Positions 1-64,000 of a stretch of DNA of 64,000 bases are shown here, one piece after another. Origin of the DNA: Takakia lepidozioides. Taxonomy: Eukaryota > Plantae > Bryophyta. Positions within the stretch are counted from its first letter, which is position 1, and each line of letters opens with the position of its first letter. Made by a program: the position numbers and the translations under genes. The stretch spans positions 13,578,001 to 13,642,000 of the forward strand of contig CM060731.1 of the NCBI GenBank assembly GCA_030704615.1, given 5' to 3'. The notes beneath the pieces were generated by a model. That model worked only from the letters and a program-made list of their open reading frames with translations, was not told the DNA's origin and did no database searches.

Positions 1-1400
1 AGCATCGCACTCCATGACACCACATCTCGTTCAGCCATAGTGTTGAACACTCCCTTTGCATCCCCGATGCACCCACATTTTGCCTACATATCCACTAGGG
101 TATTGTTCAAAATGACATTTGGTACAATTCCAGTTTTGAAGATGTCACCATGGACCTCCTTCCTTTTTTTTCAGAGCTGCCAGGGCAGTACAATTCCAGC
201 TTTGATGATATCCCCATGCACCTCTTTGCCCTTCTCCAAGGCTGCCAGGCCTGGAATACATACAAACATGATGTGGCCGGGCGGGACCCCTTCCCCCATC
301 AGTTGCTCATAGGTTACCAAAGCCTCCATCCCATGTCCCTGCTTTGCATACCCTGCAAGCATCGAACTCCACAACACCACATCTCGTTCAGCCATAGTGT
401 TGAACACTCCCTTTGCATCCTCGATGCACCCACATTTTGCATACATGTCCACTAGGGTATTGTTCAAAATGACATTTGGTACAATTCCAGCTCTGAAGGT
501 GTCACCATGGAACTGCCAGGGCAGTGTTTCGAATGACATTAGGTACAATTCCAGCTTTGATGATATTCCCATGCACCTCTTTGCCCTTCTCAAGGGCTGC
601 CAGGCCTGCAATGCATACAAACATAATGTGGCCGGGCTGGACCCCTTCCCCCATCATTTGCTCATAGGTCTCCAAAGCCTCCATCCCACATCCTTGCTGT
701 GCATACCATGCAAGCATCGCACTCCACGACACCACATCTCGTTCAGCCATAGTGTTGAACACTCCCTTTGCATCCCCGATGCACCCACATTTTGCATACA
801 TGTCCACTAGGGTATTGTTCAGAATGACATTTGGTACAATTCCAGCTCTGAAGATGTCACCACGGACCTCCTTCCCCTTTTCCAGAGGTGCCAGGGCAAT
901 GTTTAGAATGACATTAGGTACAATTCCAGCTTTGATGATATCCCCATGCACCTCTTTACCCTTCTCAGGGGTTGCCAGGCTTGCACAAGCATTGCAATGC
1001 ACACAAACATGATGTGGGAGGGCAAAACAAGTTGAAATAGGTCAAAGAAGAAGATGCCCTCACCACATTGTCCTTGAGGTTGTGTCATGACTTGACCGAC
1101 CATCAACCCAAAATGACCTCTTGTGTGTGCTGCTTGTGTCTGTAGTCAGGTAATGTCGGATTGGTCTGTGAGATCAAACCACCACGGTGTAGCTGAGTAG
1201 GCAGAGATTGAAACACGGCCTGCTATGACCAAGCTAACTCTCCCAAGAACGGCAAGCTCGCAAGAATGTTGCGAGCTTCTCCTCGTCTCATCTCCTCCTC
1301 CTCTCCTCCTTCCTGCATCATTTGCTCAACGCCTCCATCCCACGCCCCTGCATATCCAGCGATCATCGCGTTCCATCCCTCGGCTACATGGTGTGGTGCA
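1..1400 (-). pseudogene. Degenerate PLS-class PPR array with an embedded PDF-motif exon fragment; runs off the window start
   Basis: Overlapping minus ORFs (502-1002, 171-620) give L/S/P motifs close to those at 41901-44822 (VILNNTLVDMYAKCGCIEDAKGVF, EKGKEVHGDIIKAGIVPN). There are frameshifts, internal deletions and an in-frame TAG near 84-86. 1016-1250 is homologous to 45300-45560, and a P-motif scrap (WNAMIAGYA...EQMMQEG) lies at about 1310-1375. Confidence 0.9.
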
Positions 1401-2442
1401 GGGAACCAAAAAAAAACGCCAAGTCCCAACCCTCCTCTGTGTTCACGATTATCCTAGTGGACAACCTTATTAGCAACTTTTTAACTTTTTTAAACCTAAT
1501 GTGCAACCTTATTAGCAATTTTTTGACTTTTTAACCTTTTGCACTTTGATTCATTCTAGGTCAGAGGCTAAAGTCCTGCTATCAGACTTGTCTAGAAAAC
1601 CAAAACACCACGTAGACAAACATTTGATAATGGTAATAAAATATATTACCATTGGGCTGGTTTGAACACTTGTTAGTAAATTTAGGTTAGGATTTTTTCG
1701 AAATATTCTGGTTTTTTCTTTGATGTGTGAGATGACAAAGTCCAAGCATGTCACATAAACAAGGAGTTCAACGTAAGGATGATGCAAGTGCGGATGAAAC
1801 TTCAATTGCAACTTCTGGGCTTCCCGACCCTGCAGTGTTGGTGCAATGTTCTGCACCGAGGAAGCGAAATAGGGCCCCCAAACCATTTCCATCTCTTCTA
1901 CAAATCGGTTCCACCGGAGAGAAGTCCTTCGTCAGAGACAAAGCAGACTCGAGGAAGAAAATGAATACCGCGGACATACCGGGGTCTCGTCAAAACACGT
2001 CCATTGGGATGCCAAGCCCGCCAGCGAGACTTTCCAATAAGGCGACATCGGTATTATTCGATATCATTTCTCCATTTATTTAATTTATTATTTTATTTTA
2101 TTTTTTCTGTTCGTTTGGTTATGCACTAATTAACTCCATCTTTTCTCAACAGGCGGGGATGCTGTACTTTACCTTCATCAATTTTCCTCCGTACAAGGTA
2201 CTTTCCTGAACCTCCACTTGGCAGTCGACGTTCATCTTCTTAGCAATATTCACCTTCCTCTTGAAACATTCCAAGCCCACAACATTGTGCAGTTTTTTGC
2301 CATTTTCTGCACAATCGTGTTGATCTTCCATACTCTCAATCATTCTGGGTCGTGGGTATTTTTCATGGCAGAGACACTAATGTCAGTGTGTGATTAACCT
2401 GCTCAAGATAACTTTGTCTCTCATCCTTTACATGCAACAACG

Positions 2443-3137
2443 GTGAAGAGGAAACGGATGTTGTTAATTTTGAGTGTCAACGGACTCCTCTGCTACCGGC
2501 CACCCCCAACCGGCGTTGAACTGTTTAAGGAGAAATTTCGTTTCAGGAATGTGACACTTCAAGTTCCTGACAGACCGTTTGTGGTGCCTCGGCCTGGAGT
2601 CTTGGAGTTTCTGGACCTTGCATTGAAGCATTTTCACGTGGCCATTTGGTCATGTGCTGATAGAGTGTTCTTTGTAGGATGTTGGAGAGCTTCATCCTCA
2701 CGAAAATAACGAAGAAGTTTTGCTTCATATGGTCTGTTGAGGATTGTAAGGATACCACCGGTTATATCAGGCCCGGGATGAAATATCTCGTGAAGGATAT
2801 TATAAGTGTTATTGTCAGGTACCCTGGTAGACCGTTTTCTACGTAGGGGCAAATACTTCTTGTAGATGATGAGCCATCAAAAGGCCTGCCAAATCCACAA
2901 AATACTGGATTCTTTCCTTTCTCATTCAAGCCTTCACCAAACGGATTGCATGACCGGGATGATATGACAAAAGCAGTGTGGCCATATATATCGGAGATGG
3001 CTGGAGCTTCAACAGTCGTTGATTACATTAGCGAGAACCGGACAAAGTGTTCTCATAAGCCTATTGGTCGAGACCATGCCTGTTGGGCTTGGTATGGAAG
3101 ATATCTTGATCTCGTATTTGGATCCCACAACAAAAGG
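2443..3137 (+). pseudogene. FCP1/NIF-like HAD phosphatase-domain remnant
   Basis: LLILSVNGLLCYR...VVPRPGVLEFLDLALKHFHVAIWSCA, followed in another frame by LLVDDEPSKGLPNPQNT, matches FCP1-homology motifs (LDxxGxL, RPGxxxFL, IWSS, LLIDDxPxK). The first Asp is replaced by Ser and the frame is broken. Confidence 0.6.
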
Positions 3138-4316
3138 AACCTGATTACCTTGGTAGGCACGTGGATCCCACTCTTTTCTTGTTTGTTCATAATTTGATTT
3201 TCCAATTATTTTGCAGCTGCATTTGCACTCTTACCTCAACATATCCATATGCAAAACTTCCACTTTGGGCCTAACATTTGTCATTTCCATCGCCTCTCCC
3301 CAGTTACATTCAAGGAACGAATTCTAAAAGATGAACAAGAGCTGCGTGATTGGGAAGAATGGCGGCCGTGCCGGGAGGCTTCAAGGGCATCAAGTAGAGT
3401 TGGCAGTAACATTTCAGATGACAATGTCAGCCGGTTTCACCTTCCTGAAAGTATCTCCATGTCCTCTGGAGCGGAGACCGTTGCAAGTGGTTGTGGTAAC
3501 CGGAGGCGTCTTCGGACACATGCCTTGACTGCGAGCCGTTTGGGAGGAGGCTCAGTATTATTAATGAGTTAGTATAAGCCGTAACGGTTCTATGCCTTCA
3601 GAATCAATGGCTTGTATGGCATTAAGTCCATGAACGGATGGACAGTTGACGTTCATTTTTCTGTTGGTCCATCGTCTTGAATGATATAATCTCAAATAAA
3701 ATATGAATGTTTCATATCATCAATCAGGTCCCGACAGACTCGTTTTTCCATGTTGTCCTCTTCATCACATGCCATCATTGTTTCATATTTGGTTCTGCCA
3801 TTATTCCATGTTTGTTTCTGTACGTCATTTTGGATATCGGAGCTCTCATCATTGTTTGATTCATTGCATCCATCCATTCCTTTTAATGAACGTCAACTTG
3901 GCAGTGGATGTTCATCTAAGACCACAATACATACTTGTATTTTTGCGTAGAATGTGAGGATTACATAATTTGTTGTTATATAGTACACAAATAGTCAAAT
4001 AATTATAGATATATCTCTTTATTTCTATTATAGATTATAATTATTCATATATCTTGTATTATTTCTAGACCAAACAAAAGTCCAGAATTAGTTAAAATAG
4101 AGTTCTTTGTGCAGAACCCCACCAAGATCACTCCGGAATGGATTGATGAGCTGTAGACCTTGGGGTACTAGCTCCGGCTGCTTCCTCCAATCCCTGTTAT
4201 TCAAGCTGTGCAACCATGGTTCATACCAGATATGTTTTTTTTTCCAGCAGACCAATGGTTTGGGCATGGAGAATAGATAAGCACATGGCCTAACAGACTT
4301 ATAAATTATGATACTA

Positions 4317-4650
4317 TGAGCTAGGCCCTGGTAAGACAATATACTCGAGTATATGTACACACCTTCTACATGATCCGGTCACTGTACATTACTCTTACTA
4401 ACTGTCCCCTGTAGCCAATGCCTTATATCAATATTTAGTTTGTCTTCGGCTCAAATGCTTTTTGGCTTCTCCTAGATGTGGCTTTGCTCTTAGTAGCACC
4501 ACACAAACAGACCCCTGAATGCTGATATCATGAGCTAGGCCCTGGTAAGACAATATACTGGAGCATATGTCAGAATTTAGTTGGTCTTCGGCTCACATGC
4601 TTTTTGGCGTCTCCTGGATGTGGCTTCGCTCTTTGTAGCACCACACAAAA
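4317..4650. repeat. Imperfect tandem duplication with an internal deletion
   Basis: tgagctaggccctggtaagacaatatact occurs at ~4317 and ~4531. The block atttagtt..gtcttcggctca..atgctttttggc..gtagcaccacacaaa occurs at ~4433 and ~4575. Confidence 0.8.
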
Positions 4651-7600
4651 ATGTCGGCGCTTGGGTGTGATTTTTGACAGCCTAAATATGGTGTGTCCTT
4701 TTCCTTGAAAGCAGATATGCTTGTGATGGTGGAGTTCACAAAAAACCAGAGTAAGTAAATACCATGGTTTCTTACACCTGTGATTTCTTCTATAATTAGT
4801 TCCTTTTGGGGTCTATGCTTAGTACATACCCCAACAATATGCTTGATTTCATATGCTTGTTCTGATTACCCAGCTTGAATAAGGGATAGCTTGATAATCC
4901 TCTATCCCCAATCGCTTAAGGTGAGGATCCTCACCTACTTTGAAGTTTCTTGAGCATGCAGATTGGGATATGGGCTGAGGAGACCTAGGGTTCTGCGCAC
5001 TGTGAGGTGGCTGCTGGCTGCAGCCCCGATTTCAACACAACTGCCCTTGACTTGATATGCTCCAGCCTGCGTTATGGCTTTTGTCGTTCTGCCGCCAATG
5101 CGCAGCTCGGCCTGATGGGCTTGTTTCTTGAGGCTTGCATACAAACCATACCCTACCTTTTAATCTTTGACAACAAAGCTTGTGGATTACTAAGCTAGGT
5201 TGTAAGTTATTTTGGTCAAAGAGGATCTGGTTTTTGGTGGTATGTTTTTGGCGGTTTTGGGTAACTATGGATTTGATGGCCTTGAAGTTTAAGGCGGCAG
5301 CCTGGTAGGGTACTGCCCTACTCCTTGTCAAGCCTACTTCTGATGTGTACTGGATCGTAGTAAGGTGTTCTTTGCATGTCTTAGCATGGAACTCTTGAAG
5401 GATGAGGATGGTAAGCTGCAATGGAATCCTACCTATTGTTTTGGATCTGTCATGACATCAGGCTTATGACCTGCCATCTGTTTTTTATACAAAAGAGGAT
5501 GGATCTCGGCTGTTCATGCTGTTTGTTGGTACAAGTCTTGAACCTGCAATCTGACAGGCTGCATTCAAATTCCCTTGATAACTTGTATGATCACATGTCT
5601 CGGGGTGAATACAAATGATATGGAATCTACTTCATCTGGCTCAAGTTGGACTACTTGGTGGGATACTGAGATTCTGACAAAATGCAGGCTGGTCCTTATG
5701 CCTTGGCTGATGCATGACCTGCCAATGGCTGAATTGGTAAGCTGCTGGTATATGTACAGGCTGAACCAAGAGGCCTTGCAGCATGCACAGGGACAACAAT
5801 ATCTTATCTTGTCCCACACAAGAACAAACCCCGCCCTCCCACCCTGTTTTGTCTTGGATGATTGGGTGGTGTTTTTTGGGATGATGTGACAAGACTGGAA
5901 ATGTGAGATAGTGCCCTATCCAGGGCTGTTTATGTCTTTAATTGACAATGACCCTTATGGGTCTTGTCCATGTCTTGACATGACGTGAATATCTTCCCTC
6001 TCTTCTATGATGCTCTCTTTTAAGCTCCCAACGAGATAAATTCAAGGTCAGATGGTGGGTTCAGCTGCAACATATGTCCAACACCAGATATCCTAAGTTA
6101 ATTGACTCTATATCTTGGAAACAGGACCGCCCTGTCAAACAGGGTAAGCCCTGGGAGAAGAGAGTAGAAGAGATTCTCAAGGATCTGAATCTGGACCCGC
6201 AAATCTTGACCTTGCTGGATAAACCTGACTTAGAGAGTGTAGTATCCAAAGCCATGTCTGTCACTAGAAAATTGTCCGATGAAAATGAAATTAGGAAGAA
6301 AACTTCCCTGAACCCGTTTCCAGTCTGTGACATGGGGGAGGACATCATGGATGCGCTCAAGGGTCTATCCCACTCTTGGCACCAGACCGAAATTTAAACT
6401 CAGGGCAGGAAGACTACCTTTGAACAGTAAACAGAAGCAGAGAGGAAAGAGAGAGTGCAATTTCTCTAACGTACCTCTGCTGCTGCGGCTGCTGCTGCTG
6501 TTGGTGCCTGAAGCGAGCTGGCACGGCGAGCTGCTGCAGTGCTGTCGCGGCTGCCAACGACGCGGGTCCCCGCCGCTGCAGAGCGTCTCTCCCCCGCTCA
6601 CCACGGCTCTCTCTCTCTTCAGCTCGTTTACAACGCGCCTCTTCGCGACGTTCCTACCACACAGGGGAGAGAGACATCAGCCTGTGCTTAGGGCAAGAAA
6701 GCAAGAGAGAAAGTGAGGGAGGAGGCGGTGCTTACCTGGGGCATTGGAACGGCGTTGGGGCAAAATCCTTGGGGCCTTGCGACCATCTCGGGCTCAGCAG
6801 CAGGTGCGTTTCTCCTCCACCCTAAACCCCACTCTCTGAACTACCTCTCTCCCAAAGAACAAACAAAAACGGGAAGGGAAGGATGCTTCAAGCACTTAGG
6901 GAAAAAAAAAGGAGCGGTGCCCGGGCGTCGCACTCCAGCGCCCCGCCTTTTTTTTAAAATATAAAAATGATATTTGCAACGGCCGGCAGTCGTTGCTTGC
7001 GACCCCCAGTCCCAAAATAAAATAAAACACATCGCCCCCCGCGACGGCTTGCCGCCGCGGGGTGCGACCCCCAGGTAAAAAATTGAAAAAAACTCATCGT
7101 CAAACGCGACGCGAGGGTGTCGCAGGAGGCGACGGCTGACCTTTCTGGGTTTAGGGTTTAGTTCCTTTTGGGTTTCTTAGTTTTTATTTATTTTATTTAT
7201 TTATTCATATGGTACTGGATTAGGGTGTTTGCTTTTCTTTATGGTGCTGGGTTTTGGATTGGCGGACCAAATATGAGCTTGAACCAAGTTGATTCAATGG
7301 GTCATTCTAGTGTTGAACGCAACTACGTATCATAGAGACGAAAAATTGCGTTTCGCCTGCAGATGATTTTTTTTTTATTCCATTTTCAAGCCATATGCTT
7401 AATGATAGCATATGCAATGTGCGTGCAAATTTTTTGGGAGTAAACAAAAGTCATTTGGACCCATAACCAGATTTTGTTCTCTCATTTGCACTCCAAAGTT
7501 GAGTTATCTTCAACTTCATGCACTCTTCATAGAGAAAGTAACCCTAGAAACACACTTATTTTTTTCCATTTTTTTTTGTCCGATGTTTGACATGGATGTA

Positions 7601-8053
7601 GTGGTGCAAAGCCTGATGTTATAGAACAAAATAGAGCTAAAAATAAAATCATTACGCCCCTCAAAACCGCAATCATATATTTTTCAAAATGCAAATATTT
7701 ATTTTAAATTCGATTTAATTCAAAATTGGTGCAACGGTGAGTGCGTCGTTGGGGAGGCAAATGTTTTTTTTTTCTGCTGGATCTTTGTACAGGTGTTGCA
7801 CACATATTTAAGCACATGTAGGAAAAAATGAAGCTTGAGCCACATCCGTTTGTTGGGTGCAATGGCATGAGAGGATTTTCTTTCACATTAATAAACAAAA
7901 ATTGGTTGATAGGGTGAATGCGTCATTGGGGGGGCAAATGATTTTGTTTGGGTTTGAGACTTTGCATGCATGTACGTTGCATACATACATGTAATTATTG
8001 AATGACATATTTGAAGGTTGTTGTTTGCATTTCGCTTATAATGAAGTGTATGG

Positions 8054-11018
8054 TTGCGAGGACACATTACAATATATGTCCCTATGTTCATTTGTTCGTA
8101 TCAAGACTTTGTCCATCCTTTCCCGGTCCTTTCTCTTGGCACCCCATCCGAAAACAACCCAAGTACATCAGGAGGGAGCCGTGGGCGAGACGCCGCCCCC
8201 ACGGTACCGGACGATGATGACGATGACAATGACAGTGATAGCAACAATGAGCATGGAATTAACCAGGAGGATGTGCAAGCCATGGAGGATCTCTTAATGC
8301 ATCATGTGGGTGCTGATGCATCCCATGAAGAGGGAACCCGGCCAATCGATGATCCTGAAATGGCCCCCTCAAATGACATCGAGAGGGAGGCGAGAACTCA
8401 TTTGTACGAAAGGGCCAAAGTGAGTCGACTTTCAACAATCTTACTTTTGCTCAATCTTCAAATTCGATTTGGCATAAGTAATGTTGGGATGTCTGCCATA
8501 ATGCAAACTATTGCAGACTATATCCTTGCTCCACACTTGAAACCCAAGATGCCACGGTCGCGGAAAGAGGCGCGCGAAGTCTTGGATTCTGTGGGGATGG
8601 GCTATAAGATTTTTCATGCATGTCCATGTAATAAAACTGGAAGGTACCCCTTGCACTTGTACTTGTTTGAGTTCAATGTTCTTTGTAAATGGAAAAGGTA
8701 ATGCCCCTGTAGTGATTACTTCTTGCTTTCCAAGTGGTAAAGTAGCAGTACTGCATATAATTTGGACTTCATATTAATAACTCGTGGAGTGGTAAGAGGT
8801 AGTCTCCATGATGCTCAGGAAGTTGTTGACATCACTTGAGAGGCTAATAATGCATTAAATGAGTTGTTTGAACCACTGAGGAGGGACTGTCATGCATCAC
8901 AGCCACTTTAGATATGAAAGTATATAGTGCTCATAAATGAATCTGATTTGTATAGGACTGCAATCTGTCGGAATGTTCCTGAAATGGTGTCACAAATTGC
9001 AGGATTTGTTGCAACGCTACTTACTGGATCCCATGCATTGCGAAAAGAATTTTTGTGAAAACTTGTTGAAGACGATTTTCGGACGGAAAGACACAGTGAA
9101 GGTGAGGAACTTGGAGGTAATCGGCATCAGACGTCAGTTGTGGCTTCGGCCTGATCCACAAAACCCTTCACGTATCATGAAACCAGCAGCACCGTATGTT
9201 CTCACTCCCGCTGAAATCACGATATTTCTTGATACTTTGGGGGCTATCAAAACTCCTTCGGGATTTACAGGTGCATTTCATAAACATATACACCCGTCTA
9301 GGAAACATTTGACGAGTATGAAGTCCCATGATTATCACGTTTTGATGCAACAGATTTTACCTGTGTGTATTTGCCATTGCATGGCTCCAGGCCCACGTGG
9401 GGTCATTATGCGTGTGAGTCGCATTTTCCGCCGGATTTGTGCCAAAGTATGGGACCCTAGTGAAATAGATTCATTGCATGAGGATGTTGCTATAACCTTG
9501 TGTCTGTTAGAGAAAGAGTTCCCCCTTCTTTCTTTGATGTCATGACCCATTTGCTAGTTCATCTCGTAGATGAACTAGACACATGTGGTCCGGTGTCTTC
9601 ACGGTGGATGTATCCCATGGAGCGTTACATGAAAGATCTCAAGGGATACGTTAGGAATTACGCAAAGCCAGAAGGGAGTATGGCTGCAGGGAGGAAGGGT
9701 TGAGAACGAGGTCTTGGAAGGTGTCGGCAAAAAGCGGGACGTGAGTGGAGCTGAGAGAGATGCAACACATTTGTATGTGCTGAACAATACCAATGTGATG
9801 GTTCATTGGGTGCAGTGAATTCTTCTTTTCATTGCACCTTATTCATATCAAGTTCAAATGCAATTGTGACTGTCACCAGTGTAATAGAACCACCCACAAA
9901 GTCACAAATGTCCGTGATTCATCGTGATGATAACCACTTCTGTAGTAACAGAATGTCTAAGTGAATGACTTTTTGGAAGAACATGTTCATTTACAAGTCA
10001 TTCTGCTCACTCATCCAGTGGTTTTCAAAGTATCATTCATGCTAGGTAGTTTTTGCAAAATAATGCAACACTTCATTGCTAACATGTATCATTCTTGTTG
10101 CCATTTTGTGACAGAAAGTATGCAACAGAGAAGGCACAGTTCACTGCAGACAGAGAGGCATGTGCTCGTGAGTGGCGTGCCAATCGTTGACGTCACCGCC
10201 GCCTTCCGGTGCCATACCCTCCCCATTTGTTGGAGTTTCCACCCCTACCGGTGTGGATACGCCGTGCAGTCTAGGCCCATGTCTCTGAGCATAGTGTTGA
10301 GGATACGGATGTAATTCATTTGTCTATCCCCCCCTCATTGAGATCAGCTTCATTTCGTGGCATGAAGGCATATGGAAATCATTATCGAGTGGATGACACG
10401 GAGAGTCGTCTTCTTGTCTCTTTTGATTCCGGAGTTGCATCCGTCTTCCAGCAACAGAGCAGAAATAGTGTGCATGATAGAAATCCAGTCATGTCACCAT
10501 TAGAGTACGTTGGGGTCATCAAAGAGATCTTCAAATTGGATTATGGACGAGTGCACCCCATTGTATTTTGTTGTGCTTGGGTAAGGGCCAACCTCGTTGG
10601 ACAAAATGCTACAATGAAGCGGGATTCGTATGGTTTTCTACTTGCGAATTTTGGGAGGATGTTACCCGCCAACGATCAGCCGTTTATCTTTCCATCTCAA
10701 GTTGAACAGGTGTTCTTTTCGGACGAGTCCCCAAGTTCGGAGTGGAAGGTAGTCCTTCGGAAGGATCCAAGAGCAAAAAAGATTGTGGCGGACATAGATC
10801 AATGTGACATTGGAGAAAATGCAGATTTCGATGGCCTTCAGGCACCGTCTATCTTATCAGATCAGCCAATACCTAGGTCGTTAGATGGTGCCACGGCTCT
10901 AAATAAAGAAGACCTGGCTATGTTGGCTACCATTCAAGCGGCGTTTGTGCAACCAACCGCTATTCCAGTTGAGCAAAGTGATTCAGAGGGTGACGAATAT
11001 GTTTCAGATTTAGAATAA
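8054..11018 (+). mobile_element. CACTA/EnSpm TnpD-like transposase, disrupted and internally deleted
   Basis: Motifs in order: MGYKIFHACPCN (8054-8701); LDPMHCEKNFCENLLKTIFG..KDT and MKSHDYHVLMQQILP (8937-9545); a frameshift near 9525 into FFDVMTHLLVHLVDE..GPVSSRWMYPMERYMKDLKGYVRN..KPEGSMA (DUF4218-like); YVGVIKEIFKLDY..FCCAWV..DQPFIFPSQVEQVFF..WKVV (DUF4216-like, 10320-11018). Confidence 0.9.
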
Positions 11019-11099
11019 AGTTTAATGTTGGAACCATTTGTTCAATAGCATCATGCCACAATGGTCTGGCCACTTGTCTGTTTTTCAAAGTCTATCACA

Positions 11100-11695
11100 G
11101 CTGCACAAACCACTTAAAATTTTTCATGTATCACCCAAAAAACTTGTGTGTAGGCAACCACTCATGAGCAACCACTAGAATAGTGGTTCCAATTACTGCA
11201 GTATCTTTCACCACCCACTCTCCACCACTGTCAAAGTGGTACAAATCAATGAGGTGTCTTTAATCACTCAAGATCAACGTGCACTATCCCCGTCCACGTG
11301 GAATATTATATTTATGAATTAAAATATATTTCCAAATCATAAATCACAAACAAAATTTGAAATATTACACGTGGAGTAGCAAGTGGTTTCAACCACTTCC
11401 CATCACTGAGGTGTCTATAACCACTCATAATGTACCACTGCACTCGTCCACGTGGGATATTATTTATTAATTAAAATGTATTACCAAATAAATAATAATA
11501 AATAATAATAAATAATAATAAATTATTACGCGTGGACTATTGAGTGGTTGAAACCACTTCCAACCATTGTCTGTGATGCCACCGTGGCATTTCATCGGGA
11601 TTAACCACTGGCAAGTGGTTATTAGCGGTTTATAGGGTGGAAAAAGACAGTAGTGGTTAAAGGGCCAGTGGTTATTCCGCGTTTTTCCTCTAGTG
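11100..11695 (+). mobile_element. CACTA right terminus with subterminal repeats
   Basis: Ends ...gtttttcctCTAGTG at 11690-11695. Dense accact/agtggt motifs precede it, with a ~158-bp imperfect tandem duplication (tgaggtgtct at ~11250 and ~11407). No matching left TIR was found in the window. Confidence 0.7.
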
Positions 11696-12070
11696 ACTCA
11701 GTTGAGAGGGGATAATCAGAGTGCGGTCAAACTCATCCTCAATCCAGAGTTTCACAGGAGAATAAAACCTCGACGTTGAAAATCTCTGACCATATGATAC
11801 TGTATATCAACGTGCAAAATTGGCGGAATGCTATCACTGTGTTTTGTGGAACCACCCCCACCGCAACCCGGTGTGCGGGGCTCCACCTAGTGAGCGCCTC
11901 CGCCTCCTTGAGTGCCTTGGGCACTCAAGGGTGCTTCGGCCCTCATACCTATTGTTGCCATTGCCCCCACCACAGGGGCAGCCCCTCTTGTGTCCTGACC
12001 CCCTGCCCTCAAGGCAAAGGGCCGCGACATGAATTGTTCTTTGTGGAGATCTTGACAACTTGTAGAGTCG

Positions 12071-13795
12071 TCATGTCCGAAAGCCCATCACAACCACATT
12101 GCCCTCATGAGTCTCCATGAAACAGCTCCCGGATCTGAAAGTTACCTGATAACCTTGATCCTCCATCTTGCTGACTGATAGTAGTTTCTTCTGGAGTCCC
12201 TCAACATGTAGAACCTCCATGATGTTCTTGCAGACCCCACTCGGCAGCTTGAAGGGAATAGTACCCTTACCCTTGATCTGAAGAGCACTGTCATCACCAA
12301 GATACACCTTTCTGTCACCTGGAAGGTCTTCGTAGGTAGAAAACCATTTTTTGTGTGATGTCATGTGCTGAGAAGCACCAAAGTCGATGTACCAAGTATC
12401 ATCACTCGGAGCTGCAGACAAGGCAGTTGCAAACAACTCACTGTTGTCACTAGCACCCTCCACGTGATTGGCTTCAGGTGCAGATCTCTTGAGTTTGTCA
12501 GCCTTCTTATCAGCTTCCTTCTTTCGACATTCACTAGCATGGTGATTCGGTAGAAACACTTCCCCTTCTTCTTCTTCCCCTTCTCCTGGGTGGATGTACC
12601 AGAGGTAGAGACAGAGTGCTTGCACTTGTGCCCTGTGTTGAGCGCAATATCTGACAGAATAACAACAACAAGACCCTTCTGAAGCGATTCCTCCTGGAGA
12701 AGCACTCCAACAACTAACTCCATGGACAGATCAGTAATAGGACGAGTTCCAAGGGATACCACAACAAACTCAAATGTTGGAGTCAAACTCACCATCGATG
12801 TCATGCATGTGTCTAACTCTGAAATCTCTGACCCTGTCGCTGCAATATGATCTAGTAAAGTTCGCATCTTGGCTATGTGAAAAGCAATGGAATCTCCCTC
12901 ACTCATCTTAAGAGTGAAAAATTATTGTCGCAACTGCAACAACGCATTTCCAAGGCTTGGGCTCATACATCCTGACTAGGAATTCCCAAGATTCACAAGA
13001 TATCTCATGCTTACTCAGTTGCCCAAACAAGGAATCACTCACATGCAAAGAAATAGTTGCAAGAGCTATCTGATCAAGAGATCCTCCCACTGATCTAATG
13101 CATCAACATCTAGTTTTGATGGTTTCTTATGTTTGCCAGACACAACCTTCCATGTGCCCTCTCTAACAAGAACCATTCGCATTTTGTCCTTCCAGATATG
13201 AAACACGTTTCCATCGAACTTTGCAATAGCATGATAACTAAGATGTTGAGAAGACATTTCAAATCTACACAGACCAAGCTAATCAAGTATAGTGATGTCC
13301 TACTTCTCTCAGACTCAAAGAGATATGGATACAAGTGTATAGAAATAAGAACTTCATAGTACCACCAAAGAAACAACTATACAACACAGATCTTTGCTCT
13401 AGCAAGTACTTTCTCTCTTGCTAATCAATCCCACTTCTAGAAATAAGAATGAAACTAGATCTCTCAATCCTGTAAAGAATTCTACAGAGAAACCCACTCT
13501 GATACCATGTCAAGAAAACACACACATACTTATGAAGATGCAGGGATGAAACAATACATGACTCTATTACAAAGGAGCTCTCCTCCCAACCATAGAGGTC
13601 TGCACAAAGACACAAAGATCGTTTGCCTCTCCCCTGAGCCTAATATATATACCTACTAGATGTCTCCCACCGAGAGATGTCTATTCCCTCAAGGCTTACC
13701 TAATAGCTATTCTAAGCCGGATCTATTCTAAGTATCTAGAATATCCAATAGCTATTCTAAGCCGTATCTTTTCTAGGTATCAAGAATATCTAACA
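12071..13795 (-). mobile_element. Truncated Ty1/Copia LTR retrotransposon (5' LTR, PBS, decayed gag-protease)
   Basis: LTR TGTTAG...TGACA at 13795-13508, followed directly by the Met-i PBS TGGTATCAGAG (13507-13497). Gag N-terminus AKFDGNVFHIWKDKMRMVL, degenerate zinc knuckle, and protease WYIDFGASQHMT followed by VYLGDDSALQIKGKGTI..VLHVEGLQKKLLSVSKM. Several frameshifts; no integrase, RT or 3' LTR. Confidence 0.9.
13508..13795 (-). repeat. Copia 5' LTR, 288 bp
   Basis: TG...CA ends, adjacent PBS, TATA-like tatatata, and an internal ~45-bp duplication (aatagctattctaagccg...gaatatc). Confidence 0.85.
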
Positions 13796-16700
13796 GATGA
13801 TGAGTTGAACCCAAAAGTTCATCCATCCTAATTCTAACAGTATAGACGAGTTTGCATCAACTCTGAGAACCGGGAGCGTGAAATCTCAGATGCAGCGACC
13901 ACATGACACGATGATAGATAATGGTGAGGATTCATCTGAGTTCCTTGCGGACGTGATTGCACGGGCAAAGATTGTAATGATGAAGGATTCATCGAAATTC
14001 CGTATAGACTGCGTGGGCTTTTTGATCAGGCTGACATTGCAGCGGTTTCTCGCAATCCAGGATTTAGGGTTCAGCAATATGGCCTGGTCGATTTCATAAA
14101 TTGCTTAAGTTAGAATCCCCAAGACCTCCCTGCAGCTCCAACCCATTGTTTGATTTTAGCCATGTGATGGTCCACATTTGTTATCTGGAACATGATTTGA
14201 ATGGAGATGCTTTCCAAACTCGACAAGTCCGAAGCAGCCATTCTTTTAGTGGCGAATAATTGCCAGATTTCGACCTCAAAAAGTAAAATCGAATATTCTG
14301 TCGCAAATCCACTGTTTTCTCATGGATGAAATCGCCAAATTTCTCCAAATACAAAATAAATTATGGATGAATTCGCCAAATATGGATGATATAATGGATG
14401 ATGGCACATAGATGGATGAATTATAGTGGATGAACAGAATAAATGGCGGCAAAACTCTGTAGCCGCTCGTGCTGTTTTCCAAATTTCTTAAGAAAAACAG
14501 TGGTCCGAAGTCAATGAAGAAGAGGTCCATTGACGGAGATGAAGCATGTATGTATACGTGTCCGTGGATATGAAAAATTCAGACATTTCAATGGAGATTT
14601 GATTCCTTTTTTATACCTAAACATTTTGGGTCATCAGTTTTTTGTTTTCATTTTTCAAGCTCTTGCAGAATGTGGATGATATCCATGTAAGAGAACCCAA
14701 CTGATGTGGGCTGCCCTAAATTGACATCTACGACACAAGATCATACCCTCAAGACGCCGGGGAAAAAGTAGAGGCTGCCAGGAGAGACGGTAGCAGAGGT
14801 CCCTACTTTGTGTACCCGGGGAGTAGGAACTAGGAACATGTCAACCACACAAGCCCATCAGAGCTAAGATTGATATATATACAAATGTAAAATTAAATCA
14901 AGTTGATCAGATTTTTAACAGTTGTGGAAAGTCGAGCTGAAATTTGACTGCAGGATGGATATCGTTTGAAACAAGGTAATTATTAAAGTGAGAGATTGTA
15001 ATTGAAGAGTGTATCGATCACATCCGCAGTGCGCGTGCACACCAGAATCAAACAAAGCAAGAACTGCTGTACACTGAAGTATCCGGTTGGAGGTTTTCCG
15101 TGTCAGTCGGGCCATTTTATCTGAAGTGGGCATTTTCTCACATCATCAAAACATGCTGCACAGCCAACGAGCTTGCATGAGAAAGTCGTAAAAGGTGCGC
15201 AGCTTAAAGACAAATTAGAGAGAACAGACCATTCACTTAAACAATCTCAGACACAGGTCGCAGACCCCTGAGCGTTACCATTCAGAGCTGCACTTTGTGC
15301 ACGCCGAAGTTTGAAAATTTCACAGTTTCGCTGGGTCTGGACAGCATTTGAAGTAAAATTGTATGAGGGGCTCGTAAGTAATGCATGTTAAGCTTGCATT
15401 CATAGAGACGCCCATATTTCCCCAAGCACGATGTGATCCATGATAGGAGCCATGATACACTACATACCCGATTGCTTTGCTTCTATATAATCCAAATACA
15501 GCTCAAAATGTTCGCTGATATTTTGCCATGGTTTGGATAGACAGTCATGGTACGCTAGTCCCGATTTCTCAGTAGGAAATGCTTCATCAAGAAGCTGACT
15601 CAGACGAGGGAATTTTGAGATCATGTCAGCCTAAGTCGACATTATCCATCATCGTGTCATATATATGTATTATCATAGTGGGTACATTGAGTCGTTTCTG
15701 CTCGCGTCTCTGCAGCTGGGAGCTGACGCTCCTGCATGTGGGTGCAGTAGGATTTCCGGAGTACTTCTGCAAACGCCGTTATGGTCTGGAGAAACGTATG
15801 TTCAATGTCTTGAACATTGCGTCGAATATGTTTACTCTTAAGTATTTATGGTCATTAGGAATAGCCCATAACAGAAACCTACTATCACTATACTGAAGAT
15901 TTAAGATGCCGATTATACTTTTCCCGGACCTGGAGATCAATCTTAGCGGCAGTAGTGAGGCGGTGATGTAAGACGTGGAAGAATAGAGAACCAAGTAGAT
16001 CGTTGCAGGGACACCATGAGCTGCTCCACTTTGTAGCACCATGGACATAGTCCATCCGAGACAGGGATGTAGATTCTCTTGAACCGTCCCATTGTCGGGA
16101 CAAGCATCAATTGGTATAAAGTGATGACATCTAAAGTGCCCATATGGAAGAACAAGACGATCAGATCGGAACCTGGTCAACGCTGCTCTCTGAGGGCTGC
16201 GACGCACGGAAGAGAGTATGTTTTTGGAGTGCGATACTATTGTTTTGATACGATTGAACTGAACGTCACGTCGACGCCTCAGCCCAGACCCACTCCGCGC
16301 TGCAACAATATGAGTAGCTGATCATCTTAGAGAACTGATCATCTTACAGATTCCTAACCCTGCTGGTGCCAGAAAGTATACAAGAGAGTACTCACTACTC
16401 ATAAGCTTTGCAACGGGAGCTACATAAACTGCGTGCAACTCCACAAAATGGTCATAGAGTAGTCATTGCTCATATCGCGGTATAGACTGCAATCTCAACT
16501 GTGAAGTGGGAGTCCACAGAAATTCAACAATTCGTGTCGAGCAGGAATGGTTGATTGGTTGTGCTTATTTGGTACTCTGCTATAGATCCCTCCTATTTAA
16601 TCAAGCACCTTCTCCAAATTACATTTCCCTTTGAAACCCAGTGCTTTGACAGGAAGGAGGCTAGGATATTCCAGAGTCGGAAAATTAGATTCACAAAGAA

Positions 16701-17362
16701 GCTCACAAAAAAGTCGAATCATAGCTACCATCTATCACTCAAACACTCCGGTATAATGATCCCCATAGCCTATTACCATGAGCCTTGACATACATTGACT
16801 ATATTTAAATTCTAACCAAAAAAAATTACTATCACCGAAAATCAAACCTTGTCTGCATTGGCCAGAGGGAATTCACCCACAATGGCAGCAACACAAATCC
16901 TTCCTCTTCAGCTTCCCGGAGTACCTGTCTGATACCAACTGGAAGCATATCAAAGGGAATTCGAAATCACGACTGCTCTTCCACAGATAGATCTATCTGC
17001 TCGCTCTCTCTGCTTCGAAGCTAGGCTCCCGTATCTCTCTCCCAACTCGTCTGCTTACCCTCTCATTTCTTTCTCATTCTCTCTGTTGCTGTTTCAGTTG
17101 CCTCGGCGCTAGTATTGATCTGCACTGTGCAGGTCGCTCAGGGTACACATCATCTACCTTCACGTTTGCGATCCTCTCTTTTGCCCTAGGCCTAGTTCAT
17201 CGTTCGGCGTTCGCTGGATTATCCTTCACGTCCCTCGTGAGCCTGTACCTCATGGCTGCCTTCGCGCATCAAGGGTTGTAACTTTTTCCCCTTCAATAAT
17301 TATGAATAAAGTTCTTAAGGGCTACCTCCCCTTTTTTTAAAGAAAAGACACCTGTTTACATA

Positions 17363-18490
17363 CTACGGATGGCATGCACCTATGCAGAACTTTCCTGTCG
17401 TCGCACTGTGCGAGTACACACCTAGCCCGAGTGGCCTCCTATCAAACAACCACGATTCTTTACGAAAATTAAACACCAATGTCATATCTGACTCGCCATA
17501 GGCCACAAAGACTAGGTGATCGCCGCACCCAAACACATCCCAGAGCCAATCGCCAATATAACTTGTGCGTAACTTATTCAAGACCTTGTCAGGAACTCTG
17601 GGAAGCTTCCTCCATTTTTGAGTGGACGGATTAGACTCCCACAAATCTGGTATCAAACGATGATAACATTGACAACGATGTGGGAGAACCGGGTAAACCG
17701 AACCAGCGTCAAATGGCCTCGACTCGAGACCACGAAGTGTTCAAATATCCACCAAGGGCCCTCTAAGTCACGGGGGAATAGTGTTGTGGTAAACTTGGCC
17801 CATACTGCAGTGTGGATGTCATAAGTAAAGAGTATCCCGTCCAGTGTCAAGGCATAAAACTTTCTACCACACCTCACAAGGCGCATCCTCAGAGAATCAG
17901 TAGGCGTGCCTTGCCTCTTCCACGAGTTGGAGACAGTCGTACACCACCAAAAACTCTTTCATAATCCATAAACACAATTTATAGTTTCCACTGCTGTTAT
18001 CCACAACTAACGTCTCGAAATCATATAAGTCGAAATTGCATCGGGCAGGCACCCTAGGCAATTGTCTCCAGCACTTCAAGATCGGATTGAACACGGTGTA
18101 GTAGGCACGCTCAATGTTATAATCATAGCCAGAAGTTGATTTGATACAAAATAGACCTTCATCTGCAGAAACTAATAAGTGATGTGGAGAGGTCACAGGA
18201 AAATGAGGTGCTAGGAAAGAGAGGTCCAGCGTGTGTGTCTGTCTCCTCAAATGATCAATAAACTTCATTACACGTAAAACCGGGTCCGTAGGCAAGAAAA
18301 AAATGAATAAAGGTTCCATTTGATCAAGACTCAGTTTGTTACGGAGATGCATAAAACCCGAGGTTGTGGACAAGGATTGCCACCGCTTGCACACCATCTG
18401 TAAGCGACACAGATCTGCACAAAGTAAGTATGTCAAAATTTTGTCCAACAAATCACACGGCAGCCTGCTCCATGGGCTCTCTTGTATCAT
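17363..18490 (-). pseudogene. Intronless F-box gene with a beta-propeller/kelch-like C-terminus and two frameshifts
   Basis: F-box WSRLPCDLLDKILTYLLCADLCRLQMVCKRWQSL, then SADEGLFC and VFNPILKCWRQLP. After LVVYDC the sequence continues in a shifted frame (SNSWKRQ..MRLVRCG, near 17933), and shifts again near 17655 (LWESNPSTQKWRKL..LVFNFRKESW). Confidence 0.8.
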
Positions 18491-21400
18491 GGTTTAGCCG
18501 ATCTAGACAACCACCAGCCCTCTGGGTACTACTTAGTCCCATGGAGGCCTCAAAGTGAAAACTTGTGGAGGGATCAACCACAATTATAACTCCCTTTGGT
18601 GGCATCACATCAATTTAGTCCTGATTAAGATTTCTTTAATTGGATAAACACACTTTTGAAGACTTTTTGAATGACTAAAGTTATGCAAACACCAAACTTG
18701 GCTCTTCTTTTCTTATCTTGTAGCTAGCTGCGGCGATTGTTCTTTTGGCTCTCCTAATTCATGAGTGCACTCGTATGAATTAGTTGCTGACGTGACCTTG
18801 AGCTCGTATTGGGCCTCCAGAGTATGTACAAAGTCAACGTTATGAGCACTCCTAACGTTGACTTTGTACATACTCTTAGAATTAGGTAGAGCTATAAGGT
18901 GTAAGGTCTCACTGAAAGTACCTCGTAGTTCATCAATTGTGGACACTAAATTGGGTTATGTTCAATTGATCAACTAGTAACAAAACTGGAAGATAACATA
19001 GTACTTGCGGATTCAGTAAGGGGCGTAAGTAGAGAGACAGACCCGACATGAGAATTTTCAATAGAATCTACGATCATGAATAGATTCTGGGTGCAACGCA
19101 GAATTTCGGTTCTAGATAGACATGTGATTTTGCTCAAGACATTGAAAGATGGTCCAGATATAAGAATATGTGCTATACACTATTATTTGCATGTACGTTG
19201 CATGTTTCGAACTTCGAAGTTCTGTTGACAGTCACACTCAAAAACTAAGTGTTATATCTAGAGTCACTGAAGATTTTGCAAATGCGTTAGAGAGGACTGC
19301 AACAAACTTGCAGATGAAGGACTCCACCTAACCCTGATCAGAGTGTGGTGGATTGTATGAGAAAGTGGTAAAAGGTCTGCAGCTTAAAGACAAATTAGAG
19401 AGAACCAACCTTTCACTATCTCAGACGCATGAATAGATGTTCAGTGTGTCCATGAATGTCTAGAACAAGGAAGCTCTCTGTGTTCTAGATTGAAGGCACT
19501 GCTTCATCGTCATTGTGGGCAAGAAATTCGGTGACTCGCTGGTGCGTGCAAATCCTGCAAAAGGCTGACGTCCTATTACCCTCCAGGATTATATTAGAAG
19601 TGAAAACATACATCCCAAATTAAGATCAGGTCTGCATGTGAGGGCTGAATCTGCTCCTCGAAAATCCAACTTTATTCGTCATGATTGTCTTGCGTAAGTT
19701 CCACAACTTAGAGGTGTTCCGAGGAATCTAAACTGTGCTACTCTTGAAAAGCTATGTTATCTTACCTGGCAGGCATGTTCCTGCTTCTGACTTGGACCTG
19801 GTTCTATGCTCGTTCTATGTTATGGAAAGTGTTGTACACCTAACTTACCCGAACGCAGCTTCGACGCTGAAACTAAACTGCATATAGGTAAGCTGTCGCT
19901 AAGCTGGCTGTTTGTATGAGAATATGTAATAGCGACACCCCATGTACTCATCTCTACGCCAAAGAAATCCTGCAGTCAGTAGTTAACAAAAAAGCCGATT
20001 GACTCATGTGGGCAGAGGTGACCCAAGTCGGAACTCATTCGGAACTGCAGATTGTAAGACGATATCATGTGACCATCCCATTTCCTGTGTACCCAATCCA
20101 TAACATATGAGCATCCTTTCTTGACTCCTCAATAGGAAGATAAAGATTGACTACTAAGAGGGAACTAGAAACTGCCTGAGGAAGTGGAAAGAGAGAGGGT
20201 CACATAGAATGAGAGAACGAAGAGAGGTAGCTTTGCAGGTCGAAGAGTTCAAGTTGCAAGAGGCGACCAATTGCAATTTGAATTTAAACCTGGACAAACC
20301 TGACCTTGCCGTTCGCCTAACGGTCATCTGCCCTCAGCAGCCCGAGAAAACAAATTTTCTTCGGGCTGGTGATGTTGTTCATCTGCCCTATCTGCCCCCT
20401 CGTTTGAACCTCTCCGCACTCTCCGCACTGGCAACGTTTGGAAGGCATTGCAGCCGTTTCTCGCAATCCAGCATTCATTCAGCAATGGGGCTGGTCGATT
20501 CTCACTGCTTGACGGATGGCTGCCTCATAAAATGCTCAGAGTCTACAGGGCCTCCCTGCAGCTCCAACCCATTGTTTGATTTTAGCCACGTGACGGTCCA
20601 CAGGTCAGAACGTCAGAACATGATTTGAATGGAGCTGCTTTCCAGATTTGAAGAGTCCGAAGAAGAAGCTGGTGAAGAAGTACAATGACGGAGATGAAGC
20701 GGCATAAGGATAGGCTAAAACCACTAATTTGCATCAATTGGATGAATGGCGAAGCACAGTCACAGGTTTGCCATAGCCCGAAACTGTTCGATGTGGATCA
20801 CACTAGTCCTCTCCATCTTCACCCTGTTCTGCCCACCCACCTCGCATCCGTCTCTTTCAGCGATCTCACACAGCGATGGAGTTCCAGCCAGCTTTGGAGC
20901 TCCAACGTTCCTCTGTCACCCCTGTAGAAATCCACCGCGAGCAAGTGGTGCCTATGGACCTGAAGGTCTTTCTAGTTCCCCTTGGAAAAAGAACTTGTGC
21001 TGTGCCAATAAGCCTTACACCTGAAAGAGTGCGAGTGTTGTATAATAGGTATAGGAGGTGGCTAAGGGAACTCAAATACATGGAAGATTGCATGACAGAG
21101 GACATGAACGAGGGAAAAATAGGCTTGCCTGGACCCCTCCTCCCTACGCTCCCTGGGAGTGGTGGATTTTGAGCCTGGGCAAACTGCAGGCACAGTTCGT
21201 CGCAATCGTTGCCATCCAAAGCTAGCTACAGTAACTTGTTGGAGACTCACTACTTTTGCCATGAATGCTCAGGGAATACCTGAGAAGTCCACAACTAGGC
21301 AGCTCTCCTAGATTCTGTCATGTAATTTCCAATCCCAAAACTGTATCTGCCAGAAATCAGTTGATCAGCCCAGCCAGACTTAGCACACCTGCAGGTAGTC

Positions 21401-22559
21401 TACTTTCCATTTGTAACTCCTATGCATGTACACGACAGTGGCCACAACAGCCAAACAGTTATTGACAAATGTTTTCCCTTAGCATGGGGCCAGGGTACTG
21501 ATGAGTTTCCAGTAACTCTCCCATCTCTGACTTGGATTAATAAACTAGCACTATTACATGCTAAAATCTTCTAATATAAAGGCAACTCATTCATTCTCTG
21601 GATGTTGCAGTCCAGGATGGTTTCAATCTGTGCATAGCTCTTTCTAATTTGACATCAACCAAAGCCGAATGATCGCATGTCTCATCCAACCCACCTGATC
21701 AGCAACTTCATAAAAGCCAAAACTGTAGCCATCAAGAGCATAGGACTAGCTGATTGGCCAACAGAAGAAGTGGCTTCAACCCCTCTTTCAACAGGCCGCT
21801 CGGTGTTAGAGGAAATTTCCTAGTTTCAGGCCAACTGGAACATCATCACTTTGAAGCCTGCAGACAAGTACTTTGTAAACCTCTACCCGACTGGCGAAAG
21901 AATATTAGACTCATAGTAGAGGAGACAGTGCAGATGATTTATCGCATGTCGGAGCTCGGAAGCAGTTGATCTCCAGGCCTTCAATAAGATCCCCCAAGAA
22001 AATGGTGCAAACCAACCTGTTTGAGAGGTGAGTTGGGAAGGAAGCACTTTCTAACCAGTGCAATCTGATAAATCTTTCTGAAATCAGTTACCCCATTTGT
22101 GAAGGGCATCTAGGCATGTGGAATTGCACCAGCTACAGTGTGCTGCCATCCCCAGTGGTTCAGGTAGCAGTAGAAAGACTGCAAAGTTCAAAGAGATTTC
22201 CATTTCAGACCTTGCAAACATGTCTACAAAGAAAGACAGATGCAGCCTTAGGCTTTTATTGATGGGCATTAATATCACCCTATCACATGAATCTCAAATC
22301 TATTGCTACATTTAGCCAACCCATGGCAGCTGCACCAATTCGCAAGACTCGTTTTTCCTTTAACCAGAACAAGTTGTCTGCCCTCGGCCTTGTACTAGAG
22401 CTCTTCCACTAAGGGAATCGATGATCGTATATACCCCTTTGAGTGCTCACAGGTGAAGATATAAACAGCTTCAGTTAAGTTGGTGGCGGGGGCGAGAGCA
22501 CATAGACAAATATGGACGGGGCAGATAAAAGTGGGGCAGGGGTTCCTGTGAGTTGAACA

Positions 22560-25500
22560 TCAAGTGGTATGAGTCTGAGCTATAGGAATATCTACACCAA
22601 AGAGAATGTTTGATGGCACAGGGATAAGGGCTGTGATTTGAGACTTGACCATCCCAAGCTGCTGTTCTATCTCTTTGTAAATACAGTGGTTTTGGGCTGA
22701 TCTTGGCCTCAGATTCACCAACACCGAATCCAAAGTCTGATTCACATCTGATGTTGAAAATGTTCTGTCTGACAAAGTCTGCAATACCCCACCAAATAAA
22801 TAAAAGTCAGCACGGTCACCTTCATCACAACAATTTCACCCAGTCTCTTAAGTTCCAGGTCAGGTCTTGATCTACTCTGACACTCCTGCAATAACTTCTC
22901 GTACTCTTACGTGAATCACTGATTTAAAAAACAGGTTTGTATTCAGTAAAGAAAACTGTGCTTGGATAGTGACAACGGGTAAGCAGAATGGTGACAGTTA
23001 CTGTTGGCAGTCAGATAGTCACTCCTTGTATCATCCACATGCACAACATAATGAGGCAGCACACTGCTGGCCAGCATCAACCTGTGCATTCATCTTTGTA
23101 ACCACCCCTCCGACATGTCTTATGCAGCATCTGCTGTTGCTGCCATTATGTGGAGAGCACAGAAGACTGCATACTTGAACCCAGCCTACTGGATACCATG
23201 CACTGGTCACTAGGTACTTCCCAGTGCTACCGCACCACCTACCTCACCTAACAGCCCTACACTGGGTGCAAATGTACTGAGCTTCTGTCACCTTTCTGGA
23301 ATGGATGTGGGAAGACGAAGCCAAGAAACATTATTACGAGTGTACAAAGAGGATGAAGCAGAAGAAACTCTTGGAAAGCAGCAGACAATGCTTGAAAGCA
23401 AACCAAGCACAGATAAACGATCAAATAACACAATCAATCGAAGACAAGCTCCACTTATAACTCCAATGAACCACTATTGATCATTTTGAATGGACACACG
23501 CTGAAAAGTCATACACATACCTTTTGAGTGAAACGCACAGTTCTTATTTTAAAGAGACAAATCAAGGAAGACCCTATTCTAGAAATACACAATATGGAAG
23601 CAAAAACTGATGAAACAATCTGCCAAAGCACACAGAGATAGTTTATAAGCAACTGTACATACCTGCAACAGAAACAACGTTGCGACACAAGAAGTCATGA
23701 GTTCTGAAAGGAAAGTGCCTTCTTTGTTCGCATCCGTGAGGCAACCTGCCTGACTAAGTTGTTGAACCAAATTATGGGCTGCCACCTCTAGTGTAGTAGA
23801 CCTGGACTCCGGAACACTATCCAGATGTGGTCGTGTAGCCCTAACCGAGCTGACTGCAGTTCTGTTCTCAGGGTCAGCAATCCCATCTGGTACTGGTGCA
23901 GTTGATGGCTGCCCAAGGGATCCAGCCAGCCCTAAAGGTGCTGCTGTCTCTGCGGAAGTGGCAACAGATGGAGTATGTTGCTGTGGCAGCAATGAAGGTC
24001 CACCTCCTTTAGCTAAGGCCTCCAATGCACTTCCAAGTTTGTGAAGAGCATCGTCTCCTTCCTTCACAGCATCCATGGCCTGCATCAAGAAAATTGTCTT
24101 GTCAGAACAACAGCAAGCCATTCAAAACGGGCTTGGTCAGAGAAGAAAAAGGATGAACGGTCCAGTGAGCTTTTGTAAGCTAAGTCTGGGTTTGTCCCAT
24201 ATGCTACAAGACAGCCAATTTTAAGAGCCTGCACTAGTGGGACGGGACACTATTATGTGGCCCGGGGACACAGGAGCACATGAAATGGCTGATTATTCAG
24301 CTTTCCGTACTTGTAACTAACACTCCACCCTTGGTTCTCCTTCTCCCCCCTTGCCACAAATTTTCTGCCTAAATTTTGAACTTCGTCCAATAAAATCCTC
24401 AATGGTGAAGTTCATGTTCCAAGGTTGTCACACATACCTTCACAGCAGTAGACACCATCAGCTCGGCATGCTTCTTGGCCGAAAGAGTTATCTCTCCAAG
24501 GGCAAGACCTTGATCCAATAGCCCAAATCCACCGCTGTCTGCAAGTTCTGAAGTTACACCAGTGAAAACCCCCTGTGGGGACCGGTGCCATGGGGGCACT
24601 GCATTGTCTTGATACTTATTCCGCTGTCGTAACTGGACAAGGGCATTGGAAACCTGTCCCACACGACCCAAATATTTAGCTAGATGAAGTTCAAAATGAG
24701 ATATAGAACACAAGAAGAAAAGAAGCTAGCATAACAGACCACTCAAAACATAAACACATTTCTGGACTCTGTCTCTTTAGATGACCTAAGAGACTTTCAG
24801 GGTTCTGTTCAACAGTTGGGAGGAATCAAGCAAAGACCTGACTGTTGACTTCCTTTATTTGTAGAACGACAGTGGCATATTGACGTTGGAAAGCCTCCGA
24901 GTCCTTCACCCCTTCCGTATCAACCTCCACTTCATCATTCATCTGGCGCAGCTCCATAACCAATGCTATCTGCCAGTATTGGATGGAAAGCAATATCAAG
25001 CAGTGGTTTCACCAGCTTATCAGGCCACTACTATCACTTCATTGGCATTCTCACACCCAACTTGGCAAATGTTTCATCAACTCGGTTCTCTTCCACTACC
25101 ATGGTGTATTATGTCAAATAGAAGCAGTTGATTGGTGCTTGAAATTGGTGTCTCTGTACAAAAGGCCAATAATTTTATATGCAAACAATTTTTCCGCTTA
25201 CCTTCTTTTCAAGTGCACGGGTTACGTCTGCCAGTGCCCGCACATCAGCTTCTCTGGCTTGTGAGTGGCCCATGCCGTATGGTTGACTTAGGATTGCCTT
25301 CTGAGTAGCTGCTGTTGCCTCAAGAGTTGCCGCTTTAGCAAGACGTACAGCATCAATAGAGTCATCCTGCCCAGATGCACGTATCAACCTGCTGCATTAG
25401 ACAATGAAATTCTGGGAACTGGTCAAAGGTGAGAGTAGCAAGCAGAGATTAGTTACTAAGCGTAAGAACAGAAGAGGGACCAGCCTAGGTCCGCTTACCC

Positions 25501-28500
25501 CTGATTGTGAGGCTTGCTTATTTGATGCAGTTTGGTACCAATGCAAATTAGTGGTTATCCGTCATTTTCCACCACAAACAAAACTAAGCGCACTAATAAG
25601 CTGCACTAATCATGACTAAGAGATACTACAAGAACCCATACTGAACATTGCAACTAAACAATTGGTCAGCCCAAAACCTAACAAACCTGTGCTCTTTTTG
25701 AGAGATCATTGAGAAAAAGTTGTGAGAAAGGAGGGTAGTGGCGGCTGGGACGCTCCAGCCGCTCATTTAGGGCCGCCCGTGCAGCACCCCCAGCACTCAT
25801 AGGTGCCCTCAACTTCAGTTCTGACTTGGGGTCTTCACCAAGCAGTCGATCATTTCTGTCCACAAGAATGCGACGGAGTCGCATCACCTCAGGCATGTTG
25901 TCTAGTGGATGGATTGGCATAGCATCAATGTCCTGTTGACCATACACACAACAGCACATACGATATTTTAATTACACTTTGCTCACAGTAGCCTTGTTGC
26001 TGTAAATATGACCAGTTAGGACATAAACAAGGAAATAATGGAGGAAGCATAAAGGAAAGTGCAAAGGGGCTAACCACTCAACCCCTGCTCCAACTGGATC
26101 ATTTACCTTAATACATGAGAACAGTGCCAACTCAAGATATTCTGACTGAAAAGGCCAGTACACAGATGCACCCCAGAAATCACATGCACAAAGGGGTCAA
26201 GCTGTAGGCATTGCCTTCAGAATACAGCGTTTCCAACCGTCACCTAGGCCTCTTCCTCAAAGCATCTTTAGAAGAAATTCACCACAACCACTGGAAGCAT
26301 GAAGGGCCTGTGGAACCAATTTCCACAATCCCCCTCTCTCAGACCGGCTGTACTTCCACTTGAACAGTGCACTTCAATTTGAGCTAGATTGGAAACTGAA
26401 AGAAACAAAGTGCCACCATCACCTAGTCCTTCTAGGGCTCGGAAGAGACAGGCAGACAGACAGATATTGTTGTCTCTTAGCTACTAGGCACTATATGCAC
26501 AAGAAACAGAACGCCAAAATAAGGGGATAACAGTACCAGAACTAGCTCCACTCCCAACTCAGGACGGTCAAATTGAACACGACAACGGTTCCTGTCGACT
26601 GTCAGAATGCTGCCATCATGAATTTCCCGTGTCCTTGGGTGTCGACCAATCACTCTTTGACCCACTGTTAAAGGACGGGCTAAATCCGCTGGCAAGCCCT
26701 CCCTCAGACCTGTCCGGAGTTCATGATAGTGCGTACGCACAGAGTCCCGGTAAGTCTCCAATTTCTCCCTCTCCACCTGCAAAAACTGCTTGGACAGCCG
26801 CCGCGGTTTCCCAAGCGAACTGGCCACCAATACAAAGGTTTCTCAAACTCATATCCATGGAAAGCCAATAAAGTAGGCAGAATGCTGCGAGTGCAACCAA
26901 TAGATCTCAGCAATTCCTTTGCTCATCCCTCCAATAAGACACATGGTTCTGAGGTAGTACTGCTGGTTCAGTGCATGAAAACAAAATCTAATCTACATCA
27001 AATGTCAGAACACACATTGCATCACAAACCAAAGCTCCCTTTCAGCTTATAAATACAAAACTCATGTCAGTTTTGTTGAAGCTTACCCTCGTATGACCCC
27101 CCATTCAACTCGAGTAAGTCTAGGCACATGTCCAAGGCCAGCATGGTTCAAATACTCCACAAACTCATTCTGAAAAAACCAGGGAAGGTCAATTGCACTG
27201 TAAAACCATTCGTACATGCACCACCGCCGAACCTTGGGAGAAAGGCAATGAATCAAATTGGCCTGCATGATTTCAATCAAACGTAAGAAATCAACTTAGT
27301 TTCACCTTATCTGACTGCTTGTGTGATAGAAATACAATTTGGTGGCTCAAAGCTAGTTGCCACAAGCCACTTGTGACATTTCCAGAGATGCATCGAACCT
27401 GAATAAAGAGTGGCGGCTTCATCCACCTCTGGACTCAGCATGAGAGTTCCAATCCATGAACACCCCTATCTAGATACGTTATATTTTTCTGCTCACCAAG
27501 TCTGACAGAGATCCATTGGCCATGAGTACATATGTCTGGCCACAACAAAGATTATCGCCAACTTCAAAACATATCTCTTTGTATCTGTAGTTTACATGTA
27601 CCATTACGGTAATGAGTCAACACATGGCAAAATAAAGCCAAATTTTGCTTGAAACCTACCCTAGCATTTCTTGGCCCGAGGTCCGGAGTTGTGTGAGGGC
27701 AATGGGGTGGCTCCTTCAAAGACTGCTTACGTGCAGCAACCCCCAGACTTCCAGAGAGGTTTGCATTGGCACCCCTTTCTGCAGAATACTTTTCCGGAGG
27801 CGCCTTCTTCTTGCTCCGAAGTTTAAGGGGTAGTGTACCCTCATCTACCTCCATAGCTTGGTTCCCTCCTCCATCAGCGCATTCCTTTCCTGGGCTTGTA
27901 AGATGACCATCTTCTCCAGTCATTTCTGTTTGTTGCTTGGTGGTCTTTAACCCAAGTTTCACGGATAGGTTCTTTGTCCCAGTCGCACGCTTCAGTTTGG
28001 TACGGGCTTTCAGCACCACTGTAGCATCTCCCTCAGCAGCTGGAGGTTTGACCTGTGCAGTGAGAGACTCTTTCTTTGGTTACCCATATGGCAGGAACAG
28101 GGGTCAGACACCGGAGAGCAAAAGGACCAGGAAATCCACAAAGGAGACCAAAAGCAGATTGGGAACCATGAAGATTAAGCCAGCCATTCTGTCCAAGTGA
28201 TGTCCGAAGTGACTTGAGAATTAAGCTAGAATTTGGAAACAATACTCATGGCCAACTAAATTTTAGAGTCTGGACAGGCAATCAGGCTGAATAGTAGCCG
28301 ACCTTTCAGACTGAAGGTGCCACACTACCTGCCAGGACTCACATGGCACATCTATCCACTTGAGCCTGACAGCTCAAGGGAGGAGTGAATTAACCCTGGA
28401 CAAAGTACTCAACTTAAGGGAACCACACATGCAGAAAAATGGTCAGAAGTAAATACCTTTGAAACCTTCTCAGAGGGAAGCTTTCTCTTTCTCTTCCGGA

Positions 28501-31500
28501 CTTCAGATGGAGAGGTAGATGGCTGTCCAGCCAACAAGACTGTCCCTCCTCCATCTTCCTTCGTGACCATCTCTTTCCCTTCACCTTCCACATTGCCATT
28601 TTCCAGCTCTACTTTCACCTCGGCTTGCTGGACTTTCACATCACGCTTGGACTCCCTACGTTTTGGGCTTGTTTGCTTCTGCAATTTCTTGTCTGCCTCC
28701 AGTCTGCTGGCTTCCTGTTCCGCAGCATCTAGAGTGCAGAAGCACAGCTGTTAGGTTGCATTACTCATGCCAAAGTGTTGTCATCATAGATGAGGAAAGA
28801 AAATGTCATGACTACAAAAGCTTGAGAAAACTCGGCCAACGAAAGGACCTTCAACAGATGAAGATTGTCACTCACCGGCAAAAAGAGTTAGTGGTGTACC
28901 CAGCTCTGTCCTGGGTGAAGGAAGCAAGCCATTCAGTGACATGTCTGCCAAAGTAGCTAACGCATCCAGCCCACTGTTATTATCTAAGGAACACAAACAA
29001 CAAATTGTTAGCACGTTCTCTTTTATTCCTCTTATGTTAAGACAAGTACTCATTACTGATGTGAGAACTAGGATTTGGCCTGCCATATTGAAACGCATCA
29101 CTAATAAGATTTAAGGACAATCTGTTCCCACAGAGCAGCAAACCCCAAAATGACAAGAATCTCTAACCCCACCTTGTGCTTCCCACCTTTCCTAATGCAA
29201 AGTGCAAGGGATCTGGTCAACTGTGTATGAATACCTCCTGAGAACAGTTTTCGACTTCTCTTCTTTGGCCTCTCAGAGATAGAAATGGGCCGCCGCCGCC
29301 GCTGCCCAGGGGCCACCTCCTTGGAACCCTTGGTGGGATCATCAGCACCATTGTTATGGTCATGAAATCCTTCATCTTCAATCTCCTTCCTATCCTTACT
29401 ATTGTACAAGCCTCTGGCACCATCAACCTTGTCCAAGTTCTGCAACTTCGGCTTCTTAGACAGTGGCTTTTTCAACCTACTCTTAGCATCCCCCACAGGT
29501 ACCTTCTTCGCATCCCCTCCAGCCCTCCGGTCCCCTTGCATGGTGCTGCTGACCCTTGTGGCACCCTCAAACTCAAGGTCCTTGCTCTCTTCGCTCCTTT
29601 CTAAGCTGCCATCCACTTGGGTTGTTGGTGCAGTGGGTCTAACTAGGGCATCAGGATCTACCCTCAAAGTAGTGTCCTGCTGCAACACAGGTGATAACAG
29701 TTCAGAAAGTCATCAAGAGGACATCAAGGAAATGAAGTAGACAACCCTGGGAGTACAGTCCCAGTAGTAGATTCCATCATGTCTAGATTTCTTGGCGACC
29801 ATGTGCACTTGTACCCACAGTGACGTGGCAATTTTACTGAAAGCCTCATATTCCCTGATAAGCCAAAATCCAGTGACTGGCTCCAGGATAGTTGATATCC
29901 CTGATAGAGAGAGTGAGTAGGTATTTATTTCATCTACAGGAGGCCCAGACGCCCAATGTGACGAAGTAGCATCAATCCAAACATTGCTCCAAAAGACAGA
30001 GCAGAGAGCACCTTTATGTCTCCATTCTGATTAGCATTAGCCTGCCGAAGGCTTCTGCGGGATGGCGTGTAGGAGACAGATGGTGAGGCTGTCTTATTCT
30101 TCAGCAGTGTGCGAGCTGCCATCACTTCAGCAGCATCAGATTCCGAATCTTCCTCCAGCTGCTGTGGCAGCTTCATAAGGGAGACCTTATTGTTTCGGAG
30201 TTTCTTCTCTGCCACACTGCCAGGGGGAAATCGGGGGGTCCGCTTTCCTACCACACGCGGTCGATTGGCTGACCAGACACATCATTATTGTCAGCTGGAC
30301 TGTTTAGGTACTAAACCCCCTTATCTGCTATTAAATGCTTAGTCACTTACTACTAGGATCGATCTGTAATCAGCACTGGGGCCAACATGTGCCGAGATCT
30401 CTTGGAGTATATGATCAAATAAAACCTGCTCTCCAAGCTGTTGGATGACACTCAATGGAGCCTACAAAGAAGAATGCCCGTACTATTCACCCAAAATGAT
30501 ATACATAGTTACATGAGAGCCCACGCCCAAAAGGGGGCAGTAACTGCAAGGGGAACAGGCTCTTATATACACTAACGTCGGTCGGTGTCACCTCTATCTC
30601 TACATAGTTACACATTAACTGTCCAGCCAGTGATTGCAGGGTGACAAAGCGCCAATGGGCCATACTTCTGGGTTTCTTAGCCGGTGAAGGGCCTCCACTA
30701 GCAGTTTCCACAGGCCCATCAGAGCTTGTTCCCATTATTAAGCTCCCAACTCGCTTCCTCAATGATGTTTGCTGAGCTTGGTGCACACGTTCATCAGACC
30801 CAAATTCATCACTAGAGTCCTCATCAACACTCTGGCTTTCCTCCTGCAACAAAAGAGAAGTAGCAGTCGTGAACAAAACATTGTCATGAGGGATAATAGC
30901 AGACCTGAGCTCCTATCTCTCACATAGAGGATCATATAATAGAGTCGTTGAGAGTATTAAATCCTGTACTTTTGGTTTCTCTAGCATACATAATTGCAAG
31001 TAACCTGCTTGGCATGCATTTCTGAAATGAGTTCTTCCCATCGTTGTCATTTTGGTGGTGGTACCATCCCAATCCATAATTGATCTATGTTGGCAAACAG
31101 CTAAGCTTCCCCATTACACTCAAGCTCAAGAAAGGTTACTACCCATAACTGCAGGTGAAGGTTGAAGGTTCGCATTGGAAATTTCATATAATTGGATGAT
31201 AGACATTGCATCCATTTGCAAGTCTCTAATCTGGTCCATAATAACTGACTTGTGTTGACATAGCTCTAGCTAATGACAGATCATGTATATACATGATCTG
31301 ATTAGGCCACAATGATCTTGCAATGACATGACATGATAGAAGCTGGGTCTCCACCTGGAATGCTAACAAGAACATCAAATTTCGCCATAAACAGAACCAG
31401 TACATCCAACAGAACAGTGACAGCAACTGCTGACATAATTGACATATACATGCTCCTCAGGTCGAATGAGACCTACCAAGATATTGTAGTGGTCTGTCAT

Positions 31501-34500
31501 CATTGCAATCAGGCCAGCAGCCGAAGCAGTGCCCTCTGGAAGAGATAAAAATGCCTACACACAGCATGACAACTGAAAAAGTGAGAAACAGTGCCTGTCC
31601 AGAATCCTTCAATTCTGGCTGAAACCTGAATGGACACGCTCTGAGGTTCCTGCCACTTTTCTATGAATCCTGAAAGATTTCTCCAGCAAATCACTCTTTC
31701 GCAAAGCAGTACATATCATGTATCTTCAGCCGCTTTTTAAGACTTGAATGCTAATTGTGACATGTGCTGCGCTATGACAGCTTAGTGTAATTGCATTTAC
31801 CCGGTTCATGTGATATAGAGCTTCCACCATCTCCACTGTCCTCTTGTGCACACTCCCAGCAACCTGCAGGAAATAACACAACATCAACAGCTGCTATTTG
31901 AACGTACTCCAAGAGAAGATAAAATCATAGGGATCATTTATGACTGCTGAATAAAATACTAATAGAGAGAGGACAGTGGAGTCCTAAGTTCATAGCTGCC
32001 AGTGAGTAATAACAGTCACCTGTCAGTATGTGGCAATACTCAGACATACATACATGCAGTCCTGCAGGAAAAAGCTAGATTGAAGCAGCTCAGGTCACCC
32101 AAAACAGGCCCAATGATTCATTAGTAATCATCAAGAGCTGTCAGGAGATCATATATTACATGAGCTGTGTCTCCAGTTTTGGACAAAACACAGGAATGGA
32201 GGGATGAATGATCTGCCACTGTTTACTGTTGGTTGAAAACCATTTTTGCAGCTAAATGGTCTGGAGCCCACCATGCCATGTACCTACAGCTATCTATTCA
32301 AATTCACAGGAATTATTGTCCTGGTATTTGAAGATGACATCATATTTTTTCTTTATAGCTGCCAGTGTTCAAATCACTTGTTGGTGTCACTTCCGAGAGG
32401 AAATACAAAACCCAAAACCCCAACTGTGAGTCAAGTGACCCACAAATAAATTCCTTTGCGCATGTTTTCTTCACCAAGAACCACTATACATAGTACTTGC
32501 GGGGCACATTTCAGAGAAGAGAGTAAAAGACCCTGAGTCTCCCCTTTGCAGGAGTTCCAAATCTTTATCGTCAGTACTCATTATGGTAATGAATCAGGAC
32601 TTGTGGGACAGATGGAAGGAACAATATGGCTTTGAGCAGCAAACTAGAATTTTGAGGCAGAGGAGATGATTGCAAAAACATCCAACAATATTTGACAGCC
32701 ACAAAAGCTAATCCATCAATTGTATTCAACTTGAAAAGACACTAAGCAGCCTTACAACTTAGCACAGACAAGCAAGAACTGTATAGTGGGAAAATATACT
32801 CGTGATCTTGCAAGACCTTGTCCATGCACAAATATCATAGAGTGTCTACTGCAGCCCCCTGTTCTGAAAGACATTCTCTGCTGCGTAAAAAAAAGGGACT
32901 ATCACACAGCGGGATGGATCAACAAATAGGACAATTGCTTGTGCCTCACAAACAACATGCATTGAAATTCCAGTGTCAACCTGATAGATGGACCTACAGA
33001 GACAATTTGCTGCTCGCTTCATTTGCTGCGGCAAAAAGCAGTCAAGATGACAAGAGATTTTGGTACAACCAGAAAACAATCTCAACAAGTCAATTGTGGT
33101 CATAAGATACCTTTTTCCAGTCTCTGCCATATTTCCGAAATGCTTGATAGAAGAGCTCCAGGTCCTCTTTGCTCCAGGGAGGTCCAAGCATGTCCGACAA
33201 TTTGCGCTTCTGATCACCAGCCCGCCCACTCACCTCAGTCCCATAACTAGCATTCAAGCAGCATCCAAAATTGCTACAAATGACTGCAATTTTCACATCT
33301 GAGACAAAGTCCAACCCCTGTAACCCTTTGTCTCTGGAATCACATCTGTTCACAGATGTATACCAAAAGGTCATCTTTTCTTCTTGGAGGAATGGTTCTG
33401 GAATCAAACCATGCAAGCTTCAGAACATGACAAGGTAAATTAGACAACCTGTCGAAACGGTTTTTTTACTGAATAAAGGCCCTTCACTTTAACCACTTCC
33501 CTCAGTACAGAATGAGGGACTAAAGGGTCCATCAGATCCCAATCAACTAGTAAATCTCAGGGACACTAACACACAGATGGATTCCTATAACACATATGGT
33601 TATATCCAAATTGCATCATTATCACCACGTTTGATAAAACAATGGTCACAAAAATAATGGCCAAGAAGGCTGAAACATGGAAAAAGAGCAACCTTCAGCT
33701 TTGAATGTCAGTCTCACAGTTAAGGTGCAAAGAGATGCATTTATTGTTTCCAGTGAACACTGGTTATGACCTACCCATGAGAACAAATCTTCATGGGATA
33801 CTAACTCTCTTGGAGGATTCCTGGAGTTCTATCCCTCCAGACTGTGACATACATTTGCAACTACAAGGCAGGTTTCAAGCTAGCAGTTAAGTCACTGAAA
33901 GGTGAGAGAGAGACAGAACTTCTCGCAATTATGCAGGAATGGCCTTAAACTGAACCCAGATAATGGTGTTTTGCCAGGCATGAAGCCACCAATGCCTTTC
34001 TCAAGGGGCTTGCTTTGGTTGGAGATGAAGAACGCAAATGTGCCTAGAGTGCAGTGACATTCACAAGAAGAATTGTGTGCCGTGGTCTAGGACTTCAACT
34101 GGAAGAATAATCACTACAACCAGGGGCCCAACCCTGCCACTCACAATCTGATTTCAGGAAAAGCATAGACACACCGAACAATTTTCCCTGCTAAAACCAG
34201 CTTGCAGAACACTCATTACTTGATCTTCCTTAAAAGTATGCCACCTGGTTCCATCGTACATTGAATGGCCAAAGGAGTAATGTAGTTCAACAACAAAAAT
34301 CTGACCTTTGTGAGGTTGCCCTTGAGATTTAAATAGAAAAACCTAGAGATTGGTGATTGGAAAGCTCTATAGTGCGCCACTACTTCAAAAGAGAGGAACG
34401 CCACAGCTGCTAGCCAAGGGGGTTCCCGAGTGCTACTTAGATACATCTATGCTGGCTCTCTTACTCATCAGGACTCATTACGATAAAATCCGAAATGCAT

Positions 34501-35008
34501 CATGTGTGAGTGCGGCTTCTTGGGGGTATGGACCTGCAATTGGGTCGCCATTGAGGACTGCACCGTGGGGCCTTGGCGGATCCTGGCCAGAAGTTCAAAA
34601 TGAAAGGACAGACAGAAAAACAGATACCAAGACTATATAGACTACATGAAAACACAAGCATACATATGTGAAGACACTTTCTAGCCGGCCCCCACCCCGC
34701 CTCGATCAGGCTTCCCCGGTGAAGAGCGGCTGGATCTTCTGGCTTCCTTTCATATTAGTGTTGGCCAGCCATTTTCAAAAGGAAAAATAGCAAGGTGTAA
34801 TTGATGGAAACTATGAGGTTCTCATTACATAGGCGAGGACATGCCAACGGAGATCATCACAGCCATGACTTGAACTCACTACCCAAAGGAAGGTGCAACT
34901 CACCCTTTGCTTACTCTTTTCTCCACCATCGTCATCCCTGTCTGTACTGCCTTCTACGCTCTTGACAGAGGGCCTCGAAGATGTTCTTGGCCTCCTTGCC
35001 GATGCCAT
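22560..35008 (-). CDS. ALY: ALWAYS EARLY / LIN9-like DREAM complex subunit (SANT-like + DIRP domains), about 18 coding exons
   Basis: Exons with GT-AG borders: 35008-34904 (MASARRPR); 33209-33111 ([33 protein letters not shown]); 31863-31801 ([21 protein letters not shown]); 31554-31477 ([26 protein letters not shown]); 30268-30012 (VGKRTPRF); ~28984-28899 ([12 protein letters not shown]). DIRP exons ~27262-27087 ([28 protein letters not shown]) and ~26829-26539 ([21 protein letters not shown]). Last exon ~22780-22560 ([21 protein letters not shown]). Confidence 0.93.
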
Positions 35009-37322
35009 TCACCTGTTTCTCAATCACTAACTAAGCACTGAAGCTGTCCATCCGCTCCTGCCGCTCTTGCAAGCCGCCTGGTGATGCCTTTGAGCGGCAG
35101 CATATATCAAAGATGTCTTTCCCAATTTTCAAATCCAAGTCACCGGAAATTAGCACAGATCTGTGATTGTCGGGACGTCATCAGCTCAAGTAGAATCCAC
35201 CCTGGCTGATCCTTACAAAGCACTTCTCCCCTGCCATCCCTTGACTCACAAATGAGTAAGGATGAGCTCGAGTAAGCAACGGTCAAATCAAACCTGATTC
35301 CCCGGTCAAAGCACACTGATGTACCCTTGATGACACCTCGAAGTTACGCACCATACACACCAGCAGGAAAGAAGAAAACCTCCTGTCACTGCTTTGTTTA
35401 TCACTGTAGGTTCCACAGGTGCGAGGTCTCGAGTTTCATTACTAGTGACGTTCAAAACTTTCACTGCAGTAACCATCTACAGTGAGGGAGAAGCATGGAT
35501 AGAGGACGAGACAGGAAGATTGATGAACAGCGAAGGTGATTCAAAGGCAGCGCAAATTAACCGAAGGCCAGAATTGGAACAAGAATGCGGCAGCACCGAG
35601 AGCAGCAAAAGATTTGAAAAAACTCTGCGGAGCAGACGAAAGCGTGCAGAGAGCCAACAGTGCAAACTGATACAGATGGAGATCTCAACACGTCCAGAAC
35701 AATCTTCTATTGCATTCCACCTCGGGATCAGCACCTCCCCTTTCAGCAACACCTGTAGAGCCACGCAAGGCGCGAAGAGAAGAATCGACCTCACCCTCAA
35801 CGCCACACTAAGAGGTGTAATCAGAGCACCAGCACCCTCTGCAAACACCTCCGGAGTGGCCCGAGGCGGGAAACACAAAATCAAACTGAAAATCAGATAG
35901 ACATGGAGTAGACACAGCCCTCCAGCACAAATCTGAACACAAAAAGCTCACACAGCACCGGGCCTCTTGCAAGACATCTATCCCCCCAGTAACGTCTGCA
36001 GAAACGCCACAATCAACCTCTGCAAATGCTGTAACGGAGGCCCAATCCGAGACAGAACCCTCGAAAACCAAAGAGGAGAGAAGAAGAAAGCAAGGCGGGG
36101 GTCTGAGGCAACGAAGACAGTGTTTTTCTAAAAGACCTAGCGCTAGATTTGTATTAACCCGCTCTTCTAACCGCGGTTACCTCCCCCCACCCGTGACCAT
36201 TTAAACGCCCTCTCTTCTGGACATCTTTGGGCCCTCCGACACTGCACTTCTGCACTCCTCGACTTCGAACCCTCGCCGCCTGCGTTTTGTACGAGCGATT
36301 CCTAACCCACCACCATGGGCTCGGGTGAGATTGTAAGGACGGGCTAGTGCCTCTCACCTCGGGCGTCCCGGGCTCAAATCCGGCCTACCTACATCCCACT
36401 CAATCTAACCCGTTTATTACTCCATCCAAGGGCCCCAAGTCATTAAGCATGCGCTCTACATTTACAAACCTTGGAAAATGCGGGATGTACGAAGTTCGAA
36501 ATTTCCGATACGAATTGGGGTCTCTCCAAAGCTGTAAAGATTCTTCCCCCACATATTCTGTCTTTCCGAGCTAGAGGCCAGGATCTGTGAATATTGAGAT
36601 CGCACGGTGTGATAACTTGCCACGTGGGGATCTGGAAAGAGCATTGGAAGGAAAGTTCAAATTAGAGAGGCTATTTCAAATTTAAATGTTGCGAGTAGTG
36701 AGGAGCGTCACGGCGTGGCTATTCCCATTCCTCGCAGGTATGATGGGTGGCCCGGCCTGACCCGGTTTGGGCACATCACTTTCTCTGGATGATAAGGATG
36801 ATAAATTTCTCCTCATCCATCCACCCAACGTGTTCCGTATGGATGAACAATGTTCATTCTGTACGGCACAATGACATTCGTCCATGGAAGGGCTTTTGCC
36901 TCCCTCCCTGCATCAAATTTCAAATCAACTAATGACAATCGTTAGGGAAAATGAGGATGAACAGGCTTACTACTAAGTTGCAGACCTCAGGAAGAGCAGT
37001 TAGAAGACGAATTTTGGCGTTTATTTCTATATAACTTATTCGAGTTGTCTTGTTGTTTGTTTCGAGAGTCACCGTTGACCAAAGCCTAGTTGAGTGTGTG
37101 TAAGGGATAAAATTCCCCCCTTTTTTCCTTACCACAGGTTGGGATGTTTTACTGAAACAGGAGTGTATTTTATGAGGGGAACCAGAAATGTTTTTGAACA
37201 CGTTATTGTCATTTTAAGAAATTAAAAAATAAATTTATTAAATTTTAATAATAATAATAAACTATCATCTGAAGTTCTGGGAGCGTGAATTTGGGGCCAT
37301 TCTACAGCATGGACCTCCATAC

Positions 37323-38030
37323 CAGTGTTGGTCTGGTATGGGTATCAGACCCGAGTATCAACCCTGGTATCAGGAACCAGACCAGCCTGGTCCTAAATTC
37401 TACATACCCGGGGCGATACCATTGCCTAGCTTAGCGCAGGGTTAGCGAATACCATACCAGTCTGGTGTTGACGGCTAGGATTTAGTATTGATACTCGTTG
37501 CAAGTGTTTCACAACCATTCTTCGACTGGTATCAATCCTTGTTGACGGGAAGTAGGGAAGAGTGTTAATATGGTCTCAAGGGGATAAGTCTCCGGTCCTT
37601 GGGGTGTCTCAAACCAAATTGTTCATGCATGAAAATTTTCAGCCCACAAATTGGGCCTTGAGAGCAAATGTGCATGCAACATTGATTTGCAATAAAGTAT
37701 GATATGCAGTTTGCAGTCGGTGGCAATGAGATCATTTTTCATGTGAAGTTCTGATGTTCATGTATGATACACTCATCAAGTGTGTTTTAAGACAATTGAA
37801 GGCTTGTTTGATACCAGGTCCCAGTATGTATACCAGCTGGTATTACTTGGGCACATTTCTATTGATACCATTGCTTAGGTGATTAAAAATTTATCAATAC
37901 CCTTACCAGACTCGTATCTAACTTGATAAATATCCCTGGTACCAATGTTCCCCTGGTATGTCATTTTCAGAGCCACCCACATACCAGGACCAGCCTGGTA
38001 TCCCAAAATGTTGATACCAGACCAACACTG
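37323..38030. mobile_element. hAT-type MITE, family A
   Basis: Perfect 17-bp TIR CAGTGTTGGTCTGGTAT...ATACCAGACCAACACTG, perfect 8-bp TSD CTCCATAC (37315-37322 and 38031-38038), and subterminal gatacc/ggtatc repeats. No ORF. Confidence 0.93.
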
Positions 38031-38319
38031 CTCCATACAGCCTCCATAGCCATAAATTAAATGATCAAATTCATGTAACTTGTTACTTTGGCAAGTCTAT
38101 AACTTATTTCTATAATAATAATAATAATAATAATATATGTTCAAAATTGGACCCTAATGACTACATGTACCTTTTCTTTTTTTTCATGTACTTGATTGAG
38201 CCAAAAAAAAAAACAAAAAAAACTATGGGACTCAGCCCAGCCCACCAGCAATTCTTCCAGTTCCATTGAAGTAAAACTTGCATTCATGCTCATCTGTGAC
38301 GTGTTTTGTAGATAAAAAC

Positions 38320-39302
38320 CAGTGTTGTGCGGGTACCCGCTTAGTCGGGTTGGAACCGGGGGAGGAGGGACGAGCCGGTTCCAGAACCAGAACCGGCGGG
38401 TATAAGTTTTTCCAGGAACCTGGGGGTCAGTGGCGGTTCCGGATCCGTTTCACACACTAGGGTTTTTTTTGTTTTTTTTTTGTTTTTTTTTCCGTGATCT
38501 GTCGTCTCTCACCTCCAATCTGCGCGATCTACTGCAGTAGCGCAGTGCGTGGGAGGGAACAGCGCACAGCAGCAGGGGGAGGAGCAGGGAGGAGCAACGC
38601 GCCTCAGCGTGGGGGAGAGGGATCAGCGCACCAGCGCGTGGGGGAGGGAGCAGCGTTTTTTTTTTTTTTTTTTGGTTGGTTTTCCTGGTTCTGTAGTCTC
38701 GCACCTCCCACCTGCACGATGTGCTGCAGCAGCACGAGCATCACCACGGGGGAGGGAGCAGCGCAGGCAGAGCGCAGGGGGGAAGGTAACATCGTAGGCA
38801 ACAGTTTTTTTTTTTTTTTTTTTGCCCTTTCCACGTTGTCGTCTCTCACGTCTATTTTTGAACAGTGAGGAAGTCCACTTAGATGACTGCAGAGGCCGAG
38901 TTGTTTGAGATAAAATGATTTCTTTGTGTACTCTACACACAAATTTAATTTATACTTGATTACATTGCATTATTATTATTTCATAAATTTTTATATGAAT
39001 GTTGTGTTGTTTCTTTTCAACATGGTCAAAAGATTTGATATAACTAATGGGGATTCACAAATCATTTTCAGATTTATAAAAAACGATCAAAAATTTAATA
39101 TATATTTTTAAATTTAAAAAATAGAGAATCGGAACCGGAAACTGGAACCGGCAGTTCCTTCCCAAAAAATACCCGGAACCGGAACCGGAATTGGAACCGC
39201 TTCATAAAAAAGAACCGGATCCAGAACCGGAACCGCCTTTTAAATATACCAATGAACCGGAACCCCCGGTTCCTTCAATATGGCAAGAACCGCACAACAC
39301 TG
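38320..39302. mobile_element. hAT-type MITE, family B copy 1
   Basis: 13-bp perfect TIR CAGTGTTGTGCGG...CCGCACAACACTG, perfect 8-bp TSD ATAAAAAC (38312-38319 and 39303-39310), and many ggaacc subterminal repeats. Confidence 0.93.
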
Positions 39303-39529
39303 ATAAAAACTTGCATGCATGGTAATCGGTGACGGCAATCGGTGACGGCTTTTTATAGATAAAGAGATCGACGTTAAGTAAAAGCATGCTCTCTTGCAAT
39401 ATGCTGTGAATTTTTTATGGCTGAAGTTTTTTTTTTTTAAATCTTTAAAAGGAAACACCTGGGAGCGACAGCTCACAAATCAAGGCCCCTTAATAGGCTG
39501 TAAGTGTTCTCACTATTTATTTGAGAATT

Positions 39530-39655
39530 TGACTGACCCTGGATCAATCCTATGTGCCTTCAGACTGTCCATTGGGCCCTCGATGGCCTGTGTGTTGAGC
39601 AGTAGGCTCTGTAAATTCACTGGACGTTAAAGAATCTTTATCTTTATCTTTATTC
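39530..39655 (+). mobile_element. SINE-like 3' body with (TTTATC)n tail, partial copy
   Basis: cttcagac.gtccattgggccctcgatggcctgtgtg...attcactggacgttaaagaa.ctttatctttatct is shared with 51419-51490. Confidence 0.6.
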
Positions 39656-41214
39656 TCTTACCCTGGAAAACTGACAATTGGAATGACCGTACTTCCCACC
39701 TATCTACCAACCTACCACAAAAATCTGCAAGAAAGATTATTATATTTTTAGGTGCAAAAATAATTAGTCCGTGCATCATATATACCAATATATGTAATAC
39801 ATACATACCAAACTAGGCCCCAGTGCCAAAAGCAGTCCGCAGATAAGAATCCGATCCTGTCCGCTTACAGCAACTTCAGGCAAAGACCAAAATAAATGTT
39901 GGTACAAAAATTCAGGAAAAAAAAGTGTTTGCATACACAAGCTGCTTTATTGGATAGGGTAGCCTCCCTCTTGTAGTTTCTGGAGCTGTTTGTCCCTTAG
40001 GTTATGTAGATTCTTGGCACCTAGGTTACTTATGCATGCAATAATGTCATCTAGGGTATGATCGGGGTTTGTAGATATTTTAGGTTTTCTTATGGTGTGT
40101 GATTTGTGTAAAAAGTTTGGCATCTTCTTTTAGCAATATGAGCAGTGCCGTGGCTACTTTATGTTTTCTTTGCTGTTTGATTGAATTTTGTGACCGTCGT
40201 GTGTGATCCCTTTGTGTAATTTTGGGAGTATAGATTTCTAAGTAGTGCTGGTCAGTGGTGATTAGAAATCTAATCCTCATCAATCCTCACCATCTTTGGC
40301 CTCTTCTTCTACATGTTCATTTGTGGCTTCTCCTTGAGGTAGGTTTTCTTTACTAAACCCTAAACCCTGAACTTTGATGTGATCAACCTTCGCATTGTTG
40401 GCTATATTTTTGTGCTCTCTCTATCTCTGTCGCTCATGGAGTCATGCAAAGGGATTCTTCACAACCGGCGAGTCTGTTGGTTCTAAACAGTCAAACAGCA
40501 GCAAGCAAGATTTCCATGTGCCTTCTTTCTTGAAGGTGTGACCGGACATGATGTTCTTGTTCAATTTTGCAGGAAGAGAGACAGCTTTCGAACAAATCCT
40601 CAGTAAGAGATCTCATGGCTGGCTGGTTGCAAGAATTATTGTAACAGACAAGGGCTGCCTCGACTATAAAATCTTATGATACAAATGGTCTCTGGCATTG
40701 CTTGGGCATTGCTGTAATGTATGAAGAGGAGTTTGTTACAGTAGCAGCGTTGCTTGGAGCTGAGACTCAAGGTGTAGAGCATTTTTGGTGTGCATATCTT
40801 GTCGTATCCGGCACAATCGTTTTAGGGCTTTCAGGGCTACAATTTTGGTAGAAACTGCAACAATGTTGTGCAAGGATGGGGACAAACATGAGTTACAGAT
40901 GAAACCGGCGTATAGCCAGCACTTCAAGAGGATGATAAATAGTCAGGATTGTGCATGGTGCGATGCAACTGGGACAGAATGTAAAGTGAGATTCCCTCAT
41001 GCTGAATTAGATGCCGGACAGACTTGTGCACAAGGCTGCTCTATATATTTCATTTTCATCTTCAAGCTTTGAAGCTCATCAACAGAATAAGACGAGTAAT
41101 TTGAGTTCCTTCCATTATCCGCATCTGTCAAAATCCCCTTAATTCATGATTACTTGCTCGAATCATTGGCTGACTGTCCACCTATGCTCGATAGACCCCA
41201 TCGACAGCTCTTGA

Positions 41215-41870
41215 AAGGTGCATAGTTACCAAGGTCCGTGGGATCACCTTTTTTTAAATAATAAGATGGTCCGGCTATGCTTCCAAGATTGTGGCATACG
41301 ATGTAGTCGGTAACAGAGTTGAAGGAATTTAAATAGAAGAACATGGAATTGGGGGTCAAGTGCTTGAAGTATGGTATTGGGAATGAGATTTGGCCCGGGG
41401 CCTTAGCTTTGGATAGAGCTTTTAGGCAGGAGTCATATAGGTCAGTTGTGAAGAGATCAAGGATACGGTCAGTGGGGGTGCCTCTCTTTTCCAGTGAGAA
41501 ACCGTCGAGATCGTGCCATGGGTAGTGTTTGACTTTCCCTCAACAGTATGTTAAGAGCTTCACTAGCATTTTCCACTGTTTTAGAGGAGGATTACCTGAC
41601 GCAATTGAGGGTGGTGAGCTTCTTCCTGCCACTGCCGATTCTTTGAGGGAACTGAAAGGGAACGCTGGATCCTCACCTCTTATCATGAGGGAACAGGCCG
41701 CACCCTGTACTTTATGGGAGGGGTGTGGCACTGACATCACCTTTTTGGCCCGGCCTGGCTCGCCAAGAAAGGTCTGCCAGCACCTTACCCCCCATAGAGG
41801 ACAGGGCGCGGCCCATTCCCTAGTACATCATAGCCAATTTTCTAGGGGGAAATGTGGGATGAACCAAGAA
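41215..41870 (-). mobile_element. Non-LTR retrotransposon (LINE) ORF2 fragment
   Basis: Minus-strand translation across frameshifts at ~41415-41218 reads LSKAKAPGP/NLIPNTILQAL..FKFLQLCY..MPQSWKHSRTILLFKKGDPTDLGNYAP, the conserved pre-RT signature (KAPGPDG...W...ILLxKKGD...NYRP). The upper boundary is approximate. Confidence 0.75.
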
Positions 41871-41900
41871 GACACTCACACTTCACAGAAAAACATCATA

Positions 41901-44900
41901 TCACCAGTAATCCCCACAAGAACAAACCCCATCTTGGAAGTGGTGAAAGCGGTTAGCGTCCCGTACAACAATGGCCCGGCCAGCTATCTTTGAGATGAAC
42001 TTGGTGGCAGTGTGGCAGTCACCACACACCCGAAGATTCTTGATGATGCGTAGAGGCGTCCCAGGGGCCGTGCTGATCAGCCCAAAGCCAATGGCCAGCT
42101 TCTCACTGTGGTGGCAAAGAGAAAACTCCTTTTGCTCCTCCCCCACATCATGCAATACAAAGCGTGTGTCAGGCACATACCCTGCCTCCTTCATCTTTCC
42201 AGACAATCTTCTCAGCTCGGCATGGATTTCCTCAATTTTCGGATGCAATTTGTCATCTACAACAAAGGTGTGCACACTGTTGGCGACCTCAATACAACAG
42301 CGACCTGGCTCCTTTTTAACCCCTCTGACCTTCATCATTTTCCTCACCTTTGCAGTATCGTCCCACCTGCCAGCTGCGGCATAGATGTTCGATAGCAACA
42401 CATACGTCGCGGCATCCTGTTCATCCCACTTGAGAATAGATGTTGCCACACGTTCAGCCATCTCCACATTGCAATGAATTCTGCAGGCACCAAGCAAGGC
42501 CCTCCACACCTCAGCACTTGCTTTCATTGGCATTTTGTTAATGAAGACCTCTGCCTCACTCAATCGCCCCGAACGACCAAGAAGGTCCACCATGCACCCG
42601 AAGTGCTCCACTGCTGGAGTGATGCCATGATCTTGACTCAGGGAATCGAAGTAGTATCTGCCTTCATCCACTAGGCCAGCATGGCTACATGCAGAGAGGA
42701 CACATATGAAAGTGATACTGTCCAGCTTCAAGCCTTCCACTTGCATTTCTTCCAATAGTTGCAGGGCCTCCATATCACAACCATGCTGGGCATATCCTGC
42801 GATCATCGCATTCCAAGACACCAAATTTCGTTCAGCCATATTGTCGAACACTCCCTTTGCATCCTTGATGCTCCCACCTTTGGCATACATGTCCACCAGG
42901 GCAGTGTTCAGAATGACATCTGGTACAATTCCAGCTTTGACGATATCACCATGGACCTCTTTGCCCTTTTCCAGGGCTGCCAAGCTTGCACATGCATTGC
43001 AAATGCAAACAAACGTGACCTGGTCTGGGTTCACCCCTTCCTGCATCATCTGCTCATAGGTCTCCAAGGCCTCCATTCCGCACCCATGCTGGGCATATCC
43101 TGCAATCATCGTGTTCCAGGACATCACATCTCGTGCCGTCATATTGTCGAACACTCCCTTTGCATCCTTGATGCTCCCGCCTTTGGCATACATGTCCACC
43201 AGGGCAGTGTTCAGAATGACATCTGGTACAATTCCAGCTTTGATGATATCGCCATGGACCTCTTTGCCCTTTTCCAGTGCTGCCAAGCTCGCACACGCGT
43301 TGCAAACACAAACGAATGTGACCCGGTCCGGCTTCACCCCTTCCTGCATCATTTGCTCATAGGTCTCCAAACCGTCCACCCCACACCCATGCTGGGCATA
43401 TCCTGCGATCATTGTGTTCCAGGATACCACATCTCGTGCAGTCATATTGTCGAACACTCCCTTGGCATCCTCGATGCTCCCACCTTTGGCATACATGTCC
43501 ACCAGGGCATTGTTCAGAATGACATCTGGTACAATTCCAGCTTTGAAGATGTCACCATGGACCTCTTTGCCCTTTTCCAGTGCTGCCAGGCTCGCACACA
43601 CATTGCAAACACAAGCAAACGTGACCCGGTCCGGCTTCATCCCTTCCAGAATCATTTGCTCATAGGTCTCCAGAGCCTCCATCCCCCACCCATGCTGGGA
43701 ATATCCTGCGATCATCGCGTTCCAAGACACCACATTTCGTTCAGCCATATTGTCAAACACTCCCTTTGCATCTTCGATGCTTCCGCCTTTGGCATACATG
43801 TCGACCAGGGTATTGTTCAGAATGACGTCTGGTACAATTCCCGCATTGATGATGTCACCATGGACCAATTTGCCCTTTGCCACTGCTGGCAGGCTCGCAC
43901 ATGCATTGCAAACACAAACGAAAGTGATCTTGTCTGGCTTCACCCCTTCCCGCCTCATTTGCTCATAGGTCTCCAAAGCCCTCATCCCACACCCATGCTG
44001 GGCATATCCTGCGATCATCGTGTTCCAGGACACCACATCTCGTTCAGCCATACTGTCGAACACTCCCTTTGCATCTTCGATGCTTCCGCCTTTGGCATAC
44101 ATGTCCACCAGGGTATTGTTCAGAATGACATCTGGTGCAATTCCGGCTTTGATGATGTCACCATGGACCCTTTTGCCCTTTTCCAGGGCTGCCAGGCTCG
44201 CACATGCATTGCAAACGCAAACAAACGTGATGTGGTTAGGCTTCACCCCTTCCTGCATCATTTGCTCATATGTCTCCAACGCATTCTTACCACACCCATG
44301 CTTGGTAAATCCTGCCATCATTATATTCCACGTGATCAAACCTCGTTCAGGCATCTGGTTGAACACTTGGTGTGCATCCATGATGTCCCCGCATTTAACA
44401 TACATGTTGACAAGGGTGTTGTGTAGAAAAACACTTGGCTTGAATCCACTTTGGATAATGTGAGAGTGCACCTGCTTTCCAGCTTCCAGGTTTTTCATCT
44501 TGATGCACTTATGCAAGAGACAGACATAAGTATCTGAATCTGCTGGAATGCCTCCTTGGTTCAAAATACGTAGCACCTCTTTCAGTTGCCCTGCCTCACA
44601 TAGTGTCCTCACATGCCCATAAGTGCCAGATGAGATACTGTGGACTCCCTCTCTTGGTCCTCTTTTGGAAGCTGTGGTCATGGTGGAGGTGCCTGATTTT
44701 ATCAACTGTACTGCTGCTGCTGCTTCCAGTTGACCATCCACCCATACAGGTTTCTTGTAGCTATAAATCCACAGGGAATCATAGATACACTTGTGCTTGA
44801 AGTCTGCCCCTCTTGGATGAATCTGGACCTCACACTCCATCCCTGCTCCCTCAGCTATCGCTGCCTCTGCACCAATAATGCATAGATCCTCTCCTTGCTG

Positions 44901-46915
44901 GTAGCATCTGACAAAGACCCTAAATTTTTTCTAGCAAACACCCCAACCCTACTTATCACGCACTAGTTCCTATGCTGCATTGCTCCCAAGACTTTAAAAA
45001 TGTGCTGGGGAGAGAGAGAGGGGACGACAATTTTTCAAAACGGTCTGCGATGCATCTTGTTGTCGGCTTCTCTCTGTAAGTTAAGAGGCATTCACCTCTT
45101 TGCCTCCATGATCCCACCATTGACTGGGGTCCGAAAAATATTCCTTCCAAACATTCTCCTCGTCCCTGTTTTCTGCTTTTGCATAGTTGCCTGTTGCCAC
45201 ATTGGCAGTAACATGTTAAAATCCCTCCAAACCACCACAGATCCACCTGATGAGCTAACTCGCAGAATTCAACATGAAACATTCGGGACAACTCTCATAA
45301 GAGGACACAACAGGCCGAAATGTGTTGAAGAAGAAGGTGGCCTCACCACATTGTCCTTGACCTTGTGACGTGAATGCAGCTAGCTTTTCTTTCACCCAAG
45401 GAGGATTCAACCAACCATCAACCCAAAGGACCTCTTGTGTGTGCTGCTTGTGTCCATAGTCGGATGATCTCCGATTGGTCTGTAACCACCAAAGTGCAAC
45501 TGAGCAGCCATAGATTTCACCATGGCCTCCCAAGACCAAGCTGACCCGCCCAAGTACTTCGTGCACACCAGGAAAAAGAAAAAATCACGATGCTGACAGG
45601 AAGAGCCCACTTTTGCAGTACGGACAAACTTCTTCACATCATACATCAAGAAAGCCATACCTTGCCATTGCAGTTGTCCCACCATTGTGAAGGATCTTCT
45701 AAGAACTCAAGCCAGCGCTGCTTCATACTCCACGGTAGACCTTTGTGCCCGAAACTCCGAAATCATCAACACTTTGACAGGTTCCTCTATGGAGGAGTGC
45801 TAGTGCAGTTTTCAAAACATTCATGTAAGTTACTGCCATCGGACTTTACACAATGAGAAACAAAAGAACATGTCCCAACTTACACAAATGATAAACAAGA
45901 TTGTGCCTGACAAGGCTGCCCCTCTAATCAGGGTCCTTGTGAGACATACTCACTTTCATCTGCAAGCTTCGAAGGAGCTCCATCATCTACACCACAATCA
46001 GAACCGCACTCTGATATCTTTCCATCACCAGACTGTTCTCGATCTTGTTGCATGATATTTAGTTCGTCTTTCACGCAAGGAGGGTTTAACCAACCCTCCA
46101 TCCACAAGCCCTCTTGTGCACGCTGCTTATGTCTGTAGTCTGGAGATTTTGGAGTGGTCTGTGAAAGAGACCAGGGAGCAGCTGAGCAGCAATAGTCTCG
46201 ACCCTCCCAAGTACCTTGAAAACTCCAGGGAAAAGACCCTGCGCATCCTACTTTCAAGCCCTGCTTAGGAAGAACAGCGCCTACGATACTCACAGTGAAG
46301 GAGTTTTTTGCAGAGCAAAAGTGATATTCTAACTTACTAGGGGTATAATCACAAAATTATCATACCAGAGTTCAGTCAAACTCCCTCAGACTCCTCCACA
46401 TCCTACATGAAGAAAGCTCACCTTGTCAGCACTGCAGTCCCACCGTTGTGTAGGATCTTTAAAGAACTCCTGCCAGTGCTGTTCCATGCTCCCACGTTGA
46501 CCTACGTGCCAGACATAGCAATTGTCGGCCTTCTCTAACCATCCCGCGTGCTTTCTTTGCCTAGAGTACATTCGTGTCCCTGAATTGCTCAAAGACAATT
46601 CAAAGCCTGGATGCTACCACAGCTAACCTAGAAGGAAACCGCAAAGTGTTTTGTGTTCTCACCTAGATTCAATGGCATCCCTGAAGGTTGGCGAGGCGCC
46701 ACAGCAACCACATGCAAGGGACGCCGTCCACTGGGCACTGTAAGGTGGGTTGACACTTTCAGCTCCACAGCCCATCCCCTCCATCCGCTGCATGACGCGA
46801 GGCCTCTCGCATGACCGAAACAAGAGGGCCGGCCCTTGGGTACGGAGTCGGCCTGTGCGGGGGTGAGAACGCAGGAAGACGATGCCATCCCTGCCAGTGA
46901 GTTAGAAAGAGTCAT
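41901..46915 (-). CDS. PLS-class PPR-E1-E2-DYW RNA-editing factor with a transit-peptide-like leader and three OSB-type PDF motifs (7-exon model, 1281 aa)
   Basis: Final exon 44822-41901 has 20 PLS motifs, E1/E2, a PG box, HSEKLA, RVCGDCH and terminal DYW. Phase-consistent upstream exons: 46915-46663, 46579-46422, 46158-45954, 45740-45661 (weak AAG acceptor), 45479-45347 and 45190-45096; total 3846 nt. The PPR-DYW part is near-certain; the upstream model is inferred. Confidence 0.85.
42700..44330 (-). repeat. 303-bp tandem repeat encoding near-identical P-L-S triplets
   Basis: 101-aa units recur. Shadow antisense ORFs start at 43111, 43414 and 44020 (spacing 303 and 606). Confidence 0.95.
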
Positions 46916-49900
46916 CCCCGATGCAAGAACCGATTGCAGCAGCAGGCTCCTCTATACATGGCAAACGATCATCCAGCTTCCAGCATCACGCATGCTTGTG
47001 AACCGTCATTCACTGCTGCATTTGCTAAGTCTGTTTCCTGCCGTCTCCCTCTCTCTCTATCTCTCTCACAGTCCCTCAAACGTCGCCAAAAGAAAATGAC
47101 TGTCACTAATCATATCTTAATCACCAATATCGTCACTAATCTAGCCACTAATCTAACTTGCTAGTGCTAGCTTACTGCCAGTGCCCCTCTGCAGTTTTTG
47201 GCTCTTGGGGAAAGACCCACAAGGCGGGAATGCAAGCGCCCTCCTTGTTGTGGAGGGCTCATTACAACAAAGGTGACAGACATACTGATGTGATCTCTTT
47301 GGAGCTGTGGAGAGCCACTCTCTTCAGTCACACTGGGGGATCACTAATGGGGTTCATAAAGTAGTGACAAGTGAATCAGGCTGGTGATCTCGGAATGAGC
47401 ACCTCCTGTTCCGGTGATTTGAATGAGAGACTGGACTGAACCTGCGTTCTTCTCGACAATTTGAGAACCTGGTGCATATGCACCACAGTCTTCGAATGGG
47501 TGGAGAGAGCAGACGCTTGTAGGAAAAAGTGGCAAATGTGCAGTCTGAGGGTGGAGATTTATGTTGTAAGTTCACATGATATTGATAAAATCCCCCGTGA
47601 ACCAAAGGATAAAGTAGGATCAATTCTATGTATGCAACCAGGCCAGTTTTTTTGGCGCAATCACTGACAGTGAATTTGATCTCAGCATTACTTGTTAAAT
47701 GTTGATCAATGATATTTAAGATCTATAATCAGAAGATGGACATTACGTAGTAGGGCAGATGCCCCCAGGGCAGCGCAGTCACGGTCTTGGGTTCTGTTGT
47801 ACCGGGGGGGGGACAGACATACAGGTGTTCCTTCTTGGGGTGTAGAATCAGACGAGGGACTCATTTAAGTGTGGAGGGAGCTTTTGAATTGCAACAATAG
47901 CAACTCCTAGGCATTACAAACCCCAGAATTAGCTTCTCCAATCACCCAATGGAAGAACCAAGTCCCTGCAATTCAGTTGTGCTGCCAAGGTTACATTGTC
48001 TCGCCTTTATCGGACGGGTGTGTCAGGTGGATAGGAAGCAGGTCAGCACCATCACTGCCAACTATCCTATACAAACTGTAAGAATCCTCTATCAGTATTC
48101 TTAATGTGATATTTGCCACTTGTGAAAGACGAAGTGTTACTTAGCTTTTGTAATTGGTGGCCGAATGCGGAATCAACTTACATGCTATGCAATTCTTTCA
48201 ACAATTGTGGGGTGTTGGAAATGATCATTGAATCTGACCAATATCTTTCCTCCCTCAAGTTTATGGTACGACATTCAAGAAGTGTTGTCTTCCCTGAGAG
48301 AAAAGCATTATTGTAATTGTGGAGCTACAGTGCTTTGCTAACTCGCACTCTGTGTGTTTATGTTTTGTCATAGCCCTCTCCATCCCATTCTCTCACTCTT
48401 TCATGTATAACTTGTGGAGAGAAGAGCCTATGAGGTTTTGTTTCGAGAGTGTACCAGAGCTTCTATGATAGGGGGGTTCAAGGTGAATGGGTAAACAACA
48501 GACTGCTGACACAGGCAAAGAACTTCAAGAAGGTTGATGCTTCCTGTCTTTAATATTGCCACTGCCCTGACAGGGAGTCGTCAAATTTATTCATTGATGA
48601 ACGGAGCCAGTGTCCCTATGCAGGAACAATTTGGACAGTCTCTTTGGGTGGGATTTGTTTGTTATTGAGGAAATGAACTAAAGGGTTCTACGTGATCTCC
48701 AGAAGGCCAGGCATATTTTCTTCACTGCTTACTGTCCACTTTGTATGTCCTAGCAAAATGCTTCCATGATGCTCACTGTTGGTCAAGGAGGTGGGGAGGG
48801 GATTTAGTGATCAAAAGTCAACTGTGGTTGTTGCAGGCTCTTATGATGGTTACCATGTTCTAAAACCACATGATGGGCAGAGAATGTCCTAATAAGACGT
48901 TTGCCGTAGCCTTGTGGCCATAGACCCCTCTCCCAGTTTGGGCGGAACAATGATGGGTGGAGAGAGAGAGATGTATATATATATAATTGTTTTCGGCAGC
49001 CCTGTGCCCATATACCCCACGCCCAGTTTGGGAAGAAAGAGAGGAACAAAGAAGGAAATTTTTTTATCCACAGGAGAGAGAGCAGGTGATGCACCCAGAT
49101 CATTCATTAGTAGCCATGTATCACTGTCATACAATTATTCAGTGCCTACGTGGTGCACATGATATTTGTAAAGTAGAGTTTGCTTGCAAGTGCATGCATG
49201 CTTGGCTGGCCTCTGTTACATTGGTGGTATGGGGGAGGTCTGCAGATGTAAACCTGGACTAGCGCTTTTATGTAACCGCACCTTCCAAGGAGAATGAGGG
49301 TAAGTTTTCACTTGAATTTTCTTTTATACAATTTGACCTGCTAGTTCCATTCATCTTTTCAGTCATTGGTATGTAAACTGCAGGTATTCCAATGGATGAA
49401 AGATTTAGCTTGTATGGACAAGCATGATACTTGAGCCAAACTGCATCATTCATCTGGTATATTGTTTGTGATGGCACTCGATCGTTGCTTGATGCGAGAG
49501 TCCTGTTGCAGTTTGGATCATGTGGTGCAGTCCTAAAATCCCATTGCGAAGACTAGTACCCCCTGGGACTAGGGACTTAGGATCCACCCTAGCTAGCACT
49601 TGCAGAGAATGGTCAAGGTTCTCTCTTGCTCCAATGTGGTCCATCGCTTTGGACTTATTCCTGATGCTGGTTGGCAGAAACTTCTGGAATTGCATGGGAA
49701 GATTCACAGATGTGCAGACATACTGGCAGTTGGGTTGAGCTCATTTAGAGTGACACTAGGTGAGCTGCATAAGAGATGCAAGCCATCCCTTGCAGAAAAT
49801 AGTGTTGGAATTCATTTGGGATTGACCGCAGCTGTATAAATTGGTCAAGCCTTGATTAGAATGCAAGAATTTCATCAGACCTAGACACATACTCCAGTCT

Positions 49901-51151
49901 TGTGTGCACAATTGATTCCAATTTGAAAGACTTGGGCAAAGGAACACTCTTAATAAGGAGGTCAAGCAACTCAGTGTCCTTGACCTCATAAATACAACAT
50001 TTCCCTACTCCTCCCCTGTATTTATATCAATGCATGAGGGTGGGGCGCTTGATAAGGCATCGGCAAAAGCTTGGGCAAACCCTCTGTTAACTACCCCTGA
50101 GTTGAGGGATGCTCCCATGTGAAGGTTTACCCTGAGAAACATCCTCACAGGATATCACTCATCTGGAGTTGGTCAAAGTGGGGTTGGTTGGTGTGGACAC
50201 AGCCCTCACCACTCTTGCCATGGCAGGCAAGTTTGGATCTAGCATTTCTGACCAGGATAATCCCATGTGAGATGGACTTGTCAGGGAAGTTGCTAATTAC
50301 AGAACATAGTCTCCACATTGAAACTGGTTTTGGTCTTTCATGGCCAAAGGCCCTTTGTCAACAAACATTGTTCCCAATGGGTACACAGACAGGTTTTAGA
50401 TAAAGAGATGACTTCCAAGAGACATCCTGCTTCCCCAAACTGAATTGGTCCTAAAGGAGATTTTGACACAGAAAAGATCCTTGGAAAAAAGAAAAAAAAG
50501 GAAAAAAGAAAGTTCAGAAGAGACCCACCTATGGCTATAGGTGTATAGCCATTGTTGTTGCGTCCTTCACTGCTGGTGTGTGCGCCTTTTGGTTTTGCCC
50601 AAAAGTTTTAGTTTTTTCCCTCAAATCATCCCGAATAAAGTTTCATCCAGGGCCTCTGTCCCCTTAGTGTTCACTTTTAAAAAACTCACAAAAGGAATGA
50701 GCCGAAGAACCAAAACTATGGAAAATATATATATATATCAATTTTTCAATGCAGAATGAGAAGCATCCTTTCATCCATCCATCAGCTCTTCATTGGGTCA
50801 CATGTTCCAAAACACATACCTAGACTCTTATGAAACACCACAAAGTGCATACAAGTGCATACATCACAAAACAACAGGTTCACCAATACCTACATATCAT
50901 GGAACAACAACAAACATAATTTATGTACCTTCTAACCTGGCTGTGAAAGGTCGGTGAGGGAGGTGAGACGCCAAGTCTTGAGGGCCGCCTAACGCTTACG
51001 ACGGAGTGGCTCAAAGTGTCAAATCGTGTGGGCCTATAGCTTACAGTTGTTGCTCCACTCTCGTTCTTTCACTCGCACAAATTAATCTCGAAGTCTCCTC
51101 TGTTCGCAAAAATTCTCCAACAATATAGTATCATCCCGTCACTTCTACCGC

Positions 51152-51497
51152 TTTTTTATTTTCTAAGGCAAACACTCGGCCCAAGAGACCGATCAGGGCC
51201 TTTCATATAACCTGACCATGAGGCACACGGCTCATGGGACACCGCCAAGGAGCCGACAAGGTAGGAGGATTTGAACCCAGACTCACCTGGGTGGCACTCG
51301 GTGCTACACTGCTCTATCCAACTGGTGGTTTACTTGAGCAGGTAGCCCAGTGGTTGGGTGTTTGTGCCTTGCCGGTGCATAACCTAGGTGATCCTGGGTT
51401 CAATCCTTCACCATCTTCCTTCAGACCGTCCATTGGGCCCTCGATGGCCTGTGTGATTCACTGGACGTTAAAGAAACTTTATCTTTATCTCTCTCTC
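51152..51497. mobile_element. Two head-to-head tRNA-derived SINE-like units
   Basis: Plus unit: A-box TAGCCCAGTGG (51343-51353), B-box GGTTCAATCC (51397-51406) and a TTTATC tail. Minus unit: D-arm-like CAGTTGGATAGAGCA, B-box GGTTCAAATCC (51277-51267) and an A-rich tail near 51152-51162. Confidence 0.6.
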
Positions 51498-52124
51498 TTG
51501 GAAATTGTGGGTTTCTTTTTTTTTTCACTAGTACCGTACTAAAAATGACGGATGACGGTCCGTCAAATTCAAGATACAATTTCAATTGTTTTAAAGCAAA
51601 ACAATTGAAATACTGATTCCATCACATACGTCCAAACACTTGCCACTGGCAGTATCCGGCGGAGTCGCTTGAGCCGCTGGCTATACCCGGTGGCACTCAC
51701 CGGCAGAGAAAAGCTGACGGGAAAGCGGTGGCTGAGATTTCCCCGGCGGCGACAAATAGAGTGTCGCCACACGAGCAAGGTGCTGTCAAGCCGGGCTACT
51801 GTCTAGCCTGCTTGTCGGTCCCTATAGGCCTAGCTACCCCTGCGATAACTGTGGTTGGTTAGCATAACCGTGCACGGTTATGCTTGGGTTTTTCTTTTTT
51901 CATTTCTTGAATTTAGAGAACAGGGGGATTCATATTCAAAAATTTGGGAGGATTGTAACAACCTTTGATGTGTTTTAATACAAATACACAACGATCGGTA
52001 ACGCATTGATCACGTGTGTGATTACCGATCGGTGCTTGATCATATGTGTATAGAGGTAAAGCAAAGCGGTGAAGCAATGATCGCTAATGCATTGATGTTG
52101 CATTAACATTAGTGGCCTTGCAAC

Positions 52125-52945
52125 CAGTGTTGGGTGGTTCTGGCATTTGTGAAGGAACCTTCGGTTCCGGTTCCACAATTATTTCAAGAGACGGTTCCGG
52201 ATCCGGTTCCGGTTTTTTTTTATTGAGCCGGTTCCGGTCCGGTTCTGGATCCAACTTTTAAACATGGGGGCGGTTCCGGTTACCCGGTTAGTTGCTGATA
52301 AAAACCATCGTTTCCTGTTAGGTTCCGGTTCTATTTTTAAAATATATTTGTTTAATTTAATTAGATTTAAAAATTTTAATCAGTCCTGTAGATTAAATAG
52401 CAGTGTATTCACATATTTGAACTAAAATCCAACGATTTTGTTAGTTTTCACTAACACAAAAAAACAAACAAAAATACTCTAAATAAACTGGTAGAAGAAA
52501 ATGGGTAAAATTTTATGGGTTGAAAGTACTATTCAGCTACCTGGCAAGTATTGGCATCTTCAAACATTTTATTAATGAACTTAGCCAGGATATCATGGAG
52601 CTGGAGATTGAACCCAAGATCTCATGGCGCTGAAGCATTGAACATAGAATCTCATGGCCTTCAAGCATTGAACCCAGGATCTCAGGAGCTTGAGAGCATT
52701 AAATAAGTTTTGCCCTGGGCCCACCAGCCCCACCAAGGGGTCAAGAACGGGAACCTGTTTTAACCCCCCTGCGCCCAGGTTCTCCGGTTCTCACACCCAG
52801 CAGGAACGCGCGGTTCGGTTCTGCGTCGATCCCCATTGGCAAGTTCCGGTTCCGGGTCAGGTTCTGTAAGAATGGGCCGGTTCCGGTTAACCTGAACGTG
52901 AACCGGCGGTTAACCCGGGTCCCGGCGGGTAACCGCCCAACACTG
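52125..52945. mobile_element. hAT-type MITE, family B copy 2 (inverted relative to 38320-39302)
   Basis: 15-bp TIR CAGTGTTGGG(T/C)GGTT with one mismatch and TSD CTTGCAAC/GTTGCAAC (7/8). The left ~130 bp aligns with the reverse complement of 39170-39302. Confidence 0.88.
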
Positions 52946-53997
52946 GTTGCAACGTTCTTTAATTCAATCTTCGATAATTTAGTCATTGTTTTGTAACAAC
53001 AAAAAAGTCTCGTTGTCCACTAACTAACTGAGAAAACCAAACCCCGGATATGAGGAATGAGGATGGGATCTTGTTTGTCGGTGTAGTCGTATAGTAAGGG
53101 AAGGTAGGCCCAACGTATGAATCAATAATTTGTTGGCTTCTGCCAACCAAGACACAAATTGTGTGGCTTACAGTTCCAATTGACTTTATGGTTCACAATG
53201 ACGTTCCTCTACTATAGAAATGTCGGTCGCATTGTACGGAGGCTCAACATAAGCGCACTCGACCGAGAATTCCATGACTACTGATTATCAAATGGTAAAC
53301 AACTCTCCGAAGTACCAACAATAATTAATTCTTTTTTCTCCCGAAGTAATATGCAACATAGCACTCAGGATACCTTACTAGGTACTTGCATGGGATCCTT
53401 CTTCCATCTAATTTCTTTTATACTGTGGCTCAATTTGTAAACGACTAGTGACATGTGAGTGTCTTCCACATAATTCCTTTTATACTATTGCGGCTCAATT
53501 TGTAAACGAGTGTGTGAATAGTGCCCTTTAACACGCATTTTTGTCATTTGCTTTTCGGAGACACTTTTGTTTGTTTCTACTTGATGCTTGTGGATTGTCT
53601 TTTGTATCATTCATACCTGTCTGTTCCAAGGACCTCCAACCATCCGTTTTCAACTCCTAATTTTCTCATGTTGAGGATCTCCATCAACCTCCTTCCAGAT
53701 GGAAAGTAGACACCATCATAATAAACAGACAAGAAAATTTGGTGAAACTGGTAATGGGATACTTGGCGGCGTTTACAGCCACAATATGTGGATGAAAAGC
53801 AAAGCTATTCATTCATCTACTCGTGAGTGTGGTCCAACATTGCAGATCCGGATGGAGGTCCCAACGCAATTTCGTTTCCGCAAATTGGATCACTCGCAAG
53901 GCGACTGATGATGTTCGGAACAAGAAATCGGGCACATAGTCCCATACAAGAGGTTTGATAGGTCCCCACCTTGAAAAAGTTATGGAAGAACCGTTAC

Positions 53998-54300
53998 GGC
54001 GTGTGCATCGCAAAGCAAAAAATGGTCATCCACCCGACATCCTTCGCTTTCTGTTGAGAGGAGGTCGCATCTCCGCCGGCACGAATTTATTCAGATCTTC
54101 CATAGGGATAAGCCACAACCACAAACAGTTCAATTTGTGTGTTTCTTGGCGTGCGCATCGCAGCGCAAAAAATGGTCATCCACACGACATCCTTCACCTT
54201 TCTGTTGAGAGGAGGTCGCATCTCCGCCGGCACGAATTTATTCGGATCTTCCATAGGGATAAGCAACAACCACAAAGAGTTCAATTTGTGTGTTTCTTTG
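53998..54300. repeat. Two-copy ~151-bp tandem repeat
   Basis: gcgtg.gcatcgca..gcaaaaaatggtcatccac...aggaggtcgcatctccgccggcacgaatttattc...ttcaatttgtgtgtttctt at ~53999 and ~54149. Confidence 0.9.
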
Positions 54301-56571
54301 CTTGTGCCTCCTTCCAAAATTGGAGAATCTCAGCCAATTCGATTAGTAGTAGTGCGCAATTAGCCGCATTAGTTAAGACGCACAAACGGTCAAGCTTGAC
54401 AAACAGAAGGGGAGTTAAGTTAGTCAGTAAGCACATGAACACTGTGGATATGTGAACCCCACAATTTCTCTGATTTCGAAGAATGCTGTTGATGTTCGAT
54501 ATCACTTTGTCTTGCGGCTGGGCTCTAGCATGTGTTCTGCTTTGACTCTGAGCTGATGCTTGGATTTGGCTTTGCCCTTCGCCGATCCTTCAACTTTCAC
54601 TGTATGTACGGAACTTTGCACATTTCTTACATATCTATCTTTGTGTGTTACAAGTTACGACGTTGTTATGTAGGAGTCATCCATTGGGAGTGTTCCCATT
54701 CATCAATTAGTACGGCTGCAGACAGATCATACCACGACTAGCTCAAAATTGGTGCAGCTTGCAAGGAAAGAAAAGAACCACCCGCCCCAAGGGCCACCCC
54801 AGGGCCAAGGCATACGCGAGCACTTGGCGCAACTCCTTCAAGCTTTCAAATGCATTTGGAATGAGCGGCTTGCTACATGACCCCGCCGACTAATTTTCTC
54901 CGCAAAACGATCACTCCAATTTGGGGTGTGGGAGGCCTGGGCGACCTATTCGCGAAAGGTTGTTGTGTAACATCAACAAACCGGCCCAAAAAAAAAAAAA
55001 ACGGCCCAATACATTGTTGGAAGCTTTCGCTAGCGCAAGCTCTTGATCAATTGGGTGACATTATCTCTCGCCGCAGCGGAAATTTGTGGACACAAGTTAG
55101 TGGTGCCACTTTCTCGCCCAAATATACATGTGACATGTTTGGCTCATAGGTGGATCCGGAAAGGTGTCGGAAAGGCCTTCCCAGGCTCGGAGGGCACGAA
55201 TAAACGAGGGTCAGATACCGGCCGATCATTGCCCTCCTCCCTCCTTTTTTCCTTTTGTCCCTTTTAACTGGCATTTCTTTGGGCCATCAATGTGAGACTT
55301 ACCTTCTGTTCCCTTCCATCAGTGCCGCATCCACCCCGCATGGACAGACCTGCCTACATCCATCCCTCAGACTGCCAACTGGGTCCTCCACACGCCTGCG
55401 CCCCGCTCCCGAACATCTGACGGCCGGGATGTCCCTTCCCGGCCAGCCGGCACCGGCAATCAATCAAATGCTGCCAAGCCGGGGCCGGCGGACGTCTCGT
55501 GTGCGGGAGAGACCATTATCACCGGCACGGCAGTTAACACGCGTTTTTTATTTAGAATAAATAATTGAAATTAATCGGCAATTCTCTGAAACAGTAAAGT
55601 CGGCCTTGGATGGACAGGAACGAATGAATGAACTTTATGACCCGTACCGCCTTTATGACGCCTATCCAGTCGCGGATATCATCCACACACTCTCTGGACT
55701 CTGTCACTCCTTCATCCCTCGTCATTGGACGGATGAACAACATTAGTTAATGCTCGCGGAAAACGAGCCCCCGCATTTGGGCGATCACAAATTTAGAAAC
55801 TGCCGCCGGCGACGGCGACGCCGATGTCCGTCGAGGGAGAAAACGGACAGCCGTTTTCCACGTCGACGGCGGAATCTTGTTAGCGTCGGTGCCGGAGACT
55901 CAGTCATCATTAACTCAATCCACTTAAATACGCTTGCTCTCAGTTACCCAGACAATCTCGCTAACCTCACGGCCGATCGCGGCACTTGGATCGATCCCGG
56001 CACCGAATCTTGGCCGCTCGTAGAAAGGTGTGCAGGCCGTCAGAGTGGGAGACTTGGTCTCTTTATACGAAACCTTCTATAGCCGCCCGCGTGGTGCGGC
56101 GTCGACCGTCGGATCCCGAAGCCGGTGCATCGTGGCCCCAGGTGGAAAAAGACAAAGATTCTGCGTAGTTGACATTGATGAGCAGACGACAAGCGTTGAG
56201 CAGTCTTCAATGCGAACCAGGCTGGCACATTCCGCACCCGCAAACTTGTATAATATATCTCTCGTAGAATGTCTCAAAATTATTACGGTACCGAGAAATT
56301 GTTTTTAGTGTGTAATCGGACAGTGCGCCCCGCTCATTTAATATCACAATATATTACAAAAGCCTGCTACCATCACTTATTATACATCTCAGGTTTTACT
56401 CCCTCTCGGTTAATCATTCCGTTTATTTTTTATTCATTTATCTATTTACTTATTTATGGGCATGCATTTTGCATGCCAATCACTGCCTGTCAAATGGTTG
56501 GGTAAGAAAATAATGATAAGCAAGCAGAAGCCAACACTGTAATTCCATGCACAGGCATCGATTGCTATGTC

Positions 56572-56800
56572 GCGCTTCGTCCCATCACCATCAACAACAC
56601 ATAGTAATGGGTTCCGTCGCAACCGAGATGAAGTTCGTCAATTATAAGCGCTTCATCCCATCACCATCAACAACACATAGTCATGGTTCCGCCGCAACCG
56701 AGAGGATGTTCGTCAATTATAAGCGCTTCGTCTCGTCACCATCAACAACACATAGTAATGGAACCGTCGCGATCGAGACGAAGTTCGTCAATTGTAAGCG
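56572..56800. repeat. Three-copy ~75-bp tandem repeat
   Basis: Units starting at 56581, 56657 and 56732 share tcaccatcaacaacacatagt.atgg..ccg.cgc..cgaga.ga.gttcgtcaatt.taagcg. Confidence 0.9.
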
Positions 56801-59551
56801 GCAGCATGGGATTTGTGAGGGCAAGGAGATGAATGGGACAACATCCAGCAGTGAATGATTAGTATCATCCTTTCAATCAAACTCATCCCAAGAATTTGGA
56901 GTTCACCTAACCAAAAGTAGGGGAGTGAATGCCGGGTGCTGAACCAGAGGCATGGGTTGAGTTAAAGTCGCTGCCAGTAGCGTGTACGTCAAGCGTACTG
57001 CCGTAGAGGTAAGTATGTGACAACAAGCAGGCGTGTATCGCAAGGCGTCAGATCATACGCCTTCCTCTAATTCCTCACTAACCCTCCTTCGCTCTCGCTC
57101 TCGATTGTCCGTGTATCGACTAATTCACGCGCTCAACCCCACTAATGCGGATGTAATGGCGACAGCAATCGAGAAATAAAATAAAGAGGCGCAGTGATGG
57201 TGGGCAAGTTCTGTGGGCAAGCAGTTTTGTGGATGGGAGCTCGGAAGGGTGTCCGGAGGCGGGGGATGATGATTGACGATGATGATGATGACAACAATAG
57301 TTCATAAATGTGTACGCAGATAGTTGTTTTTTGACGCTGTGCGGGCGAGGTGGGTGTGTGGAGCCACTTACATGCCGGACACTCCCCATCAACATCGCGT
57401 GCGCGCACACATCCTTCTCGAGACAAAAATATTTCATTTCCCTGGTGTTATGAAAGCTTATTGTTCTGTGTAGTGTCGTCACGTGGGTCCTCGGTGGCCC
57501 GATTTTTTTTTTTCTCCCTCTGTAGGACATGCAAAACTTGAAGCGAAGTTAGCTCTAGGTGGGTTGGGTACTTGGATTTGCTTGCATCGATGGCTGATGC
57601 ATAGCTACACAAGTAGGAAGACAAGGGGATACAATACAATACAATACAATGGGTGGTAGGCATTCTCCAAGTCAATTCTCTGCTGCTACTATGTAGGACT
57701 CATCACTGACATGAGGTTTTTGTCGGTGTGGCTTTAGAGGCATTCTGACACTGCAACAAACTCTAATCACGCCCGATCTCAACGATAACCACGTACTTAA
57801 ACGAGATTACGGGATTCGTTTGGGCAGAGGTTGTGTCTGCGGCTTTTACTGATCAGATCGCTTTCACACGAAGTGGAACTAGGTAGTATGTAGCACTTGG
57901 TAATCGACGTCAACTTAGGCGTGCTATGATGTGTAGCTTTGAACTTTGAAAAAAGGCTGCAAGGGACGGTGAGGCTCATCATCATCATATTTGGGTCAGT
58001 CTGTCGCTGCCTCCACTTTTTGTAAGGACTTGAGAGCTATTGACAAACAAACTTTTGTTTCCTGAGATTTCTCATTTGGCCCCCCCACTTTTCACTTCCC
58101 GTCTGCTCAATGTTCAATCCCCCCAAAACATCCACATATCCAGACTGTTTTTTGGTCCCTGACCCCAAGGGCAGGATCTAAGCTGGCCTGCCACTCCCTT
58201 AAATCAGGGACGCCCATCCCCTTCAATTACTCTCGAAACACCCCCACGTCAATCAAATCCCACCATCCATAACCTCTGCTCCATTCGATCACTTCTCCGG
58301 CCCTCCGAACTAAATTCTCGTGGATTATAAGAACATCTCGTCATTCCCCGAGTCATTGATGTGTAGAATGTTTAAATCAGACACACCAATTTGTACAAAG
58401 GCACAGCTTCGTTAATCGATTCGTTAAGTAATCACGCACAGAGTTGCAAAATGGGTCGGTGCGGAATCTGCAGGAGCATAAATGCATGGCTTCCAGGAAT
58501 GCTAGCTCTTTCAACTTCTCATCAATACCCCTCCACACTTGACTTCTGTATGTCCGTGGCCACTCTTCACACCGTCCGATCTCTGATCCACGGCCGCAGT
58601 GATGTCATCGAGAATAGAACAGTATCCGCAAGTACAAGCTCGATAACCCGCGGCCATAGGGACAGATAGGTAATTACTAGTCTGGTTAATTACGGATGGA
58701 AGTAGAGCATGCGAGAGGAGGATCCACGGCGGGGGGAGAGGAGGGCCAGATGGCGGAGGGAGGGCCGTGGGATGAGCCCGGCTGGCAAGCGCTTTGAAGG
58801 CGCCCGGGCAGGGGCGGGCAGGGGAACAAACAAGGCGGCTCACGAGCGGGTGTACTGACTTGCGCCCCGCGATTTTCGAGGCGCTGCCCGAGGGCGTGCG
58901 GGTTGTGTCGCGCGAGGGTGCGAGAGCTCGTGCACAAATTTCACAGCGCTGGATTTTATCCAGGTGTGCAGGCGGGGCAAGTTGGGGCAGTGGCAGAGAG
59001 CGCGCGCTGATGATGAGCAGCAGCGAGGAGGCGAGGGCGCATTACAAATTGGGGCAGCGAGCGGCCTGTTCATGCATCTCCTGCGCTGGTGTGCCCCCAC
59101 CGTCCCTGCCTGCCATCTGAGCACAAGGTCTCTGCCTTGCAGGAGAGGCAGGCTTGCGTTGGCAGCTTGCGCGCAGCACTGGTGTATAGCCTGGTATTGG
59201 CTGTCTGGAAGGGCAGTCTGACCGCATTCACCTGCCGCTACTGTACAAAGCTTTCGCTTTCGTTAGACCTCCAGTGGTGTGTCTGAGAGTGCGCACACTT
59301 GGAAGCAATTGTGTTGATCATCACATCTGCGCCCGGAGTGTGAGAGGGGGTGCCGACTCTGCCGAGTGCCGGCCGCTCCTGTGCGTCATCCAGTCTTAGC
59401 GGGCGGATGTGTAGGGATGTCCAGCAGGTTGTGAGAGTACATGATCCCCATGGAGGGTTCTGACTGTTACAAGAAGTGGCGGAAGTGCAATGTGTTCTGC
59501 TTGGGGGATGAGTGGGGATGCTGAGGGAGAGTGGTAAGTAGCAGCCGGAGG

Positions 59552-61518
59552 ATGATGGCTACCAATAACATGAGAGGCTTTTCTGGCACCAATATGATGC
59601 TGATGCGAAACGAGAGCAGCCAAACCGATACATTGGTGGCCATGCTTGCGTCCTGCTCCCCCGTTGCCCTTCAAGGTGAGTGAATCCTTGCAAAACGGAG
59701 ATGTTAGAGGCTGGAACAGTCACGTGAAGTACATATGGTATGGTTGCCTGGATGTTCACAGCTCTGATCATTACCTGTTTTTGGTAATTTAGGATTAGAA
59801 ATGAAATTCTCGCCTGCTTGATTTTCGACTGGACTTCAGAAGACGTTAAGAACTTGTCTTGTGCATACAAGGAACGCTCACATAACGCTTCGTTTGTAGT
59901 GCCAACTGCACGTTCATGAAAGTTCCTAATGTTTGGACCACACAGATTAGTCAACCGACTTGAAGAACGTATCTCTTAACAGCACTTAGACAGGCTGGCA
60001 AAGCATTAGATACTTGAAAATCTTACGTACTTAAGCTGGTACTGACCCGAAGTAGAAAATCCTTTCCTATTAGTGAATGAGAGGCCCTGAACCTTACATT
60101 GCCGTGGTTTTAAAACGGCACTGGCTACATCGAAATCACGTTTGTCAAGCAACATGCTGGTGGCCACTGATCTCTCATGAATGAGTAGTATGATGTTGTC
60201 TTTCTCCCTCTATCTATCTTACAGATTGATCTGACCAACGGTCAATTGATGTCACGTGCAGTGTCTCGATCAGTCGGAGGTTTGGAAGATGCAGTGGTTG
60301 GCTGTGGTCAAAAGCGCTCTTTCTATCCCGCATTTGATCCTTCCGGTGAAGAGGGAGGCGATGAGGATGCCGCAGACGATTGCACTCATAATGTGGAGAA
60401 GAAAAGGAGGCTCACATTTGATCAAGTGAGATCGCTTGAAAGAAATTTCGAGCTCGAGAACAAACTGGAGCCTGAGAGGAAAATGCTACTCGCCAAAGAG
60501 TTAGGACTCCAGCCCCGGCAAGTCGCAGTGTGGTTTCAGAACCGGCGTGCTCGCTGGAAAACCAAACAGTTGGAGAGGGATTATGAGGTGTTGACAGTTG
60601 ATTACAACCGGTTGAAGGCTGATTTCGATGCAGTCCTTCAAGAGAAAGAGAGGCTCAAGGCCGAGGTAATAATTCATTGCCTTTCCGATGTGCATGATCT
60701 AAGGACATTCAAATGAGCATTACAGCTGGCTTACATTGCTTTGGTTAAAAGCCTCTTAATACTGCCTGAATTAGTTCGAGGACTGATGGTAAACTGACCA
60801 GTGCCTGGATCATGGGCGACTCTTTACATGGAGATCCCCGAAACTCCGTATTACTCCGGACGCACTGTGCTGCGTTCAAGAAGATCGGTCTATCTAGAGC
60901 TCTTCTTCTTTCCGTTTGAGTTGCACATTCTTGTGAACCGCTTACTAATGTCCAATGTTATATATCTTCCTTGAACAGGTCCAGCGGCTTGCAGGGAAAC
61001 TGCAGGGAGAGGAGATCACGCCGGAGTTAGAGGCTGTCGAACCCTCTGTGTCTGGGAAGAGTGAGACGACTACACATCCTTCTCAAAAGCAAGCAGAGGT
61101 TTCTATGAAGTCGGATAGGGTCCAGGCTGATCTTGACACTAATAAAGACTCTCAGTCAAGAGCTTCCCCTACTGTCGATGTCTCTTCGAATCTCAAAGAG
61201 AAGGAGCAATCAGCAAGTTCAGATAGCAATTCTGAAAGTGAGATTTTGGATGCGGACAGTCCCCGTACCATAGACAGCGCCAATCTTCCCCTCATGACGA
61301 TAGGCAAAATGGTTGACTGCTCCCAGTTTTCCACAGACAATTTTGTGGACCATAATCTCTTACATGTTGCCGAGGAACTCTGTGGACGTGACCTCTCTTC
61401 ACCATTGTACCAGCGCACGGTCAAGCACGAGGTTGGCACATTTCAGGAGGAGCCTTGTGCTTATTTTCTGCCACAATTGGATGAGCAAGGAGTTATGCCC
61501 TGGTGGGATTGGGCGTGA
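59552..61518 (+). CDS. Class I homeodomain-leucine zipper (HD-Zip I) transcription factor, 3 coding exons
   Basis: Exon 1 59552-59675 (MMATNN...CSPVALQ, donor GTGAGT). Exon 2 60262-60665 ([62 protein letters not shown], zipper). Exon 3 60979-61518, ending in the AHA-like PWWDWA. Confidence 0.93.
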
Positions 61519-62134
61519 CCATCTGTACCAATAGTTGAGGACAACCTTTGGGAGGAGATTTTTTTTCTAGCTGGTCGAAAATCTGGCTGGCTGCAATCTC
61601 AACCCGTTACAAGATTCAAAAGAAGTCGGTTTCGCAATCGGGACATTGTCGTCATGAGCTCTCTCCCAGAGGTTGCTTGTTTTTCCTCGCGCCGGTTCTT
61701 CCAAAAACAGGTTGAGAGTGTCTCCAAAGGATCGTGGGAGTGGGATTAGTTTTAGCAGGGAGAGGGAATCGGGTCTTGCTGTTACATGTCATTTTGATTA
61801 TTCTATATTGGGAATGCAAAATGATGTAACATCAGGCTGAGTAGTCGTTCAGAAAACCAGCCTTAAGTATACCTAAGAATAATCGGACATCCACCTTGGC
61901 TAATCAAAGGATCGTGCAACTTGCTGGATGTTGTATAGAACTGTCCAGATGCGGATTCCTGCTATTGGCGGAGCTCGATGGAGACCATCTGTGTATAAAC
62001 ATGAAATAAGCTCTTGAGCCTTGCGTTTGACATGTAAATGTGCTTCTTTGGAAGCCTCTGTGCAGTAAATTTCTCTTCAATAAAGTTCCCTGTTTGCATG
62101 AATTCGTAAGCTCGCATTGGAGTCACCTTGTGTG

Positions 62135-64000
62135 CTATGTACACAGTTGTTGGATTTCTGTAATATTTATAGAATTGTGACTCCGATTTTTGGCTGTCCG
62201 AGACTCGACATGTTGCTTCTGACTTTCAAGAGAACAGATCTGTCTATCTTCTAGATGGCAGTTTCTGTACATAATATGTAGGGGCTTGACTCTGATGATT
62301 GATGATTTCTCAGCAAGAGTTCGACTGAAATTAACATGTGAGGAACCTGCTGCTTCGATGCGGTATGGAAAAGTTGCAGACAAACTCTCGAACTGAGGCC
62401 TCCAAAAGTGTGTGACTCCGACATCTTGAGTGCACAACTTACAGAAAATGTACATGTAGGTAGTCTGGATCACACCTCCTTGCACACTTATGCTTTTCGT
62501 GATCAGGTGAAGTCCAAGTAGAGTCCGTTCAATTGAACCTCTGAGAGTTATCTTGACATTCGATCGATGTAGTCGGGTTGTAGGCATTGCCATGATATAT
62601 AGAACCTTTGTCTTTCAACGGCTCAAGATTGTCGATGCAAGCCCCACTCCATGCATTTGTTTTCTAGGCTGATTCATGAACCAGTATTGATACTAGCTCT
62701 TCTTCTTACTTTCGTTCTTTATGTCATGCACCACATATCAATTGACATCCTCTTACCAGAAATCTGCTCTTGCAGCGAGAAGCTGTACATGCAGTAGCCA
62801 AATTTACCCCTCAAGGTATGCGTTTTCCTCCCCTGAAAGTTGAATGTGAATATTAATAAGGTCCACATTCGCATACTATAACTACAATGTGTTGCAAATT
62901 CAGTTTAAATTTTCCTGTGTACGAGACAAGTTTGCACAAGTTATGAAGATTTGAGACAGCTCTGGACAGCCATGCTCCACCCTCACAAAGCCGCCCTCTG
63001 TCCACTGAAGAAACCCGACATCTGTAGTCTGTCAGTATTCTGTCGACCGCCTAACTCTGCATGTGTATTCAATTGGGATAACAGGGCCCACCTCCAAAAG
63101 GGCCAAAAAAAAGGAGAAGCACTTTGGCTCTTAGTTACGCAAGCTTCAGCCGGAGTCTTTTCTTCGGTTGGAAAATTCCTACTTACGTTCTCCAGTCTTC
63201 GAGTATTCTGGTCTTTCGAAAGCATTACAAAGTGACTCAGTTGCTTGAGTTCTTCACAGTTCACTAATTTTTTGCCAGTTGTCTGGACCTCCTCGTCCGA
63301 ACCAACGAGCCGCCTGTAGTCTGCTCAGGTTTCCCTTCGGAGAAGAAAAGCCAGCTAAGTTTAACCGGAGGGAGAGAATCCGAATATCAAGGTGAGCATA
63401 TTCACCCGCAAGTTACAGCCTCTCAGGGTGAAGACTCGTAGCCCGTGACAAGTTGGCATAGTGTTCTCTAGCCCACAAAAGAATTCCAAGCTACTGTCAC
63501 GGCCCGTGTTGCCGGTCAGAAAAGATTCTCGGTTCTCTTGGATACCTAAGACGTAAAAGGCCTCTCGGAGGGCAATTTGTTTTGGATCTCATTGGATCCA
63601 CCGGGACTGATGGCAACGGTCTCGAACCAGCCACGCTTTGGATTTCTTCATGACGGTGATTGACAGCCCTTTGATGACCCAGCAGCCAACTTTAACCGAC
63701 AGTGCAGCAATTATATTTGTTGACTCACGAATCGTCAAACCAAGGCTCTCCAACAGAAGTTTGACAACAATCCGCACCGGCCCCTCTCCCATCCGTCGGA
63801 CTGGGGCTGTTGTCTGCAGTGGTTCCAAGTTCCAACAGCAACAACTTGTAGACTCCAAGGTGAGACTCCTCCGGCTCCCCTGGGCCCTGACCCGCCACAG
63901 ATTAGCATCGGGGTTTGGGCCCAATCTTGTTCAAGTTGCAACTTTGGCTCCTGTCTCCGCAATCTCGTCACAGTTAAGAACGAGAGAGATGCACCTCCTT
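62135..64000 (-). pseudogene. Possible decayed LRR (F-box/RNI-like) coding sequence
   Basis: Scattered LRR-like snippets on the minus strand (TCHGLRVFTLRGCNL, LVNCEELKQL, LLLESLGLTI, LHIMYRNCHL), interrupted by stops and frameshifts. Confidence 0.25.

What the first reader, a model, noticed from the sequence alone, without database searches (positions are those of the whole stretch)
41901..46915. RNA-editing DYW deaminase fused to three OSB-type PDF (ssDNA-binding) motifs and an organelle-targeting leader
Seen: joining GT-AG exons upstream of the PPR ORF gives three motifs: WQEFFKDPTQRWDCSADK|TTPKSPDYRHKQRAQEGLWMEGWLNPPCVKDEL, WLEFLEDPSQWWDNCNGK|TNRRSSDYGHKQHTQEVLWVDGWLNPPWVKEKL and WKEYFSDPSQWWDHGGKE|IHPRGADFKHKCIYDSLWIYSYKKPVWVDGQL. 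Exon 1 is Ser/Ala/Arg-rich and acid-poor, like a plastid transit peptide. Established: W-x5-P-x2-WWD-x4-K-x-P-x2-PDFKHK-x4-ALW is the PDF motif of plant OSB/pTAC9 proteins, where it mediates ssDNA binding, and PLS-E-DYW proteins are organellar C-to-U editors. Inference: PDF modules could tether a sequence-programmable cytidine deaminase to nucleoids or transcription bubbles for co-transcriptional editing, raise its nucleic-acid affinity, or direct it to ssDNA. The ORF track hides this because every motif is cut by an intron. Novelty is unverified; similar N-termini may exist unannotated in other bryophyte PPR models.
Basis: partly seen in the sequence, partly recalled or inferred. Interest (0 to 1): 0.88.

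Follow-up and report, generated by a model that had tools for sequence, protein, structure and literature searches.

The report
RNA-editing gene with three OSB-type modules

Summary
The 979-aa ORF (41901-44840, minus strand) is an intact PLS-E-E+-DYW editing factor. Upstream lie six short GT-AG exons whose six half-motifs are the six best matches in the whole window to an HMM built only from OSB PDF motifs.

The PDF identity is shown three ways:
- A lycophyte PPR N-terminus with the same motifs hits named OSB1/2/3 at E 1e-16 to 1e-40.
- The phase-0 intron splitting each motif sits where it does in a Marchantia OSB gene and a Sphagnum PPR-DYW gene.
- An annotated Diphasiastrum gene has almost the same exon plan: leader, then 80/178, 80/157, 71 and PPR. 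Here it is leader, then 80/205, 80/133, 77 and PPR.

I corrected two acceptors (exon 2 starts at 46501, exon 4 at 45740). The three motifs score in the lowest 7-15% of real PDFKHK halves and have lost near-invariant residues.

RNA-like contigs cover the model and stop at its ends. One ends at the exon 1 donor; another runs unspliced through the last acceptor. What the PDF modules do is untested.

No paper searched describes PDF-PPR proteins. This scan had already noted the same architecture many times on other DNA of this genome.

The parts
46663..46915 (-). Exon 1 (253 nt, ends in phase 1): ATG and an acid-poor, Ser/Ala/Arg-rich leader, transit-peptide-like
   Evidence: ORF and donor CTAG|GTGAGA. 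Composition: 2 acidic, 8 basic, 25 S/A/T in 84 aa. Exact-match contigs lie at 46661-46812, 46787-46975 and 46828-47030 in two runs. The leader exons of the Sphagnum and Diphasiastrum genes also end in phase 1. There is no sequence homolog, and targeting was not tested.
46422..46501 (-). Exon 2 (80 nt, phase 1 to 0): first half of PDF module 1
   Evidence: OSB-only HMM positions 3-26, E 2.7e-4. The acceptor CACGTAG|GT is homologous to exon 4's CACAAAG|GT. The 80-nt size and the phases match Sphagnum and Diphasiastrum. It also fits the contig that ends at 46661. The longer alternative starting at 46579 is also in frame, but it does not fit that contig end.
45954..46158 (-). Exon 3 (205 nt, phase 0 to 1): second half of PDF module 1 (PDYRHK variant) plus an acidic linker
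   Evidence: HMM positions 26-61, E 1.1e-7. Acceptor TTTCACAG|ACC and donor GTGAGT.
45661..45740 (-). Exon 4 (80 nt, phase 1 to 0): first half of PDF module 2
   Evidence: HMM positions 4-25, E 9.3e-6. In-frame stops upstream force the start to 45754 or lower. A start at 45740 fits the phase-1 donor of exon 3 and the 80-nt pattern.
45347..45479 (-). Exon 5 (133 nt, phase 0 to 1): second half of PDF module 2 (SDYGHK variant) plus a linker
   Evidence: HMM positions 26-60, E 7.1e-7. Acceptor GGTTACAG|ACC and donor G|GTGAGG. A contig joint lies at 45346/45347, from a paralog.
45096..45172 (-). Exon 6 (77 nt, phase 1 to 0): first half of PDF module 3
   Evidence: HMM positions 3-26, E 6.8e-7. Acceptor AAAAGCAG|AA and donor GAG|GTGAAT. 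The Diphasiastrum counterpart is 71 nt with the same phases.
41901..44822 (-). Exon 7: second half of PDF module 3 (ADFKHK), then the PLS array, E, E+ and DYW domains, and the stop codon
   Evidence: HMM positions 27-59, E 5.6e-6. Pfam: PPR_2 1e-102, E_motif 2e-19, Eplus 1e-5, DYW_deaminase 1e-43. The ORF is open for 979 aa from an ATG at 44840, which lies inside intron 6.
42766..44407 (-). Very uniform tandem P-L-S triplets inside exon 7
   Evidence: TRF: period 303 nt, 5.4 copies, 87% matches, no indels.
41904..42182 (-). DYW cytidine-deaminase domain with HSE, CGDCH and a terminal CSCGDYW
   Evidence: Pfam PF14432 on residues 881-973 of the exon 7 translation. The signature residues are read from the ORF translation.
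46916..47030 (-). Probable 5' untranslated region
   Evidence: An exact-match contig of run X2 covers 46828-47030. No contig lies in 47124-47300 in either run. The runs are RNA only by the tool's guess.

Best explanation
This is a nuclear gene of a seedless land plant. The species was not determined; the closest PPR relatives found are lycophyte proteins at 50-59% identity.

The modelled protein has about 1249 residues in this order:
- an organelle-type leader;
- three tandem PDF modules, each built from two exons (a 77-80 nt first half and a longer second half) separated by a phase-0 intron;
- a PLS pentatricopeptide array;
- E and E+ motifs;
- a complete DYW cytidine deaminase.

It belongs to an old family of PDF-PPR proteins seen here in a moss (Sphagnum), a liverwort (Calypogeia) and a lycophyte (Diphasiastrum). 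The PDF module is homologous, intron included, to the PDF motif of OSB proteins.

Shown here: the architecture, the homology, the conserved exon plan and the intact catalytic signatures.

Inferred:
- The PPR array reads an organellar RNA and the DYW domain converts a C to U, as in characterised PLS-DYW factors.
- The PDF modules add affinity for single-stranded nucleic acid that does not depend on sequence. This would hold the editor on organellar transcripts or on single-stranded DNA of the nucleoid.

In this copy the modules have drifted and may bind weakly or not at all.
For: - Pfam on exon 7 finds PPR, E, E+ and DYW.
- The six half-motifs are the top six hits of an OSB-only PDF HMM in the six-frame window, E 1e-7 to 3e-4.
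- P0014:1-260, a Diphasiastrum PPR N-terminus with three such motifs, hits named OSB1/2/3 at E 1e-16 to 3e-40 in 5.8 billion proteins.
- The motif intron is in phase 0, five residues after WWD and five before PDFKHK. This holds in the Marchantia OSB gene, the Sphagnum PPR-DYW gene and all three modules here.
- Exon sizes and phases: here 253/80/205/80/133/77/PPR; Diphasiastrum P0097 355/80/178/80/157/71/146+PPR; Sphagnum 289/80/PPR.
- 27 of the 120 best PPR relatives carry the motif N-terminally by pattern match.
- Modules 1 and 2 are 72-74% identical in exons against 56% in the intron. Their dN/dS is about 0.44 over 67 codons.
- Contigs of two runs cover 41888-47123 and not the flanks. One ends at the exon 1 donor.
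- The PDF motif of OSB1 is reported to be sufficient for ssDNA binding (PMC6963530; PMC6451138).
Against: - No read-level proof exists that the seven exons are joined in this copy. The runs are RNA only by the tool's guess, and they are contigs.
- One exact contig (44716-44948) runs unspliced across the exon 7 acceptor.
- Against columns that are invariant in 20 reference motifs, or at least 90% conserved in 111 motifs, this copy has many changes. Motif 1 has W16R, R20S, F31Y, W50C and one extra residue. Motif 2 has R20C, P29S, F31Y, K32G and one extra residue. Motif 3 has R20G, K23E and P29A.
- The second halves score at the 7th-15th percentile of 602 real halves.
- The acceptors of exons 2, 4 and 6 have weak pyrimidine tracts.
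- A decayed paralog lies in the same window, so this family does decay here.
- The role of PDF in any PPR protein is untested. The leader has no homolog and no targeting prediction was possible.
Confidence: 0.7

Rival explanations
1. The upstream PDF exons are relics in this copy. The expressed product is only the PPR-DYW part, translated from the ATG at 44840 on intron-retaining or internally started transcripts. Alternatively, the whole locus is a young non-functional paralog of a very large family.
For: - An exact contig runs unspliced through the exon 7 acceptor (44716-44948).
- The ATG at 44840 opens the 979-aa ORF.
- All three motifs have lost near-invariant residues and score low.
- A broken paralog lies at 1-1216 of the same window.
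- More than 11000 paralogous contigs at 90-99% identity show a huge, fast-turning family.
Against: - A protein starting at 44840 would have no targeting leader.
- All six small exons keep open frames, GT-AG borders and the exact phases of the Diphasiastrum and Sphagnum genes.
- Exons are better conserved than the intron between modules 1 and 2, and dN/dS is about 0.44.
- Contigs cover exon 1 and its upstream 115 nt, and one ends at the exon 1 donor.
Confidence: 0.2
2. The architecture is as described, but the PDF modules work as protein-protein contact or self-association modules, not as nucleic-acid binders. They might, for example, dock the editor to OSB, other nucleoid proteins or an editosome partner.
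For: - AtOSB2 is reported to be a tetramer (PMC6963530).
- OSBs shape RecA-dependent reactions in a way that depends on the partner protein (bioRxiv 10.64898/2026.10.24.761589).
- The predicted PDF fold is a small helix, three short strands and a helix, with no solved nucleic-acid-binding analog.
Against: The only biochemical statement available is that the PDF motif of OSB1 suffices for ssDNA binding. No interaction data exist for PDF.
Confidence: 0.1
3. The motifs resemble PDF by chance, or are a different W-rich repeat.
For: Pfam has no model that reports them. Each half is short.
Against: - They are the six best of 3044 peptides, with E down to 1e-7, using an HMM trained without PPR proteins.
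- The intron position and phase are conserved with an OSB gene.
- The reciprocal search recovers named OSBs.
Confidence: 0.01

Closest known systems
PLS-class PPR-E-DYW organellar C-to-U RNA editing factors (for example Physcomitrium PPR56, PMC10482289 listed)
   Same: PLS repeats, E and E+ motifs, and a DYW domain with HSE, CGDCH and a terminal DYW. An N-terminal leader. A nuclear gene with one long PPR exon.
   Different: Three PDF modules sit between the leader and the PPR array. None of the papers searched mentions such a module in a PPR protein. The Funaria PPR77 and Ceratodon relatives in the hit list lack the motif by pattern search.
OSB proteins (OSB1-4 of Arabidopsis; OSB of Marchantia and Physcomitrium)
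   Same: The same 50-60 residue PDF motif, in one to several tandem copies. The same phase-0 intron inside the motif, and the same phase-1 start of the first-half exon.
   Different: OSBs have an SSB-like OB fold (PF00436) in front and the PDF motifs at the C-terminus. Here there is no OB fold, the PDF modules are N-terminal, and PPR-DYW follows.
Annotated but unnamed PDF-PPR proteins: Diphasiastrum complanatum O6H91_11G109000 (P0097) and O6H91_13G002800 (P0014), Sphagnum jensenii P0102, Calypogeia fissa P0041
   Same: Leader, then one to three PDF modules, then PLS-PPR with or without DYW. P0097 has the same seven-part exon plan, with 80-nt first-half exons and identical phases.
   Different: Those proteins keep the canonical WWDNR and PDFKHK signatures, while this copy has drifted. 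The PPR parts are only 50-59% identical to this one. P0097 has one extra intron after the third module.

Membership tests
PLS-class PPR-DYW editing factor | Tandem P, L and S pentatricopeptide repeats | tested here: met
   PPR_2 at 1.1e-102 with 11 stretches and PPR at 7.9e-91 with 13 stretches. There is a 303-nt P-L-S tandem.
PLS-class PPR-DYW editing factor | E and E+ (E1/E2) motifs between the repeats and the deaminase | tested here: met
   E_motif at 2.2e-19 (residues 783-845) and Eplus_motif at 1.1e-5 (residues 850-877).
PLS-class PPR-DYW editing factor | DYW deaminase domain with the zinc-binding HxE and CxxCH signatures and a C-terminal DYW | tested here: met
   PF14432 at 1.1e-43 over profile positions 1-93 of 93. 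HSE, CGDCH and a terminal CSCGDYW are read in the ORF.
PLS-class PPR-DYW editing factor | Import into plastids or mitochondria, and C-to-U editing of a defined site | not testable with these tools
   Only the leader composition is available. No targeting predictor, organelle genome or assay was at hand.
PDF motif (OSB-type) | A significant match to a profile of bona fide OSB PDF motifs | tested here: met
   The halves were scored separately: E 1.1e-7, 7.1e-7 and 5.6e-6 for the second halves, and 2.7e-4, 9.3e-6 and 6.8e-7 for the first halves, in a search space of 3044 peptides.
PDF motif (OSB-type) | Conserved signature residues: W, WWD-x-R, K, PDFKHK, LW and P-x-W | tested here: inconclusive
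   The first W, D18, H33, K34, L40, W41 and P48 are kept in all three motifs. R20 is lost in all three. F31 is Y in two motifs. P29 is lost in two. W16 and W50 are lost in motif 1. K23 is E in motif 3. The second halves score at the 7th-15th percentile of real motifs.
PDF motif (OSB-type) | The gene structure of the module: a phase-0 intron between the WWD half and the PDFKHK half | tested here: met
   The position and phase are the same in the Marchantia OSB gene, the Sphagnum PPR-DYW gene, the Diphasiastrum gene P0097 and all three modules here.
PDF motif (OSB-type) | Binding of single-stranded DNA | not testable with these tools
   Known only from the literature on OSB1.
OSB protein family | An SSB-like OB-fold domain in front of C-terminal PDF motifs | tested here: not met
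   There is no PF00436 or any other Pfam hit on exons 1-6. The PDF modules are N-terminal and are followed by PPR-DYW. The gene shares a module with OSBs but is not an OSB.

The most novel reading that the evidence does not exclude
The PDF modules bring a sequence-programmable cytidine deaminase onto single-stranded DNA of the organelle nucleoid, such as transcription bubbles, R-loops or replication intermediates. Editing would then be coupled to transcription at the template. In the extreme case, some PDF-PPR-DYW proteins would deaminate organellar DNA itself. That would be a route by which edited states could be written into the genome in seedless plants.
Probability: 0.08. Interest if true: 0.9.

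Novelty: new variant of a known kind. Interest (0 to 1): 0.55.

Why it matters
PLS-DYW editing factors are usually described as a leader, RNA-reading repeats and a deaminase. A second, conserved nucleic-acid-binding module on many of them in mosses, liverworts and lycophytes is not in the papers I could search. The module was inherited from, or shared with, the OSB genome-maintenance proteins, together with its intron.

It gives a testable link between RNA editing and the organelle nucleoid. It may also matter for engineered PPR-DYW editors, if an accessory module changes affinity or off-target load.

It also shows that the PDF motif is a mobile two-exon cassette of matching phases. That explains its variable copy number in OSBs and its spread to PPR genes.

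This particular copy adds a three-module member whose modules are drifting. That is useful for asking which residues are dispensable.

Tried and rejected
- The search for homologous proteins on residues 1-45 of the ORF (the third motif's second half) found nothing: 2 candidates, none significant. This half is too diverged for the word filter, so the blank says little.
- Pfam gives no family for any of exons 1-6. It also gives none for a 13-copy PDF array protein, P0241. So Pfam-A has no PDF model, and the blank is not evidence against the motif.
- The acceptor at 45786 for exon 4 was rejected because in-frame TGA TGA follows it. The acceptor at 46581/46580 (exon 2 starting at 46579) was set aside in favour of 46503/46502.
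- Foldseek against the PDB (best E 2.9) and VIA-align against 48161 chains (best Z 3.0) gave no analog for the confident PDF model, which has pLDDT 87.
- The AU test for a single clade of PPR-linked PDF motifs did not finish in time. Only the clustering is reported: 9 changes against 31.5 in shuffles, inflated by truncated Sphagnum PPR fragments counted as non-PPR.
- The Zaegel 2006 OSB1 paper is not held. Its claims are cited through reviews.
- The locus of P0014 is not on record.
- Read laying joints inside the PPR array and the joints 45333-43088, 45454-43513 and 43387-45346 come from paralogs and say nothing about this copy.
In one search the exons were concatenated inside a script only to count length and stops, and nothing of it was printed or sent on.
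- The kinesin and ICR2 proteins with PDF motifs (P0268, P0264) look like merged angiosperm gene models and were not followed.
Full report
**1. What is in the sequence**

On the minus strand, the ORF 41901-44840 (979 aa) is a complete PLS-class editing factor. Pfam finds PPR_2 (1e-102), PPR (8e-91), E_motif (2e-19), Eplus_motif (1e-5) and DYW_deaminase (1e-43, full profile). The translation shows HSE, CGDCH and a terminal CSCGDYW. Its P-L-S triplets are unusually uniform: a 303-nt tandem with 5.4 copies and 87% matches.

Each is cut after its 18th residue by a GT...AG intron.

**2. The exon model, and two corrections**

Checking frames showed that an acceptor at 45786 cannot serve the exon with the second motif's first half, because TGA TGA follows it in frame. 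The usable acceptors are at 45756/45755 or 45742/45741. Only the second fits the phase-1 GTGAGT donor of exon 3, and it gives an 80-nt exon.

For exon 2, an acceptor at 46503/46502 (CACGTAG|GT) is homologous, base for base, to that of exon 4 (CACAAAG|GT), and it also gives 80 nt. It explains why an exact contig of run X1 stops at 46661, two bases past the exon 1 donor: the next exon begins with GT.

The model is then:
- E1 46915-46663 (253 nt)
- E2 46501-46422 (80 nt)
- E3 46158-45954 (205 nt)
- E4 45740-45661 (80 nt)
- E5 45479-45347 (133 nt)
- E6 45172-45096 (77 nt)
- E7 44822-41901

The phases run 0-1, 1-0, 0-1, 1-0, 0-1, 1-0, 0-end. The split codons are GGT, AGT and GAA. The total is 3750 nt including the stop, or about 1249 residues. 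Every exon is open in its frame.

Everything below was done exon by exon.

**3. Are the motifs PDF motifs?**

I took 30 PDF motifs from 24 non-PPR proteins returned by a search. Most are named OSB1/2/3 or single-strand DNA-binding protein by NCBI, and the rest are unnamed SSB-domain proteins. I built an HMM from them and ran it over all 3044 six-frame peptides of the window.

The six half-motifs are hits one to six, with E 1.1e-7 to 2.7e-4. First halves align to HMM positions 3-26 and second halves to positions 26-61. The seventh hit (E 0.03) is a decayed paralog at 1106-1222, and everything else has E above 0.5.

In the other direction, the N-terminal 260 residues of a Diphasiastrum PPR protein with three such motifs (P0014) hit named OSB1, OSB2 and OSB3 proteins at E 1e-16 to 3e-40 in 5.8 billion sequences.

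Gene structure agrees:
- In the Marchantia OSB gene the motif is cut in phase 0 between ...WWDNRFNK and KNPKAPDFKHK.
- In a Sphagnum jensenii PPR-DYW gene it is cut between ...WWDHRSEK and GNKKYPDFKHK, by a 156-nt intron.
- The three modules here are cut at the same place and phase: five residues after WWD and five before the PDFKHK position.
- The first-half exon starts in phase 1 in all of them. It is 107 nt in the Marchantia OSB gene and 80 nt in Sphagnum.

The PDF module is therefore a two-exon cassette. When its second-half exon ends in phase 1, as in the internal modules here and in Diphasiastrum, it can be duplicated or inserted without breaking the frame.

**4. The fusion is a family, not a one-off**

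Of the 120 best relatives of the PPR ORF (50-59% identity, the best being Diphasiastrum complanatum), 27 match a PDF pattern in front of the repeats. They include Calypogeia fissa and Sphagnum jensenii proteins.

A profile of 20 motifs finds 1385 representatives (E up to 1e-3) among 1.84 billion. The long ones that I checked are PPR proteins of Diphasiastrum and Sphagnum, plus one Logan transcript-like ORF. There are also PDF-only arrays of up to 13 copies.

The modules are always N-terminal, apart from one merged model.

The annotated Diphasiastrum gene for P0097 has exons of 355, 80, 178, 80, 157, 71, 146 and 2593 nt with phases 1, 0, 1, 0, 1, 0, 2. That is nearly the plan found here. I take it as the strongest support for the model in the absence of reads.

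PPR-linked motifs cluster on a motif tree: 9 changes of label against 31.5 in shuffles. Several of the non-PPR neighbours are truncated Sphagnum PPR fragments. One origin is not excluded and not shown.

**5. State of this copy**

Against columns that are invariant in 20 reference motifs, and at least 90% conserved in 111 diverse ones, this copy has drifted:
- Motif 1 has W16R, R20S, F31Y, W50C and one extra residue.
- Motif 2 has R20C, P29S, F31Y, K32G and one extra residue.
- Motif 3 has R20G, K23E and P29A.

Scored as halves, the first halves lie at the 10th-43rd percentile of 602 real halves and the second halves at the 7th-15th. The PDYRHKQ variant is shared with the decayed paralog at 1103-1216, so part of this drift is a trait of a local subfamily.

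Modules 1 and 2 are 72-74% identical in exons and 56% in the alignable part of the intron. Their dN/dS is about 0.44 over 67 codons. This is a noisy figure that suggests weak constraint.

**6. Expression**

The only runs found are two small sets of Logan contigs from organism A, in two studies, which the tool guesses to be RNA. More than 11000 contigs at 90-99% identity pile onto the PPR part, so the family is very large in that organism.

Contigs lie from about 41888 to 47123, and none lies in 47124-47300. Exact-match contigs cover 46661-46812, 46787-46975 and 46828-47030. The first carries 180 further letters that do not continue into intron 1, as expected for E1 joined to E2 and E3.

Against efficient splicing, an exact contig covers 44716-44948 and so runs through the E7 acceptor. 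I read this as follows: the region is probably transcribed from upstream of exon 1, but splicing of this copy is not demonstrated.

**7. How it probably works**

Established knowledge of PLS-DYW factors gives the core. The repeats bind an organellar transcript upstream of a target C, and the DYW domain deaminates it. All signatures needed for that are intact here.

The PDF part is inference. Reviews state that the PDF motif of OSB1 suffices for ssDNA binding (PMC6963530; PMC6451138). AlphaFold gives a confident small fold of a helix, three short strands and a helix (pLDDT 87), with no solved analog.

The most economical reading is an accessory single-strand binder that raises affinity for RNA or holds the editor at the nucleoid. 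A protein-contact role is the main functional rival. In this copy the modules may be losing that role.

**8. Novelty**

Seven full-text searches turned up no paper that links PDF motifs to PPR or DYW proteins. They combined PDF motif or domain, OSB or OSB1, DYW, PPR, PLS-class and pentatricopeptide. The 2026 OSB family survey kept only proteins with both an OB fold and PDF, which would drop PDF-PPR proteins.

The proteins themselves are in GenBank as hypothetical or generic PPR proteins. This scan had already noted the same architecture on many other stretches of this genome: 311 notes, some followed up. I used those notes as leads and re-tested the homology, the taxon spread (moss, liverwort and lycophyte; ferns not tested here) and the shared intron.

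**Verdict**

The functional reading is open, and this copy is a drifting three-module member of an undescribed but widespread family.

Noticed in passing
window 1-1216, minus strand: A decayed paralog. An exon like exon 5 (acceptor CACAG|ACC, a PDYRHKQHTQEV half-motif, then a frameshift) is followed by the conserved CAATGTGGTGAGG donor and by PLS repeats broken by stops and frameshifts. The repeats run off the window start.
   Followed up: partly
window 41701-47300 in runs X1 and X2: More than 11000 (X1) and 6800 (X2) contigs at 90-99% identity lie on the PPR part. This points to a very large, young PPR-DYW family in organism A, with many contigs joining an exon-5-like PDF half directly to PLS repeats.
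   Followed up: partly
window 42766-44407: The P-L-S triplets are 87% identical at DNA level over 5.4 copies with no indels. This suggests recent internal duplication or gene conversion inside the RNA-reading array.
   Followed up: no
residues 95-129 of the exon 7 translation (about window 44436-44540): Pfam Transpos_assoc (PF13963) scores 54 bits (E 1.8e-14) on a stretch that is plainly PPR sequence. Some Ginkgo PPR proteins carry the same precomputed hit, so this is probably a contaminated or cross-matching Pfam model.
   Followed up: no
P0241 (Kingdonia uniflora, 1160 aa), P0243 (908 aa), P0268 (Coptis chinensis), P0264 (Striga hermonthica): Two proteins consist of 11-13 tandem PDF motifs with no other Pfam domain. 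Two angiosperm models join three PDF motifs to a kinesin motor or to an ICR2-like protein; these are possibly merged gene models.
   Followed up: partly
window 10320-11018 (+), 12071-12906 (-), 17897-18490 (-): Transposon remains (DUF4216, copia-type gag and the Pol beta-barrel domain) and an F-box ORF lie nearby. The setting is an ordinary plant nuclear one.
   Followed up: no
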